Of a stretch of 64,000 nucleotides of DNA, positions 1 to 64,000 are shown one piece after another. Location: the NCBI GenBank assembly GCA_040902515.1, contig JBBDXB010000006.1, forward strand, positions 574,017 through 638,016. Direction: 5' to 3'. This stretch comes from Patescibacteria group bacterium (GTDB lineage: Bacteria; Patescibacteriota; SICC01). The notes beneath the pieces were generated by a model. That model had not been told where the DNA came from, did not search any database, and saw only the letters and a program-made list of their open reading frames with translations. Each line of letters begins with the position of its first letter. Positions within the stretch are counted from its first letter, which is position 1. A program made the translations under genes and the position numbers.

Positions 1-2
1 TA

Positions 3-899
3 GTGTTCCGTGGCTGGGTCGGACTCTCCGAGTCCGAGCAGGTGCGGGCGCTTTACCGCTGGTCCCTGCAAGATCCGGTGGTCGCAGCGATGGCGCTCTA
101 CTGCTACTCCAAGGACTCATACTCCAAGGAGCGCATCGACGCCTATCGCACGGCCAAGCCGGGATCGCATAACCACCGGCAGGCAACCCGGGCGCTCCAT
201 GCCATGATGACCCATCCCGGGTTCTCGTTCGATAACTACAAGCTTTACGGCAAGTGGTTCAACGAGAGCGTCAACGCAGCCGGACAGCCGTCCGGATCGC
301 AGACGACGCACAACGGGACGGCTTCCACGCAGGCGACGATTCCGGCGATGGTACTGCCCGATGGGCAGGTCATCCCCGGTGGCAAGACGACGCAGCTTCA
401 CCGCTGCATCAACTGCCAGCGCAAGCAGCTGCCCCCGGCAATCCCGCCGAAGCAGCCGTCGGATGGACCCGGTCCTGGACCTGGTCCGAGCCCCGAGGGT
501 CGCCATCCGGCACAACCGGGCGGTGACAATCTCGGTGGGGGTCGTCCGCCGCAGCGAGGTGGGGACTACGGTGACACGCATCGTCGTGTTCCCAACACCC
601 CTGCCACGCCGAAGCGACGGCCGATCATCCAGCCGGATACCCCGGTAAGGACGCCCCCCGGTACGGGTGGCGAGATCAAGCCGAGCGACCCACCTCCGCA
701 AAGCGACAGCGGCGGTGGAACGGTGACGGAGCCAACGGCCCCGCCGACTCCTCAACCGAGTGAGCCGCCGGCGATGATACCGCTACCACTACCGCCCGAG
801 TGGGGTGCACCCCCGCCGCCTCCGGCCGAGCAGGGCGCACCACCGCCCCCATCGTCCACGTCAACGAGCGCGGCACCCCCACCTCCGCCCCCTGAGTAG
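3..899 (+). CDS. Partial hypothetical protein; N-terminal region of unknown function, C-terminal ~200 aa proline-rich low-complexity tail (5' end may lie outside the window)
   Basis: ORF in frame from window edge; C-terminus dominated by P/G/T/A (PPPPPAEQGAPPPP). No recognisable catalytic motifs. Confidence 0.4.
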   Translation: MFRGWVGLSESEQVRALYRWSLQDPVVAAMALYCYSKDSYSKERIDAYRTAKPGSHNHRQATRALHAMMTHPGFSFDNYKLYGKWFNESVNAAGQPSGSQTTHNGTASTQATIPAMVLPDGQVIPGGKTTQLHRCINCQRKQLPPAIPPKQPSDGPGPGPGPSPEGRHPAQPGGDNLGGGRPPQRGGDYGDTHRRVPNTPATPKRRPIIQPDTPVRTPPGTGGEIKPSDPPPQSDSGGGTVTEPTAPPTPQPSEPPAMIPLPLPPEWGAPPPPPAEQGAPPPPSSTSTSAAPPPPPPE

Positions 900-1054
900 C
901 GAATAACGTTTCGCCATCTCCTGGGTCGGAGACCTGATTGCACCCCGGCCGGTACACGGCACGCTTACACAGGTGCCATGGCCGGTCGGGGTCAGTCTGG
1001 GGTTACACCACTGCAACCACGGAAAGGAACAATGGAAAACAATGATGGATCATC

Positions 1055-1114
1055 GGAGCAGTAAATTACTTGAACTTGTCGTCCAGACAACTACTCATCG
1101 TGATTTACTGCTCC
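1055..1114. repeat. 12-bp perfect inverted repeat (ggagcagtaaat / atttactgctcc) separated by ~36 nt in the lower-GC intergenic region upstream of the LPXTG gene
   Basis: Read directly from sequence 1055-1066 and 1103-1114; could form a long stem-loop in RNA or act as a paired operator. Confidence 0.5.
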
Positions 1115-1223
1115 CTCCCCATTCCATCGATGCTGGTTGATTGACCGGGTTCGCAACTTAACAACCCGACGCACACACGTTCACACGCCTTTGTTTCACT
1201 TAACCATTAATTAACCAAGGAGG

Positions 1224-2927
1224 ATGCACATGAGTAACATCTTCAATCTGCGCTTTAGGCGCAAAAAGCTCTTCGTTGCCCTCGGCATGCTGCTGGCGCT
1301 CGCGGTCACTCCGCTGCTCCAGTCTTCGCAGGCCGCCGGTAACGTCATCATCGACAGCACGTTCTCGTCCCGGGTCTACAGCGGCCCCGGCGGCCCGACG
1401 GACTTCGCCGATACCACCACCGTCCGACACGGCAACGTGGTCCAGTATGGAATCCTGGTCCATAACGCCGAGGACGCCCGTTCTGGCGACAGCGCCAAGA
1501 ACTTCAAGATCCGGGTAACCATCCCCGACGCGTCCAACGGTTCTCAGGCCGTCAATACTGAGACCATCTCGGCCGATAACGGCCACTCCCCGGGAGCGTA
1601 CCGGAATACCGACACCACGACGCTGAAGTCGAAGGACGGTAAGCCGTTCACGATCACCGGTCTCCGCAACATCCAGTTGCAGCGGAACAACGTCCCCAAG
1701 ACGAACAACCCGACCTTCAACTGGAGCGCCCCGGAGAACATCCCGTACGAACGAGTAGAGGTCGAACGGAAGAACAACGCTTCCGTCCTGACGATTACGC
1801 CGACCAAGAGCGGCGACCTGGGACCGTGCTTCCAGAACGCGCTTCGGGTCATCTTCCTGGCTGACATCACCCAGGGGAAGCCTGGACCGCAGCTGGCGAT
1901 CGATAAGAAGGTCCGGAAGGCCGGAGAGACCAACTTCTCCGAAGCCAACACGATCAAGCCGAACCAGAACATGCAGTACTTCGTGGAGCTGAAGAACGTC
2001 GGCGGTGCTCCCGCCACGAACGTCGTGCTCCGTGACGCGCTGCCGCGACATGTCAAACTGATGCCGGGAAGCGTCCAGCTCCGGAGTTCGAGCAATACCA
2101 CGCTCAGACCCGGGCCGGATAACTTCGTGAACGGAGGAATCTCCTACGCGAGCTTCGGGCAAGGTGCCTGGGTCCAGGTGTACTTCAACGTTTCGGTAGG
2201 CGACCCCGGGGAGTGTCCCTGGTGGTTCAAGAACTTCGCACTCGTGAAGTCCGACCAGACCAACGGATCCGAGTTCTTTGACTCGGTGAAGACGGACCTG
2301 GTGTGCCAGCCGACACCGACACCGACTCCGACACCCACTCCTACACCTACGCCCACTCCGACTCCTACGCTGACGCCGACCCCGACACCGACCCCGACTC
2401 CCGAAGTCCAGATCGGTGATCTCCGGATCATCAAGTTCGAGGACCTCAACGGCAACGGTAAGGAAGACGAGGGCGAACCGCGGATGGCGGGAGTGACCTT
2501 CACGACCACCGGTCCGAGTGATTTCTCGAATACGTCACAGACCGACGAGAGCGGTGAGATCGTCCTCACGGACCTGGAAGAGGGTAGCTATACGGTGACC
2601 GAGACGGTTCCGCAGGGCTTCGAGGTGACCACGGAGAACCCGCAGACCAAGACGGTACAGACCGGTGAGACCGCGGAATTCTCCTTCGGCAACAAGCGCA
2701 TCGTGACGCCGACGCCAACCCCGACCCCGCCGACCGTCCAGACCCCGACTCCGGAAGCAACCCCGCCGGTGACGCCCCCGGGCGGCCCGAAGGGTCAACT
2801 GCCGGTGACCGGCGCCTCAGGCGCGGCTGGCCTGGCCACGATGGCCGTGGCGACCAGCGCGTACCTGTACCGCCGGGAACGGAACGCACTCGCTGAAGCG
2901 ATTCGTAACCATTCGGTAGACGGCTAA
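1224..2927 (+). CDS. Cell-surface protein with signal peptide, DUF11/Cna-B (SdrD B-like) type domains, Pro-Thr linkers and a C-terminal LPXTG sortase sorting signal (LPVTG + hydrophobic stretch + RRERN)
   Basis: Strong SD (aaggagg) 6 nt upstream of ATG; N-terminal MHMSNIFNLRFRRKKLFVALGMLLALAV signal; PTPTPT linkers; EDLNGNGKEDEGE...GSYTVTE Cna-B-like motif; LPVTGASGAAGLATMAVATSAYLYRRERN tail. Confidence 0.8.
   Translation: MHMSNIFNLRFRRKKLFVALGMLLALAVTPLLQSSQAAGNVIIDSTFSSRVYSGPGGPTDFADTTTVRHGNVVQYGILVHNAEDARSGDSAKNFKIRVTIPDASNGSQAVNTETISADNGHSPGAYRNTDTTTLKSKDGKPFTITGLRNIQLQRNNVPKTNNPTFNWSAPENIPYERVEVERKNNASVLTITPTKSGDLGPCFQNALRVIFLADITQGKPGPQLAIDKKVRKAGETNFSEANTIKPNQNMQYFVELKNVGGAPATNVVLRDALPRHVKLMPGSVQLRSSSNTTLRPGPDNFVNGGISYASFGQGAWVQVYFNVSVGDPGECPWWFKNFALVKSDQTNGSEFFDSVKTDLVCQPTPTPTPTPTPTPTPTPTPTLTPTPTPTPTPEVQIGDLRIIKFEDLNGNGKEDEGEPRMAGVTFTTTGPSDFSNTSQTDESGEIVLTDLEEGSYTVTETVPQGFEVTTENPQTKTVQTGETAEFSFGNKRIVTPTPTPTPPTVQTPTPEATPPVTPPGGPKGQLPVTGASGAAGLATMAVATSAYLYRRERNALAEAIRNHSVDG
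2308..2403 (+). repeat. Tandem hexanucleotide (ccgacN)n microsatellite encoding the (PT)n linker of the LPXTG protein
   Basis: ~16 near-identical ccgaca/ccgact/cctaca units in a row; encodes PTPTPTPTPTPTPTPTPTLTPTPTPTPTP. Confidence 0.8.
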
Positions 2928-2955
2928 GGCCATCCCGCTGCCGGCGAACGAAAAA

Positions 2956-2978
2956 GGCTCCCTCACGGGAGTCTTTTT
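2956..2978. terminator. Bidirectional rho-independent terminator hairpin (aaaaaGGCTCCCtcacGGGAGTCttttt)
   Basis: GC-rich 7-bp stem with 4-nt loop, flanked by A-run upstream and T-run downstream, immediately after the LPXTG gene stop. Confidence 0.7.
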
Positions 2979-3012
2979 CAATTGGAGCGGAAACCGTGGC
3001 TATACTGGAGGC

Positions 3013-4096
3013 ATGGAGCAGGAACTCCAGGAACGAATCGACAGCCTGGCGAAACGCTTTGCCCAGGTGAGGGAGTTTCTTTGACCTCGCCGGCAAAGAG
3101 ACCGAGCTAGCCGATCTCAAGAAACAGTCCGAGCGTGAGGACATCTGGCACGACCAGGAAGAGGCCCGGGCGGTGATGCAGCGGCTCAACGAGCTCGCCG
3201 AGCAGGTCGGGTTCTGGCAGCGATTCGAGCATGACCTCACCGACCTGCGGGAACTGCTGGGACTGTCCGGACAGGATGACAAGGCGGTGCGGGAGATCGC
3301 CACGAACCTGGGTGAGCTCGAACGCACGTTCACGCAACATGAATCGGCGGCGCTGCTCTCCGGCGAACACGACGCACGCCCGGCTCACGTGACGATCCAA
3401 GCCGGCGCGGGCGGGACCGACGCCCAGGACTGGGCGCACATGCTGGAACGGATGTACCTCCGGTTCGCGGAACGCCGCGGTTGGCGGACGGAGGTCGAGG
3501 AGCGTTCGGCGGGGGAGGAGGCCGGCATCAAGAGCGTGACGTTGCGGGTGGACGGCCCGTCGGCGTACGGGTACCTTCGGGGGGAATCGGGTGTCCATCG
3601 GCTCGTGCGGCAGTCGCCGTTCAACGCCAAGAGCCTCCGGCAGACCTCGTTCGCCCGGGTGGAGGTGCTTCCGGACCTGCCGTCACATGCCGTCGAGCTG
3701 GACGAGAAGGATCTGCGGATCGACACCTACCGAGCCTCCGGTGCCGGTGGCCAGCACGTGAACAAGACCGATTCGGCGGTTCGGATCACCCATCTGCCCA
3801 CCGGCCTGATCGCCCAATGCCAAAGCGAACGCTCCCAGGCGCAGAACAAGGAGGCGACGATGAAGATCCTCTACGGGAAACTCCTGGCGTTGGCCGAGAA
3901 GCAGCAGAAGGCGGATCTCCGGAAACTCGAGACCAGCGATACGGCGGCATGGGGAAACCAGATCCGCTCGTACGTCCTGCACCCCTACAAACAGGTGAAA
4001 GACCTCCGTACGCGTGTCGAACGGCCGGACCCGGACGCCGTGCTCGAAGGCGACCTCGACGACTTCGTGGAGGCGGAACTCCGGTTACCCCGCTAG
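3013..4096 (+). CDS. prfB: Peptide chain release factor 2, expressed via programmed +1 ribosomal frameshift (frame 0: 3013-3084 ending at in-frame TGA; +1 frame: 3083-4096)
   Basis: Frame 0 MEQELQERIDSLAKRFAQVREFL* ends at CTT TGA C, preceded by internal SD-like AGGGAG. This is the canonical RF2 autoregulatory frameshift site. Downstream frame carries SPF (RQSPFN) and GGQ (SGAGGQHVNKT) motifs. Confidence 0.9.
3070..3088 (+). promoter_or_regulatory. prfB +1 frameshift recoding site (AGGGAG-TTT-CTT-TGA-C)
   Basis: Internal Shine-Dalgarno-like AGGGAG 3 nt upstream of the CUU UGA C slippery/stop context, as in the E. coli prfB recoding site. Confidence 0.85.
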
Positions 4097-4471
4097 CAGG
4101 GCGGCGGCTTTGCCGACCACCTCGCTGGGCGTGAAGTTGGACTTGAGCAGGTAGTCGGCGGCACCGAGCGCCATTCCGCGGTCGATGTAGTCCTGGTCGC
4201 CGACGTTCGAAAGCAGGACGACCTGCACGTCCTTCGTTTCCGCATCCTGCTTCAATTCCTCGAGCACTTCGATGCCGCTCTTCTTCGGCATCATGATGTC
4301 GAGCAGGACGAGATCCGGGCCATGCTCACGGACCAGGGAGATTCCCTCGTCGCCGTCCAGCGCGTGGTGGATGTCATACCCCTCGCGTTGGAACTTTTGG
4401 ACATACATGTCCGCCAGGACGGAGTCATCTTCGATTAGGACGATTGTCTTTTTGTCTGTCATCGATTTCAT
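4085..4471 (-). CDS. Stand-alone CheY-like response regulator receiver domain protein (128 aa)
   Basis: MKSMTDKKTIVLIEDD...LVLLDIMMPKKSG...LLSNVGD...LLKS with phospho-acceptor Asp context (LLDIMMP), T/S and K residues. The ORF track's longer ORF is trimmed to the internal ATG that begins the receiver domain. Confidence 0.75.
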   Translation of the reverse strand: MKSMTDKKTIVLIEDDSVLADMYVQKFQREGYDIHHALDGDEGISLVREHGPDLVLLDIMMPKKSGIEVLEELKQDAETKDVQVVLLSNVGDQDYIDRGMALGAADYLLKSNFTPSEVVGKAAALLAG

Positions 4472-4516
4472 TCTCCCATGCGGGCAAGCGCATTGACAAA
4501 CTCCCGAAAAGATGTT

Positions 4517-5992
4517 ATGGTTAAGCAATTTATGGACACCACGATCATTGGTCTCGGGCTCCTGCTGGCGATCACAGCCATCGTCGTACTGACCGTGCGG
4601 ATCCGGGCGTTGGCCCGGCAGGTCCGTTCCCGGGAGCTCGCGGTCAAGCGGGACCTCGGAAGAATCCGACAGATCGACCGAATGCTCCTGGCGAACCTGT
4701 CCCTCGGATACATCGCCCAAGAAGTGGCGAACGTCTTCGCCGACCACCGGGCCGTGCTCGGCGGTGCCGTCCAGCGGGCCAACCGCGACGGTACGCTCGA
4801 GGTACTGGCCGTCTCGGAGGAACTCAAGCGGATGGGAAACCGGGGGCTCGGCGTGCTGGCGCACAAGGTGCAGAGCGGCATCGAGCTGGAACGCAGCGGC
4901 TCCCTGATCGTCCGGGCCATCAACCAGCGGCAGATCATGGTGGGCGAACGGCTGGGTGACGTGGACGTGCCCGCGCTTACCCCCGGACAGGCCGGCAAGA
5001 TCCAGAAGCGTCTGGGCATCCGGGGCGTGGCGATTTATCCGGTGATGGCCAACGAGCGGGTCTACGGCGCGGTGACGTACTACCTGCGATCCCCATACGA
5101 GAGCCTGGGAGAGCGGGACAAGGAAACGCTCCAGGCGATGACCGACGGCGTGGCTGTCGCGATGGTGAACGCCAGCCTGCTCACGGAGATCGATGCGGTG
5201 AACCAGCGGCTGACCCAGGCCAACGCCGGTTTGAAACGGGCGGACGAGACCAAGGATGAGTTCGTCTCGATCGCCTCGCACCAGCTCCGCGGACCGCTCA
5301 CGGCGATCCGCGGCTACCTGGCGATGCTCGAGGATGGTGACTTCGGTGCGATTCCTGACCGCCAGCGTCCCGTCGTGGAGCAGATCTCCGAAAGCACGAA
5401 CGAGGTAATCAACATCCTGAACGACATGCTTTCCCTCTCGCGGATCAATGCCCGGCGCTTCGAGCTGACCCCCAGTCCCGTGCGGCTGGAGGACGTGGCC
5501 CGCGACGTCACCCGGGAATTCGAGTCGTTGGCCAAGAAGAAAGGACTGAAGCTCATCCTGGAGCTGCCGGACCAGACGATCGGCCAACTGAATCTCGACG
5601 GTCTCCGCATCCGCCAGGTCATCGTGAACTTCGTGGACAACGCGATCAAATACACGCAGAAGGGAACGGTGCGGGTCTCGATCGCCCAAGAAGGCGACGA
5701 AGCGGTCCTTCGTGTCCGGGATAGCGGTATCGGTATCTCGGCGGAAGACCGGCACAAGATGTTCACCAAGTTCTTCCGGGCGGATAACGCCCGGAACGTC
5801 CTGGCGTCCGGTACCGGCCTGGGCCTGTTCGTGGCCCGGCGGATCGTGGAGGCGCATGGCGGAAGCGTCATCCTGGAAAGCATTCTCGGCAAGGGAAGTA
5901 CGTTCGGGTTCCGCCTGCCGCTTCCCGCGGTACGCGGCGGCCACGGCGCCGCGTACCGTCGGTCTGCCCGGACCCCGGCCGTCGCGAGCTGA
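4517..5992 (+). CDS. Sensor histidine kinase (TM anchor, GAF-like sensor, HisKA, HATPase_c)
   Basis: TM helix IIGLGLLLAITAIVVLTV; H-box SIASHQLRGPLTAIRGYLAML; N box VNFVDNAIKYT; G1 DSGIGI; G2 GTGLGL. Start assigned to the ATG at 4517 (MVKQF) because the 4478 start would abut the divergent RR start. Confidence 0.8.
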   Translation: MVKQFMDTTIIGLGLLLAITAIVVLTVRIRALARQVRSRELAVKRDLGRIRQIDRMLLANLSLGYIAQEVANVFADHRAVLGGAVQRANRDGTLEVLAVSEELKRMGNRGLGVLAHKVQSGIELERSGSLIVRAINQRQIMVGERLGDVDVPALTPGQAGKIQKRLGIRGVAIYPVMANERVYGAVTYYLRSPYESLGERDKETLQAMTDGVAVAMVNASLLTEIDAVNQRLTQANAGLKRADETKDEFVSIASHQLRGPLTAIRGYLAMLEDGDFGAIPDRQRPVVEQISESTNEVINILNDMLSLSRINARRFELTPSPVRLEDVARDVTREFESLAKKKGLKLILELPDQTIGQLNLDGLRIRQVIVNFVDNAIKYTQKGTVRVSIAQEGDEAVLRVRDSGIGISAEDRHKMFTKFFRADNARNVLASGTGLGLFVARRIVEAHGGSVILESILGKGSTFGFRLPLPAVRGGHGAAYRRSARTPAVAS

Positions 5993-7189
5993 TTACTGCC
6001 CGATATCGAGCTTCTTGCCGCCCCGGGCGGCCGCTTTGCCTTCGGATGAACCGGATGCCGCCTCGTCTTTCGCCGCGGCCTTGGGAAGGCTGAGGACGAA
6101 CGCATTGCCGGTATTGGTGCCGGTCACCGAGAACCGGGCGCGATGCGCCTCGATGATCTGCTGGGCGATGTAGTAGCCGATACCCTCCTCGAAGCCCTGC
6201 GCGCCGACGTAATCGAAGACGTTCTGCTGCTGGTCGCGGGCCAGCGGCGCTCCCTGGTTCTCGATCCGGAACTCGACTTCGGGATCCGTTTCCTGGAGGT
6301 TGAACGAGACCTCGCTCTTCGGAGCGGATGTCCGGGCGGCGGTGTTGGCGATCATCGAAAGCAGACGCCCCACTTCCGTGACATCCACCTCGATCTCCGC
6401 GTCCGTGCCCGGTTTGCCGGCATTCAGCGTTCGTGACGATTCGGCGACCGTCGTGGCGAGCTTGTCGGTGGCCTGCGTGAATAGCTCTTTCGCGGCGATC
6501 CGCTGCTTGCGTACGGCGATCTTCTCCTCGGAGAGGGTCTCGATCCGGGCCATGTCCTCGATGATCCGGAGCAGCTTGTTGGCGCTGTCCAGGATCGTCT
6601 GTACTTTGCTGAGCGCATCCTTGGGGAGCTTCCCGGCGTCTCCGGAAAGGAGCAGGTCGGCGTAGCCTTTCATGGCGGTGATCGGTGCCCGGAGCTCGAA
6701 CGAGGAGAGGTTCACGAGGCGCTTTCGGAGTTCCTTCTCCGCCTGTTCGGTCGTGGCGTCGACCAGGACCACCACGTGGTACCCGGGCGGATAGGTCAGG
6801 GAGCGTTTGGCGGCGTAGACCGGCGTCAGCGTACCGTCCTGCGCCGTGACCGTACCCTGGCGCTTGCGTTCGGTCAGCTTGAGCGGCTTGCCGCCACCGT
6901 CTATCGAAAGCACCGTCTCGAGCGGCTGATGGAACGACGAGCGGCCTTCCCGGCCGGTCATCGTCGCAAACGACTGGTTGGCATACTCGACGGTGCCCTC
7001 CGGGTCGACCAGGGCCACGCCCTCGTCGAGGTGCTGTCCGAACTCTTCCCAGAGCTTGAAGCGGTCGGCGGCTTCCTCGGTGGTCTGCTTGATCGCGTCC
7101 TGGGCGCCGGCCTGTCGGAACAGGGAACGGATCAGCAACACGAGGGTTACGAGGAACGCGGTGGCGAAGATGAACGTAAGCGTATCCAC
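5993..7189 (-). CDS. PAS-domain histidine-kinase-like protein with degenerate catalytic motifs (phospho-acceptor His replaced by Phe); GTG start
   Basis: N-terminal TM, PAS-like region (LVDPEGTVEYANQSFATMTGRE). HisKA-like block reads NLSSFELRAPITAMKGYADLL (F where the conserved H of SHELRxPLT sits). ATPase N/G boxes are degenerate (MIANTAARTS; IENQGAPLA). Converges on the kinase at 4517-5992 with zero gap. Confidence 0.6.
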   Translation of the reverse strand: MDTLTFIFATAFLVTLVLLIRSLFRQAGAQDAIKQTTEEAADRFKLWEEFGQHLDEGVALVDPEGTVEYANQSFATMTGREGRSSFHQPLETVLSIDGGGKPLKLTERKRQGTVTAQDGTLTPVYAAKRSLTYPPGYHVVVLVDATTEQAEKELRKRLVNLSSFELRAPITAMKGYADLLLSGDAGKLPKDALSKVQTILDSANKLLRIIEDMARIETLSEEKIAVRKQRIAAKELFTQATDKLATTVAESSRTLNAGKPGTDAEIEVDVTEVGRLLSMIANTAARTSAPKSEVSFNLQETDPEVEFRIENQGAPLARDQQQNVFDYVGAQGFEEGIGYYIAQQIIEAHRARFSVTGTNTGNAFVLSLPKAAAKDEAASGSSEGKAAARGGKKLDIGQ

Positions 7190-7282
7190 GCCGCCAGTCT
7201 ACAGGCCGCGGGCGCGCGCCACTAGTTCGGTGCGGACCCGCTGCTTTGCGGTCGGAGCCATGCGTCCGGCACAATGGAGTGG

Positions 7283-7366
7283 GCCGGGGTGGCGGAACTG
7301 GCATACGCGACGGACTCAAAATCCGTTGCCCGCAAGGGCTTGTGGGTTCGAATCCCACCCCCGGCA
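7283..7366 (+). tRNA. tRNA-Leu (anticodon CAA), class II with long variable arm
   Basis: Acceptor stem gccgggg/ccccggc, U8, anticodon loop cuCAAaa, variable-arm hairpin gccc-gcaa-gggc, T-loop gggttcgaatccc, discriminator A. Confidence 0.8.
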
Positions 7367-7406
7367 CCGTTTGCCGCCGGTCATCCGGCGTCGTAGGGTT
7401 AAATCG

Positions 7407-8216
7407 ATGGAGTCGCCAGAGGCCACGTACCAAGCACCCGCCCGTCCGCCCCGGCGCGATCCGGCCGACGTGCTGTGGCGGTTCGCGAAGGGTATCTTCC
7501 CGCTGGTACTGATCGGCGTAGCCGTGTACCTGGTCTTCAACTTTCCGGCGCTTTGGACGCGTCTGACGTTCATGGTCAGCAGCCCGGAGAGCGCTTCGGC
7601 GGCGACGTTGCCGGAAGTGGTGCGGACCGGAACCTTGCCGGGAGGTGGTGATGGTGCCGGTCAGGCCGGCGTGCCCTGCGAAGGGAACATCCCATACGAC
7701 GGCAGCGGTAACCCGCGCGCCATCTGCGACAACTACATTTATATTCCGCGTATCCGGGTAGCCGCACCGATCGTCCGTCCCGCATCCACGTCGGAAGCGG
7801 TGATCAACGACGCGCTCCTTCGCGGCGTGATCAAGTATCCCGGCACCGCCGACCCCGGCGAGAAGGGTAACCTGTTCCTGACCGGACACAGCTCTTACTA
7901 CTGGTGGGTGGATACCGACTATCGTAATGTCTTCGCCCTGGTTCCCGAGCTTCGCGTCGGTGACGAGATCGTGGTGTATCACCGGGGCAAACGGTATCTC
8001 TACCGCACCCACCGGACCTTCGAAGTCGCCCCCACCCACACCGACGTCCTGAAACCGACCCGTGAGTCGATGGTGACGCTCTCGACCTGCGTGCCGGTCG
8101 GTACGAGCTATCGGCGGATCATCATCCGAGCCCGGCAGATCAGCCCCGATCCGGCCACGAACGTGGCTCCCGGCGAATCAGCCGAAACGCCCGCCCGGCT
8201 GCCGGGTGTCCGCTAG
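7407..8216 (+). CDS. Sortase family transpeptidase (membrane-anchored)
   Basis: N-terminal TM (LVLIGVAVYLVFNF); catalytic His in LFLTGHSSYY; TLSTC Cys motif; conserved Arg in RRIIIRA. Candidate enzyme for the LPVTG substrate at 1224-2927. Confidence 0.8.
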   Translation: MESPEATYQAPARPPRRDPADVLWRFAKGIFPLVLIGVAVYLVFNFPALWTRLTFMVSSPESASAATLPEVVRTGTLPGGGDGAGQAGVPCEGNIPYDGSGNPRAICDNYIYIPRIRVAAPIVRPASTSEAVINDALLRGVIKYPGTADPGEKGNLFLTGHSSYYWWVDTDYRNVFALVPELRVGDEIVVYHRGKRYLYRTHRTFEVAPTHTDVLKPTRESMVTLSTCVPVGTSYRRIIIRARQISPDPATNVAPGESAETPARLPGVR

Positions 8217-8227
8217 GGAAAGAGTCG

Positions 8228-9499
8228 TCAGGAACCCCTGAGGTTGATCCGGACCAACCGTCCGCTCGCGCGATCGGTGACAATGATCGTATCCAGTCCG
8301 AGGATCGTCGGCTCACTGCCGATTCCGTCGGCCACCACCTGATCGTTGGTGCCGTCCCGGGCGATCACGTGAAGATCGCCGCCGCTGCGGTAGAGTAGAT
8401 GCGACCCGTCAGGGAGGGGATAAATCCGCTCCGGCGGATCGGTCAGGCGGGTAACCAGCCGATCCTTGCCGGATTCAAGGCTCAGCAGATGGAGTTCGCT
8501 CGTGGTGCGGTAGGCGAGATAATGCCCTTCATGGTCCGGTGCTGCTTGGACGAGCCCCTGTACGAGATTCCGATGGCGTTCGTCCCGGAGCAGACCGAAG
8601 GAGCCGTCACGGTCTTCAGCCACTACCGCATCCGGACCTATCGTCGTGAGGGCAGTCACTGTCCGGGTCTCCGGTATCCGCCGCCCCGTCCCGTCCGGCC
8701 GGATCCAAGTGACACCCAGTGCATCGAGGACATACAGCCCATTCTCCGCCGCGGCCCAGGCCCGCGGGGCCACGGCCACCGTCCTTGCGTCCGTGCCATC
8801 CGTATCCTGTACCCTGATCCGGTTGTTCCTGACGGTAAGTACGCGGCCGTCGACGAAGCGGCCGCTCGTCCCGGGCAGGTCTCCCACGCGCGACCCTTCG
8901 CGGTCGAATACGAAAGTGCGCTCGTTGCCGCTGAGCAGGATCCGGTTTCCGCTCCCGGTGACCGCCAGCGAGCGCGGTTCGGCCAGCGTGGCCGGCAGGG
9001 CCGTGATCGTACGGGACGTGCCGGCTTCCAGGTCGACGGACTCCAGCCGGTACCGTTCGTTATGTCGGGTGATCGCCACCGCGTGCCCGCCGCCGGCCGA
9101 GACCGCTACACGGCGGACGGTGCCTTCGGTAAGGAACGTCCGTTCCGGCGATTCCGGAAAGAGCGTGATGGATTCGATCACCGCTTCGCCGGGATCAATC
9201 CGGACCGTCTTCCGCCATGGCAGCCGATCGTCTTTCCGGACTTCCACATCGTACGTTCCCGGCCGGAGCGATATCCGTGCGTCCGTCCGTTTGCCGTGCG
9301 GCTCACCGTCGATCAGGATTTGCGCGGGATCCGGGTCCGACTGCAGGGCGAGCAATCCGCGCTCGTAGAGCGCGCCGGAATCAAAGTCGATGGCGTACCC
9401 CCGGGTGACCAGCAGTGCGACCGTCGCTCCCGTCAAGAACAAGACGAGCGTGAGTATGTAGACCGCGAATCGGGGCCGATAACGATGACGGGGAGACAT
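8228..9499 (-). CDS. Membrane-anchored hypothetical protein with PEGA-like domain and beta-propeller-like repeats
   Basis: N-terminal TM (FAVYILTLVLFLTGATVALLV); PEGA-like ILIDGEPHGKRTDARISLRPGTYDVEV; repeated G/D/R-rich beta-strand segments. Confidence 0.5.
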   Translation of the reverse strand: MSPRHRYRPRFAVYILTLVLFLTGATVALLVTRGYAIDFDSGALYERGLLALQSDPDPAQILIDGEPHGKRTDARISLRPGTYDVEVRKDDRLPWRKTVRIDPGEAVIESITLFPESPERTFLTEGTVRRVAVSAGGGHAVAITRHNERYRLESVDLEAGTSRTITALPATLAEPRSLAVTGSGNRILLSGNERTFVFDREGSRVGDLPGTSGRFVDGRVLTVRNNRIRVQDTDGTDARTVAVAPRAWAAAENGLYVLDALGVTWIRPDGTGRRIPETRTVTALTTIGPDAVVAEDRDGSFGLLRDERHRNLVQGLVQAAPDHEGHYLAYRTTSELHLLSLESGKDRLVTRLTDPPERIYPLPDGSHLLYRSGGDLHVIARDGTNDQVVADGIGSEPTILGLDTIIVTDRASGRLVRINLRGS

Positions 9500-9553
9500 G
9501 CCTTACAGGATAGCTTATCCGGAACCATTCTCGTGAGCGGAAGTGTGCGGTAG

Positions 9554-10975
<1,422 letters not shown>

Positions 10976-10977
10976 CC

Positions 10978-11418
10978 ATGGCCAGAACGACCGAACTCAG
11001 CGTAGTCACGGCGACGGGGACGGTCGCGGAGGGTCCCGTGCTGTCGGTGACCATTCCCACGACCGACGGGGAGATCACGGTGCTGCCGGAACACGCGCCG
11101 ATCGTGTCGGTGATCCGGCCGGGCGTGATCACAACCCGCACCGAGAAGGACGAGCAGCACCTGGCGGTGTCCGGAGGATTCCTTCGGGTTTCCGGCGAAT
11201 CGGTGACCATCCTTGCCGATACCGCGGAACGCGCCGACGATATCGATCGCCAACGTGCGGAACAGGCCCGGAAACGCGCCGAGCAGGCGATGGCCGGGAA
11301 GCTCGAACGGGAAGAAGTCGCCGAGACGCAAGGGGAGCTCCAGAAGCACCTGGCCCGGCTCAGGGCCGTGGAATTGGCCGGCGCCCGCCGCCGCTCGCGG
11401 ACAAAGGATGCCCCATGA
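10978..11418 (+). CDS. atpC: F0F1 ATP synthase subunit epsilon
   Basis: Immediately follows atpD; size and beta-sandwich plus C-terminal helical sequence typical of AtpC. Confidence 0.85.
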   Translation: MARTTELSVVTATGTVAEGPVLSVTIPTTDGEITVLPEHAPIVSVIRPGVITTRTEKDEQHLAVSGGFLRVSGESVTILADTAERADDIDRQRAEQARKRAEQAMAGKLEREEVAETQGELQKHLARLRAVELAGARRRSRTKDAP

Positions 11419-12671
11419 CCAAGTTCATCATCGATGGTCCGTGCACGCTGCGAGGTACCACCAAAGTGGAAGGCAGCAAGAACGCCGCCCTGAAAATCCT
11501 GGCGGGAACCTTGTTGGCACATGAGCCGGTCACCCTGACGAACGTCCCGAAGATACGCGACGTGTCCGTCATGCTCGATATCCTCCGGTGCTTCGGCATG
11601 AAGATCACGGGCGCCCCGCCGCGCCTGAAGCTGGATCCCTCGAAGCTTCGTCCGGCGCCGATCCCGGACCATCTGTCACGGAGCCTGCGTGCCTCCATCG
11701 TGGTACTCGGTCCGGCCTTGGCACGGTTCGGCCGCGTGCGGGTGGCACATCCCGGGGGAGACGTGATCGGTCGTCGTCCGCTGGACACCCACTTTCGGGC
11801 GATCAAGGCACTCGGAGGGTCGGTTGAACAGACGAACTCCCACTATCGGATTACTGCCAAGCGCTTGCGGGGCAAGGAGATTTTCCTGGAGGAAGCCTCC
11901 GTCACCGCGACCGAGAACCTGATCATGGCCGCGGCCACGGCGAGGGGCACCACCCGTATCCACAACGCCGCTTCGGAACTGCATACCGCGGACCTGGCGA
12001 AATTCCTCACCACTCTCGGGGCGGACATCGAAGGGGCCGGCACCAACCTCGTGACCGTCCGTGGCGTGGAGCGTCTCGGCGGAGGCGTCCATGAGGTGCG
12101 GCCGGACGAGATCGAAGCCGCTACCCTGATGATCGCCGCGGCGCTGACGGACGGTGACGTGACGTTGACCGGCGTGGATCCGGAACGTTTCGGCATGATC
12201 CTGATCAAGCTGCGGGAAGCGGGCATCCGCTTCACCACGCATGGCGATCGCATCAGGGTCCATGGCCGCCAGCGGATCCGGCCGACTAACGTCAAGACCA
12301 ACATCTGGCCCGGATTCCCGACCGACTTACAGCCGCCGTTCACCGTGCTGATGACCCAGGCCAAGGGGATGAGCGTGATCCACGACTGGATGTACGAGGG
12401 CCGGCTCTTCTATACGGACAAGCTGGTCTCGATGGGAGCGAATATCACCATGGCCGACCCGCACCGGATCATCGTGCTCGGACCGACGCCGCTCGCAGCC
12501 AAGGAACTCGAAAGTCCGGATATCCGGGCCGGTATCAGCTTGTTGGTGGCGGCGCTGATCGCGAACGGCAAGACGACCATCGACCATGCGGAGTGGATCG
12601 AACGCGGATACGAACGCATCCCGGAACGGCTACGACGCCTCGGGGCGAAGATCAGGCGCGTTGCCGAGTAA
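11415..12671 (+). CDS. murA: UDP-N-acetylglucosamine 1-carboxyvinyltransferase
   Basis: Full-length EPSP-synthase-fold similarity (KNAALKILAG, RPLD, ...); start overlaps atpC stop (ATGA). Confidence 0.9.
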   Translation: MTKFIIDGPCTLRGTTKVEGSKNAALKILAGTLLAHEPVTLTNVPKIRDVSVMLDILRCFGMKITGAPPRLKLDPSKLRPAPIPDHLSRSLRASIVVLGPALARFGRVRVAHPGGDVIGRRPLDTHFRAIKALGGSVEQTNSHYRITAKRLRGKEIFLEEASVTATENLIMAAATARGTTRIHNAASELHTADLAKFLTTLGADIEGAGTNLVTVRGVERLGGGVHEVRPDEIEAATLMIAAALTDGDVTLTGVDPERFGMILIKLREAGIRFTTHGDRIRVHGRQRIRPTNVKTNIWPGFPTDLQPPFTVLMTQAKGMSVIHDWMYEGRLFYTDKLVSMGANITMADPHRIIVLGPTPLAAKELESPDIRAGISLLVAALIANGKTTIDHAEWIERGYERIPERLRRLGAKIRRVAE

Positions 12672-12740
12672 CAGGCCGCGTAGTAGGATGAGCGGTGCGC
12701 TCGGTTTTGCGCAAAATTATAGGTTGAATGTACGAACACG

Positions 12741-13751
12741 TTGTTCAGTAAACGGATCGGTATTGATTTAGGCACTTCGAACGTCCTCGTCTACGTCGAG
12801 GATAAGGGCGTGGTTATCAACGAACCGTCGGTCGTGGCGGTCTCGACGGAAGATAACCGGGTGATGGCGGTCGGCCAGGAAGCCAAAGAGATGGTCGGCC
12901 GGACTCCTGAACAAATCGTTGCACATCGTCCGCTGGCGGACGGCGTGATCGCCGATTACCGCGTGACCGAAGCGATGCTCCGGTACTTCATCAACAAGGC
13001 GGTAGGGAGCGTCCGCTTCTTCCGCCCCGACGTGATGGTCTGCGTGCCGGCCGGCGTGACCTCGACCGAGCGGCGCGCCGTGATCGACGCGACCACGGCG
13101 GCGGGCGCGAAGAACGCCTACATCATCCGGGAGCCGCTGGCGGCGGCGATCGGCGCGGATATTCCGATCGGTTCCGCCTCCGGCAACATGGTGATCGACA
13201 TCGGCGGCGGAACGTCCGAGGTCGCGGTGATCTCGCTCGGCGGTATCGTGGCGGTGGAATCCGCCCGTGTCGGCGGCGACAAGTTCGACCGGTCGATCGC
13301 GGCGTACGTGCGTCGGCGGCACAACCTGGCGATCGGCGACGTCACGTCCGAGCAGATCAAGATCCAGATCGGTTCGGCCATGACGTTGCCCGAAGGCGAG
13401 GAGATGAGCATGGAGGTGCGCGGCCGGGACATGGTCGCGGAGATGCCGAAGACGATCACCCTCAAGACGAACGAGGTGGTGCACGCGATCCAAAGCCAGC
13501 TCACGGAAGTGATCCAGGCAGTGAAGGGCGTACTCCAGCAGACGCCGCCGGAGCTATCCGCGGACGTGATCGACCGGGGAATGGTGATGGCGGGCGGTGG
13601 CTCGCTCCTCCGGAACATCGACCGGGTGATCACCCAGGCGACGAGCGTGCCGTGCCATGTGGCGGAAGATCCGCTGTTCTGCGTGGTGCGGGGAACCGGC
13701 GTGGCCGTCGAGAACCTCGATTCGTACAAACGGGCCGTCGCGGTACGGTGA
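12741..13751 (+). CDS. mreB: Rod shape-determining actin-like protein MreB
   Basis: IGIDLGTSN phosphate-1 motif, DIGGGT phosphate-2, full-length MreB similarity. Confidence 0.9.
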   Translation: MFSKRIGIDLGTSNVLVYVEDKGVVINEPSVVAVSTEDNRVMAVGQEAKEMVGRTPEQIVAHRPLADGVIADYRVTEAMLRYFINKAVGSVRFFRPDVMVCVPAGVTSTERRAVIDATTAAGAKNAYIIREPLAAAIGADIPIGSASGNMVIDIGGGTSEVAVISLGGIVAVESARVGGDKFDRSIAAYVRRRHNLAIGDVTSEQIKIQIGSAMTLPEGEEMSMEVRGRDMVAEMPKTITLKTNEVVHAIQSQLTEVIQAVKGVLQQTPPELSADVIDRGMVMAGGGSLLRNIDRVITQATSVPCHVAEDPLFCVVRGTGVAVENLDSYKRAVAVR

Positions 13752-13761
13752 CGTGGCCGAG

Positions 13762-14181
13762 ATGCCGGAACACCGCCCCGAACAGCGACCCGGGGTGGGC
13801 GTGGGCGTGTTCGTCATTCGCGACGGGAAAGTGCTGTTCGGTAAACGAAAGTCCGCGCATGGCGAGGGCACGTGGGCGCCGCCGGGCGGCAAGTTGGACA
13901 TGGGCGAGACCGTCGTTGATTGCGCGGCCCGGGAACTGAAGGAGGAGACCGGACTGACCGTTGTCCGAGCGGAAAGACTGCCGGTCTATACGGAAGACTT
14001 CTTCGAGGAACTGCATTTCATCACAACATACGTGCTGGCAGAAACCTCCGGCGAACCGAGCGTCATGGAGTCGGAAAAGTGCGAAGCATGGGGATGGTTT
14101 CCCTGGGATCGCAAGCCCGAGCCGCTCTTTTTGACTATCCGGAACCTGGACCGGCAAGGCTATCGTCCACCCGGCGCGTGA
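13762..14181 (+). CDS. NUDIX hydrolase
   Basis: Nudix box GGKLDMGETVVDCAARELKEETGL; start chosen at the ATG 11 nt after the mreB stop (the track's longer ORF overlaps mreB). Confidence 0.75.
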   Translation: MPEHRPEQRPGVGVGVFVIRDGKVLFGKRKSAHGEGTWAPPGGKLDMGETVVDCAARELKEETGLTVVRAERLPVYTEDFFEELHFITTYVLAETSGEPSVMESEKCEAWGWFPWDRKPEPLFLTIRNLDRQGYRPPGA

Positions 14182-14231
14182 CGCGTCACGCGGGATGCCC
14201 GTCCCACCCTCGGTTGCGGTAACCTGAAGCC

Positions 14232-15332
14232 ATGCTGATCGGCATCGATGCATCGCGCGCCAACATCCCGGAGCGTACCGGGGTGGAGTGGTACGGCTAT
14301 CATTTGATCAAGGCATTCGCCAAGCTCGACCGGAAGAACGAATATAGGCTCTACGTCCGCGAGCCGCTCAGGAAGGACCTGCGGGATCTCCCGGACAACT
14401 TCGTGCCGGTCGTCGTGCCGGGGCAGCGCCTGTGGACCTACTGGGCGCTGAGCCGCGAGCTACGCCGGAACCCCGTCGACACGTTGTTCGTACCGTCGCA
14501 CACCGTACCGCTGGTCCATCCACGCCGGACGGTCGTCACCGTCCACGACGTCGGCTTCCGGAAGTTCAAACGGAACTACCGGCGCGCGCATTACCTGAGC
14601 CTGGCGCTCGGCACCAAGTGGTCCGTACGGCGGGCGAGTACCGTGGTGGTACCGAGCCGTACGGTGGCGCGGGAACTCGGCACGGCCTACGACCTTCCCG
14701 CCTCGAAAGTGGCCGTGGTCCCGAACGGCTTCGACCCGGACGCGTTCTCGGGAATCACCGCTTCACGGGTCGCGGAGGTGATGAAACATCATCGCATCAA
14801 GGATCCGTACCTGCTCTTCACCGGCCGGCTCGAGCTCCGGAAGAACGTATCGCGGATCATCGAGGCGTTTTATCGGCTCCGCGACTCCGGTCTTTTCGGC
14901 GGACAGCTGGTCCTGGTAGGCAATCCCGGATTGGGATACGAGGAGATCCGCCGCCTGATCATCAAGCGGCCCGTCCCCGATTACGTGGTACACACCGGCT
15001 ACCTTCCCGACGACGAACGGGCGGCGTTACTGAAAGGGGCACGGGGTCTCGTATTCCCCTCGTTGCACGAGGGGTTCGGCATCCCGATCCTCGAGGCGTT
15101 CGCCGCCGGAACGCCCGTGATCACCGCCGACCGTGGCGCGACCAAGGAGGTAGCCGGTACCGCCGCGCTACTGGTCGATCCGGAGAGCGTGGAATCGATC
15201 CACCATGGCATGGAACAGATCCTGGCCGATACCGGTCCGGCGCCGCGGCTGGTCGCGGCCGGTACGCAGCGGGTCCGGCAGTTCGGTTGGGACAAGACGG
15301 CCCTGCAGATCCTGGAGATCCTGACGAAATGA
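14232..15332 (+). CDS. Glycosyltransferase family 1 (GT4-type, RfaG-like)
   Basis: C-terminal GT1 signature region (EGFGIPILEAFAAGTPVI), overall GT-B fold sequence. Confidence 0.75.
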   Translation: MLIGIDASRANIPERTGVEWYGYHLIKAFAKLDRKNEYRLYVREPLRKDLRDLPDNFVPVVVPGQRLWTYWALSRELRRNPVDTLFVPSHTVPLVHPRRTVVTVHDVGFRKFKRNYRRAHYLSLALGTKWSVRRASTVVVPSRTVARELGTAYDLPASKVAVVPNGFDPDAFSGITASRVAEVMKHHRIKDPYLLFTGRLELRKNVSRIIEAFYRLRDSGLFGGQLVLVGNPGLGYEEIRRLIIKRPVPDYVVHTGYLPDDERAALLKGARGLVFPSLHEGFGIPILEAFAAGTPVITADRGATKEVAGTAALLVDPESVESIHHGMEQILADTGPAPRLVAAGTQRVRQFGWDKTALQILEILTK

Positions 15333-16201
15333 GTCCCGAAGCACGACAGCCCGTGGAGGTCCTCGGCGTCCGGCTGGACGCGCTGACCGCGCCGGAGGCG
15401 GTGGCACGGATCCGGTGCGGCATCCAGGAAGGGAAGCGCTCGCACGTCGTGACGGTGAATCCGGAGATGATCATGCGGGCGCGTCATGATTCCGCTTATC
15501 GGAAGATCCTGAACGGGGCGGATCTCTGCCTGGCCGACGGCATGGGAACGATCTGGGCGGCGCACTACCTGGGCCGTCCGCATCGCCGCGGGCCGCTGCT
15601 GGCGCTGCGGGCGTATGGATTCGCACTGTGGTGGCTCCTGATGCTGGCGATCTGGCCGGCACGCCTGATGCGTCGGCTGCCCGGGACCGTGCCGGGGTCC
15701 GATCTGGTGCGCGATCTCACGGGCATGTGCGAGGAGTTCGGGTATCGGCCGTTCCTGCTAGGGGCGGCTTCCGGCGTAGCGGTCTCGGCGGCCGAGGAAT
15801 TGCAGGGGGAATTTCCCGAAGTGCGGATCGCGGGAGCGACGGCCGGCTCACCCCGGGCTGTCGACGATGCGTCCGTGCGCAGGGAGGTCGCGGCGGCGGA
15901 GGCGGAAGTGCTCTTCGTTGCCTACGGCGTGCCGAAGCAGGAGCAGTGGATCGCCCGGAACCTTCCGAAGCTCCCGCGGCCGATCGTCGCGGTCGGGGTC
16001 GGTGGCAGCTTCGATTACCTGGCGAAAGCGGCGTCCGTGGAAGGTGGATCCGTGGCTAAACCGCCGCCGGGCATCGTCCGCCGCCGCGGCTTCGAATGGC
16101 TCTGGCGGCTGATCACCCAGCCCTCGCGCCGGCGCCGGGTGGTGACCGCATTCCCGCTCTTCGTACGTGCCGTCGTCCGTGACGCCCGCCTTGACAAATA
16201 G
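15329..16201 (+). CDS. WecB/TagA/CpsF family glycosyltransferase
   Basis: MSPEARQPVEVLGVRLDALT...VVTVNPEMIM...LCLADGMG typical of the TagA/WecG family; start overlaps upstream stop (ATGA). The track's long ORF 14432-16201 is an upstream in-frame extension, rejected. Confidence 0.7.
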   Translation: MSPEARQPVEVLGVRLDALTAPEAVARIRCGIQEGKRSHVVTVNPEMIMRARHDSAYRKILNGADLCLADGMGTIWAAHYLGRPHRRGPLLALRAYGFALWWLLMLAIWPARLMRRLPGTVPGSDLVRDLTGMCEEFGYRPFLLGAASGVAVSAAEELQGEFPEVRIAGATAGSPRAVDDASVRREVAAAEAEVLFVAYGVPKQEQWIARNLPKLPRPIVAVGVGGSFDYLAKAASVEGGSVAKPPPGIVRRRGFEWLWRLITQPSRRRRVVTAFPLFVRAVVRDARLDK

Positions 16202-16234
16202 CTTGGTTAAGGCTATATTTGGACATTCTACGGA

Positions 16235-17017
16235 ATGCCTATGAGTGAACGAGAATCGGACCAGCGTCCCGAAGCGGCTGAGTTCAGGGTGGAATCCGAC
16301 CTGGATCCGTGGCGGATCGAGGAAATGGTCGATGCGTTCCTCGAGGATCCCGATGCGCTGAACCGGACGTGGGACAAGCTCGCCCGGGACGAGCGGGAGG
16401 GCAGGCCGGATCCCGTCGAGCGGGCGTACGTTTCCGCGGCCACCAGGACCATCGTCGAGATGGCGAAGGAATCGGAACGTGACCACCTGACCGGCCTGCG
16501 AAACCGCCGGGCATTGGAAGGTACCGTCGACACCAGGGGGGATTTCGAGAAGGAGGTCGCCACCGCGAAACGCGAAGGGTACCCCCTTTCGTTCGTCGTC
16601 CTCGACCTCAAGGGGTTCGGGGAGATCAACGAGGAAAAGGACCATGCCATCGGCGACCAGACGCTCAGGGAAGTCGGGGATGCCATGAAGGCCATCGGCT
16701 ACCTGGTGCGTAGCCGCTTGCGGTCCGGTGACATCGGTTACCGCTTCGGCGGAGATGAATTCGGCATCATGCTCCCCCGGATCGGCTCGAAGGAGCAGGC
16801 CGAGACCATCGTCACGCGTTTGGGCAAACATTTCCCGACCAACCCGGTCACCGGTGCGCGGGTGGAGATGAACGAACCGCTGTCGGTCGTGACCTACCAG
16901 CCGACCGACCGGGAAGGCGATGATGCCGACGTGGCGAAGGAGCTTCTTGTGGAGGTTTGGCAAAACCTCCACAAAGACAAGGCTTCTGGGGACTCGGATC
17001 CGGCAGAAGCCGGATGA
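16235..17017 (+). CDS. GGDEF-domain diguanylate cyclase (short N-terminal region)
   Basis: DHLTGLRNRRAL, FVVLDLKGFGEIN, intact RFGGDEFGIMLP (GGDEF) motif. Confidence 0.8.
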   Translation: MPMSERESDQRPEAAEFRVESDLDPWRIEEMVDAFLEDPDALNRTWDKLARDEREGRPDPVERAYVSAATRTIVEMAKESERDHLTGLRNRRALEGTVDTRGDFEKEVATAKREGYPLSFVVLDLKGFGEINEEKDHAIGDQTLREVGDAMKAIGYLVRSRLRSGDIGYRFGGDEFGIMLPRIGSKEQAETIVTRLGKHFPTNPVTGARVEMNEPLSVVTYQPTDREGDDADVAKELLVEVWQNLHKDKASGDSDPAEAG

Positions 17018-17053
17018 CCGGGCAATGACGCTCTCCTGAGCTACACTGGAGCC

Positions 17054-18499
17054 ATGCCTGAGCAACGCGTGGTCACCCGGTTCGCACCGTCACCGACGGG
17101 GTATTTGCACGTCGGTGGTGCCCGGACGGCACTCTATGCCTGGCTCTGGTCCCGCAAGCACGGTGGTGAATTCCACCTGCGGATCGAAGATACGGACCGC
17201 CAGCGGTTCATGGCGGACGCGGAGGAGCAGATCAAGGACAGCCTGCAATGGCTCGGTCTTGATTGGGATGGTCCCATACTCCGGCAGTCGGAACGGCTCG
17301 AGAAGTACCGGCTCTACGCGGAGCAACTGATCAAGGACGGCCATGCGTACGTGTCGGACGAATCACCGGAGGAGACGAAGGCACTCAAGGAGCAATGGCG
17401 GAATACCGCTGCGAAGAACGGCCAACCGCTCCGGTATCGCGGTCGCGATCGGGATCTCTCGTATGAACCCGGTCGGCACGTCCATTTCCGTTGGCCGGAT
17501 GAACCGAAGCGGATGGTAATCACGTACTTCGAGCACCCCCGAAAACCCTGGAAGGTCTCCGTCGACCCGAAAGCCGCCCCGTCAGCGTTCGAGGACTTCG
17601 TCCTGGTCAAGTCCGACGGCTACCCGACCTACAACTTCGCGCACATCATCGACGACAAGGAGACCGGCGTGACCGCGGTCATCCGCGGCGACGAGTTCAC
17701 CTCGAGTCTCAACAAGTACTATGCGCTCTACGACGCGTTGGGATGGGGCAGGGAGCGGCCGGCGTTCTACCACGTCCCGACGATCCTCGGGCCGGACAAG
17801 GCCAAGCTCTCCAAGCGTCACGGCGCCGCGGACGTGCGTGATTACCGGGCCGCGGGATATCTGCCCGAGGCGCTCGCCAACTTCGTGGCGTTGATCGGGT
17901 GGAACCCCGGCGGTGACCGGGAGGTATTTCTCGACCTGAAAGAGCTCATGGAGGTGTTCGACCTTTCCGGCGTCCAACGCTCTCCCGGCGTCTTTGACGA
18001 AGAAAAGCTCCGTTGGCTGAACGGCGAACACATCAAGGCGCTCGGCGTCGAAGCGCTGTTCCGGCGGGCGGTTGCCGCTGGCTTCTGGACGGTCGGCGAC
18101 GCGGCCTATGACGAGCGGGTGCTCGGGATGTCCGCCGAGCGCATCCGCACCCTGGCCGAACTGAAAGGGATCAGGGAAGGCTACTTCTACCATCGTCCGA
18201 AGGTCACGCGGAAGCGCCTGGTGGGTAGCGAGAACCCCCAGACCGTTGGCGTCTGGCTGGAGCGGGTGCTGCGCGACCTTTCCGGTCTGCCGGACGTGGA
18301 TTGGAACGCGCAGCGGATCGAGAACGTCCTTAACGACCTACGCAATGAGCTCGACCTGGAGCCGAAGCAGCTGTACCCCGTACTCCGCATCGCGGCTACC
18401 GACGCCGACCGCACCCCGCCTCTGTGGGACCTGTTCGAGACCCTTGGCAAGGAAGAGACGGTCGCACGGCTCGACGCGGCGCAAAGCCTCGTCGCGTAG
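17054..18499 (+). CDS. gltX: Glutamate--tRNA ligase
   Basis: HIGH-type motif (PTGYLHVGGARTALY), KLSKRHGA (KMSKS), full-length class I GluRS similarity. Confidence 0.9.
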   Translation: MPEQRVVTRFAPSPTGYLHVGGARTALYAWLWSRKHGGEFHLRIEDTDRQRFMADAEEQIKDSLQWLGLDWDGPILRQSERLEKYRLYAEQLIKDGHAYVSDESPEETKALKEQWRNTAAKNGQPLRYRGRDRDLSYEPGRHVHFRWPDEPKRMVITYFEHPRKPWKVSVDPKAAPSAFEDFVLVKSDGYPTYNFAHIIDDKETGVTAVIRGDEFTSSLNKYYALYDALGWGRERPAFYHVPTILGPDKAKLSKRHGAADVRDYRAAGYLPEALANFVALIGWNPGGDREVFLDLKELMEVFDLSGVQRSPGVFDEEKLRWLNGEHIKALGVEALFRRAVAAGFWTVGDAAYDERVLGMSAERIRTLAELKGIREGYFYHRPKVTRKRLVGSENPQTVGVWLERVLRDLSGLPDVDWNAQRIENVLNDLRNELDLEPKQLYPVLRIAATDADRTPPLWDLFETLGKEETVARLDAAQSLVA

Positions 18500-18519
18500 G
18501 CGGCCCGTTGGTATCATAG

Positions 18520-19236
18520 GTGCAGCGGAAGCCGCTTCAAAATGCGAAAACAACCATGACATTCACCATCAAGCAGCGTGAGTTCGAAGGTCCGCTCGAT
18601 CTGCTTCTCCAGCTGATCGAGGAGCGCGAGCTCGACATCACTGCCGTGGCGTTGGCCGAAGTGACCGACCAGTACCTCGGCCAAGTCCGGACGCTCTCCC
18701 GCGAGAACCTTTCGGAGATCTCCGACTACCTGGTGATCGCCGCCCGGCTTGTCGTGTTGAAGTCCCGTGCCTTGCTGCCGGTCGAAGATGAGGAAGTCCC
18801 GGAAGCGGACGACCTTGCCCAGCGACTCGCTGAATATAAGGTATACAAGGAACTGGCAGGGGCATTGGGGACGCGCGTGGAGGAAGCGGGACGGAGCATC
18901 GGCCGGCCGCCGCTATCGATCGAGCCGCCCCGGAAACTGGTGACCGACGGCGTGGACCTGACCGGCTTGCACCGGGCGTTTCGGTCGGTCCTGGCCGAAC
19001 TCCCGAAGCCGGAACGGCTGTCGGAGGAGACGCTGGAAGAGCAGGTCACGATCGACGAGTGCATCGGCGAGATCCGTCGCCGGCTGCTGGAAGGGCCGGT
19101 CGGATTCCGCTCGTTCTTCAAGGATGTCACCGGACGGGTGCGGATGATCGTCACGTTCCTGGCGATACTTGAGTTGATCAAGCAAGAGGCCCTGACCGTG
19201 CGGGACGACAAGGGGGTTACGCTGTGTCCGGCCTGA
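18520..19236 (+). CDS. scpA: Segregation and condensation protein A (alternative start at ATG 18556)
   Basis: N-terminal FEGPLDLLLQLIEERELDITAVALAEVTDQYL typical of ScpA; followed by an overlapping scpB. Confidence 0.8.
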   Translation: MQRKPLQNAKTTMTFTIKQREFEGPLDLLLQLIEERELDITAVALAEVTDQYLGQVRTLSRENLSEISDYLVIAARLVVLKSRALLPVEDEEVPEADDLAQRLAEYKVYKELAGALGTRVEEAGRSIGRPPLSIEPPRKLVTDGVDLTGLHRAFRSVLAELPKPERLSEETLEEQVTIDECIGEIRRRLLEGPVGFRSFFKDVTGRVRMIVTFLAILELIKQEALTVRDDKGVTLCPA

Positions 19237-19769
19237 ACCCCGAACAGACGGTCGAGAGCATCCTCTTCGCGGCCGGGGAGCCGGTGCGGTTCTCCGACCT
19301 GACCGCTGTCACCGGTATGGCACGGAAGGAGCTCAAGGAAGCACTGACGACGCTCCAGGGCCGGTACGCCGACCGTGGTATCCGGATCGTCATCGGCGAG
19401 CAGGAGGCGCAGTTCGTGACCGCGCCCGAAACCGTCGATGTCGTCGGTGCGTTCCTCAAGCAGGAGCTTCGCGGGCGCTTGTCGAAGGGGGCGCTGGAGA
19501 CACTGGCGATCGTCGCATACCGGGGTCCGGTCACCCGTCCGGAGGTGGAATCGATCCGCGGCGTACAATCGGCCGCACCGGTCCGAACTCTCGCGATCCG
19601 CGGACTGATCGCGGAAGTCGGCCGCAAGCAGGAACCCGGCCGGCCGATCCTCTACGACACCACGATCGAACTACTGAAACATCTCGGCCTCGGTTCCAAG
19701 GAGGAATTGCCGTCAGTACCGGAAGAGCTTAAGGCACGGTTGAGGGAAGTCAGCACGTCGGCGGCCTGA
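19224..19769 (+). CDS. scpB: Segregation and condensation protein B
   Basis: EQTVESILFAAGEPVRFSDL...GRYADRGIRIV...IVAYRGPVTRPEVESIRGV winged-helix ScpB signature. Confidence 0.85.
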   Translation: MSGLNPEQTVESILFAAGEPVRFSDLTAVTGMARKELKEALTTLQGRYADRGIRIVIGEQEAQFVTAPETVDVVGAFLKQELRGRLSKGALETLAIVAYRGPVTRPEVESIRGVQSAAPVRTLAIRGLIAEVGRKQEPGRPILYDTTIELLKHLGLGSKEELPSVPEELKARLREVSTSAA

Positions 19770-20695
19770 TGGACTGGTTTACGCAACTCTGGCTGGGCAC
19801 GGTGGTGTTCGTCGGCGCGGTGTTTCCCGGAATCCTACCGGAGGCGGTGCCCCCGGCGCAGTCAGAACGCGTAGTGGCCGATGCGACCGTCCCGGCGCCC
19901 TTTCCCGAAAAGCGCCGGTCGGCGGTGGAGCCGGTGGTCGAAGCCGGCAGCGCATTGCTGGTCGACCTGGAGAGCGGCCATGAGTTGTACGCGAAGGATG
20001 CCGCCGCGAGGCGCCCGATCGCCAGCATCAGCAAGCTGATGACCGCCCTGGTCGCGACGGAACGATTGGCACCGGAACAGGAAATCGTCGCGCCGAAGCT
20101 CGCGAACTCCCCGGAAGAGTCGCTGATGGGGCTTGAGGAGGGTGACCGGCTCCATGTCGACGACGTGCTTGCCGGGGCGCTGATCGCCTCGGGGAACGAT
20201 GCCGCCGAAACGTTGGCACATGCCGTCTCCGGCTCGGAAGATGCGTTCGTCGAGTTGATGAACGAGCGAGCCCGGGAGCTCGGTATGCGCGAGACCCGCT
20301 TCTTCAATGCCAGCGGGTACGCGAAGGGCGAGAACGTTAGCTCGGCGCGGGACCTGGTGATATTGTCCCGGGCGGTACTTCAGGAGCCGCGCATTCGCGC
20401 CGCCGTTGCCGATCCGGAACGGACCGTCCGGGCGCTGAACGCCCGGGAGCCGACGCCCGGGAACCCCGATCCCGAGAGGACCGAATTCAGGTTGTTCTCG
20501 ACCGACCTCCTGCTCGATTCGTACCTGCCGATCGCCGGCCTCAAGACGGGCACCTCGGACGCCGCCGGGCCTTCGTTGGTGAACGTCCTGGAGCAGGGCG
20601 AGCGCCGGTTGCTCGCGATCGTGCTCGATTCGCCGGACCGCTTCCAGGAGAACAAGGCGATGCTCGACTGGGCGCTCCGTTCGTTCCGGTGGTAA
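19769..20695 (+). CDS. D-alanyl-D-alanine carboxypeptidase (serine peptidase S11, PBP5/6-like)
   Basis: SISKLMT (SxxK), SGN, KTGT motifs; N-terminal hydrophobic signal. Confidence 0.8.
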   Translation: MDWFTQLWLGTVVFVGAVFPGILPEAVPPAQSERVVADATVPAPFPEKRRSAVEPVVEAGSALLVDLESGHELYAKDAAARRPIASISKLMTALVATERLAPEQEIVAPKLANSPEESLMGLEEGDRLHVDDVLAGALIASGNDAAETLAHAVSGSEDAFVELMNERARELGMRETRFFNASGYAKGENVSSARDLVILSRAVLQEPRIRAAVADPERTVRALNAREPTPGNPDPERTEFRLFSTDLLLDSYLPIAGLKTGTSDAAGPSLVNVLEQGERRLLAIVLDSPDRFQENKAMLDWALRSFRW

Positions 20696-20837
20696 AAATC
20701 TCCTTGCCTACGGCACTAATCTTGCTACAATAGCGCTGTCGGGTGGTGCTTTCGCATCACCGGCGTCTCTGTTTGGTAACCATGCGCCGATTTCCAACGG
20801 CGGTCCGCTGCTGCGGGTCGCTCGGCGTGAATCCCAG

Positions 20838-22154
20838 ATGTCCCACCATATACCCATCGTGACCATCGTCGGCCGACCCAACGTCGGCAAGTCCACGCTG
20901 TTCAACCGGCTGCTCGGCGAACGCCGGGCGATCACGGCCGACCTTCCCGGCACCACGCGCGACCGGATCTATGCCGAAGCCGAATGGCAGGGAAAACGGT
21001 TCACCGTCGTCGATACCGGGGGACTGACCGAGGAAGTGACGGGTCTGCCACAGGCGGTGGACGAACAGGTGAAGCTGGCGGTTACCGAAAGCGACCTGAT
21101 CCTACTTCTTGTCTCCGCTCCGGAGGGACTGACCGCGGGTGACCGCGTGGCCGCCGCCGTGGCCCGTCGACAGCAGGTACCGGTCGTGGTGGTCGTGAAC
21201 AAGGTCGACAATCCGCGGGTCGAGTCCTCGGTCGCCGAATTCCACCGGCTGGGATTCGATACGGTCGTGCCGGTTTCCGCGCTGCATGGCCGCGGCACGG
21301 GGGATTTGGCGGACTTGATCGTCAGGAAGACGGGTGCCGGGACGGGGGGGAATGCCGACCGTACCCCCTCCTTTACCATCGTTGGCCGCCCGAATGCGGG
21401 GAAATCCACCTTGATGAACCGGCTGACCGATTCTCCGGCCGCCGTGACCGGCGAAGAACCGCATACGACCCGGGACGTGACGGAGCGTCGTCTCCGGACA
21501 CCGGAAGGAGAATGGCGTCTGCTGGACACGGCCGGCATGGCGAAACATCCCCGTTCCCGACCCGGCATCCCATACTGGAGCCTGCTCCGGACGCTTCGAG
21601 CGATTGCCGATGCCGACGTAGCCGTGCTGCTGATCGACGCGACGGAAGGCCCGACGCTGCAGGACGCGCACATCGCCTCGCATATCCTCGATTCGGGCAC
21701 CGGTCTCGTCATCGCGTTGAACAAATGGGATCTGGTGGATAAGGCGCCGGACGTCCAGGAGCGGTTCTTTGGGAAACTCCGGAAACGTCTGCCGTTCCTA
21801 CCGTCTCCGCCGGTGGTCTTCCTCTCCGCCCTGACCGGCGAAAAGGCCGATCGGCTGCTTCGGGCGGTAGAGGATGTCTACGCCGCGTCCGGCACCCGGA
21901 TACCGACGCCGGAACTGAACCGGGTGGTCCAAACACGCCTGAATGAGTATGCCGGCGGGCGACGCCGGGCACGTTTGTTCTACCTCACCCAGACCGGGGA
22001 CCATCCGCCGGCCTTCGCCTGTTTCGTGAACCAGCCGCAGCTCTGGAAAGAGCCGCAGCGTCGGCACGTGGCCGGCGTGCTTCGGGAGGAGTTCGACTTG
22101 CTCGGCACCGCCGTCCGACTGGACTTCCGTAAGCGCCGGAAGGAGGCGGCGTGA
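20838..22154 (+). CDS. der: Ribosome-biogenesis GTPase Der (EngA), two tandem GTPase domains
   Basis: Two G1 motifs GRPNVGKST and GRPNAGKST, DTGG/DTAG, NKVD/NKWD; C-terminal KH-like domain. Confidence 0.9.
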   Translation: MSHHIPIVTIVGRPNVGKSTLFNRLLGERRAITADLPGTTRDRIYAEAEWQGKRFTVVDTGGLTEEVTGLPQAVDEQVKLAVTESDLILLLVSAPEGLTAGDRVAAAVARRQQVPVVVVVNKVDNPRVESSVAEFHRLGFDTVVPVSALHGRGTGDLADLIVRKTGAGTGGNADRTPSFTIVGRPNAGKSTLMNRLTDSPAAVTGEEPHTTRDVTERRLRTPEGEWRLLDTAGMAKHPRSRPGIPYWSLLRTLRAIADADVAVLLIDATEGPTLQDAHIASHILDSGTGLVIALNKWDLVDKAPDVQERFFGKLRKRLPFLPSPPVVFLSALTGEKADRLLRAVEDVYAASGTRIPTPELNRVVQTRLNEYAGGRRRARLFYLTQTGDHPPAFACFVNQPQLWKEPQRRHVAGVLREEFDLLGTAVRLDFRKRRKEAA

Positions 22155-22687
22155 GTGCGCCCGTGAAACTGGTTGTGGGACTCGGTAATCCCGGCGAGCG
22201 GTACGCCGGCACGCGCCATAACATCGGCCGGATGGTCGTCGGCAGGTGCGTGGAGGAGCGTGGCGCCGAGCTCCTCCAGGAGCCGACGGACCGGATGCCC
22301 TCCCGGCTGCACCGGGCGGGAACGGTACTGTTCGCCGAACCGGCGATCTACATGAACCAAAGCGGCACCGAAGTCCACCGGCTCATGCGGTACTACAAGC
22401 TGGAGCCCGCCGGCCTCCTGATCGTCTCCGACGACCTCGACCTGCCGTTCGGTACGCTCCGTCTGCGCGACAGCGGCGGCAGCGGCGGACACAAGGGCCT
22501 GGCGCACATCGCGGAGCAGCTGGGCACCGGCGAGTTCTCCCGCTTGCGGGTCGGTATCGGACGACCGCCGGACGGCATGGATTCTTCGGGCTACGTCTTG
22601 CAGCGATTCTCCGAAGCGGAAGCGGAGCGATTGCCGGACGTCGTCCTGGACGGTGCACGGCAGGTAACGGAGTGGCTCGATGTCTAA
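22151..22687 (+). CDS. pth: Peptidyl-tRNA hydrolase
   Basis: KLVVGLGNPGERYAGTRHNIG N-terminal signature; overlaps der stop. Confidence 0.9.
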   Translation: MSAPVKLVVGLGNPGERYAGTRHNIGRMVVGRCVEERGAELLQEPTDRMPSRLHRAGTVLFAEPAIYMNQSGTEVHRLMRYYKLEPAGLLIVSDDLDLPFGTLRLRDSGGSGGHKGLAHIAEQLGTGEFSRLRVGIGRPPDGMDSSGYVLQRFSEAEAERLPDVVLDGARQVTEWLDV

Positions 22688-25600
22688 CGGTTCGTTCTTC
22701 AAGCACCTGCTCGACCAGCCGGAGATCACCGAGTACGCGGATCGGCTCATGGACGGAACCCTGCGGGTCGGCGACACCAGCCGCGGCGTCCGTGAGCTTC
22801 TGCTCCTGTCACTGGCACGGAAAGTCCAGCGTCCGTTCATCGTCGTGACCTCCGAACACCTGTTCGCGCCGGGCATCGCCGTGCCCTGGCCGCGCGAGGT
22901 CTCCGGGGAATCGTACGAAGTGGCCGTCGGGGTCGCGCAGGTGCTCGGTAACAAATCCGGACTCCATCTGGTGCCGCCGGACCTGCTCACCGTCCCGCTG
23001 GTCGGGGTCCGTCGGTACGACGCGCTGACCAAGACCTACAAGAAAGGCCAGGACGTTTCGCCGGACGACGCCGCGAAGTCCCTGGTGGATGCGGGGTATG
23101 ACCCCGACCCCGACCTTGAGCGGGCGGGAACGTTCCACCGTGTCGGCGGATCGCTCAACGTGTGGGGGATCGGCGATCGCTTCCCGCACCGTATCGAATG
23201 GTTCGGTGACGTCATTGAATCTATCGTCCGGACGGAGGCCGGCGAAACGGTCGATCTGCCGCAAGCCCGGTTCTTTCCGGCGTCAGTCACCGATCCGAAA
23301 GGTCCCGCACGGCTGCAGGACTACATCAAGCTTGCCGGGGCCTGTATCGCCGGCGAGGAATACCTGCTGGACGCCGCCGAAGGGCTCCAGGGCCTGCCGC
23401 AGGTCTCGTTCACCTTCAAGAAGGAGGGATCCGTGGTCCAGCTCGACTGGAAGCGCGCCGATGTGACGCACAACCGGGGGGAGCTGCACGACCTGATCAA
23501 GCGCTACCAGGATGACGGCTGGCACGTGGGGCTGGCCCGCTGGGAGGGGCCGCCCTCGGACCTGCCGGCCGGCGTGGAAGACGTCAGGTTGCCGATCACC
23601 GAAGGTGTGTCCGTACCGGGCATGCAGTGGATCGTCTTTACTCCGTCGGAGATCATCCACCAGCCGTCACAACGCAAGAAGCGACACTCGGACAAGCTCA
23701 ACCTGCGCCTGGAGACCGGGCAGCTGATCACCCATCGCGATCACGGCATCGGGAAGTTCAACGGCCTCATACGGCGGACGGTCGGCGGGGTAGAGCGGGA
23801 GTACCTGTTCCTGGAGTACGCCAAGGGCGACAAGCTGTACGTACCAGTCGCGGAAGCCGACAAGGTCGACCTGTACGTCGGCCCCACGGACGTGACCCTG
23901 ACCCGCCTTTCCTCGGCGAGCTGGGAACATGTCCGTGACAAGGTCAAGGAATCGGCGGAACAGCTGGCGCGCGAACTCCTGACTGTGTCTGCGCGGCGGG
24001 AGATCGCGACGGGCATCGCCTTTCCGAAACAACCGGACGTGGAGCAGCGCTTGCGTGCCGCATTCAACTTCGAGGAAACGGAGGATCAGGAGCGGGCAAT
24101 TAGCCACGTCTACGCGGACATGGAGGATTCCCGCCCGATGGACCGGCTGGTCTGCGGCGACGTCGGGTTCGGGAAGACGGAGGTAGCCGTCCGTGCCGCG
24201 GCCAAGGCGGCGGCATCCGGCAAGCAGGTGGCGGTCCTGGCGCCGACGACCATTCTCGCCGAGCAGCACCTGGCGACGTTCGGTAAACGGCTGAAGGAGT
24301 TCGGATTCAAGCTGGGCGGCCTTTCCCGGTTCAAGAGCCAGGCCGAGCAGAGCAAGACGCTCAAGGGACTTGCCGACGGTTCGGTGGATATCGCGATCGG
24401 TACCCATCGGCTGCTGAGCCCGGACGTGCAGTTCAAGGACCTGGGGCTTCTGATCATCGATGAAGAGCAACGTTTCGGTGTGCGGCACAAGGAGCGGCTC
24501 AAGAAGCTGCGTTCACATATGGATGTGCTCAGCCTTTCGGCGACCCCGATCCCCCGGACGCTCAACCTGGCGCTCTCGGGCCTCAGGGAAATCTCGACGA
24601 TCCAAACGCCCCCGTCCGGACGTCGGCCGGTGGAAACCACCATCGGTGAGTACAATCCGCAACTGGTGGACAAGGTGGTCAAGGAAGAGCTGTCCCGCGG
24701 CGGCCAGGTCTACTTCCTGCACAACCGGGTCGCGACAATCCGGGCGGCGGCCAAGGAACTGCAGGCGCGGCACCCCGACGTGAACATCGATATCGGACAC
24801 GGCCAGATGAGCGAAGAAGCGCTGGCCGAGGTGATGGCCCGGTTCGCGAGCGGGGAGGTCGACATCCTGATCTGCACGACGATCGTGGAAAACGGCTTGG
24901 ACCTGCCGAACGCCAACACGATGATCGTAGATGACGTTTCCGCGCTCGGGTTGGCGCAAAGTTACCAGCTCCGGGGCCGGATCGGGCGGGGAAGCCGCCA
25001 GGGAAGGGCATTCTTCTTCTACAAACCCGGCTCGCTGTCCGCCACCGCCCGCGAGCGGCTGCGCAGCCTCAAGGAAGCGAAGGAGCTTGGTGCCGGCTTC
25101 CAGGTAGCGTTAGCGGACCTGGAGCTCCGGGGTGCCGGGAACGTGATCGGTAAGGAACAGTCTGGGAACGTCCGGGCGATCGGGCTCACGCTGTATTCCA
25201 AGGTACTGTCCCGAGCGGTCGAGGAACTCGAGAGCGGCGAGCGGTTCCTGGAGACGGAAGTCGACCTGCCGCTCCTGGCCTCGATTCCTTCGGCGGTGCT
25301 GGAGGATGAATCGGAACGGCTCCGGATCTACCAGTCGGTCAGTAACGCGACCACGACGGAGGAATTGGACGATCTGGCGACGCGACTTAAGCAGAAGATC
25401 GACGGCTGGCCGGAAGAAGTCAGCAACCTGTTCCGGCTGCAGGGTATCCGGCTCAGCGGTGCCCGGGTCGGCATGCTGGCGCTGCGGTATACGTCACTGC
25501 CGGGAACCAACCGGAGTGCCAAGGTCGTCGTGGCGGAGCTGGCCCATGAGCTGCGGGACGGGCAGGTGGAGGCTGCCAAGCATCGCGGCTGGCAGGCCAC

Positions 25601-25700
25601 GGCGAACCGGCTGTCCCGGTCGCTGTCCGATGCGGAGATGCTTGATGCCGTCGAGGAGCTGATCGTCGGCCTGCGGGCAGCAGCTCCGGTCACGGCATAA
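22680..25700 (+). CDS. mfd: Transcription-repair coupling factor (1006 aa, shorter than typical Mfd)
   Basis: CarD-like RNAP-interacting domain (HGIGKFNGL...EYAKGDKLYVP); SF2 helicase motifs GDVGFGKTEVA, DEEQRFG, SATPIPRTL; TRCF C-terminal domain. Confidence 0.85.
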   Translation: MSNGSFFKHLLDQPEITEYADRLMDGTLRVGDTSRGVRELLLLSLARKVQRPFIVVTSEHLFAPGIAVPWPREVSGESYEVAVGVAQVLGNKSGLHLVPPDLLTVPLVGVRRYDALTKTYKKGQDVSPDDAAKSLVDAGYDPDPDLERAGTFHRVGGSLNVWGIGDRFPHRIEWFGDVIESIVRTEAGETVDLPQARFFPASVTDPKGPARLQDYIKLAGACIAGEEYLLDAAEGLQGLPQVSFTFKKEGSVVQLDWKRADVTHNRGELHDLIKRYQDDGWHVGLARWEGPPSDLPAGVEDVRLPITEGVSVPGMQWIVFTPSEIIHQPSQRKKRHSDKLNLRLETGQLITHRDHGIGKFNGLIRRTVGGVEREYLFLEYAKGDKLYVPVAEADKVDLYVGPTDVTLTRLSSASWEHVRDKVKESAEQLARELLTVSARREIATGIAFPKQPDVEQRLRAAFNFEETEDQERAISHVYADMEDSRPMDRLVCGDVGFGKTEVAVRAAAKAAASGKQVAVLAPTTILAEQHLATFGKRLKEFGFKLGGLSRFKSQAEQSKTLKGLADGSVDIAIGTHRLLSPDVQFKDLGLLIIDEEQRFGVRHKERLKKLRSHMDVLSLSATPIPRTLNLALSGLREISTIQTPPSGRRPVETTIGEYNPQLVDKVVKEELSRGGQVYFLHNRVATIRAAAKELQARHPDVNIDIGHGQMSEEALAEVMARFASGEVDILICTTIVENGLDLPNANTMIVDDVSALGLAQSYQLRGRIGRGSRQGRAFFFYKPGSLSATARERLRSLKEAKELGAGFQVALADLELRGAGNVIGKEQSGNVRAIGLTLYSKVLSRAVEELESGERFLETEVDLPLLASIPSAVLEDESERLRIYQSVSNATTTEELDDLATRLKQKIDGWPEEVSNLFRLQGIRLSGARVGMLALRYTSLPGTNRSAKVVVAELAHELRDGQVEAAKHRGWQATANRLSRSLSDAEMLDAVEELIVGLRAAAPVTA

Positions 25701-25771
25701 CCCGGGTAGTATCCGACGAAGCACCCTGACAGGTGTTTTAGCAGTCAAGCAAAATCTTGTATACTGTGGGT

Positions 25772-26602
25772 ATGCAAGCAAGCATATTAACGCAGGAACG
25801 GATTCCTGCGCCGCTCCGGGACATTCCCGGTCCGCCCCGGTGCCTCCATTGTCGCGGTGTGCTTCCGGAAGGGCCGTTCGTCGCCGTCGTGGGGACGCGG
25901 AAACCGACGGCGTACGGTCGCCGCGTCACCGGAATGATCGCCGGACGGCTGGCCCGTGCCGGCGCGGTCGTGGTTTCCGGATTGGCATTAGGCATCGACG
26001 CGATCGCGCATCGGGCGGCTCTCGACGCCGGAGGAAAGAGCGTCGCGATACTCCCCTCCGGATTGCGTGACGTCGATATCACCCCGCGGGCGAACCTGGG
26101 TCTGGCCAGGCAGGTTTTTGAGCGTGGAGCGCTCCTCAGCGAGTATCCGGAGGGCTCCGGTGCGCGCAAGGAATACTACGAGGACCGGAACCGCCTGATT
26201 TCCGGACTGGCCGGCGCGGTCGTCGTGGTCGAGGGAGGGCGTCCCTCCGGTACGTTGATTACCGCCCGCCATGCGGGAGAGCAAAGCCGTGAGGTGTGGG
26301 CCGTACCTGGCCCGATCGACTCCCCGCAAAGCAAGGGAACGAACTGGTTGATCGAAACCGGCGCGGAGCCATTGTTCTCCATCGATACGTTCATGGAGTC
26401 ATTAGGCCTGGCGGATGGCCGACAGCCGAGCCTCGGGGAACCGGGTGATCTCGCCACCGTACTCGGCGTCGGTCCCTGTCATGTCGACGAGATCGCGACG
26501 CGGCTCGGTCAGCCTGCCTATGAGGTCGAGTCCGAGCTGACGAAATTAGAGCTGGCGGGTGCGGTCCGTCACGTGGGGGAGCGTCACTACGTGCTGGCCT
26601 AG
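25772..26602 (+). CDS. dprA: DNA processing protein DprA (track ORF begins at TTG 25757)
   Basis: Rossmann-like SGLALGIDAIAHRAAL, GTLITARHAGEQSREV; C-terminal winged-helix region. Confidence 0.8.
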   Translation: MQASILTQERIPAPLRDIPGPPRCLHCRGVLPEGPFVAVVGTRKPTAYGRRVTGMIAGRLARAGAVVVSGLALGIDAIAHRAALDAGGKSVAILPSGLRDVDITPRANLGLARQVFERGALLSEYPEGSGARKEYYEDRNRLISGLAGAVVVVEGGRPSGTLITARHAGEQSREVWAVPGPIDSPQSKGTNWLIETGAEPLFSIDTFMESLGLADGRQPSLGEPGDLATVLGVGPCHVDEIATRLGQPAYEVESELTKLELAGAVRHVGERHYVLA

Positions 26603-26755
26603 AAAGAGTAACTGATGAGCGACACCGCCGCGAGCGTGAACCAGAAGAGGATTCCTGCCCAAAGCTGTACGTCAGCCTCGGGTACGAACTCCTCATGTGT
26701 CATGCGCCGTCGTGGGCGTTCGTCAATCGGTATCGGCACGAAACGCATCATCGCG

Positions 26756-27397
26756 TTAGCTCACATGCGGCCGCACGACCGCCATCACTTTGCCCTGGAT
26801 CTGCCACTCCTGATCGGGGTAGATGTTGTCGTATTTCGGGTTTTCCGGCTTCAGGTAGACGGCATCCCGGCGCTTGATCAACCGCTTTACTGTGGCATCT
26901 TCGCCGATCAGCGCGGCGACGATGTCTCCGTGCTCCGCCTCTTCCGCTGGCTGGACGATCAGCAGGTCGCCGTCGAAGATGCCGGCACCGATCATGGAAT
27001 CGCCCTGGGCGCGCAGGATGAACACGTCGCGCTTCCCACGCGTCAGGTCGGTCGGCAGCGTCACCCAATCCTCGGCGTATTCCGTGGCCAACGACGGACC
27101 ACCGGCCGGAATCCGTCCGAGCACCGGCAGTCTCGTGACCTGCTCCGCAAGATCGCTGGCCGCCTCGCGGAACCGCTGCGCCAGCGTGATGCCACGGCTA
27201 CGGGAATCCCGCGTAATGTAGCCTTTCTTCTCCAGCGCCTCAAGATGGCGCTGGACGCCGCGCGGGTAACTTACCTTAAGCGCCGCCATGATCTCGCGGA
27301 TCGTCGGTGGCAATCCATGCTCCTTGATGTGCCGTTGGATCACATCGAAGGTTTCCCGTTGCCGGGGAGACAGCTTGTTGCTAGTGTTGTTGCTCAT
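26756..27397 (-). CDS. lexA: LexA repressor
   Basis: N-terminal wHTH (LSPRQRETFDVIQRHIKEHGLPPTIREI); cleavage site region; Ser in GDSMIGAGI and Lys in the catalytic dyad region (S24 peptidase). Confidence 0.9.
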   Translation of the reverse strand: MSNNTSNKLSPRQRETFDVIQRHIKEHGLPPTIREIMAALKVSYPRGVQRHLEALEKKGYITRDSRSRGITLAQRFREAASDLAEQVTRLPVLGRIPAGGPSLATEYAEDWVTLPTDLTRGKRDVFILRAQGDSMIGAGIFDGDLLIVQPAEEAEHGDIVAALIGEDATVKRLIKRRDAVYLKPENPKYDNIYPDQEWQIQGKVMAVVRPHVS

Positions 27398-27436
27398 AAG
27401 GGTGATAGGTTAGCCTCCGTGAGATGTGGGAGCGCG

Positions 27437-27506
27437 CCGAGTACCTTGGCTGGCAGGGGAGCCATTATGTCGAAATCTACTAGGATCGTGACTGCCAAGG
27501 TACTCG
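27437..27506. promoter_or_regulatory. 14-bp perfect inverted repeat (ccgagtaccttggc ... gccaaggtactcgg) spaced 42 bp apart in the divergent lexA-topA intergenic region; candidate operator pair or RNA stem
   Basis: Read from sequence 27437-27450 and 27493-27506; lies between the lexA start (27397, - strand) and topA start (27593, + strand). Confidence 0.45.
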
Positions 27507-27592
27507 GAGGAGGGAGCGCATTTGCATAGTAGACATATGTATACAGCTTGTCAACTCTCGATTTTACGCACAAGATTAGCGATTGTATTGCG

Positions 27593-29884
27593 ATGACAAC
27601 CAAGAATCGAAAACTCGTAATCGTCGAATCACCTGCCAAAGCGCGCACGATTGAGCGGTATCTGGGCGAGGGCTATACCGTCATGGCCAGTTACGGCCAC
27701 GTCCGCCAGCTCCCGAGCAAGGACGGTTCCGTGGATGTGGAGCATGACTTCGCGCCGAAATACGAGGTGATCGAGGACAGCAGGAAGCACGTGAGCGCGA
27801 TCAAGAAAGCTCTGAAGACCGCCGATGAGCTCCTGCTTGCCACTGACCTTGATCGGGAGGGGGAGTCGATCGCCTGGCACCTGACCGAGCTGGTCGACAA
27901 GGAGCTGCAAGGCAAGCAGGTCGGCCGGATTACGTTCGACGAGATCACCAAGGACGCGATCCGGGACGCGATCAAGGAACCGCGCGAGATCGACCGGCGG
28001 CTGGTCACCGCCCAGGAGGCACGCCAGAGCCTCGATTACCTCTACGGGTTCACGCTCTCACCGCTCCTCTGGCGGAAGATCCGCTACGGCCTCTCCGCCG
28101 GCCGCGTGCAGTCCGTGGCGCTCCGGCTGATCGTCGAACGCGAACGGGAGATCGAGGCGTTCAAGCCGAAGCCCTACTGGACGCTCGACGCCGTGCTCAA
28201 GCAACCGAAGGAGCAGGATGAGAAACTGGCGACGTTCACGGCACAGCTCGCCGAGGATCGCGGCCAAAAGCTCAAGCAGTTCGACCTCACCGAGGAGCGG
28301 GCGCGGGAACTTGCCGAAGAGCTGCCGCAGCATCCGGTGGCCGTCTCGTCGGTCGAAGAAAAAGAGCGCCGCCGCAGCCCGGCGCCGCCGTTCACCACCT
28401 CGACGCTCCAGCAGGAAGCCTCGCGGAAGCTCGGCTTCGCGGCCCGACGGACCATGCGTACCGCCCAGCAGCTTTACGAAGGCATCGACACCGGCGGCGG
28501 CGACCGCACCGGCCTGATCACTTACATGCGTACCGACTCGGTGAACCTGGCCAACAGCGCGCTCGCCGAGGCACGGAAGGTGATCGAGCGGAACTACGGG
28601 GAGGACTACCTGCCGGACGGCCCGCGCCGCTACAAGACGAAGTCGAAGGGAGCCCAGGAAGCGCACGAGGCGATCCGACCGACCGGCTTCGCCCGCGCCC
28701 CGGACGACCTGAAGGCCAAGCTCACTACCGACCAGCTCAAGCTATACTCCCTGATCTACAAGCGCGCGCTGGCGTCGCAGATGACGGAAGCGACGTTCCT
28801 GCAGACGAGCGCTCGGATCACCGCCGGCAAGGACGGTGCGGCCGTGCTCAAGGCGACCGGCTCGCAGGTGAAGTTCCCCGGGTTCATCAGGGTGTACCTG
28901 GAGGGAACCGACAACGGGGCGAACGAGGACACCGAGAGCCTCCTGCCGCCGCTGGCCGAGGGCGACCCTTTGGAGCTGCTCAAGGCCGGCTCCGAACGGC
29001 ACGAGACCCAACCGCCGCCGCGTTTCACGGAAGCGACGCTCGTGAAGACGCTCGAGGAGTACGGGATCGGCCGGCCCTCCACGTACGCGAGCATCATCTC
29101 GACGCTGCAGGATCGGAAGTACGCCCGGGTGGACCAGCGCCGGTTCTTCCCGGAGGCGGTCGGGATGATCGTTAGCGACCTGCTGACCGAGCACTTCTCG
29201 AAGTACGTGGATTACCAGTTCACCTCGGAACTGGAGAACGAGCTGGACGAGGTCGCCGGCGGCCGCGAGGAACGCGTGCCGCTCCTTACGGAGTGGTGGG
29301 GGCCATTCAAGGCGTTGGTCGAAAAGAAGGACAAGGAGCTCAAGAAGGAAGACGTGGCGCACCAGAAGACGGAGAAGCCGTGCCCCGAGTGCAAGGAGGG
29401 CACGTTGATGAAGAAGCTCAGCCGGTTCGGCGGCCAGTTCTACGCCTGCAGCCGGTACCCCGAGTGCAAGTACACGGCGCCGCTCGAGGAAGAACAGCAG
29501 GAGTCGAAGGAAGCCGAGGAACAAGCCAAAGGTGCCAAGTGCGACGAGTGCGGCGCGTCGATGACCGCCAAGCGTGGCCGATTCGGGATGTTCCTGGCCT
29601 GCACGCGGTACCCGGATTGCAAGGGTACCAAGCCGTTCGTGAAGTCGACCGGCGTGACGTGTCCGGAGTGCGGTAAAGGCGAGCTGGCCGAGCGGAAGTC
29701 CAAGCAGGGTCGCACGTTCTACGGCTGTACGGAGTACCCGAGGTGTAAGTTCCTGACCGGCCAGCGGCCGGTGAAAGATCCGTGTCCCGACTGCGGCAAG
29801 CTCGTGGTGATCAAGGGCAAGGACCGTGTGCCGACGTGCACCGAATGCGGTCACACCGGCGAGCCGGCTCCTACGGAGACCTGA
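27593..29884 (+). CDS. topA: DNA topoisomerase I with C-terminal C4 zinc-ribbon repeats (track ORF starts at 27548)
   Basis: TOPRIM start KLVIVESPAKARTIERYLG; active-site Tyr region; four CxxC...CxxC zinc-ribbon modules near the C-terminus (CPECKEG..CSRYPECK etc.). Confidence 0.9.
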   Translation: MTTKNRKLVIVESPAKARTIERYLGEGYTVMASYGHVRQLPSKDGSVDVEHDFAPKYEVIEDSRKHVSAIKKALKTADELLLATDLDREGESIAWHLTELVDKELQGKQVGRITFDEITKDAIRDAIKEPREIDRRLVTAQEARQSLDYLYGFTLSPLLWRKIRYGLSAGRVQSVALRLIVEREREIEAFKPKPYWTLDAVLKQPKEQDEKLATFTAQLAEDRGQKLKQFDLTEERARELAEELPQHPVAVSSVEEKERRRSPAPPFTTSTLQQEASRKLGFAARRTMRTAQQLYEGIDTGGGDRTGLITYMRTDSVNLANSALAEARKVIERNYGEDYLPDGPRRYKTKSKGAQEAHEAIRPTGFARAPDDLKAKLTTDQLKLYSLIYKRALASQMTEATFLQTSARITAGKDGAAVLKATGSQVKFPGFIRVYLEGTDNGANEDTESLLPPLAEGDPLELLKAGSERHETQPPPRFTEATLVKTLEEYGIGRPSTYASIISTLQDRKYARVDQRRFFPEAVGMIVSDLLTEHFSKYVDYQFTSELENELDEVAGGREERVPLLTEWWGPFKALVEKKDKELKKEDVAHQKTEKPCPECKEGTLMKKLSRFGGQFYACSRYPECKYTAPLEEEQQESKEAEEQAKGAKCDECGASMTAKRGRFGMFLACTRYPDCKGTKPFVKSTGVTCPECGKGELAERKSKQGRTFYGCTEYPRCKFLTGQRPVKDPCPDCGKLVVIKGKDRVPTCTECGHTGEPAPTET

Positions 29885-29926
29885 AGTGTTCGTTTTCTAG
29901 CTGAAAATCGGGTACCATATGCCGTC

Positions 29927-30334
29927 ATGGCAGCCCCTGAACAAGAATCCCCTTCTCCTCAATCGGAACTGATCGTTCCTGAAACACTCCGGCTGATTGA
30001 TCAGTTTGAAGCGCACGAGCATGTCCACGGCTTTTTCGATCGGGTGCTCGACCATATCGGATTTAACGAACGGGCGAGGAGAGCTTTCACGGAGAGGTAT
30101 TCATATCTAATGTCCGTGGAGCATGGCAGGGGCGGAGGTCCGGTTGAAGTGGAGGATCGTGCTAATGTTTTGGTTGTGGAGGAGTATCCCGTCGCCTCAG
30201 TGATCGAGTGGCGCGATGTGGGCAACTTCACCTGTGTATTGTTTGCCAGTCATCTGAACGATGAACTTCTGGCGAGGCTTCGCGAGAGGCCCGAGCTTCT
30301 GGAAGGGGCTAGCGAAGGCGAGCTCCGGGACTAG
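29927..30334 (+). CDS. Hypothetical protein (135 aa)
   Basis: ORF with reasonable codon usage; no recognisable motifs. Confidence 0.4.
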   Translation: MAAPEQESPSPQSELIVPETLRLIDQFEAHEHVHGFFDRVLDHIGFNERARRAFTERYSYLMSVEHGRGGGPVEVEDRANVLVVEEYPVASVIEWRDVGNFTCVLFASHLNDELLARLRERPELLEGASEGELRD

Positions 30335-30396
30335 CTCAGTGCCCGCCTTGTAACATCGCCGATTGCGCTGCCCGAAAATCCGGTAAGCTGGAAGGC

Positions 30397-31587
30397 ATGG
30401 CGGAGCGGACGGAGCGATTGTTGCAAATCGGCGCGGGGAACATCGGCCGCGGACTGGTAGGATCCCTGGCGCACGATGCCGGCATGGAGCTTACGCTGGC
30501 GGACGTAAACCCGGACGTGATCGGCCGGCTCAACGCCGAACGGGAATATCAGGTGGTCACCGTGTCGTCCGAAGGGACGGCCGAGCAAGTGGTGGACGGC
30601 GTGCAGGCGGTGGATGTCCGGGACCGCGACGCGTTCACCAAAGCGGTCGTCGAGGCGGACGTGATCACGACGGCGGTCGGTCCCGGCGTGCTCCCGAAGC
30701 TCGGGCCGGAACTCGGCGCGGCACTGACGGAGCGGCTGCGCCGCCGCCCGGGTGCCGACATGCACGTGGTGGTGGTCGCCTGCGAGAACATCGTGGACAA
30801 TACTGACCGCCTCAAAGAGGCGGTGCTTGGTAGCGTGCCGGATGAAACGGCGAGGCAGATGGAAGACCTGGTCAGCTTCCCGAATTGCACCGTCGACCGG
30901 ATCGTCCCCGAACACCAAGCCTCGGACGAGCCGCTCGCGGTTACCGTGGAGGACTACTACCACTGGGCCGTCGACGCGGAGGCGCTCAAGCAGCCCATGG
31001 CGCACATACCTGGGCTCGTCCTCTCCCACGACCTGGAATCGCTCCAGGAGCAGAAACTCTTCACGTTGAACACCGCGCACGCACTCACCGCTTACTTCGG
31101 TGAACGAGCCGGTTATGAGTATGTCCACGAGGCGATCCAAGATCCACAGATCCGCAGCCAGGTCATGGGCGCGATGAGGGAGATCGGACCGGTGATCACC
31201 GGACGGTACGAGGCCATTACGGCCATCGATCAACGGGCGTACGCCGAGCGGACCCTGGACCGTTTCGCGAACCCGCATCTCCAGGACAGCCTGCGCCGGG
31301 TCGGGCGCGATCCGATCCGCAAGCTTGGTCGGAGCGACCGGTTGGTGCGACCGGCGGTACTCAGCCTTTCCGCGGGAGAGACCCCCGCCCATCTGGCCAG
31401 CGGCATCCATGCCGCTCTCACGTACCGCAATCCGGACGATCCGCAAGCCGCCGCGCTGGCCCAGCGGCTCGCCGACGAATCGGTCGAAAGCATCCTGGTC
31501 GACGTCAGCGAGCTCGAAGGGGGGCACCCCGTCGTCAGCATGGTGCGGGCATCGGTCGGGCTTGAACGGCTAAGCAAGGCGGCCTAG
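30397..31587 (+). CDS. mtlD: Mannitol-1-phosphate 5-dehydrogenase-like (mannitol dehydrogenase family) NAD-dependent oxidoreductase
   Basis: N-terminal [29 protein letters not shown] closely follows the MtlD pattern [44 protein letters not shown] matches IIACENMVRGTTQL. Confidence 0.7.
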   Translation: [396 protein letters not shown]

Positions 31588-31589
31588 TC

Positions 31590-33635
31590 ATGCGCAAGGT
31601 CGTCTCCTATCGCCGGAAATCGTACCCGTTCAAGCTGATGTTCGTGTTCTTGGCGCTGGCGCTGGTCGTGCCGTGGCTCACCCTGACCGGCCTCGCCGAG
31701 GCGGGCGGGCCGTTCTTCAAACTGCCGTCGAAGGAGAACTTCCATCCGACCCAGACCGTCTTCTATGATCGTCACGGCGAGAAGCTGTACCAGACCGCCG
31801 GGGCGCACCAACCGATCCCGGTGAAGCTCTCGGAGCTGCCGCGGAGCATCGTGCTGGCGACGCTGGCCGGCGAGGATGCCGATTTCTACGCCCACCGCGG
31901 CATCGACCCGCCGGCGCTGGGCCGGGCGCTCTACAAGACGCTGATCTCCAACGAGCCGCAGGGCGGCTCCACGATCACCCAGCAGCTGATCAAGAACACG
32001 TACCTGACGCCGGAACGGACCACCAGCCGGAAGCTCCGGGAGATGACGTATGCCGTCGTGCTTGAGCAGCGCTACACCAAGGATCAGATCCTCGAGCGGT
32101 ACCTCAACGAAGTGTACTACGGCCAGCAGAGCTACGGGATCGGGGACGCGGCCCGGACGTACTTCGGCAAGGACGTCTCGGAACTCACGCTGGGCGAGGC
32201 CGCGATGCTGGCCGGTCTGCCGAGCGCGCCGTCGGTCTACTCGCCGCTCGGCGGCAGGGCCGACCTTGCCAAGCAGCGCCAGAAGTACGTCCTCGACCAG
32301 ATGCAGAAACAGGGGTACATCACCCAAGAGCAGGCGGACGCCGCGTTCGACCAGGAGCTTGCCTATGCGCAGGAGGAGCAGGTCTTCCATGCTCCGCACT
32401 TCGTCTTCTACGTGAAGCAGCAACTGGCGCAATACTACGGTGAGAGCACCGTGGATTCCGGCGGCCTTAAGGTCCATACCACGCTGGACCTGGCGACCCA
32501 GCGGGCGGCGGAGGAGGAGGTCCGGCGGGGCGTCGACGGCGCCCGTCCGTACGGGGCGACCAACGGGGCGGCGGTGGTGATGGACCCGCGTTCCGGGGAG
32601 GTCCTGTCACTGGTCGGCAGTAAGGACTTCTCCGATGATTCGATCGACGGAAAGGTGAACGTGGCGACCTCGTCCCGGCAGCCCGGTTCGTCGTTCAAGC
32701 CGATCGTGTACCTGGAGGCGCTCCGGCAGGGGAAAACGGCGAGCCACGTGCTCCGGGACCGCCCGACCACGTTCGGCGGGTCATTCACGCCCCGTAACTA
32801 CGATGGCCGTTTCCGGGGCGACGTGACCATGCGCTATGCGCTCGCGAGCTCGCTGAACATCCCGGCGGTACAGTTGCTGGAACAAGTCGGCGTGGGGCCG
32901 GTGCTGGACCTGGCGCATCAGCTCGGCATTTCCACGCTGAACGAACCCGACCGTTACGGACTCTCCTTGGTACTCGGCGGCGGCGAGGTGAAACTGATCG
33001 ACATGACCGGGGCGTACTCCGTTCTGGCGGCGAACGGCGAGACGCCCGGCCGGGCCACCGTGACCAAGGTCGAGGGACCGCGCGGCGAGGTGCTCTACGA
33101 GCGCCAGCCGAAGAAGGAGCAGGTCGTCGATCCGGCGCACGCGTTCATCATCTCCAAGTGGCTTTCCGACCCGCGTGCCCGCGCGCCGGGATTCGGGACG
33201 GGTAGCGCACTCGACTTCCCGCGTCCGGCCGCGGTGAAGACCGGTACCACCAACAACTACAAGGACAACTGGACGATCGGATATACGCCCCAGCGGGTGG
33301 TCGGCGTGTGGGTCGGCAATTCGGACGGTACGCCGATGGACGGGATCTCCGGTTCGCAAGGCGCCGCCCCGATTTGGAACGCGCTGCTGACCCGGCTGGT
33401 TCGCGGCATGCCGGTGCAGGACTTCAAGCGGCCGGATAATGTGGATGAAGGGCGGGCGGGCGTCTACGCGCTTGGCGGCGGGTCACTTGAGTACTTCGTG
33501 GAGGGATCCACCAGCGCGGGACAGGATGTGCCCGAAGGGACGATCGAGCAGCAGCAGGCGCCGCCGCCGGTGAACGGCCAATACCCGTACTACTACATCG
33601 ACCGGAACGGCCAGCGGCACTGGTACTACCAGTAG
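31590..33635 (+). CDS. Class A penicillin-binding protein (bifunctional glycosyltransferase GT51 / transpeptidase)
   Basis: N-terminal TM; GT51 motifs (EDADFYAHRGID, GGSTITQQL); transpeptidase SSFKP (SxxK), SLN, KTGTT. Confidence 0.9.
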   Translation: MRKVVSYRRKSYPFKLMFVFLALALVVPWLTLTGLAEAGGPFFKLPSKENFHPTQTVFYDRHGEKLYQTAGAHQPIPVKLSELPRSIVLATLAGEDADFYAHRGIDPPALGRALYKTLISNEPQGGSTITQQLIKNTYLTPERTTSRKLREMTYAVVLEQRYTKDQILERYLNEVYYGQQSYGIGDAARTYFGKDVSELTLGEAAMLAGLPSAPSVYSPLGGRADLAKQRQKYVLDQMQKQGYITQEQADAAFDQELAYAQEEQVFHAPHFVFYVKQQLAQYYGESTVDSGGLKVHTTLDLATQRAAEEEVRRGVDGARPYGATNGAAVVMDPRSGEVLSLVGSKDFSDDSIDGKVNVATSSRQPGSSFKPIVYLEALRQGKTASHVLRDRPTTFGGSFTPRNYDGRFRGDVTMRYALASSLNIPAVQLLEQVGVGPVLDLAHQLGISTLNEPDRYGLSLVLGGGEVKLIDMTGAYSVLAANGETPGRATVTKVEGPRGEVLYERQPKKEQVVDPAHAFIISKWLSDPRARAPGFGTGSALDFPRPAAVKTGTTNNYKDNWTIGYTPQRVVGVWVGNSDGTPMDGISGSQGAAPIWNALLTRLVRGMPVQDFKRPDNVDEGRAGVYALGGGSLEYFVEGSTSAGQDVPEGTIEQQQAPPPVNGQYPYYYIDRNGQRHWYYQ

Positions 33636-33735
33636 GGCCCGCGTCCGGGAGTAATCGCCGCTCGCTTGAGGCGGGGTAGTCCCGCTGCTACGCTAACCCG
33701 TTGCAGCGGCCATTGCTGCGCCTTGCTCCAAGGCG

Positions 33736-33764
33736 TTGACTTTTTACCTGAATAATGCTATAAT
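33736..33764 (+). promoter_or_regulatory. Near-consensus sigma70-type promoter TTGACT-N17-TATAAT (extended TGc) for the Pro-rich/VirD4-like operon
   Basis: ttgact at 33736-33741, 17-nt spacer, tataat at 33759-33764, ~17 nt upstream of ATG 33782; preceded by a terminator-like hairpin ccgctgc...gcagcgg. Confidence 0.6.
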
Positions 33765-33781
33765 TTCTCGATTCGCTGGAT

Positions 33782-35023
33782 ATGAGTGACCAACACCACA
33801 AAGCCAAGATCCGTAACGCCCAAGCGCGCCATCAGTCGCAGCTGTTCGGCGATGCCGCGCAGAAGCCGTCTTCCCAGGCGGCCGATACGCAGGCGCAGCA
33901 ACGTGCGGGCCACCTGACGGAAGCGGCCCGTGCTAAGGAACGGCGCCTCTCGCAAGCCGAAGAAGCGCGGTTGGCGGCACTGCGGAAACGTAACGAAGCG
34001 GCCCGGCGCAGCCATCAGACGCAGGTACCGTCGGGGCATGCTCCCGATGTGCCTGCCCAGGCGTCGCAGCCTCAATCGAAGCCGCAGGCACGCCCCGAAT
34101 CTCACGATACGCAGCCGTCTCAGCCGGCGATGCCCCGGCGCGCACCCGCTCATCCGTTACGTCAGGTAGCCGAACGGAGCGATATGGCCGCAGCGGCGCT
34201 TGAGAACATGGAGAAGCACTTGCGGGAGCAATCCCAGCAGCCCCCGGCGCCCCAACCGCCGCAGTCCCCACCGGCACCTGCTGAACCGCGGCCGCAACCA
34301 CAGCCACCGCGCCCGGCGCCGCCACAGCCACCGGAACCGGAACCGGAGCCAGAACAGCCTCCTCGGCCGCAACAACCGCCGCAACCGCAACCCCAGCCGG
34401 CCGCACCCCCGCCCCCCCAAGGCCGTGACCGGCCGGCCCCGTCCGGCCAGCCTCGCCCGGCCCGCCGGGCACCTAGTCCGGAGGAGCTCGACCGTCTGCT
34501 CCGGCAGATGGCAGCCCGCAGCCGCACCCGCCCCGGGGCCGGTGCGCAGCAGCCGCGCCCGCCGATGTCTCCGCGCGGCATGTCCGGCGCTCCCGAGGGG
34601 AATCCGGACGCTGCTCCCGTCGAAGCTCCGCCTCCGCCGCCCGAGCTGGTCGAGCAGGAAGCGCGACAGGTCGAGAAGTCCGCGGAAATCCTGAAAGAGC
34701 TCAAGGCCCGCGAAGTCCAGGCGCAGCAGGACATCACGCCGATTCCGCAGGCCGACCAGACCCGGGCCCGGGAAGAAGCCGTCGAGGCGAACCTCCCGAT
34801 CCGTACCCAGGCGAACTCGATCGCCTCGGGGCCGCTCCATGACGCGATCGAGCAGCTTCAGGTGGCGATGCGCGCCCATGACCCGGTCGGACAAGTCCAT
34901 GGGGCGAACTCCGTCCAGCGTCAGATGCCGCACCATCCGCTCTATGATCCCGAGGCTGCCAAACCGGACGCCGCGCCGTCGGACACGCCGCCGGGTGATG
35001 CACCGCAGGAGGGGAAGCAATGA
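33782..35023 (+). CDS. Pro/Gln-rich intrinsically disordered protein (413 aa), translationally coupled to the downstream VirD4-like ATPase
   Basis: Low-complexity PQPPQPQPQPAAPPPP tracts, no TM or signal peptide; stop overlaps the next start (ATGA at 35020). Confidence 0.6.
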   Translation: MSDQHHKAKIRNAQARHQSQLFGDAAQKPSSQAADTQAQQRAGHLTEAARAKERRLSQAEEARLAALRKRNEAARRSHQTQVPSGHAPDVPAQASQPQSKPQARPESHDTQPSQPAMPRRAPAHPLRQVAERSDMAAAALENMEKHLREQSQQPPAPQPPQSPPAPAEPRPQPQPPRPAPPQPPEPEPEPEQPPRPQQPPQPQPQPAAPPPPQGRDRPAPSGQPRPARRAPSPEELDRLLRQMAARSRTRPGAGAQQPRPPMSPRGMSGAPEGNPDAAPVEAPPPPPELVEQEARQVEKSAEILKELKAREVQAQQDITPIPQADQTRAREEAVEANLPIRTQANSIASGPLHDAIEQLQVAMRAHDPVGQVHGANSVQRQMPHHPLYDPEAAKPDAAPSDTPPGDAPQEGKQ

Positions 35024-37437
35024 ACCCCAACTTGCCGGCGCGTGCCCAGCGCATGCTCGACCAGCTCTCCAAGGGCGACAAGAAGGTCGTCAAGAAGCTG
35101 GAGCGGGTACTGCTGGAGGTCCGGGTGCCGCGGCACCGGCCGAAGGAAGGTGAGCGGCAGCAGGAACTCAAGGAGCAGCTCGGCGTGGCGGAGCAGCTCT
35201 TCGCCTCGCTCCATTCGATCTACCGCGGCGGCATGACTTCCCAGCTCTTCGAACAAGACGCGATCAGTTTCGAGGTCGCCGCGCCGGGCGGCGAGATCGG
35301 CTTCTTCGTAGGCGTGCCGCTGCATCTCCAGAGCCTGGTGGAGAAGCAGATTCACGCCTACTATCCGGACGCCGAGATCACCCCGGTGCCGCTCTACAAC
35401 ATATTCGCGCGGCAGGGCTTCGTGGCGGCGACCTCACTGGCGCAGCGGAAGCAAGCCCGCTATCCGATCAAGACCTATCAGGACTTCGAAGCCGACCCGA
35501 TGGCCGGCATCGTGGGATCGCTCGCCAAGCTCGGTCCCGACGAAGGCGCGGCAATCCAGATCATGATCGCTCCGACCGGTCACCGCTGGCGGAAACAAGC
35601 GCAGTCCTACGCCCGGCAGTACGCCCAGGGGAAGTCGGGTACCGGCGGCTCGGCCTCGGGCAAGGTCTTCGGCGGCATCTTCAAGTTCGGCGGCGACCTG
35701 CTCTCCGCGGCGACGACTGATCCCAAGCAGGATGCCCAGAAGCCGGCGCAGGGCTCCGACGAACCGCGGAAGCTGACCCAAATCGAGGAGCAGATGGTCG
35801 AGAAGATCGAGACCAAGGCCGGCTCGCCGGGCTTCGAGGTGGTGATCCGGATCGTTTCCGCCGCCGCCGACAAGGGTGTCGCGGAACTCAACCTCCAGCA
35901 CCTTACCCGGTCGTTCCAGCAGTACGACGCGCCCGACCTCAACGGGTTCAAGGAGATCGTCTCGCCGGTGGCCTCGCAGGCGCGGTTGGTCACCCGGTAC
36001 GTCTTCCGTGAGCTTTCCGGAGCGGGGAAGAAGATGATCCTCGGTCCGGCGGAGCTGGCCTCGATCTGGCACCCGCCGAGCGAGGGCATCGAGACGCCGC
36101 ACGTCCGCTGGCTCGGTGCCAAGACCGCCGCGCCGCCGAGCAACATGCCGCGCGACGGCCTGCTGCTCGGCTACAACCAGTACCGTGGCCAGGCCACCGA
36201 CGTCCGTCTCAAGGAAGACGACCGCCGCCGTCACATGTACGCCGTCGGTAAGACGGGCATGGGTAAGTCGGTGTTCCTCGAGAACATGATCCTGCAGGAC
36301 ATCCGTGCCGGCCGGGGCGTGGCGGTGATCGACCCGCACGGCGACCTCGCCGAGAAGGTCCTCAGCAAGGTTCCGCGCGAGCGGGCCGAGGACGTGGTCT
36401 ACTTCGACCCCGGCGACGCGGAACGGCCGATGGCCTTCAACATGCTCGACTATGCCACGCCGGAGCAGAAGGACTTCGTGGTACAGGAGACCGTGGGCAT
36501 CTTCTACAAGCTCTTCGGCGAAGAGATGATCGGGCCGAAGTTCGAGCACTGGACGCGGAACGGCATCCTGACCCTGATGGAGGACAAGGAGACCGGCGCG
36601 GTGCTCTTCGACCTGCCGCGGCTCTTCTCCGAGCGCGAGTTCGCCGCCCAGAAGATCGCCAAGGTGAAGGATCCGGTCGTGAAGTCCTTCTGGCAGCGTG
36701 AGATGGCCCAGACCTCCGACTTCCATAAGTCGGAGATGCTCGGCTACTTCATCTCCAAGTTCGGCCGGTTCATCACCAACGAGATGATGCGGAACATCAT
36801 CGGCCAACCGAAGTCCGCGTTCGACATCCGGCAGGTGATGGACGAGGGCAAGATCCTGATCATGAACCTCGGCAAGGGCCGGGTCGGCGAGATCAACTCA
36901 TCGCTGCTCGGCATGATCGCGGTCAGTAAGATCCAGATGGCGGCGATGAGCCGGGTGGACACGCCGGAGCACAAGCGGAAGGATTTCTACCTCTACGTCG
37001 ACGAGTTCCAGAACCTCACCAACGAGGAGTCGATCCAGTCGATCCTCTCCGAGGCGCGGAAGTACCGCCTGAACCTGACGATCGCCCACCAGTACATCGC
37101 CCAGCTCGACGAAAAGGTCCGCGACGCGGTGTTCGGGAACGTCGGGACGGCGGTGAGCTTCCGGGTCGGCGCGGACGATGCCGAGTACCTCGAGAAGCAG
37201 TTCGAGCCGGTGTTCGACGCCCACGACCTCCTGAACCTCGACAAAGCCAACTGCTACGCCAAGCTGGTGATCGACGGGCTCTCCACCCGGGCGTTCAACA
37301 TGAAGACCTACTCGCCGGAGCCGGTGACGCAGGAGGATGCCGAGATCGGCGAGGCGATCCGGAAGCTCTCGCGGCTCAAGTATGGACGCGACAAACAGCT
37401 GGTCGATTACGAGATCCGGATGCGGAGCAACCTGTGA
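35020..37437 (+). CDS. VirD4/TraG/TraD-like type IV secretion coupling-protein-type ATPase (805 aa) with N-terminal domain of unknown function
   Basis: Walker A VGKTGMGKSVFLENMIL, VIDPHGDL, Walker B/TraM-recognition-like FYLYVDEFQNL, C-terminal arginine-finger-like region. No VirB-type partners nearby. Confidence 0.65.
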   Translation: MNPNLPARAQRMLDQLSKGDKKVVKKLERVLLEVRVPRHRPKEGERQQELKEQLGVAEQLFASLHSIYRGGMTSQLFEQDAISFEVAAPGGEIGFFVGVPLHLQSLVEKQIHAYYPDAEITPVPLYNIFARQGFVAATSLAQRKQARYPIKTYQDFEADPMAGIVGSLAKLGPDEGAAIQIMIAPTGHRWRKQAQSYARQYAQGKSGTGGSASGKVFGGIFKFGGDLLSAATTDPKQDAQKPAQGSDEPRKLTQIEEQMVEKIETKAGSPGFEVVIRIVSAAADKGVAELNLQHLTRSFQQYDAPDLNGFKEIVSPVASQARLVTRYVFRELSGAGKKMILGPAELASIWHPPSEGIETPHVRWLGAKTAAPPSNMPRDGLLLGYNQYRGQATDVRLKEDDRRRHMYAVGKTGMGKSVFLENMILQDIRAGRGVAVIDPHGDLAEKVLSKVPRERAEDVVYFDPGDAERPMAFNMLDYATPEQKDFVVQETVGIFYKLFGEEMIGPKFEHWTRNGILTLMEDKETGAVLFDLPRLFSEREFAAQKIAKVKDPVVKSFWQREMAQTSDFHKSEMLGYFISKFGRFITNEMMRNIIGQPKSAFDIRQVMDEGKILIMNLGKGRVGEINSSLLGMIAVSKIQMAAMSRVDTPEHKRKDFYLYVDEFQNLTNEESIQSILSEARKYRLNLTIAHQYIAQLDEKVRDAVFGNVGTAVSFRVGADDAEYLEKQFEPVFDAHDLLNLDKANCYAKLVIDGLSTRAFNMKTYSPEPVTQEDAEIGEAIRKLSRLKYGRDKQLVDYEIRMRSNL

Positions 37438-37513
37438 CCGTCGCGCCCGAAGGACCGTTTATGGTGAGTATACCCGCATGACACGTACACGCCTAGGGGC
37501 TATAATACGGCGT

Positions 37514-37942
37514 ATGACTGACGTAAGAGATATGTACAAGTTCGTCCAGTACGTTGACTCGGACGAATACAATCCTGACCCAAAACAGTTCAAGGAACCG
37601 CACGAAGCTGAGCAATACTGTGCAAAGCACTACGCAGAGAAGTTGGGGATTACGCAGTACGAAGCTACGAAAATTCTTAACAATGCCACGATCGAGAGTC
37701 GCCAGTATGCAAAGGTAATCGGCGATGATCCGCGAGGGTACAAGCTGGAGATAACTGTTGGTCCTGGCAGAACTGGCGTTCACCTTATATCAAAGACGTT
37801 TGGAATTCCGTTAGGTTTGTGGGACGAAATCCAAAAAGAATACGACACTACTACGAGAACGATTGTGAGTCTTGTTGTGGGATTACTAGGCGGCGGCAGC
37901 TTCGCTACACTCGTCATCTTTGCTTTCTCGATATTCAACTAG
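37514..37942 (+). CDS. Hypothetical small protein with C-terminal TM helix, encoded in a lower-GC island
   Basis: ORF MTDVRDMYKFVQYVDSDEYNPDP...; C-terminal IVSLVVGLLGGGSFATLVIFAFSIF; TATAAT box 8 nt upstream of ATG (possible leaderless transcript); GC content clearly below the flanks. Confidence 0.5.
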   Translation: MTDVRDMYKFVQYVDSDEYNPDPKQFKEPHEAEQYCAKHYAEKLGITQYEATKILNNATIESRQYAKVIGDDPRGYKLEITVGPGRTGVHLISKTFGIPLGLWDEIQKEYDTTTRTIVSLVVGLLGGGSFATLVIFAFSIFN

Positions 37943-37945
37943 CGA

Positions 37946-38485
37946 ATGCCTAGCTCGGTTGGTACGATAACTCCGCTAATGCCTAAGAAGAAGCCAGCCA
38001 CAGAAAAAGAGAAGACTATCATCGGGGCGGTTATCCTTGTGGTGATCTTCGTAGTAGGTACAACGGCCTGCACAGGAGTAAGCAACGATGAAAGCGATAC
38101 GAACGACACGGCAAACAATCAGACCAGTGAACCTACTAAAGAACCCCAGAAAAACGAAGAGTCTTTAGTCGATAAGGTCGAGGCAGCATTGGATAAATTG
38201 GGCGAAGGTATGAAACGCGAGCTGGCTTCAACGAGTCCTGACGGCTATCAAGGCGACATAACCAGCGTTGAACCAGCCATAGGCGATGATACCGTTAAGG
38301 TTAATGTATCGACTCGCTTTGAGGACTCAGGCGATGGAATTGATGGTGGGCAAGGCATAGCTCGCAGGATATTCAGCAATATCTGTCTTGATGTTCCAGA
38401 GCTTGGAAGTCTGTATGTAGTAAGCGGCTCTGGATTGGAAAGTAAGTCCGTATATCGCAGTCAAATACCTGGCTGTAAGCAGTAG
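37946..38485 (+). CDS. Putative lipoprotein or secreted protein (179 aa) in the lower-GC island
   Basis: N-terminal hydrophobic segment IIGAVILVVIFVVGTTAC followed by Cys (lipobox-like), acidic/Thr-rich linker. Confidence 0.5.
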   Translation: MPSSVGTITPLMPKKKPATEKEKTIIGAVILVVIFVVGTTACTGVSNDESDTNDTANNQTSEPTKEPQKNEESLVDKVEAALDKLGEGMKRELASTSPDGYQGDITSVEPAIGDDTVKVNVSTRFEDSGDGIDGGQGIARRIFSNICLDVPELGSLYVVSGSGLESKSVYRSQIPGCKQ

Positions 38486-38528
38486 TATATGAGTGTGGCA
38501 GAAAAAGAATCCAACTTCGACAAGCTGA

Positions 38529-39374
38529 TTAAACTCGCTTCGCAGCCCGTTCAATCAGGACGGGGTAAACCAGCACGTTCCGGAGGTTATAGCGGAAAAC
38601 GAACTCGTCCACGTAAGTCTGCAGGTACTTCGGGGAAACGGCGTGGTACGTCCCGTTAATCGACCGCTTTAGCTGGCTCCAAAATCCCTCAATCGAGTTC
38701 GTGTGGATATTCCCTCGGACGTATTCCTTTTCCACGTGCTTGATGATTTTCCGAGATACGGTGGTGCGCCGGTAAATCGCGCTTTCGTCCGTGTGGAGTT
38801 CCGCGTCGTCTGACACGCTGGCCTTGATGAACGGCGTGGCGTTCGTGACGTTCGCCTCGGCGACCCACGCCTTTGCCTTGCCCTTTCGTTCGGTAGCACC
38901 GATCACCGCCGTCTTGTTCGTCCACTTGTTAGCTTGTCCTTTAATCCGTCCGCCGATAAAGGTTTCATCGGCTTCAACGATACCGTCCAGCTTGTCGGCG
39001 TTCTGTTCCATGAGAAGCCTGACTTGTTTGGCGATCCGCCATGCGGTCTTGTATGTGCAACCTAGCTGGCGTTCCAGTTCCTTAGCCGATACCCCGTTCT
39101 TTGAAGTCGAGAACAGGTAGATAGCGTAGAACCAGTTTTTTAGTGGCGTGGCTGACTTGTGGAAAATAGTACCGGCCAACGGGTGCAGCTGATGACCGCA
39201 GTGCATACAGGAATACGCCTTACGCCCTTTCAGCTTGAAGAACTTGGTATCCACGACCCCGCAGCCAGGGCAGGACTTTAATGCCCCGTAGCGGTTCTGA
39301 AACACCTCGTCCAAGCACGCCTCATCTGAGGGATACTGCTTGTTGAAGTCGGCAATGGTGAATCGCTGTTTCAT
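38529..39374 (-). CDS. IS1595-family transposase (N-terminal zinc-ribbon + DDE domain)
   Basis: CPGCGVVDTKFFKLKGRKAYSCMHCGHQ zinc ribbon; WYAIYLF...GVSAKELERQLGCTYKTAWR HTH; DDE region IVEADETFIGG...HTDESAIY...SIEGFWSQLKR characteristic of ISXO2/IS1595 transposases. Confidence 0.85.
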   Translation of the reverse strand: MKQRFTIADFNKQYPSDEACLDEVFQNRYGALKSCPGCGVVDTKFFKLKGRKAYSCMHCGHQLHPLAGTIFHKSATPLKNWFYAIYLFSTSKNGVSAKELERQLGCTYKTAWRIAKQVRLLMEQNADKLDGIVEADETFIGGRIKGQANKWTNKTAVIGATERKGKAKAWVAEANVTNATPFIKASVSDDAELHTDESAIYRRTTVSRKIIKHVEKEYVRGNIHTNSIEGFWSQLKRSINGTYHAVSPKYLQTYVDEFVFRYNLRNVLVYPVLIERAAKRV

Positions 39375-39433
39375 ACTCCCAGCCTACACGAACGCATACG
39401 TGTTGTCAAGGGATAGTTACCCCGTTTATCCCC

Positions 39434-39462
39434 TTGACTTACAGTAAAAATAATGCTATAGT
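39434..39462 (+). promoter_or_regulatory. Promoter TTGACT-N17-TATAGT sharing an aataatgctata core and ctcgattc downstream box with the promoter at 33736
   Basis: ttgact 39434-39439, 17-nt spacer, tatagt 39457-39462, ~42 nt upstream of ATG 39505; homology with 33736-33781 extends beyond the hexamers. Confidence 0.55.
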
Positions 39463-39504
39463 GACTCGTTACTTTGCTCGATTCCGACACTGAAACCAAC
39501 CACC

Positions 39505-40074
39505 ATGCCTGAAGATACGAAACTCCAGACCGTCCGGCAGATGCTGGAAACCGCCGAACAGAACCTGGCTACCGCCAAGCGGATGCTCGCGGAGCTGACC
39601 GGCGAGGCTCCGGCGGCCACGCAGGAGCGGACCGCCGATTTCGGCGTCAAGGCGGAGCGGCTCTCGGTCTCGTCCGAAGGACGGGTCATCGAAGGCGTCT
39701 TCGACGGGAAGGACATGATCGGTCCGGACAAGCGGAAGTATCCGGTACCCGCGAACTACGCCAGCAAGTCGAAGCTCGTGGCCGGCGACGTGCTCAAGCT
39801 CACCGTCACCGACGACGGCAGTTACATCTACAAGCAGATCGGTCCCGTGCCCCGGAAGAAGATGGTCGGCACGCTGACCCAGCAGGGGAATCAGTACCAG
39901 GTCGTGGCCGGCGGCAAGACCTTCAATGTCCTGCTCGCTTCCGTGACCTACTTCAAGGCGCAACCGGGCGACCAGGTCTCCGTGATCGTACCGGAGAGTC
40001 AGGACGCCGAGTGGGCGGCGGTCGACAACCTGATCGTGACTCCCGCGTCTTCCCAGACCGACTCCGACGCTTGA
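39505..40074 (+). CDS. Hypothetical protein (189 aa), N-terminal coiled-coil-like and C-terminal beta-rich region
   Basis: Clean ORF with high-GC codon usage; no motif recognised. Confidence 0.5.
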   Translation: MPEDTKLQTVRQMLETAEQNLATAKRMLAELTGEAPAATQERTADFGVKAERLSVSSEGRVIEGVFDGKDMIGPDKRKYPVPANYASKSKLVAGDVLKLTVTDDGSYIYKQIGPVPRKKMVGTLTQQGNQYQVVAGGKTFNVLLASVTYFKAQPGDQVSVIVPESQDAEWAAVDNLIVTPASSQTDSDA

Positions 40075-40091
40075 TTCCATTCCGCCACGAT

Positions 40092-40109
40092 GGTATACAT
40101 TAGTATACC
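40092..40109. promoter_or_regulatory. Perfect palindrome GGTATAC-atta-GTATACC upstream of dnaX; candidate operator
   Basis: Read directly from sequence; 7-bp arms around a 4-nt centre. Confidence 0.4.
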
Positions 40110-40301
40110 AGCCGTACTTTTCCCCAGCGGTCCGTGGATAAGCCCTGTGGGTAGGGTGTGCACAAGCCGCCCTCATAGCAGGCATCCATAATTACCGCTT
40201 GTCTGCTCGATTAGGCCGGAACGACGGCAATTCTTGAGATTACTGTATGCTTAGTTGTTTGGCGAGAGTGCGTCCGGGCCGATAGTAGAGAGCAGTCCGT
40301 T

Positions 40302-41840
40302 ATGACTCCAACCAACGCACCGAACACCGAATCCAGCGCCCTGTATCGCGTCCACCGCCCCCAGACTTTCACGGAACTGGCAGGGCAGGACCCGGTCGTC
40401 ACGGCGCTTCGCCAGGCCGTCGCGATGGAACGGGTGGGACATGCCTACCTGTTCACCGGACCGCGCGGCACCGGCAAGACCTCGACGGCGCGGATCCTGG
40501 CCAAGGCGGTGAATTGCGCGAAGCCCAAGCAGGGTGAACCGGACGGCACCTGCGATGCCTGCACGGCCATCGCCAGTGGCTCCTTCCTGGACCTGATCGA
40601 GGTCGATGCGGCCAGCAACCGTGGCATCGACGAGATCCGGGAGCTCCGCGACAAGGTGCGGGTGGCGCCGACCCTCGGCACGCGGAAGGTCTATCTGATC
40701 GACGAAGTCCACATGCTGACCAAGGAGGCCTGGGGCGCGCTACTCAAGACGCTCGAGGAGCCGCCGGAGTTCGTGACGTTCATCCTGGCGACGACGGAAC
40801 CGGAGAAGGTGCCGGCGACGATCAGTTCCCGCTGCCAGCGGTTCGATTTCCGTCCGGCGACCCCCCAGATGCTCCGGACGCGGCTGGAAGCGGTCGCGAA
40901 GGCGGAGTCGCTGAAGGTAGAGCCGGAAGCGCTTGAGGTCGTCGCGCGCGCCGCCGCCGGCTCGTTCCGCGATGCCCTCTCCATGCTCGACACGCTGGCC
41001 GCTTCGGGCGGCGCGGTTACCGCGTCGGCGACACGCGACGCGCTCGGTATCGCCGGCGACGCCCATCTCGACGCGTTGGAGACGGCGGTGCAGCGGCGCG
41101 ACCAGGCCGCGGCCCTGGGGGCCATCGACGAGGCGGCCCGCGCCGGCGTGGCGGCGGACGTGTTCCGGACGGCGTTGGTCTTCCGGCTCCGCGAGCGCCT
41201 ACACCAGGCCGCGGCCGGCAAGACCGACTGGTCCGCGCCCGATCTGATCCGCGCGCTCAAGCTCCTGCTGGCTGCCGGCGAGTGGGCGAAGGATAGTCCG
41301 GTGCCCGAGCTTCCGCTCGAGGTCGCCGTGATCGAATTCATCGGCGGTGTCGCCGCTCCGGCCCCATCCGTTCCTCCCGTAAACAAACCAACACGAAATC
41401 CGGCTGGAGGACCGGGGCCTGATGCTCCGGCCTCCGCCGGGCCGGCTCCGGCCGGTTCACGGCACGCGGCGCCGCAAGGGACTACTAAGCAGAATCCGCC
41501 GGCAAAGGCTCCGGCCGAACCGTCGGCCAAACAGGCGCCGCCGAAAGGTGCCCAGGATCTCTGGGAAAAGCTCCTGACGGCGACCAAGGACCGGTACTCG
41601 CTTTCCGTGTGCCTGCAGAAGACCAGGGCAACGGGCCTCGCCAAGGACACGCTCACGCTTGTCGTACAGTCACCGTTCTTCCTGAACAAGCTTGACGACC
41701 CGGCTACCCGCCGGGCGGTCGAGGGCGAGCTGGAGAAGCTCGCGGGCAAGAAGCTTTCGCTGGACTTGCAGCTCGCGGAGGCTTCGGAAGATCTCTTTGA
41801 GGACGCGCTGAAGACGTTCGACGGGGCGGAGGTGCAATGA
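40302..41840 (+). CDS. dnaX: DNA polymerase III subunit gamma/tau
   Basis: AAA+ clamp-loader motifs GHAYLFTGPRGTGKTS, zinc module CAKPKQGEPDGTCDACTA, DEVHML, SRC (SSRCQRF). Confidence 0.9.
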   Translation: MTPTNAPNTESSALYRVHRPQTFTELAGQDPVVTALRQAVAMERVGHAYLFTGPRGTGKTSTARILAKAVNCAKPKQGEPDGTCDACTAIASGSFLDLIEVDAASNRGIDEIRELRDKVRVAPTLGTRKVYLIDEVHMLTKEAWGALLKTLEEPPEFVTFILATTEPEKVPATISSRCQRFDFRPATPQMLRTRLEAVAKAESLKVEPEALEVVARAAAGSFRDALSMLDTLAASGGAVTASATRDALGIAGDAHLDALETAVQRRDQAAALGAIDEAARAGVAADVFRTALVFRLRERLHQAAAGKTDWSAPDLIRALKLLLAAGEWAKDSPVPELPLEVAVIEFIGGVAAPAPSVPPVNKPTRNPAGGPGPDAPASAGPAPAGSRHAAPQGTTKQNPPAKAPAEPSAKQAPPKGAQDLWEKLLTATKDRYSLSVCLQKTRATGLAKDTLTLVVQSPFFLNKLDDPATRRAVEGELEKLAGKKLSLDLQLAEASEDLFEDALKTFDGAEVQ

Positions 41841-43261
41841 CTCCCGAGTCCCGTCCCACCGCCGCCGCCACGCAGGCCCAGGGGCCGATGTTGCCGCAGA
41901 ACGTGGAGGCCGAAGCCGCCGTGCTCGGCAGCATCCTCCTCGAGGGTGAAGAGAAGATGGAGCTGGTCGTCGATCGGATCCAGCCGACCGACTTCTACCG
42001 CAAAGCCAACCAGCTCGTGTTCGAGGCGATGCTCGACGTCTTCAAGAAGAACCAGGAACTCGACATCCTCACCGTCACGCACCGGCTGGAAGAGAAGGAC
42101 GTGATCGAACAGATCGGCGGCGCCTCGTACCTCGCCGACCTGACCAGCTCGGTCCCGTCCACCACCAACCTGCCGGCCTACGCCAAGATCGTCGAAGAGA
42201 GTTCGATCCAGCGGCAGGTGATTACGGTGGCCGGGGAAGTCCGGGACAAGGCGTTCGGCGAGGATTTCGAGAGCGTGAAACACCTGGTCGACTTCGCGCA
42301 GAAGCGGCTGTTCGAAGTCGGCCAGGATTTTGCGAAACAGGACTTCACCACGCTGACCCAGGAACTCGACCATTCATTCGAACGCTACGACCTGGCGCAC
42401 CAGAACCGCGGCCAGCTCCACGGCGTGCCCACCGGCTTCAAGTCGCTCGACAACAAACTCTCGGGGCTCCAGCCGGCCAACCTGGTGATCCTGGCCGCCC
42501 GTCCCTCGATGGGTAAGACGACCCTGGCGCTCAACATCGCGCGGAACGCCGCGGTCAAGCACGGCAAGAAGATCGGCATGTTCAGCCTGGAGATGAGCGC
42601 CGACCAGCTGGTGGACCGGCTGGTGTCGCTGGAGGCAGGCATCGACTCCTGGAAGCTCCGCACCGGCCTGCTCGGGGAACGCGACTTCGCGAAGATCGCG
42701 AACGCCATGGACGCGCTCTCTCGCGCCGAGATCTTCGTGGACGACAACTCGGCCCTGACGGTAATGGACATGCGCGCCCGGGCGCGGCGGCTCCACGCCA
42801 CCAAGGGGCTCGACATGGTGATCGTGGACTACCTGCAGATGATGGATGCCGGCGGCGCGAAGTCGGACAACCGCGTGCAGGAAATCTCGGAGATCTCGCG
42901 GGCGCTCAAGTCGCTGGCCCGGGAGCTGAAGGTCCCCGTGCTCGCGCTCTCCCAGCTCTCCCGGGCGGTCGAGCAACGCGATCGCAAGCAGCCCGAGCTC
43001 TCCGACCTCCGGGAATCCGGTGCGATCGAGCAGGACGCCGACGTGGTGATGTTCATCTATCGCGACGACTACTACCGGAAGGATTCGGACCGGCCGAACA
43101 TCGCCGACATCATGATCAAGAAGCATCGGAACGGCCCCACCGGCCAAGTCGAACTGTACTTCTCCGGCGATCGCCAGAAGTTCAGCGATCTCGAGAGGCA
43201 TGCGCCGTCGGAAGCATCCGGGCCGCCGCCTGCCGACGAAGCGCCGCCGCCGTCTGAGTAG
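41837..43261 (+). CDS. dnaB: Replicative DNA helicase DnaB
   Basis: N-terminal DnaG-interaction domain (PQNVEAEAAVLGSILL); Walker A ARPSMGKTTLALN; Walker B MVIVDYLQ; QLSR arginine finger. Start overlaps dnaX stop. Confidence 0.9.
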   Translation: MTPESRPTAAATQAQGPMLPQNVEAEAAVLGSILLEGEEKMELVVDRIQPTDFYRKANQLVFEAMLDVFKKNQELDILTVTHRLEEKDVIEQIGGASYLADLTSSVPSTTNLPAYAKIVEESSIQRQVITVAGEVRDKAFGEDFESVKHLVDFAQKRLFEVGQDFAKQDFTTLTQELDHSFERYDLAHQNRGQLHGVPTGFKSLDNKLSGLQPANLVILAARPSMGKTTLALNIARNAAVKHGKKIGMFSLEMSADQLVDRLVSLEAGIDSWKLRTGLLGERDFAKIANAMDALSRAEIFVDDNSALTVMDMRARARRLHATKGLDMVIVDYLQMMDAGGAKSDNRVQEISEISRALKSLARELKVPVLALSQLSRAVEQRDRKQPELSDLRESGAIEQDADVVMFIYRDDYYRKDSDRPNIADIMIKKHRNGPTGQVELYFSGDRQKFSDLERHAPSEASGPPPADEAPPPSE

Positions 43262-43492
43262 GTGTACCCGCCCGGAACGCACCTCGGACGCGTCGTTCGG
43301 CGCTCCTGGGCTCGGTTGGCGCCTCACTTATCAGCACCAGCGTCCTCGATACATTCCGGGCAGGCACATGATCCGGCAGGCTCTTCACATCGACCGTGGG
43401 CTTCGCTAGGATGGGCTCTGCGCAAACGAATACATCGTGGGCGCTTTTTATTTCAGTCCGTAGCCACCCGGCCCGCAAGGCCGCCTCGAACC

Positions 43493-44230
43493 ATGAAACT
43501 TTCCATCGTCATTCCTGCCTATAACGAAGCCCGGCGCCTGCCGAGCACGCTCGCCAGTATCGCGGAGTACCTCGAGGTCTCCGACCTGTCCGCGGAAGTG
43601 ATCATCGTCGACGACGGTTCCGGCGATCGGACGGTTAAGGCCGCCAAAAGCGTGCCGGGACGCGGCATGCCGCCGAAGGTAATCGGCTTCGAAGGGAACC
43701 GCGGCAAGGGCGCTGCCGTCCGCGAAGGGCTTCTCGCCGCGACCGGCGACTTCGTCCTGTTCATGGATGCCGACAACTCCACGCACATCTCCGAGGTCGA
43801 GAAGCTCTTGGCGGCGGCTACCGGCACGGAAGCGCCGGAAGTCGTGGTCGGCAGCCGCTACCTGCCGGGTTCCGACATCCGGATCAGGCAGCCGTGGTAC
43901 CGCGTCTGGATCTCCCGCTGGGGGAACCGCCTGATTCGCTACGCGGTACTGCCGGGCGTGATCGACACGCAGTGCGGCTTCAAGCTCCTGCGCCGGGACG
44001 CTGCCCGGGAAATCGCTTCCGCGATGACCCGCGAAGGGTTCAGCTTCGACATCGAGCTCCTCACGATCGCGCGGCACTACGGCTACCGGATCGCGGAGGT
44101 GCCGGTGAACTGGTACGACACGCCGGGCACGCGGCTCCGGCCGATCCGCTCGGCCTTCCGGACGCTCCGCGACCTGATCGCGATCCGTTTCAACCTCGTG
44201 CGCGGCCGATACGCGCCAGTGACGAAGTAG
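43493..44230 (+). CDS. Glycosyltransferase family 2 (polyprenyl-phosphate sugar transferase / DPM1-like)
   Basis: LSIVIPAYNE, IIVDDGSGDRT, FMDADNS (DxD), QCGFKLL motifs. The track ORF 43262-44230 is an upstream extension, trimmed to ATG 43493. Confidence 0.8.
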   Translation: MKLSIVIPAYNEARRLPSTLASIAEYLEVSDLSAEVIIVDDGSGDRTVKAAKSVPGRGMPPKVIGFEGNRGKGAAVREGLLAATGDFVLFMDADNSTHISEVEKLLAAATGTEAPEVVVGSRYLPGSDIRIRQPWYRVWISRWGNRLIRYAVLPGVIDTQCGFKLLRRDAAREIASAMTREGFSFDIELLTIARHYGYRIAEVPVNWYDTPGTRLRPIRSAFRTLRDLIAIRFNLVRGRYAPVTK

Positions 44231-44232
44231 CC

Positions 44233-44688
44233 ATGGCGTGGCCACGTGGCAGCAGGGCAGAAGGGGCGGGGATCGGATTTCCCTTGGATGAAATCGAAGC
44301 CATCGAACGGCGAACGGACGAGTCCGCCAAGATCCTGGACGCCAACATCGCGTTCGCCAGGCATAAGACCGGCGAGACGTTGGATGAAGACGACAGGCAG
44401 GCGTTAGAGTACCTGCAGGCTGCACTGACCGAAATCCGGCAGGATGCCGGCTCTGATCCGGTGCATATGACAGAACCGCGGAAGGGTTTTGTTTCGGCAG
44501 TGAGGGGTACCGTCCGGCGGGAGGCAGACGGTGATGCACGGAGCGCGCTCCTTGAGCGGCTGTCCGATACTACCGGCGCCGTGCTGGCCGATCAGGAGGT
44601 CAGGGCGGTCGAGGTCAGCCATGCTCAACGATTCCTCGTGCGTGTCGGCGAATTCAATCATGAACGGCTTGTCCGGTCGCGCGGTTAG
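44233..44688 (+). CDS. Hypothetical protein (151 aa)
   Basis: ORF beginning 3 nt after the GT2 stop; no motif recognised. Confidence 0.4.
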   Translation: MAWPRGSRAEGAGIGFPLDEIEAIERRTDESAKILDANIAFARHKTGETLDEDDRQALEYLQAALTEIRQDAGSDPVHMTEPRKGFVSAVRGTVRREADGDARSALLERLSDTTGAVLADQEVRAVEVSHAQRFLVRVGEFNHERLVRSRG

Positions 44689-44703
44689 ACGTACCGTAGA
44701 GTC

Positions 44704-45015
44704 ATGGCATTCGACAAGATGAAGCAGGCCAAGGAGCTCAACGAGTTCCGGAAGCAGGCTCAGAAGATCCAAAAGGAGCTCCGTGACACCCTGATCGAGG
44801 TAACGGAGGCCGAGGGCAAGGTGAAAGTCGTGTTCACCGGCGAGCAGAAGCTCGAGGAAGTGGCAATCGACGAATCGCTGCTCGAGAAGGGCAACAAGAA
44901 GGACCTCGAGAACCACCTGAAGAGCGCGGTCAGCCAGGCGATCAAGCAGTCGCAGCAGGTCGCGGCCCAGAAGATGCAATCCATCACCGGCGGCATGGGC
45001 CTGCCGGGGATGTAG
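44704..45015 (+). CDS. ybaB: Nucleoid-associated protein YbaB/EbfC
   Basis: 103 aa; MKQAKELNEFRKQAQKIQKEL...GGMGLPGM typical of the YbaB family. Confidence 0.85.
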   Translation: MAFDKMKQAKELNEFRKQAQKIQKELRDTLIEVTEAEGKVKVVFTGEQKLEEVAIDESLLEKGNKKDLENHLKSAVSQAIKQSQQVAAQKMQSITGGMGLPGM

Positions 45016-45147
45016 CCCCGATCGTCCCGGACAAGGCATAGGATTGACTTTTTGCCTTAATAGAGGTATAAAAGAGTGCTTTAGTGATGGCGGAAATACC
45101 CGTTATTGATTAAGGCATGTACCTGTACACGACAGAAAGGATGCCGG

Positions 45148-45681
45148 ATGGCAGCTCAGATCCAACGGCAGATCCAGAAGGCGTTCGGTGGAATGCTGGC
45201 GGTCTACAAGGGCCTTGAGGGCGAGGGATACTTCGGGCACCGGGGACCGTTCCACGCCAAGGTGTCGATCGAGTTGGACGGCAAGCGACTCGTTGAGTAT
45301 GAGGAGTCTCTCGGCTCCCCGGGACCGGATCGTCCTCCGTTCGATGCGATCGCAAGGAGCAAGCACGCGATCTCACGTCGCGCCGGAGAGGACACCGTCG
45401 ACGTTCCGCTCGCAGACCGCATGATCGGCGACACGCAGTACTGGGGCTCCGTCGTTCGGGAGTTCGAGGGGGGCCGCATCATCGTCGCCATCTCCGGTCT
45501 CCAGCCCTGGTTCGACGAGGCGCTCTCCGGCGTTCTCGCCAGCATCCTGCTCGGCCTCCTCAAGCACGAGGAGCTGGTACCCCAGGGCTTCGAGCCCGAC
45601 CGCAGCAGGCCGGACTTCCTCACCGAGGAGTGGTTGAGCGAGCTCCCCGAGTCCCACGCGGCCGAGTCGGCCTGGCCGTAA
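45148..45681 (+). CDS. Hypothetical protein (alternative start 45106)
   Basis: ORF between ybaB and recR; no motif recognised. Confidence 0.4.
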   Translation: MAAQIQRQIQKAFGGMLAVYKGLEGEGYFGHRGPFHAKVSIELDGKRLVEYEESLGSPGPDRPPFDAIARSKHAISRRAGEDTVDVPLADRMIGDTQYWGSVVREFEGGRIIVAISGLQPWFDEALSGVLASILLGLLKHEELVPQGFEPDRSRPDFLTEEWLSELPESHAAESAWP

Positions 45682-45798
45682 GCCAAGGCAACCACAATAG
45701 GGACCAGACATCGACGATCTGGCCCTCCCACGGGCTTTCGAGATACAATCCATTTCGAAAGCCCGTTTTTATTCCCTGCGACTATTCAAGCAAACGTG

Positions 45799-46263
45799 TC
45801 AGCGGGCATGGGCTATCATCTCTGCCGGCTGTGCTTCGAATAGTTCGGCGACCGCCGCTGCATCGGCCGATACGCTTCCCACCGTCGAATCCGCGGAAAT
45901 CGGAATCTCGATCTGCACCAGCGAGCAAGACGTATCCGGAATTGGTCGTACTCGCCCGATCTGTCCGGCGACCGTACGGTTCGCGGGAGTTAGCGTATCG
46001 TAATCAATGAACATTACGGCTACTCGGTCGTGCCGGTTGGCCGAAGTAAGCGTGGTCCGGACATTCTTGTCGAACAGCATCTGGCAGGCTTCCACAAGCG
46101 GCTGCTCTACGAATCGTGGAATGTTCTCACGGTGGAAATGCAAGCACGACAGGTAGTGAAGCGGCTCGACCTCGCGCACCGAAGCGGTAGGCGGGAGCAC
46201 CTCCGGCATCGGAGGGTCGATCGGGAACTCATACGTCTGCTCTTGCTGTTCCGAGATGGCCAT
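45799..46263 (-). CDS. Hypothetical protein, divergent from recR
   Basis: ORF MAISEQQEQTYEFPIDPP... with plausible composition; start only ~20 nt from the recR start on the opposite strand. Confidence 0.35.
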   Translation of the reverse strand: MAISEQQEQTYEFPIDPPMPEVLPPTASVREVEPLHYLSCLHFHRENIPRFVEQPLVEACQMLFDKNVRTTLTSANRHDRVAVMFIDYDTLTPANRTVAGQIGRVRPIPDTSCSLVQIEIPISADSTVGSVSADAAAVAELFEAQPAEMIAHAR

Positions 46264-46282
46264 AGCTGGATATACTAAACCC

Positions 46283-46882
46283 ATGCAGATCATTCCCACA
46301 AGCATCGAACGGCTGATCGCGGAACTGGAGAAACTCCCCGGCATCGGGCCGAAGTCGGCAAGCCGGCTCGCGTTCTACCTGATCAAGGCGCCGCAGCAGG
46401 ACGTGGAAGGACTCGGCCAGTCGCTCCTGACCCTCAAGGAGGGGCTCCAGCACTGCCGGACCTGCTTCAACTTCGCGGAGTCGGAGCAATGCGCGGTCTG
46501 CGCCAGCGCCGGCCGGGACGACCACTCCATCTGCGTGGTCGAGGATCCGCTGGACATTGTGGCTCTCGAGCGCGCCGGCCGCTTCAAGGGCCGCTACCAC
46601 GTGCTGCATGGCGCGATCGCGCCGATCGAGGGAATCGGTCCCGAGCAACTCAAGGTCGCCGAGCTGGTCGAGCGGCTGAAAGGCGCGGCGGTCGAGGAGG
46701 TGATCATCGCCACCAATCCGAACCTGGAAGGAGAGGCGACGGCGCTTTATATACAGAAGCTGATCAAGCCGCTGGTGCCGACGGTCACCCGGCTGGCCTC
46801 GGGCCTGCCGATGGGCGGCGACCTCGAATATGCCGACGAGCTGACCCTCTCCCGTGCCCTCGACGGTCGACGGGAATTCTAA
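46283..46882 (+). CDS. recR: Recombination protein RecR
   Basis: HhH LPGIGPKSASRLAFYL; C4 zinc finger CRTCFNFAESEQCAVC; Toprim ICVVEDPLD. Track ORF starts at 46256; the ATG at 46283 (MQIIP) is preferred. Confidence 0.9.
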   Translation: MQIIPTSIERLIAELEKLPGIGPKSASRLAFYLIKAPQQDVEGLGQSLLTLKEGLQHCRTCFNFAESEQCAVCASAGRDDHSICVVEDPLDIVALERAGRFKGRYHVLHGAIAPIEGIGPEQLKVAELVERLKGAAVEEVIIATNPNLEGEATALYIQKLIKPLVPTVTRLASGLPMGGDLEYADELTLSRALDGRREF

Positions 46883-46934
46883 GGACTGTTCATCGAGACT
46901 GACGGCCACAGGCGCGGTGCGCTACCCTTAAGAT

Positions 46935-47912
46935 ATGCCTGTCCTTGGACTCAGGAAGAAACAGCCTGCCGATGTAAGCCCGGCGCGCGCCCGTACGAAC
47001 GTGCGAAAGGTCTCGCAGGGCGACCTCACCTGGTATGATTTCGCGCATCCGACCGAGGCGGATGTCCGCTATGTCGAGCGGAACTTCCGGTTCCACCCGC
47101 TCGATCTCGCCGACGTCCGCTCCACCAAGCAGCGTCCCAAGCTCGACAGCTACGAAGACTACCTGTTCCTGATCGTCCACGTCCCGCACTTCGACCGTGC
47201 CAACCGGCGCCTGCTCCAGGAAGAAGTCGACATCTTCGTCAACCGGACCTCCCTGGTGACGCTCCACTCGGGGCGGATCAAGCCGCTCAGCGGCCTGTTC
47301 GCGGAGGTAAGGCGCTCGGCGGCACTCCGTGAGAAGCACATGGGGCACGGCTCCGGCTTCCTGCTGTACGAGCTGATCTCCCGGCTCTACGCCGAGGGAT
47401 TCCCGATGCTCGACAAGATCGCGGGCCGACTCAATACGCTGGAACAGGACATCCTCCGGGGCCGGAAGACCAAGAATGCCGCCGAGGAGCTCTCGCATCT
47501 GAAGCTCGAGATCATCAACTTCCGGCGGATCATCCGCCCGCAGCGCGAGCTGGTGCGCCAGCTCGAGACGGTGAAGAAACGCTTCCTGCCCGACCGGCTC
47601 GACGTGTACTTCGACGACGTCCACGACTCGATCGAGCGCATGAGCGACCTGCTCGAGAACTACCGCGAGGTGGCGCAGTCGCTCGAGGATACGAACGAGA
47701 CGTTCATCCAGCACCGCACCAACAACGTGGTGAAGATGCTGACGATCATCTCCCTGATCACGCTGCCGGGCGCGACGATCTCCGGCATCCTCGCGATGAA
47801 CCTGCGCTATCCGTTCCCCGTGAACGAGACGACGTTCTTCGTCACGGTGGGGGCGTCCCTCAGCGCGGCGGTCCTGCTGTTCACGTTCATGCTGTACAAG
47901 CGGTGGCTCTAG
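46935..47912 (+). CDS. corA: CorA family magnesium/cobalt transporter
   Basis: Two C-terminal TM helices with AMN (GMN-variant) motif ILAMNLRYPF, C-terminal KRWL; cytoplasmic N-terminal domain. Confidence 0.8.
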   Translation: MPVLGLRKKQPADVSPARARTNVRKVSQGDLTWYDFAHPTEADVRYVERNFRFHPLDLADVRSTKQRPKLDSYEDYLFLIVHVPHFDRANRRLLQEEVDIFVNRTSLVTLHSGRIKPLSGLFAEVRRSAALREKHMGHGSGFLLYELISRLYAEGFPMLDKIAGRLNTLEQDILRGRKTKNAAEELSHLKLEIINFRRIIRPQRELVRQLETVKKRFLPDRLDVYFDDVHDSIERMSDLLENYREVAQSLEDTNETFIQHRTNNVVKMLTIISLITLPGATISGILAMNLRYPFPVNETTFFVTVGASLSAAVLLFTFMLYKRWL

Positions 47913-47913
47913 G

Positions 47914-49326
47914 ATGACGCTCGCGCTCTACAACACGCTGCGCCGGAAGAAGGAGCCGTTCGAGCCGTCGGCCAAGACGGTCTCGATGTACGTGTGCGGC
48001 CCCACGGTCTACGACGCCGCTCACATCGGGAACCTCCGCACGTACGTGTTCGAGGATGTCCTGCGTCGCTGGCTCAGGCACGGCCATGGCTATCGCGTGA
48101 AGCAGGTGATGAACGTCACCGACATCGAGGACAAGATTATCGCCGGGGCAAAGGCGAAGACGCTGGACGACGTCCGGGCGTTCACCGCACCTCACGAGCA
48201 GCGCTTCTTCGCCGACCTGCGGGCGCTCGGCATCGAGCAGGCGGAATCGTACCCGAAAGCAACGGAGTACGTACCCCAGATGATTGCCCTGATCGAGCGG
48301 ATCATGGAGGCCGGGTTCGCCTACGAACGGGAAGGTTCCGTGTACTTCGACGTGCGGCGGTACAACGACCGCCATGGTTACGGCGTACTGCAGAAGATCG
48401 ACCTGTCCGGCTTCAATTCGCAGGCACGGATCGATAACGACGAGTATGACAAGGAGACGGCACAGGACTTCGCGCTCTGGAAGACGGAGCCCGCAGGCGC
48501 GCCCGGATGGAAGAGCCCGTGGGGACACGGCCGGCCGGGTTGGCACATCGAATGTTCGACGATGGCGGAAGTGGAGCTCGGCGGCAAACTCCCCATCGAC
48601 ATCCATGCCGGGGCGGTGGACCTTTCGTTCCCGCACCACGAGAACGAAGTCGCCCAGACCAAGGCGGCGACCGGGAAGGACTTGGCCCGGTTCTTCGTGC
48701 ACGGCGAACACCTGCTGATCGACGGCGAGAAGATGGCGAAGTCGGAAGGGAACGTGGTCACGCTGGAGGACGTCACGGCAAAAGAGTACCGGCCGGTACA
48801 TCTCAGGATCTTGTTCCTCCAGGCGCACTACCGGAGCAAGCTGAACTTCACCTGGGAGAGCCTGGCGGCTGCCAAGGAGAGTCACGGGCGCATCCAGGCG
48901 TTCTATGACCGGCTGGCTACCGCTCCCGTGCCTGCCACGGAAGATCCGGCGGCAGTGGCGAAGCTGATCGCCGAGGCGCGCGAGCGGTTCGAACGGGCGA
49001 TGGACGATGACCTGAACACCGCCGGAGCGTTGGCTGCCGTCTTCGACTTCGTGCGCGACGGGAACGCCCTGATCGACCAGGGCGAACTGGACGACGCGGA
49101 CATGGGTGCCGTGCTTCGCGCGCTGAAGGAGTGGAACGCCGTGCTCGGCGTGTTCATGCTCCAGGCTGGCCGTGCGCCGACTGCAGTCGCGAAGCTCGCC
49201 GAGGAACGGCAAGCGGCTCGCGGACGTGGCGAGTACCAGGCCGCCGATGAGCTCAGGCAGCGGATCGAAGCCAAGGGGTGGTTGGTCGAGGACACTTCGG
49301 ACGGTCCGCGCCTGCGGAAGCGCTGA
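47914..49326 (+). CDS. cysS: Cysteine--tRNA ligase
   Basis: HIGN (HIGH), zinc-binding Cys, KMAKSEGN (KMSKS), C-terminal anticodon-binding domain. Confidence 0.9.
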   Translation: MTLALYNTLRRKKEPFEPSAKTVSMYVCGPTVYDAAHIGNLRTYVFEDVLRRWLRHGHGYRVKQVMNVTDIEDKIIAGAKAKTLDDVRAFTAPHEQRFFADLRALGIEQAESYPKATEYVPQMIALIERIMEAGFAYEREGSVYFDVRRYNDRHGYGVLQKIDLSGFNSQARIDNDEYDKETAQDFALWKTEPAGAPGWKSPWGHGRPGWHIECSTMAEVELGGKLPIDIHAGAVDLSFPHHENEVAQTKAATGKDLARFFVHGEHLLIDGEKMAKSEGNVVTLEDVTAKEYRPVHLRILFLQAHYRSKLNFTWESLAAAKESHGRIQAFYDRLATAPVPATEDPAAVAKLIAEARERFERAMDDDLNTAGALAAVFDFVRDGNALIDQGELDDADMGAVLRALKEWNAVLGVFMLQAGRAPTAVAKLAEERQAARGRGEYQAADELRQRIEAKGWLVEDTSDGPRLRKR

Positions 49327-49435
49327 TCGTACGTTTGTGAAATCTCACAAGTGATTTGTCAGGCATGGTTGCGCACGCCTGGGCGTGCGTGTAGGATAAC
49401 CGCGCAGTAAAAAATAACGCACGAGGAGGTAACCC

Positions 49436-49591
49436 ATGGTGCAAGCATACTGCGTAAAGGAACGTAAGAAGGTCGAGATGAAGGACCCGAAAGAGGTCAC
49501 TCTCAAGAACGGCCGCCCGGCAGTCTCAGGCGTATGCCCTGACTGCGGCACGAAGCTCTTCAAGATCGGCAAGCTCGATCCGGAAAGCTAA
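49436..49591 (+). CDS. Small (51 aa) Cys-containing protein resembling DUF5679-type zinc-ribbon-like proteins (first CxxC degenerate: CVKE); strong RBS
   Basis: aggaggt SD 7 nt upstream of ATG; MVQAYCVKERKKVEMKDPKEVTLKNGRPAVSGVCPDCGTKLFKIGK; not in the ORF track (below size cut-off); followed by a strong terminator. Confidence 0.5.
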   Translation: MVQAYCVKERKKVEMKDPKEVTLKNGRPAVSGVCPDCGTKLFKIGKLDPES

Positions 49592-49610
49592 GTCTACGTC
49601 TGACTGATGA

Positions 49611-49642
49611 GCGGCCCGCCTCACGGCGGGCCGCTTGTATGT
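49611..49642 (+). terminator. Rho-independent terminator (gcggcccgcc-tcac-ggcgggccgc + ttgtat)
   Basis: Perfect 10-bp GC stem with 4-nt loop followed by a U-rich tract, directly after the small CDS. Confidence 0.75.
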
Positions 49643-49738
49643 GTAGCACGGTTTCAAGCTCCTGATGTGCGGCCTCGACCGACCGCCCGCTGCACTGTCG
49701 GCTTGCATTTTCGGTCCGGCGGAGGACAATCAGGGCAG

Positions 49739-50083
49739 ATGCCCGCGAAGAAACCAGCCGCGAACGCGAAGAAGAAGCCTGCCAAGAAGCCGGCGGCGAA
49801 GAAAGTCGCGCCTGCGAGTACCAAGCCCAAGGCCGAGAAGCCGATCGGGCGGGTGACGCATTACTTCGACAAGGTGAAGGTCGCGGTAATCAGCCTGGAG
49901 AAAGGCAAGGGGCTCAAGGTCGGCGATACCGTGCGGATCGAGGGTGGCGACCTCGACTACGAGCAGAAGATTGAGTCGCTCCAGGTTGACCACGAGGCGG
50001 TGAAGTCGGTGAAGGCTGGCGATGACTTCGGGACCAAGGTGAAGAAGAAGGTCCACGAAGGCTATCGCGTCTACAAGACCTAG
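49739..50083 (+). CDS. Lysine/alanine-rich (histone H1-like N-terminus) small protein with C-terminal beta-barrel-like domain
   Basis: MPAKKPAANAKKKPAKKPAAKKVAPASTKPKAEKP... then GRVTHYFDKVKVAVISLEKGKGLKVGDTVRIEG; ggagga SD upstream. Track ORF begins at 49607 but the internal ATG with SD is preferred. Confidence 0.5.
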   Translation: MPAKKPAANAKKKPAKKPAAKKVAPASTKPKAEKPIGRVTHYFDKVKVAVISLEKGKGLKVGDTVRIEGGDLDYEQKIESLQVDHEAVKSVKAGDDFGTKVKKKVHEGYRVYKT

Positions 50084-50154
50084 GGTTGCAAAAGTAGCTT
50101 CATTATGAGTATTATGGGCGGGTCCCGTTAACAATCCGCTCTAGGAGGTTTTGC

Positions 50155-50592
50155 GTGAAGAAGCGCATGTCGTTCCTGATGGTCCTCGTGGCCGCACTCG
50201 TCGTGGCGCTCACCGCCGCGCCGGCATTCGCCGGTACGACGGTGCCCGGTCACGACCCCAACAAGCACCCCGATCGCATCGACGCCGACGGCAACGGCTA
50301 TCCCGACGAGGGAGTCACCGTCAACGGTCACTACACGCTCGAGCAGTCCGGCTGCTCGTACGTGGTGAACTACCGCGGCAACTTCGAGAACGATCCCTAT
50401 CTCGACAGCGGTTCCATCTACAACAACATCCGCTGCCCCGATGGAACGTACAACTACCTGATCGTCCATGAGACGGACCCGCGCTACCGCGGCAATCCCG
50501 ACTGGTCGATCTGGGGGACGTGGGAGATCCGCGTGCTGACGGTGTCCGGAGAGGGCAACCTCGTCAGACCGGAGAACCACGTCGGTTCCTGA
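50155..50592 (+). CDS. Small secreted protein (GTG start, signal peptide)
   Basis: aggagg SD 6 nt upstream of GTG; MKKRMSFLMVLVAALVVALTAAPAFAGTT signal with AFA-G cleavage-like site. Confidence 0.6.
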   Translation: MKKRMSFLMVLVAALVVALTAAPAFAGTTVPGHDPNKHPDRIDADGNGYPDEGVTVNGHYTLEQSGCSYVVNYRGNFENDPYLDSGSIYNNIRCPDGTYNYLIVHETDPRYRGNPDWSIWGTWEIRVLTVSGEGNLVRPENHVGS

Positions 50593-50730
50593 CCGACCCG
50601 ACCTGACGTACCGGCCATCCGGCCACTGAACACCTAGGGCGAACGCCTGCCGATCAATCCATCACCTCGATGAATCCGGCAGGCGTTTTCCCATACCCGC
50701 GTGCCGGTACGCGCCGTATACTGGAAGTAT

Positions 50731-50804
50731 TCGGGGATCGTCTAATGGTAGGACGCCAGGTTTTGGTCCTGGAAATCGGGGTTCGAATCCCTGTCCCCGA
50801 GCCA
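50731..50804 (+). tRNA. tRNA-Gln (anticodon TTG) with encoded CCA
   Basis: Acceptor stem tcgggga/tccccga (U1-A72), anticodon stem ccagg/cctgg with loop uuUUGgu, T-loop ggttcgaatcc, discriminator G then CCA. Confidence 0.8.
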
Positions 50805-50821
50805 TGCATACCGAACGCGCC

Positions 50822-51301
50822 ATGCCCGAGAAGAAACTCATCGTAGTCTCGTTCTTCGAGGACCTGGAGCCGGGGTACCGGTTTCCGGCCGGTGACTGGC
50901 CGGTACATCTGACGTTGCTCCTCCCGTTCGGCATCGAAGAAACATCGGTCAGTGACCTCGAAGCGAGGCTCGCGGATGTCTTCGCGCGGCAGGATCCGGT
51001 CGAAGTCGTATGCGAAGAAGCGGTCCAGTTCGGCCCGCAAGGGAATACCCCCGTTACCACCGTCCGTCGCAGCGCCGAGCTGCAGTCCCTCCACGATGCG
51101 TTGCTGGAGCTCATCGACGAACGTGGCGCCTCGTATGATCCGCGATGGTCGGGCGGGGAATACCGTCCCCACGTGACCCGTCAAGCCCGCGGCGCGATGG
51201 AGCCGGGAGAATCCGCGGAACTGCGCTCAGCTTCTTTGCTTGATTACGAGGAGACTACACGGACCATTCGGCGGACGTACCCGTTCGGTGCGGGTTCCTG
51301 A
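50822..51301 (+). CDS. 2H phosphoesterase superfamily protein (LigT / 2'-5' RNA ligase-like)
   Basis: Two H-x-T-x motifs (PVHLTLL and RPHVTRQ) at the expected spacing; starts 18 nt after the tRNA-Gln CCA. Confidence 0.6.
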   Translation: MPEKKLIVVSFFEDLEPGYRFPAGDWPVHLTLLLPFGIEETSVSDLEARLADVFARQDPVEVVCEEAVQFGPQGNTPVTTVRRSAELQSLHDALLELIDERGASYDPRWSGGEYRPHVTRQARGAMEPGESAELRSASLLDYEETTRTIRRTYPFGAGS

Positions 51302-51315
51302 CGTCTGTAACAGTT

Positions 51316-51343
51316 TTGATACACACCTTAACCAAGGTACAAT
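51316..51343 (+). promoter_or_regulatory. Promoter TTGATA-N16-TACAAT driving the structured leader of paralog 1
   Basis: ttgata 51316-51321, 16-nt spacer, tacaat 51338-51343. Confidence 0.55.
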
Positions 51344-51349
51344 CTAACG

Positions 51350-51497
51350 TTCATTAACAAATCGCTACTTGCGGCCGTAGCGTTGAGGATTCGAGTTTCG
51401 TTTCTTCACCGCTACGGCTAGTACAGCGTGGTATCCCATCAACGATGGTGAATCTGGGGCCCGATCGGGTGAGGGATTTGCCGGAGAGGAGCCAGCA
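51350..51497 (+). ncRNA. Candidate cis-regulatory structured 5' leader (copy 1): stem GCCGUAGCG...CGCUACGGC followed by conserved UAGUACAGCGUGG, a second hairpin and a G-rich SD
   Basis: Homologous to the leader at 59991-60144 (shared gcggccgtagcg ... cgctacggctag-a-agcgtgg), with a compensatory U-G change in the stem of copy 2. Confidence 0.45.
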
Positions 51498-52145
51498 ATG
51501 GCTAGGAAGGACCCGTCAGATATCGTGAGCGGAGCGGGGATGCTGACCAGCATCTTCACCAAGCTCGACAAGGCCGTGACCGCGGCCGGAGGCAGGCCCA
51601 AGGACATCCACCGGCTTGCCACCGACGAGGGTGACGCGCTGCTCACGCAGTTCGCCGAGCTGCTCGTGGTCAAGCAGGCCGGGGACAAGTACGTGATCAC
51701 CGTCAACTACGGCGAGCAGCTCAAGACGCTGATCGTCGACGGCGGTTACAACTGGGTCAACGACTACTACGAGGGCCAGACCTGGGACGACTGGAAACAG
51801 CAGGACGGAGTGACCCCTGTAATGTTCCCGTCCTGTCGCACGGTCGAGACTGAGGCCGTCGTCGTCCATCTCGACCGCTACGCCGAGACCGGCGAGGTGC
51901 TGGTGGAGCTCGACTTTCGGGGTCTCCGGCCCGCCGACGTAGCGGAGCTCTTGAGCTTCGGAGTCGCACACCCTGAGGTCCAGCGCGAGTTCCGGATCAT
52001 CGAGCTCGGCTCGATCTTGGGGGACCCGTATGGCAGCCGCTACGTGGCGTCTCTGTGGAGCGACTCCGGCCGGCGCTACCTCGACCTCTACTGGTACGAC
52101 GACCGGTGGGCTCCGGGCTGCCGGTTCCTCGCCTTCGGCAAGTAG
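51498..52145 (+). CDS. Hypothetical protein, paralog 1 (215 aa) of the protein at 60145-60804
   Basis: Shared features with paralog 2: MAR(K/R)...GAAG...AV..GG N-terminus, VTV(N/D)Y, GLRPA(D/N)(V/M)AEL, aromatic-rich C-terminus. Confidence 0.6.
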   Translation: MARKDPSDIVSGAGMLTSIFTKLDKAVTAAGGRPKDIHRLATDEGDALLTQFAELLVVKQAGDKYVITVNYGEQLKTLIVDGGYNWVNDYYEGQTWDDWKQQDGVTPVMFPSCRTVETEAVVVHLDRYAETGEVLVELDFRGLRPADVAELLSFGVAHPEVQREFRIIELGSILGDPYGSRYVASLWSDSGRRYLDLYWYDDRWAPGCRFLAFGK

Positions 52146-52203
52146 CCGCACTTGGGCCTTTGGGCGTTTGGCACTTCGTGCCCCTGCCCCTTGGACCCTC
52201 CGC

Positions 52204-52235
52204 ATTTTGACCTGCCCGGCCTCGGTGCCGGGCAG
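52204..52235 (+). terminator. Hairpin with perfect 12-bp stem (gacctgcccggc / gccgggcaggtc) after paralog 1
   Basis: Read from sequence; no strong U-tract, so may be a processing or stability hairpin rather than an intrinsic terminator. Confidence 0.45.
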
Positions 52236-52318
52236 GTCACCTCCGGATGCAGACAGACTCGTCGATTGTATTCAGAAACCCTGGATCTTGCCCGAATCTC
52301 TGTTAGCACACCGGCACC

Positions 52319-52365
52319 GAAGCGCTCACGAAAACACCCCGTTTTCACCCGAGCGCTTCTTTTAA
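52319..52365 (+). terminator. Rho-independent terminator (aagcgctc ... gagcgctt + cttttaatt)
   Basis: 8-bp stem enclosing a nested hairpin, followed by a T-run. Confidence 0.6.
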
Positions 52366-52451
52366 TTGGACGTATCAAGCGAGAGGGCTTTTATGTTGAG
52401 CCAATGGTCAAGGAATCCTGATTTCCGCGCCATTTCTGCTTAAATAGGACC

Positions 52452-53009
52452 GTGCCGAAAGAAACACTGATCGCCCTGGACCGGACCACCAGCTACCGGG
52501 TCCGGACCCATCCCCGGGCCAAGCACGTCCGGATCACCATCCAGCCGGGCGGTGACGTGGTCGTGACCAAGCCGCGGCGCGTCACGCTGTGGGCCGTCCG
52601 CCGGTTCGTTAAGGCGAAACGTGGTTGGATTACCACGGCCCGGGCCCGGCGGCAGGAGAGTCCGGTGCCGGAAATCCTTGAGCCTTCACGCGAGCACTAC
52701 CTGGCGCACCGCAAGGCTGCCCGCGATCTCCTCACTACCCGCGCCGACCACTGGGCCGCCCATCTCGGTTACCGCTACCGGCGGCTGTCCGTCCGGCGCG
52801 TGACCTCGCGGTGGGGGAGCTGCTCGCGCGGCGGCGGCCTCAGCTTCAACTACAAGCTCCTGTTCCTGCCGGCGCGGCTCGTCGATTACGTGGTCGTGCA
52901 CGAGCTGTGCCACCTCCGTGAACTCAACCACTCGCCGCGGTTCTGGGCGCTGGTCGGAGAGGCGCTTCCCGACTACGAGCGGCTCCGAGTCGAGCTGCGG
53001 AAACTGTAG
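52452..53009 (+). CDS. YgjP/DUF45 (M48-like) zinc metallo-hydrolase family protein
   Basis: C-terminal HELCHLRELNHSPRFW (HExxH + downstream) characteristic of DUF45/YgjP; N-terminal segments typical of the family (RITIQPGGDVVVTKPRR). Confidence 0.7.
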   Translation: MPKETLIALDRTTSYRVRTHPRAKHVRITIQPGGDVVVTKPRRVTLWAVRRFVKAKRGWITTARARRQESPVPEILEPSREHYLAHRKAARDLLTTRADHWAAHLGYRYRRLSVRRVTSRWGSCSRGGGLSFNYKLLFLPARLVDYVVVHELCHLRELNHSPRFWALVGEALPDYERLRVELRKL

Positions 53010-53028
53010 GTTCACGTCGGCGCCAAGC

Positions 53029-53057
53029 TCTAAAAACTTGATAATCATGCCATTTTG
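53029..53057 (+). promoter_or_regulatory. AT-rich near-consensus promoter TTGATA-N17-TATATT (extended TGg) upstream of the monooxygenase-like gene
   Basis: ttgata 53029-53034, 17-nt spacer, tatatt 53052-53057, in a ~60-bp AT-rich stretch that stands out from the GC-rich flanks. Confidence 0.55.
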
Positions 53058-53090
53058 TGGTATATTTACTGAATTTAGTAAAACCAAAAA

Positions 53091-55190
53091 ATGGCAGAAC
53101 AAGCCGAAAACAGGAGCCAGGTTGAACATTCCGTTGACCTGGACAAGGAGCGGGAAGCGCAGAAGAACGTCGCGGAACGCTTGCGCTCTGACCACTCCCT
53201 GCAGGCGATGCTTAGTTGGGTGCGCCATACACCGGAAGTGTTTTCCGAGGTGTATGACTTCGTTTCCCGTAAAGAGGAACTTCTAGAAGGGAGCACCCTC
53301 GAGGGCCAGAAGCATCGTGAGTACACCCCCGTGCTCGCGGGTGTCATGAACTCCGAGCGGGGGAGCGAGGTGATGGACATGGCCATAGACCGGTCGGTCG
53401 AGGAGCAAACGGCCGAGATCAAGGAACGGCTCAGGACGGGGGATTGCTATGTCCGGGAATTGGTAGTCGGAAGCGGTCCTCATGCCCAGATCTACAATGC
53501 CGAAAAGGCGGTCGCCAACCCGGGTCACGCCGGGTTGACCGTAGAGCGGGACCGACGGATCGGCGGGCAGTTCGCACTGGCCGAGTCGCCGGTATGGCAT
53601 CTCAACACCCGCACCCGCCCGGAAGACGCACTGTCCGCGCATTTGCCCGGAACTGAAGGCAGCTTGAATACGTTAGGCCGGGGTGCCGTGCAGCAATCGG
53701 ATTTGACCGGTGAGGCATACGGGAGCCAGGACCGTCTGGCTGATGCCGTTCGTATCAATCACGCGTTGGTCAGCCGGGTCATGAACCGGACCGAGGTAAC
53801 GGCAATCCGGGATGGAATGGAGGACTTGCCCGGCAAAATGCAGGTCGAGATGCGGGATACCCAAACGGGGGAAATCTTCTTTATCCAGACCGACCGGGTC
53901 GTGCTGACGACCGGCTTAGGGGAGTCGCGTACGGGGTTGGAACAGGCGGACCGGGCCAGCCAGGACCTGGTAGCCCGGAACATGGAGGAGTTCGAAAAGA
54001 CGGGCAAGGCGAAGATCATGTTGCTCGAACAGGCCGTGCAGATGCTTGGTGACAAGCATAACCCGTTCCCCCTGCGCGACATGGGGGAAGTTGGCGTTAT
54101 CGGCCCTGGCGACTCGGGTGCGATCGTAGCGGAGTACCTGCTCGGCTATGGCCCCAAGCCCCGCAAGTCGGTGGCCGCCCTGGACAGGGTCAAAAGCGTC
54201 CGCTGGGTGGGCCAAAAAAGCGAAACCCGCGAAGACTTCGACGTACGGCAACGGTATAAGATGCTCGGACTCGAGATGCCGCGCAAGCACGCTCCTGACT
54301 ATGCGACACGAATTGAACCGGCCGAGGGCCGGTGCTTCAAGATCGAAGAAGAGGGTGACAAGCTCCGGATGCATTACCGGAACAAAGCTGGTGAGCAGTC
54401 CAGTTGTGTCGTCGACCATATCATTCTGGCTACCGGATACGTGGATAAGACCGATGAGATTATGCAGGTGGGGTCGGCTCGAAAGAAAGAGGAAGAGACT
54501 GTCTTTGCCGAGACTGGCCTGCCGGTGGCCCAGCGGTATGCGGGGACGGAGGTCTATAAAGCCGGGCCGAGTTCACAGATGGAGCTCTCGGAGCAGAACC
54601 GGAACGGCTCTCCGGCCATGCAGCGGATGGATGTCCGCAAAACGGTCGCGGTATGGGCGTTCGCGGAGGAAACGGAGTCCTTGGCTCGTCTGCTTGCCCG
54701 GAAAGACATCGAAGAGGGAAATCCGGAAGATATTTTGACCGAGCTGAAGTCGCCTGATCCCGTACCGATGCCAGAATTGCAGCCGACCGAAAAGGCGTCC
54801 CCGCTGTTCGTGCCGATACAGGAGATGCCCTCTCGCGACCGTCTTCCGGCGGGGGTTAACGGTGAAGACGTGCTGAGATTCACGGCCGGCGAATACTTGG
54901 CAAAGTATTCGTTCCCCGAATCTACCAAGGGATTCCGGTTGTCGGTTGAGCGGGCCAAGAACGGTGCCCCGCAGTTCAGGGTGGATATCACACCGGGTTC
55001 GGCGTGCGAACAGGAGGAGTACTGTCAGATGCTTCGCGACCTGATGGGTGACCGGGTTATGCAAGATATGCTCCAGCGTTTGACGGAGAAACGGGTCAGC
55101 CGGCAGCAGCGGGTAGACATCGATATCCCGATGAAGGACGGCCATGTAGTGCCGGAGAGCATCGAATACCACATTCCTCGGTCGCACTGA
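53091..55190 (+). CDS. Large (699 aa) FAD/NAD(P)H-dependent flavoprotein monooxygenase-like protein (N-hydroxylating/FMO class B-like) with N- and C-terminal extensions
   Basis: Two Rossmann dinucleotide motifs (VVGSGPHA and IGPGDSGA) and downstream D-x3-ILATGY, at the spacing seen in ornithine/lysine N-monooxygenases; ~120-aa N-terminal and ~200-aa C-terminal extensions of unknown function. Confidence 0.45.
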   Translation: MAEQAENRSQVEHSVDLDKEREAQKNVAERLRSDHSLQAMLSWVRHTPEVFSEVYDFVSRKEELLEGSTLEGQKHREYTPVLAGVMNSERGSEVMDMAIDRSVEEQTAEIKERLRTGDCYVRELVVGSGPHAQIYNAEKAVANPGHAGLTVERDRRIGGQFALAESPVWHLNTRTRPEDALSAHLPGTEGSLNTLGRGAVQQSDLTGEAYGSQDRLADAVRINHALVSRVMNRTEVTAIRDGMEDLPGKMQVEMRDTQTGEIFFIQTDRVVLTTGLGESRTGLEQADRASQDLVARNMEEFEKTGKAKIMLLEQAVQMLGDKHNPFPLRDMGEVGVIGPGDSGAIVAEYLLGYGPKPRKSVAALDRVKSVRWVGQKSETREDFDVRQRYKMLGLEMPRKHAPDYATRIEPAEGRCFKIEEEGDKLRMHYRNKAGEQSSCVVDHIILATGYVDKTDEIMQVGSARKKEEETVFAETGLPVAQRYAGTEVYKAGPSSQMELSEQNRNGSPAMQRMDVRKTVAVWAFAEETESLARLLARKDIEEGNPEDILTELKSPDPVPMPELQPTEKASPLFVPIQEMPSRDRLPAGVNGEDVLRFTAGEYLAKYSFPESTKGFRLSVERAKNGAPQFRVDITPGSACEQEEYCQMLRDLMGDRVMQDMLQRLTEKRVSRQQRVDIDIPMKDGHVVPESIEYHIPRSH

Positions 55191-55251
55191 GCGGCTCTTC
55201 GGCACCGGTTAACGAAGGCGCCACCTTGCTTCCGCGCCAAACGCGGGTTTT

Positions 55252-57087
55252 TTGCGTAGACTAGAGCTTATGCGCCAGCCGCACGACATCCGGAACATCG
55301 CGATCATCGCTCACGTGGACCACGGCAAGACCACGCTGGTCGATGGTTTACTCAAGCAGTCCAAGACGTTCCGCGACAACCAGGCTGAGATGGACGCCAG
55401 CCTGATCCTCGATACCGGCGATTTGGAGCGTGAGCGCGGCATCACCATTTCTGCCAAGACGGCGGCGGTGGAGTACGAGGGAACCAAGATCAACATCATC
55501 GACACGCCCGGTCACGCCGACTTCTCCGGCGAGGTGGAGCGGACGCTCGGGATGGCGGACGGTGTGATCCTGGTGGTGGACGCCCAGGAGGGGCCGATGC
55601 CGCAGACCACGTTCGTGCTAAAGAAGGCGCTCGCGCTCGGCCTGAAGCCGATCGTCGTGCTCAACAAGGTGGACAAGCCCAACGCCCGGACCGAGAAAGC
55701 CAAGGACGAGGTGGAGCACCTCTTCCTGGACCTAGCCGTCTCGGACGACCAGCTCGACTTCCCGACGTATTACGCGGTCGCGCGGGAGGGGAAGGTTTGG
55801 AGCGAGCCGCCGGCCAGTCCGGACGACCCGGCAGATCTCCAGCCGATCTTCAAGGCGATCCTGGAGCATGTACCCGCGCCGCCGGGCGATCCGGACGGGC
55901 CGTTCCAGATGCAGGTATCCGCGCTGGCGTGGGATTCGTTCCAGGGCACGTACGCGATCGGGCGGATCCAGCGGGGGAGCGTGCAGAAGAACGATCCGGT
56001 GGCGCGGATCGCTACGGACGGCAGCGTCACGCCGGCCAAGGCGGCGAAGATCTTCATCTCCAAAGGACTCGGCCGGACGGAAGAGGCAGCGGCCGGAACC
56101 GGCGAAATTGTGCAGCTTACCGGTATCGAGGGCGTGATGATCGGCGAGACGATCACCAGTCCCGACCGGCCCGACCCGCTTCCGGCGATGGAGATCGAAG
56201 CGCCGACCCTGAAGATCGCGATCGGTCCCAACACCTCGCCGTTCTCCGGCAAAGAGGGGAAGTTCTCGACGTCGCGGCAGATCGGGGCGCGCCTCGAGAA
56301 GGAACTGGAGACCAACGTGGCGCTGCGGGTCGAGGAGCAGGGAGCCTCGTTCATGGTGTCCGGCCGCGGCGAGCTTCACCTTTCGATCCTGATCGAGACG
56401 CTGCGGCGCGAAGGATTCGAGCTGGAGGTCAGCCGGCCGCAGGTCGTCACCAGGGAGGAAGACGGAAAGGTGCTGGAACCGGTAGAGGACGTGATCATCG
56501 AGGTGCCGGAGGAATACACCGGCGCGGTCACCACGGAGCTGGGCCGGCGGAAAGCGCAGCTCCAGGAGATGCAGCCGACCGCCAAGGGGGTCACCCGGTT
56601 CACGTACAAGCTCTCCACGAACGCCCTGCTCGGGCTGCGCAACGCCCTGCTGACCGCCACCAAGGGGACCGTGGTGATGAACAGCCTGTTGGCCGGGTAC
56701 GAACCGCAGAAGCCGCCGCTGGAGAAGCTCCGTAACGGCGTGCTGATCTCCGCCCAGACCGGCACCGCCGTCACCTATGGCCTGCTGGTGGTCGAGGAGC
56801 GGGGGACCGCCTTCATCGGTCCCGGTACCAAGGTGTACGAGGGGATGATCATCGGTCTGAACCGCCGGAGCGACGACATGGAGATCAACGCCTGTAAGGA
56901 GAAGAAGCTGACCAACGTGCGGGCCAGCGGGACGGACATGACCACCCAGCTGACGCCGTATACCGAGCTCAGCTTGGAGGAAGCGCTCGACTTCATCGAG
57001 ACCGACGAGCTGCTGGAGGTGACGCCCCAGTCGCTACGCATGCGGAAGCGCCATCTGACGGAACTCGACCGGCGGCGGAACCGATAG
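55252..57087 (+). CDS. typA: Translational GTPase TypA/BipA (alternative start 55270)
   Basis: AIIAHVDHGKTTLVD G1, DTPGHADF, NKVDK; domains II-V of EF-G-like architecture and BipA-specific C-terminal domain. Confidence 0.9.
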   Translation: MRRLELMRQPHDIRNIAIIAHVDHGKTTLVDGLLKQSKTFRDNQAEMDASLILDTGDLERERGITISAKTAAVEYEGTKINIIDTPGHADFSGEVERTLGMADGVILVVDAQEGPMPQTTFVLKKALALGLKPIVVLNKVDKPNARTEKAKDEVEHLFLDLAVSDDQLDFPTYYAVAREGKVWSEPPASPDDPADLQPIFKAILEHVPAPPGDPDGPFQMQVSALAWDSFQGTYAIGRIQRGSVQKNDPVARIATDGSVTPAKAAKIFISKGLGRTEEAAAGTGEIVQLTGIEGVMIGETITSPDRPDPLPAMEIEAPTLKIAIGPNTSPFSGKEGKFSTSRQIGARLEKELETNVALRVEEQGASFMVSGRGELHLSILIETLRREGFELEVSRPQVVTREEDGKVLEPVEDVIIEVPEEYTGAVTTELGRRKAQLQEMQPTAKGVTRFTYKLSTNALLGLRNALLTATKGTVVMNSLLAGYEPQKPPLEKLRNGVLISAQTGTAVTYGLLVVEERGTAFIGPGTKVYEGMIIGLNRRSDDMEINACKEKKLTNVRASGTDMTTQLTPYTELSLEEALDFIETDELLEVTPQSLRMRKRHLTELDRRRNR

Positions 57088-57104
57088 CCTGTTTTTCATA
57101 AAAA

Positions 57105-57151
57105 ACACCCCCTGACTCTTGTCCTTGCGGACGTTGGTGAGCCAGGGGGTG
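57105..57151. repeat. Hairpin repeat copy 1 (acaccccctgactc-ttgtccttgcggacgttggt-gagccagggggtg); likely terminator for the - strand J-domain gene (A-run upstream = U-run on - strand)
   Basis: Near-identical (44/47) to copy 2 at 59340-59386; 13-bp stem with one G-U. Confidence 0.7.
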
Positions 57152-57155
57152 GTGG

Positions 57156-58364
57156 TTATGGGTGGGGATGTATGCCGAAGTCGGGGGCGTAGGATGTGTA
57201 CGATCCTCCGGCAATACGGCCGACCACCGAATCGGACCGTGACGGCGTGTAGTACTCGAGCGTATTTTCCTCCACGCCCAGGCCTTCATGGGGCGGCCAC
57301 TCGATGTTGAGGTAGACATCGGCCCCACGACGTGGGAACCGCAACCGTCCATTGGCAGCTGCGACATCCTTGAGCCTGTCACCGACGCCCATACCGTAAC
57401 GGTCACGGTACTGACGGCTGGTGGTCGAATACGCCGAAACATAGAGCCGGTTCCTGTTCTTACTGACTCCTTCGAGCTTGTCGCCCTGGACGAACACGAC
57501 AGCGACCAGTCCTCCGTCGGTCTCATAGAATGCAGACCTAGATTTCCCCAATCTGTCGAATGGGTATGGGTATGCCTGGGTATCCCTCGGCAGCCCCCAA
57601 ATCGCGTTCACCCGGTCATAGTCCATATGTACCTTGATCGGTCCGATCCGGTGAGGCGTAACGAGGAACTCGGGAGGTGGAGCACTTTGCCGGGCCTGCT
57701 GGATTACCGCCTGCCGTCGCTGCTGCCCCTCGGTCAGTTCAGGTGTCCCGGAATCGCCTCCGGACACCTGGAATCCGAACCAGATCAGGAATATCATTCC
57801 TGTGATAAACCCGAGTTGGCCCCACTTGATGCGGCTCGGCCGCTGCCGGCCCGGTACCGGACGCGCCTGCGTCGGCCGGGGTTGTCTGGGCCGGGGTTGT
57901 CTCGGTCGTCCAGAGGGCCCCGGACCCGGCTGTCGCCGAGCCTGCTGCCGCTGTCGAGCCTGCTGCCGCTGTCGCGGTGGCGGCGCCTGGCCCGGCCGCG
58001 GCGGGGTGGTTCCGCCGGGCGTCCCCGTTCCGCCGAACCGCTGGTAGGCCGCCTCGTGCTCATCGTCCCATTCGGGATCGTCCGGCGGGTCCGGCTTCGG
58101 CGTGGCGTGGCCCGGACCCGGCTGCCCGCCGTTCGGCGTGGCTCCGGTTCCGGCATCTTGCGCGGCGTCGTACTGCTTGCGCCGCTCCGGGTCGGACAGG
58201 ACGGCGTACGCCTCCTGCACGGCCTTGAAGCGCTCCTCGGCGAACTCGTCGCCGGGGTTCGCGTCGGGGTGGTCGCGGCGTACCGCGGCGCGGTACGCCT
58301 TCTTGATCGCTTCCTCCGTCGCATCCTTCGGAACACCGAGGATGCCGTAGTAGCTGCTGGCCAT
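57156..58364 (-). CDS. J-domain (DnaJ-like) membrane protein with Pro-rich linker, single TM and C-terminal domain of unknown function
   Basis: N-terminal J domain [34 protein letters not shown] (HPD present); Pro/Gln/Arg-rich region; [15 protein letters not shown]; ~170-aa C-terminal domain. Confidence 0.7.
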
Positions 58365-58522
58365 GGGACCGTACCTCCTCGGTATCTGGTTTTCCGGATT
58401 GTTAAGGGCCGACCTGTCGGCTGGTTATTGTATGCGAGGGGTGGATGCTTGGCAATTTTCCCCAGCCTACGCTACAATCACTTGCCATACTGGCACCTTT
58501 ACAATCCGACAGAAAGGCACGC

Positions 58523-59320
58523 ATGAAAACGCAACGTGACATCGCGCGGCTGCTCGTGGACTCCAGCGCCCAAGGAACGCTTAGCGCCGACTCGCTTCGG
58601 GCGCTGCAGGACATCCCGGGCGTTCAGCATGAGGTCGGGCGGTCGCTCGGGGACTCCGTTCCCGAAGACCTCAACGATCTGCTCCTTCTCTCCATCCTGG
58701 TCGACGACTCGGGCTCGATCGCCTGGGCGAAGAACACCCGGGCGGTCCAGAACGGGCACAACCGGGTCGTCCAGGTGGTCCTGGAGGCGGGTATCGCCCG
58801 GAACGTGCTGCTCCAGACGCGGTTCCTGAACGGCAAGGTCGTGAACCCATATGTGCCGCTGCTCAAGGCCGACCCGCTCGACAGCGGCAACTACGGTGAG
58901 CACGAGTTCGGCGGGACGCCGCTGTACGAGCAATCGGTGGTCCTGCTCGGGTCCGTCGCCGCCAAGACCCGCGAGCTCGAGGCGAAGGGCAAGTCCGCCC
59001 GGAGCATCACGCTGATCATCACCGACGGTGACGACCAGCATTCAGGAAAGATCACCGCCGGGCACGTCGCCTGGTTGGCGAACGACCTCAGGCGCAGCAA
59101 GCGGCACATCGTCGCCGGCATGGGCGTCGAGGATGGCAGCACCAACTTCCGGAGGATCTTCCGGGAGATGGGCATCCCCGACAAGTGGCACCTGACCCCG
59201 AACGCCGATCCGTCGGCGATCATCCAGGCGTTCAAGGATTTCGGAGAGGCGGCTGCCAAGGCCAGCATCGACCCGGCATCCTTCGAGCGTCTCGCGTTGG
59301 GACCCGGCTTCTCGCAGTGA
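58523..59320 (+). CDS. von Willebrand factor A (vWA) domain protein
   Basis: MIDAS LVDDSGSI (DxSxS) and downstream ITLIITDGDDQ threonine/aspartate motif. Track ORF begins at 58445; ATG 58523 preferred (TACAAT boxes upstream). Confidence 0.65.
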   Translation: MKTQRDIARLLVDSSAQGTLSADSLRALQDIPGVQHEVGRSLGDSVPEDLNDLLLLSILVDDSGSIAWAKNTRAVQNGHNRVVQVVLEAGIARNVLLQTRFLNGKVVNPYVPLLKADPLDSGNYGEHEFGGTPLYEQSVVLLGSVAAKTRELEAKGKSARSITLIITDGDDQHSGKITAGHVAWLANDLRRSKRHIVAGMGVEDGSTNFRRIFREMGIPDKWHLTPNADPSAIIQAFKDFGEAAAKASIDPASFERLALGPGFSQ

Positions 59321-59339
59321 GAACCGACCCATACGTACT

Positions 59340-59390
59340 ACACCCCCTGACTCTTGTCCTTACGGACGTTAGTGAGTCAGGGGGTGTTTT
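59340..59390. repeat. Hairpin repeat copy 2 (acaccccctgactc-ttgtccttacggacgttagt-gagtcagggggtg + tttt); intrinsic terminator for the vWA gene
   Basis: Perfect 13-bp stem followed by a T-run; homologous to copy 1. Confidence 0.75.
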
Positions 59391-59407
59391 CGAGGTACGA
59401 TAGGTCC

Positions 59408-59935
59408 ATGGCAACTAACCGGAGTCCCTGGCAGCGCATCACCGGCTGGTACGACCGCCACTACCAGCTCGCGGTCACCGTTTCGGCGGCATTGTTCCTG
59501 ACCCAGCTCGTGCACCTCTACTGGCTGACGGCGCACGTGGTCGCGTTCCGGCTGGTCGAGCAGAGCTACTGGAGTTTGGCGCCGATCTGGCAAACCGCGC
59601 TTTCCGCCGCCGATTATCTGGAGATTCCCGCGCTGGTCGCCACCAGCATTCTCTACGTGATGATCCTGCGCCGCCGTTTCTCGTGGATACGGCTCCTGAT
59701 CCTGATCGGCATCAACCTGCAGTGGCTCCACATCGCCTGGATCACCGACGAGTTCGTGGTGTCGAGTCTCGGGGTCGGCGAGGAGGGGACGGCCCACTGG
59801 CCGGTCTGGCTGGCCTGGGCCGCGATCGTGATCGACTACCTGGAGCTGCCAGCGATTTTCGACACGACGCGGGAGTCCATCCGGCAGTTCCGGAAACGGG
59901 GCCTGCGCGGCTTGCGCGAGGCGTTGAAGGAATAA
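59408..59935 (+). CDS. Hypothetical polytopic membrane protein (175 aa)
   Basis: 4-5 predicted hydrophobic helices (LAVTVSAALFLTQLVHLYWL, LVATSILYVMIL, LLILIGINLQWL, VWLAWAAIVIDYL). Confidence 0.5.
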   Translation: MATNRSPWQRITGWYDRHYQLAVTVSAALFLTQLVHLYWLTAHVVAFRLVEQSYWSLAPIWQTALSAADYLEIPALVATSILYVMILRRRFSWIRLLILIGINLQWLHIAWITDEFVVSSLGVGEEGTAHWPVWLAWAAIVIDYLELPAIFDTTRESIRQFRKRGLRGLREALKE

Positions 59936-59990
59936 GTCACCGGCATGGCGACGTGTTTGATAATTATTGTGGTTGTGGTACTTTTAGTGG

Positions 59991-60144
59991 TTCCTTAACA
60001 GTTGCTGACAGGTAAGCGGCCGTAGCGCCAAGGGTGTGATATCTCATTCCCGTGGCGCTGCGGCTAGCAGAGCGTGGCAGATAAGCCCTAGGCCTGGATG
60101 CCGTTTAGTCCAGGTAGGGGGACATCGCTACAAGGAGGTACCAC
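59991..60144 (+). ncRNA. Candidate cis-regulatory structured 5' leader (copy 2), downstream of promoter TTGATA-N16-TACTTT (59957-59984)
   Basis: Contains gcggccgtagcg ... cgctgcggctagcagagcgtggca, a cctgga...tccagg hairpin and an aaggagg SD; homologous to 51350-51497. Confidence 0.45.
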
Positions 60145-60804
60145 ATGGCTCGCCGTAAGGCAGAGTTCGTCGGAGCGGCCGGGACGGTCCTTGAGATCAT
60201 CAAGGCACTTTCCCAGGCGGTGCTCGACAGCGGGGGTTCGGAGGAGGACCTACGCCGGATCATCAGGGAGGAGCCGCTGCGTAACCGGATCGCCGGAATG
60301 CTGGTCGATTGGTCAAGCTCCCGGTACCTGGTCACGGTGGATTATCGCCGTGACTTGGGGCACCTCGCTCCCGACGGTTACGCGGGCTGGGCGGGCTTCT
60401 GGTCCGACTGGACCGCGCTGGACGGCAGTCCGGTGCATCAGGAGAACAAGGTAGTCATCACCGATGTCGTGCTGGTAAAGCTCGAGCTTTCCGACGATGA
60501 TCGCGATGACTTCGACCGACCCAGGCCTGATACTGCGAAGGTGCTCAAGCAGCTCGACCGGCAGGGCTTGCGCCCCGCCAACATGGCGGAGTTGTTCGCG
60601 TTCCTCAAGGAGTATTCCGACGTGCTGGAGAAGGGTCCGTTCGAGGGCGCCGTTGCACTGGGAGCGACTCGGAATGGGGATGTTGCCCTGTTCTGGGACA
60701 AAGCGTCCCCCGATGGTCATGGTTACTTCGATGGCGTTCGCCCTGATGATGCCCACTGGCCCGAGCACGTCGGCTTCCTCGCCGTTCCCGTCGAGCAGTC
60801 CTAG
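60145..60804 (+). CDS. Hypothetical protein, paralog 2 (219 aa) of the protein at 51498-52145
   Basis: See paralog 1; strong SD aaggagg upstream. Confidence 0.6.
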   Translation: MARRKAEFVGAAGTVLEIIKALSQAVLDSGGSEEDLRRIIREEPLRNRIAGMLVDWSSSRYLVTVDYRRDLGHLAPDGYAGWAGFWSDWTALDGSPVHQENKVVITDVVLVKLELSDDDRDDFDRPRPDTAKVLKQLDRQGLRPANMAELFAFLKEYSDVLEKGPFEGAVALGATRNGDVALFWDKASPDGHGYFDGVRPDDAHWPEHVGFLAVPVEQS

Positions 60805-60849
60805 TAGCTACGATGCCGATCGCTGTATCAAAGGAGGTGAAACAGTTTG

Positions 60850-60963
60850 ATGACCGGAGCCTACGGTCCCGACTCGCAAGATGACGCCTCGCCCCTATCG
60901 GGAGCCGTCGTGGTCGGGATCATCATCGGAATCATCGTGATCGTCTGGATCGTCACCGGCTGA
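60850..60963 (+). CDS. Small (37 aa) hydrophobic single-TM peptide with strong RBS
   Basis: aaggaggtg SD ~9 nt upstream of ATG; MTGAYGPDSQDDASPLSGAVVVGIIIGIIVIVWIVTG; not in the ORF track. Confidence 0.4.
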   Translation: MTGAYGPDSQDDASPLSGAVVVGIIIGIIVIVWIVTG

Positions 60964-61156
60964 CCCACGATGTCCGCACGGACGTACATAACTTCACGCG
61001 CTTGGATTCGTCCACCAAGACTGACTCGAAAGAGACCCAGACCCAGCGTGAAGTGCCCCACTGAGCCGATCAGTCACTGGTCGTTTCGGCAAGGCAGTAA
61101 GCGCCGACAGCCGTCGGTTACCAAAGCGGTGACCGGCGCCGTAGAATGAGGCAGTC

Positions 61157-61825
61157 ATGGCAACTCGCCGCGCACCCCGCTTTGAACGATTCATCGAATC
61201 GAAGCCGATCCTCTTCCTGCTGAGCGTCTTCAACTGGCCCCGGCGGACGATCCGGCGGCTCTACGCCTGGGTCGTGGGATGGGCGGAAGGCCGCCAGGCG
61301 CAACGCGCCCTCGGCGGTATCGCGTTCGCGGAAAGCTCGTTTTTCCCGATTCCGCCGGATCCGCTCCTGATCGCGATGACCACGGCAAAGCCCCGTCGCT
61401 ACCTCCGGTTCGCCACCATCTGCACGGTGGCCAGCGTCATCGGCGGTATCTTCGGGTACCTGATCGGCGTGCTCGCGTTCGAGGCGGTCGGGCAGCCGAT
61501 CATCGACACCTACCACCTCCAGGAGGACTTCGACGCGCTCGGCCAGCGGTACGCCGACAACGCGGCCGTGGCGATCTTCGCCGCCGCCTTCAGTCCGATC
61601 CCGTACAAGCTGATCACCATCTCCGCCGGCGCGTTCCACATCAACTTCCTGCTGTTCCTACTCGTCTCGATCCTCGGCCGGGGCGGTCGCTTCTTCCTCG
61701 TCGCCGCGCTGATGCACCACTTCGGCAAGCGCTACAAGGACACGATCGAAAAGTACATCGACCTACTGTCATTGGCGTTCGTGCTGCTCCTGGTCCTCGG
61801 CGTGCTGGCGGTAAAGCTGCTGTAA
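61157..61825 (+). CDS. DedA/YqaA (VTT domain) family membrane protein
   Basis: AESSFFPIPPDPLLIAM signature, multiple TM helices, GYLIGVLAFE. Confidence 0.7.
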   Translation: MATRRAPRFERFIESKPILFLLSVFNWPRRTIRRLYAWVVGWAEGRQAQRALGGIAFAESSFFPIPPDPLLIAMTTAKPRRYLRFATICTVASVIGGIFGYLIGVLAFEAVGQPIIDTYHLQEDFDALGQRYADNAAVAIFAAAFSPIPYKLITISAGAFHINFLLFLLVSILGRGGRFFLVAALMHHFGKRYKDTIEKYIDLLSLAFVLLLVLGVLAVKLL

Positions 61826-61871
61826 ACGGCGGGCGTTGAGCCCTTTCAGGCATCAGGTAATCTGAAACCGG

Positions 61872-62906
61872 ATGGTCGAAACAAAAATCATACTCGACGT
61901 ACTGATCGCACTCCTCGGAGTCGCCGGACTGGGCATCGCCTGGTACATCCGCTCCCGCAAAAAGGCACACCGCCACCTCGCGTGCCCGATCGGCGGACGC
62001 TGCGACCAGGTAGTCACCAGCCGCTACTCCCGCTTTCTCGGCATCCCCGTGGAATTACTGGGAATCGGCTACTACGGCACTATTACCCTGAGTTACCTCG
62101 GCTTCGCCCTGTTCAATCACACTCCGGCCAGCTTCTTCATCTTCGCGGTGGTGGTCCTGAGCACGGCGGCGATTCTCTTCTCGGCCTACCTGACGGCCAT
62201 CCAAGTGTTTACGCTGCGCCAGTTCTGCACCTGGTGCCTTGCCTCGGCAGGGATCTGCGTCGGAATCTTCGGGCTTTCCGTATGGAATTCCGGGCATCAG
62301 CTCACCGGCCTGCTGGCTCAGTACGAACCGATCGTCCGGCCGCTGCACCTGCTGGGATTCGGACTGGGTATCGGCGCGGCGACTTCATCCGACGTCTTCT
62401 TCGGCCGCTTTCTCAAGAACTACCGGCTGAGCCCGCGAGAGTCGCACATCCTTCATTACTTCTCGCAGATCATCTGGTTCGCGCTGGGTATCATCGTGAT
62501 CTCGGGGTTGGCGCTGTACCTGCCGCAGGCCGAGTACTTGCATGATTCGGGAAAGTTCCTGGCGAAGATGACGGTCGCCGGCGTGCTGGTCACTAACGGC
62601 GTGCTGCTCTCGATCTACCTGCAACCGAGGCTGTCGGAGATTTTCTTCGGCGGTCATTCCGAACGCGACCCGCGGTCGATCCTGCGCCTGCGCCGGCTGG
62701 CCTTCGCCGGGGGAGCGATCTCCGCGACCTCCTGGTATTCCGCGTTCGTGCTCGGTGCCGCCCGGTCGCTCCCGTGGTCGTACGAGACCCTCGTCGGGAT
62801 ATACCTGCTCGTGCTCGTGGCGGCAATCACCGCGAGCCAGGTCGTCGAGCGCGTCTATACGCGTCGTGCACCCAGCCATATCCATGTATCTCACATCACC
62901 GACTGA
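61872..62906 (+). CDS. Vitamin K epoxide reductase (VKOR) family protein fused to an additional C-terminal polytopic membrane domain
   Basis: Loop Cys pair LACPIGGRCDQV and TM CxxC active site FCTWCLASAG in a 4-5 TM core; ~200-aa extra hydrophobic C-terminal region. Confidence 0.65.
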   Translation: MVETKIILDVLIALLGVAGLGIAWYIRSRKKAHRHLACPIGGRCDQVVTSRYSRFLGIPVELLGIGYYGTITLSYLGFALFNHTPASFFIFAVVVLSTAAILFSAYLTAIQVFTLRQFCTWCLASAGICVGIFGLSVWNSGHQLTGLLAQYEPIVRPLHLLGFGLGIGAATSSDVFFGRFLKNYRLSPRESHILHYFSQIIWFALGIIVISGLALYLPQAEYLHDSGKFLAKMTVAGVLVTNGVLLSIYLQPRLSEIFFGGHSERDPRSILRLRRLAFAGGAISATSWYSAFVLGAARSLPWSYETLVGIYLLVLVAAITASQVVERVYTRRAPSHIHVSHITD

Positions 62907-62945
62907 TCGGACGGACCTGGCAGCCGGCCGCATGGCTGGCACCGA

Positions 62946-64000
62946 TCAGTTGCTGCTACGCGACATCTCGGTCCAGAACCCGGCCGTCGAGTCGTACACC
63001 AGGGTCAGCGTATCCTGGGAGTCGGCCGCGAAGTCGCCGGCCAGGCGCAGGTTGCCCGTCCCGTCCTTGACGGTGACCGTGGTGTTGAAGCGATAGACGA
63101 CGACCTGGCCGCCGGCTCCGGCGCCGATGTCGTTGATCGTGGCCACGCCGGCATCGACCCTGACCATCACGGTCGTGGGTGCCGGCATCGGATCGGCGGC
63201 GGCCGTCGAGGTAATACTCGCGGTCTTGGCCGGCGTCGCCGCGCCGTTCGCGATGTCCGCGGAGGTGATGGATCCGTCTACGATTGACCCCGCATTTACG
63301 CTGGCCGTGGTGATGATGCCGGAAGGGCTAATCACGAACTGGTCCGTTCCATTGTTCTGCACGACCAGCAGGTTCCCCGAGAAGAACGTGTTCGCGGTAT
63401 TGAGCACGAACGCGTCCCCGCCACTTGCCACCGTGGAGAAAATCTCACCGCTTACCGTGTCGACACCGAGCAGGGTGGTTCCCCCCGTGCTCTGCACCTG
63501 GAAAGCCGTCGCGGAGTCCGTCGTCGGCTTGATAGTCGTGTTGCCGTTGTCGATGATGATGTTCCCGGCCCCGGTACCGTTCTGTAGGATCAGTTGGGCA
63601 GATGCGCTGTTGGTGCGCAGCACGAAGTCGCCCGCGTTGGCGTCCGACGAGTACTGCCCCCCGGCACCCGGTACCCCAAGAAGGGCTTCGCTCGACGTGC
63701 GACCGATCTGGATGCTGCTGCGAGTCCCGGCATCGTCGCTCCGGACGTGGAACCCGTCGGCCGGAGTCGTGAACGTCGCGACGCCACTCGCGGAAACCTT
63801 GGTGACCGTACTTCCGCCGCTGTCGTACAGCTGGAGTATATCCGCGGATCCGTCTGTCCCTAGGTTGGTCCAGGCATTGTTTGCGGTGGTCTTCACCTGC
63901 ACGCCGGTGCCGTTGCTCACTTCCATGATCTCGCCGCCGCTCGCATCCTGGAACTTCACAGAGGCGTTCTGGGTATCCACGAGCAAGACCGCACTTCCGT
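62946..64000 (-). CDS. Partial Gly/Thr/Ser/Asn-rich beta-repeat protein (adhesin- or fibre-like); 5' end beyond the window
   Basis: ORF runs to the window edge with no upstream stop; composition dominated by G/T/S/A/N/V repeats (SGGSTVTKVSASGVATFTTPADG...). Confidence 0.5.
   Translation of the reverse strand, partial: GSAVLLVDTQNASVKFQDASGGEIMEVSNGTGVQVKTTANNAWTNLGTDGSADILQLYDSGGSTVTKVSASGVATFTTPADGFHVRSDDAGTRSSIQIGRTSSEALLGVPGAGGQYSSDANAGDFVLRTNSASAQLILQNGTGAGNIIIDNGNTTIKPTTDSATAFQVQSTGGTTLLGVDTVSGEIFSTVASGGDAFVLNTANTFFSGNLLVVQNNGTDQFVISPSGIITTASVNAGSIVDGSITSADIANGAATPAKTASITSTAAADPMPAPTTVMVRVDAGVATINDIGAGAGGQVVVYRFNTTVTVKDGTGNLRLAGDFAADSQDTLTLVYDSTAGFWTEMSRSSN

Follow-up and report, generated by a model that had tools for sequence, protein, structure and literature searches.

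Does a 37-codon open reading frame behind the second of two paralogous genes encode a genuine protein, and if it does, is that protein part of the paralog's own module or of something else? Small membrane proteins are systematically missed in annotation, and to our knowledge they are almost unexplored in Patescibacteria, where genome reduction makes each gene that has been kept informative. The reading frame in question lies in a window of 64,000 nucleotides (63% GC), which is the whole stretch of DNA analysed here. The source is a MAG that bears the label 'Patescibacteria group bacterium', and the nearest public relative is listed as 'uncultured Candidatus Saccharibacteria'. An earlier note on this DNA had described a second copy of a module made of a leader and a paralogous gene, with a small ORF starting 45 nt after that gene. 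We found both in place, with the translation that the note gave. The second copy runs, in order, through a promoter, a 154-nt structured leader, a 219-aa gene, 45 nt of spacer and the 37-codon ORF. The features discussed below are as follows:

51316 to 52145, plus strand: copy 1 of the module, with promoter, leader (P1 from 51371) and a 215-aa gene (51498-52145)
59957 to 59984, plus strand: putative copy-2 promoter, with -35 TTGATA (59957-59962), a 16-nt spacer and -10 TACTTT (59979-59984), read from the sequence
59991 to 60144, plus strand: leader (5' UTR) of copy 2, with P1 (60016-60068), P2 in a CCCU/AGGG outer stem (60074-60131) and the SD AAGGAGGTA (60132-60140), as predicted by folding
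60145 to 60804, plus strand: paralog 2 (219 aa; helical domain at the N-terminus, CLec domain at the C-terminus)
60805 to 60849, plus strand: intercistronic spacer of 45 nt, containing the SD AAAGGAGGTGA (60830-60840)
60850 to 60963, plus strand: small ORF, 37 codons and TGA, with an alternative TTG start at 60847
60980 to 61059, plus strand: almost invariant block of 80 nt, from the comparison of the window with the related loci L005 and L007
61067 to 61089, plus strand: hairpin CGAUCAG-UCA-CUGGUCG followed by UUUCGG, read from the sequence
61118 to 61825, plus strand: gene for a DedA/YqaA-family (VTT domain) membrane protein, including its own promoter; ATG at 61157

The small ORF, which begins 45 nt past the TAG stop codon of paralog 2, encodes MTGAYGPDSQDDASPLSGAVVVGIIIGIIVIVWIVTG. 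In the predicted peptide the first 18 residues form an acidic tail (three Asp, zero Lys or Arg), and a single transmembrane (TM) helix follows. The helix contains the motif G23xxxG27 and reaches 3.3 in 17-residue hydropathy; the sequence ends ...WIVTG. The SD in front of it is an 11-nt match to the canonical anti-SD, and AAGGAGGTG occurs only once in the 64 kb, both strands counted. Such a match stands out here, since most genes in the window show no SD and carry instead a -10-like box a few nt upstream of the start codon. The earlier note had described a strong SD at ideal spacing; its strength is borne out, whereas its spacing is longer than ideal, with 12 nt between the GGAGG core and the ATG (6 nt for the main gene) and 9 nt between the core and the in-frame TTG. 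The SD is predicted to be unpaired with a probability of 0.63 in the window and 0.45 in the relative L005, and we saw no conserved helix sequestering it in the fold predictions for either sequence.

To see how unusual such an ORF is, we scanned both strands for ORFs of 15-70 codons that combine an SD-like site with a hydropathy of 2.4 or more over 17 residues. This ORF was the only one recovered in 128 kb (both strands); without the SD requirement, four ATG-started hydrophobic ORFs were found in the same 128 kb. The GC3 of the small ORF (0.81) falls within the range of the genes in the window (0.73-0.91). The 37-aa gene is among the predictions of the gene caller that was applied to L005 and the Logan assemblies (L002-L005, where the three Logan assemblies represent the same population), while PGAP did not call it.

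The most informative comparison is with L005 (GCA_964476895.1), the contig that carries the best homologue of paralog 2. The locus is syntenic with the window, in the order BipA, DnaJ-domain protein, 265-aa gene, 175-aa gene, paralog, 37-aa gene and DedA, and its flanks share about 92% nucleotide identity with the window. The earlier note had set loss of the frame in relatives, beforehand, as the outcome that would speak against the peptide; in L005 the frame is kept. The ORF there encodes MTGAYGPDPQDDASPHGGAIAVGIIIGILVVILIITS, with the same start, stop and 37-codon length and no indel. It is preceded by the SD TAAGGAGGTGA, 9 nt from the ATG and with no TTG start. The SD and the ATG are kept even though the remaining spacer is only about 58% identical; the distance from the paralog is 45 nt in the window and 48 nt in L005, and both genes are in the same frame in both genomes. 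The two peptides agree at 26 of 37 positions, among them 14 of the first 15 residues, and every change in the TM helix either swaps I, V, L and A for one another or turns W into L.

At the nucleotide level, the small-ORF region is 76-82% identical between the genomes, unlike the near-invariant block that adjoins it. Its 21 differences (13 of them non-synonymous) are distributed 9/4/8 over the three codon positions. The dS of 0.34 is similar to that of two neighbouring genes (0.37 and 0.21), so the small ORF has diverged at a normal silent rate and yet remained open. Its dN/dS of 0.53 compares with 0.035 and 0.23 in the same two neighbours and, on 111 sites, is by itself not distinguishable from neutral. 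We also placed the observed number of substitutions randomly in 100,000 simulated trials. The TM hydropathy was kept as in L005 in 0.9% of these, and 0.5% kept the hydropathy while also gaining neither stop codons nor polar residues. The constraint on the small ORF thus appears weak overall but specific, as judged from the only two orthologous copies of the 37-codon ORF; a third copy matches by position only (L007, described below). Together with the translation signals, this gives us fair confidence in predicting that a small membrane protein is made from the ORF.

We found no relatives of the peptide beyond this lineage. A search of 5.8 billion proteins, with the query padded to 40 residues, returned only the peptide itself. 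JGI metagenomes and viral contigs held no relative, nor did tblastn against phages and plasmids, and Pfam, NCBIfam and PHROGs gave no match to it even at E <= 10. The gene would therefore be confined, as found so far, to one narrow Saccharibacteria-like lineage, and it is plausible that it represents a new orphan member of the small membrane proteins.

Next to this peptide lies a fast-diverging member of a large family. Paralog 2 shares 34% protein identity with the gene of copy 1 (51498-52145), and a scan of the window with the family HMM recovers no third member. Searching with a profile built from both paralogs gives 2239 protein clusters at E <= 0.001, mostly of about 200 aa. The family has no Pfam match, and its 48-sequence alignment contains no conserved stretch of 7-10 residues. 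Paralog 2 has no signal peptide or TM segment, a C-terminal TM segment was found in 0 of 150 family members, and the C-terminal domain of paralog 2 qualifies as a C-type-lectin fold. Two of seven sampled members from outside the lineage (L017 and L021/L022) adjoin genes for bAvd and a reverse transcriptase. In the L017 member (P0004), the final 127 nt of the gene are repeated, at 84% identity, in the interval before Avd; of the 20 mismatches, 13 fall at adenines of this copy, which encodes Asn (AAC/AAT) at the variable positions. These adenine-biased mismatches and Asn codons mark the L017 repeats as a DGR variable/template pair. As far as folds, repeats and gene neighbourhoods indicate, the family is one of Patescibacteria DGR-type variable proteins with a C-type-lectin fold. 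It also matches the lack of a recognisable TM segment or other domain reported as typical of Patescibacteria DGR targets, for which being membrane-bound or not is an open question (PMC8144416).

The known DGR variable proteins with a C-type-lectin fold (Treponema TvpA, Bordetella phage Mtd and the Patescibacteria clade-2 targets) are thus a comparison for the paralog and not for the peptide, and even the paralog differs from them in several ways. The 64-kb window contains no template repeat of the 3' end of either copy, and tblastn with the L017 reverse transcriptase and Avd found nothing in it. The C-terminus of copy 2 is atypical (GFLAVPVEQS). The divergence between paralog 2 and its L005 orthologue covers the whole CLec domain (41% identity, between flanks of about 92%) and not only a variable region. 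We rejected DGR mutagenesis as the cause of this 41% identity, because the divergence spans the whole CLec domain and the window has neither a template repeat nor a reverse transcriptase. The pattern points to allelic replacement or strong diversifying selection, not DGR action alone. PADLOC reported nothing for the paralogs or their neighbours.

The leaders of the two copies are also related. They share a promoter layout (TTGATA-N16-TACAAT/TACTTT; TTGATA at 51316-51321 and TACAAT at 51338-51343 in copy 1) that is kept in L005. We call the copy-2 promoter putative because it was missing from the output of the consensus scan; transcription is predicted to start near 59991. The copy-2 leader folds at -82.2 kcal/mol (z = -6.7), and its hairpin base (GCGGCCGTAGCG...CGGCTAGNANAGCGTGG) is exact in both leaders, each half occurring without mismatch only at the two leader sites. 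All nine family leaders examined have a long hairpin P1, then P2 in a CCYU/GAGGG outer stem, then the SD. Compensatory changes support 12 of the 20 pairs of P1 across seven sequences, a score reached by 0 of 500 shuffles, and slid controls scored low. Rfam 15 has no match to the leader, its only gathering-score matches in the window being two tRNAs; at E <= 10 we saw only chance-level matches in 59900-61200 and 51180-52460, and nothing in eight related loci. Judging by this covariation, the leader is a real RNA motif, specific to the family and not in Rfam.

Does the peptide belong to this module? The earlier note had read it as a feature by which copy 2 varies from copy 1, and it is correct that no comparable hydrophobic small ORF lies downstream of copy 1, which is followed by a GC-rich hairpin at about 52202-52231. 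We checked eight family loci beside copy 2. Only the orthologous L005 carries the 37-codon ORF; it is absent from copy 1 and from six loci of unrelated Patescibacteria (L017-L021 and L023). With the ORF in one of eight other loci, and with a mini-ORF in L007 where there is no paralog, the idea of a variant feature of the module finds no support. We also considered that the ORF might be a C-terminal anchor split off from the paralog, with which it is in frame, and rejected this: 2-3 stop codons lie between the two, and none of the 150 family members has a C-terminal TM segment.

The genome L007 shows what the peptide may travel with instead. Its identity to the window is 91.5% in BipA and 85% in DedA. 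It lacks the part corresponding to window positions 57088-60966 and has 1.1 kb of other sequence there, including an unrelated 139-aa ORF. L007 therefore has no paralog, yet in the same spot it has an SD-preceded hydrophobic ORF of 19 codons (MLGWVIGAIVVIAILIVVL) with a GxxxG motif, a motif found in the helix of all three peptides (window, L005 and L007). Homology between this mini-ORF and the 37-codon ORF is not demonstrable, as blastn homology starts only at 60967. Hydrophobic ORFs occur at a background of about 1 per 30-60 kb, which gives a probability of about 0.002-0.003 for a mini-ORF in that 100-nt slot by chance, making chance an unlikely explanation.

Directly behind these ORFs lies the 80-nt block, beginning 16 nt past the stop codon in the window and 12 nt past it in L007. 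It is identical between the window and L005, and L007 has a single change (GAAA to GCAA, both GNRA loops), so that it is almost invariant across three genomes that differ by 8-15% elsewhere. It is predicted to form a three-way junction, made of P1 (ACUUCACGC/GCGUGAAGU), a hairpin CUUGG-AUUCGUCCA-CCAAG and a hairpin with the GAAA loop, with a fold z-score of -2.0; Rfam has no match for it. An ORF (60970-61149) runs across the block, but its GC3 of about 0.5-0.6 and its lack of any synonymous change indicate that this block is non-coding. We also rejected the idea that ribosomes read through the small ORF's TGA into this in-frame ORF, given that the L007 mini-ORF ends in TAA with the block in another frame, and that the ORF has atypical codon usage and zero synonymous variation. 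A scan of GTDB genomes found the block only in L005/L006 and L007. A pattern scan of metagenomes gave two chance matches inside unrelated coding regions, and a viral scan gave none.

The order of mini-ORF, conserved structure and DedA gene is kept in all three genomes, while the gene upstream differs. At 90% identity, the cluster of the DedA protein also comprises these three genomes only, which are all that public databases contain of the lineage. The DedA gene has a promoter of its own (TTACCA at 61118-61123 and TAGAAT at 61142-61147), and its mRNA would be essentially leaderless. In more distant DedA orthologues (70-74% identity; L010-L016), a -10 box is likewise found 7-9 nt before the ATG; these loci are no longer syntenic, and they have no small ORF and no 80-nt block. 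In the hairpin at 61067-61089, between the block and this promoter, both partners of one pair have changed in L005 and the pair is kept. This hairpin is absent from the terminator scan's list and is a weak candidate for the 3' end of a transcript with paralog 2 and the small ORF.

Given these observations, we lean towards the view that the small ORF encodes a genuine, translated, single-pass membrane protein of the accessory type that is not part of the leader-paralog module, most likely a small GxxxG membrane partner protein. It would be transcribed as the distal cistron of an mRNA from the copy-2 leader promoter; co-transcription with paralog 2 is suggested by the lack of any terminator- or promoter-like site between the two genes (the spacer at 60805-60849 has no terminator-like hairpin). 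Translation would proceed independently from its own very strong and accessible SD. The peptide would then insert in the membrane, where the GxxxG helix could bind and modulate a larger membrane protein, perhaps in the manner of KdpF, CydX, AcrZ and MgrB. By position, the candidate partner is the DedA/YqaA-family protein encoded directly downstream. The peptide seems to travel with the 80-nt RNA-like block and the DedA gene and not with the leader-paralog module, and this group is located at the right edge of a stretch differing between close relatives. Position is what suggests DedA as a partner, since the DedA orthologues of 70-74% identity have no such ORF; its own promoter and the 190-nt structured spacer that separates it from the small ORF argue against the pairing.

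Known accessory membrane proteins offer the closest comparison, and a small TM ORF conserved in relatives, with predicted translation, is what would be expected of one. KdpF (29 aa), CydX (37 aa), AcrZ (49 aa), MgrB (47 aa) and MgtS (31 aa) are likewise shorter than 50 aa with a single TM helix; annotation often misses them, and their genes lie next to or within operons of larger proteins. They work through contacts between helices, for which the GxxxG motif of the peptide would be suited. The peptide has no sequence relation to any of them, carries zero positive charge and has a partner that is only a candidate. Unlike theirs, its ORF follows a soluble CLec gene, and a promoter and a structured spacer precede the candidate partner gene. 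The coat proteins of filamentous phages (Pf3 and M13 g8p) also combine an acidic N-terminal tail with one hydrophobic helix, and YidC and the membrane potential drive their insertion, which leaves the N-terminus outside. Unlike these, the peptide has no basic C-terminal DNA-binding tail; there are no phage genes nearby and no match in phage collections.

Several other explanations deserve weighing against that of an accessory protein. An improbable one is that the mini-ORF and the 80-nt RNA form an undescribed unit of membrane peptide and structured RNA, perhaps a toxin/RNA pair of a new kind or a recombination and regulatory landmark in Saccharibacteria, which is kept before DedA while the upstream DNA is swapped between close relatives. 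The main rival, which we regard as unlikely, is a type I toxin-like peptide that damages or depolarises the membrane, with the block acting as a regulatory 3' UTR or as the target or gene of an antisense antitoxin RNA. The type I toxins (Ibs, Fst, TisB, Hok, BsrG and AapA1) resemble the peptide in size and in their hydrophobic single helix, the 37-aa peptide being close to Fst, TisB and BsrG and the 19-aa peptide of L007 to Ibs; a hydrophobic peptide of fewer than 60 aa with one TM segment is indeed what the locus encodes. The position is variable and island-like, and two overlapping RNA functions would be expected to give nucleotide conservation as extreme as that of the RNA sequence immediately 3' of the ORF. 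Several tests nevertheless fail. By scan and by manual reading, we found no promoter-like site on the minus strand of 59300-61300, nor one between paralog 2 and the ORF, and no antisense or small-RNA gene was identified at the locus. By prediction the mRNA leaves the SD accessible and does not hide it. The ORF follows an ordinary gene as a distal cistron and is present once in 64 kb, where type I toxins have their own tightly controlled transcript. These three points, the accessible SD, the antisense promoter that was not seen and the distal cistron, make such a toxin less likely. The peptide also lacks a basic or polar terminus, shows no homology to these toxins and has no Pfam, NCBIfam, PHROG or PADLOC-type match, and the change from GAAA to GCAA favours a structure in the plus-strand RNA. 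The earlier note had proposed a small membrane peptide of a regulatory or toxin-like kind; the small membrane peptide stands, while the toxin option gained no support from the accessible SD, the distal position or the toxin families.

The remaining explanations concern the relation of the ORF to its neighbours. It is rather unlikely that the ORF is an untranslated accident within a conserved 3' UTR or DNA element, as could be argued from the adjoining sequence that is conserved for non-coding reasons, from a dN/dS not significantly below 1 and from the lack of any protein-level relative. The ORF region itself is far from invariant (76-82% identity), its changes preserve hydrophobicity (p about 0.005-0.009), and its differences over codon positions (9/4/8), the 11-nt SD and ATG conserved within a 58% identical spacer and the gene-typical GC3, unlike that of the ORF over the conserved block, all fit a coding sequence better. 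We find it quite unlikely that the small ORF is an upstream leader ORF whose translation sets the folding of the 80-nt block, and hence read-through into DedA or interference with it, in which case the peptide may be a membrane-insertion sensor like MifM or SecM. The conserved order of mini-ORF, structure and DedA despite different upstream genes would fit this, as would a structure starting 12-16 nt past the stop codon, at the edge of the footprint of a terminating ribosome; MifM-YidC2 and SecM-SecA share the arrangement of a small TM ORF, an RNA structure and a membrane-protein gene. Yet DedA has its own -10 box, at a conserved 7-9 nt upstream of the ATG both in this lineage and in distant orthologues, and so needs no upstream transcription, and we found no alternative pairing between the ORF and the structure. 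Unlike MifM and SecM, the peptide is much shorter, has no arrest motif and precedes a gene with its own leaderless promoter, and at 37 aa (19 aa in L007) its TM helix would still be inside the ribosome at termination and so could not sense insertion co-translationally. Finally, it seems very unlikely that the peptide is a membrane anchor in trans, tethering or presenting paralog 2 at the membrane. The two genes are probably co-transcribed, in the same frame with spacers of 45 and 48 nt, and Patescibacteria DGR targets typically have no TM segment (PMC8144416), as seen in our 150 family members. But the ORF is missing from copy 1 and from six other loci of the family, L007 has its mini-ORF without a family gene and behind an unrelated 139-aa protein, and a paralog that is 59% different between the window and L005, beside a peptide tail that is nearly invariant, is a poor fit for a co-evolving pair.

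The locus also bears on an open question about DGR targets: the peptide adjoins a fast-diverging protein of the C-type-lectin-fold DGR-target type, and Roux et al. (2021) described such Patescibacteria targets as lacking recognisable membrane attachment. Its surroundings are more broadly interesting than the peptide itself. They include a covarying, family-wide 5'-UTR motif, which appears to extend across a family comprising more than 2000 protein clusters, a fast-diverging CLec gene between conserved flanks, and the near-invariant, RNA-like 80-nt block. The sequence GGACGTACATAACTTCACGCGCTTGGATTCGTCCACCAAG is a k-mer suited to gathering further flanks from raw SRA data or Logan unitigs.

CLec (C-type-lectin-fold) variable-protein genes of diverse Patescibacteria are preceded by a structured 5' UTR, which we found upstream of both paralogs in the window and of family members in other genomes (feature list below). 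Its elements follow a set order: a long hairpin (P1), a hairpin (P2) enclosed by a CCYU/GAGGG stem, and a Shine-Dalgarno (SD) sequence. P1 displays strong covariation, and the motif is absent from Rfam 15, making this 5' UTR a candidate new cis-acting RNA motif.

Features discussed in the text (window coordinates unless a locus is named)
51345-51497 and 59991-60144: structured 5' UTR upstream of copy 1 and copy 2, respectively
L017, L018, L019, L020, L021 and L023 (other Patescibacteria loci): structured 5' UTR upstream of family genes
50731-50804: tRNA-Gln(TTG) gene, preceding the copy-1 module by about 500 nt
About 57156-58364, minus strand: DnaJ-domain gene, 402 aa
59945-59998: 17-codon ORF, MATCLIIIVVVVLLVVP, overlapping the copy-2 promoter
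60980-61059 (4205-4284 in L005; about 4733-4812, minus strand, in L007): 80-nt block
9549-9566, 44686-44704 and 61142-61157: examples of a -10-like box close to a start codon

A GC-rich hairpin lies shortly 3' of the copy 1 stop codon (52202-52231), and also of the stop codon of the family member in L017 (about 3260-3290), which is linked to a diversity-generating retroelement (DGR). DGR targets carry a hairpin that assists retrohoming shortly after the stop codon, the same position as in copy 1 and the L017 member. In copy 2, the small ORF occupies this position.

Compared over 60148-60847, paralog 2 shares only about 55% nucleotide and 41% amino-acid identity with its syntenic orthologue in L005, a relative's locus, against about 92% identity in the flanks. 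This divergence spans the entire CLec domain and is not confined to a C-terminal variable region. The C-terminal two thirds of the DnaJ-domain protein (57148-57997) likewise share only about 35-60% nucleotide identity with L005 and are thus highly divergent, in contrast to the >90% identity seen at the J-domain end and in the neighbouring genes. This gene and a 265-aa gene are bracketed by two copies (57105-57151 and 59340-59386; 94% identity) of a 47-nt palindromic hairpin, ACACCCCCTGACTC...GAGTCAGGGGGTG, which might represent a REP/MITE-like repeat or act as bidirectional terminators.

The right edge of the segment differing between relatives is marked by the 80-nt block downstream of the small ORF. 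Two genomes share this block without any difference, and a third has one GNRA-preserving base change in it; the adjoining genes differ by 8-15% among the same genomes. It does not look coding, is predicted to fold as a three-way junction, and has no match in Rfam. All three of the independent Logan contigs L002-L004 end within it, at 61008, although their start positions differ. This suggests that the assembly graph branches at 61009, owing to a junction or to a variant that co-occurs.

Many genes in the window have a -10-like box (TAGAAT, TAGACT, TACACT) 6-10 nt ahead of the start codon and lack an SD, a sequence pattern which suggests that leaderless or near-leaderless mRNAs are widespread here. 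Genes led by an SD, among them the small ORF and both paralogs, are exceptional. The 17-codon ORF lacks an SD and falls within the T-rich sequence of a promoter, and is therefore most likely a chance ORF.
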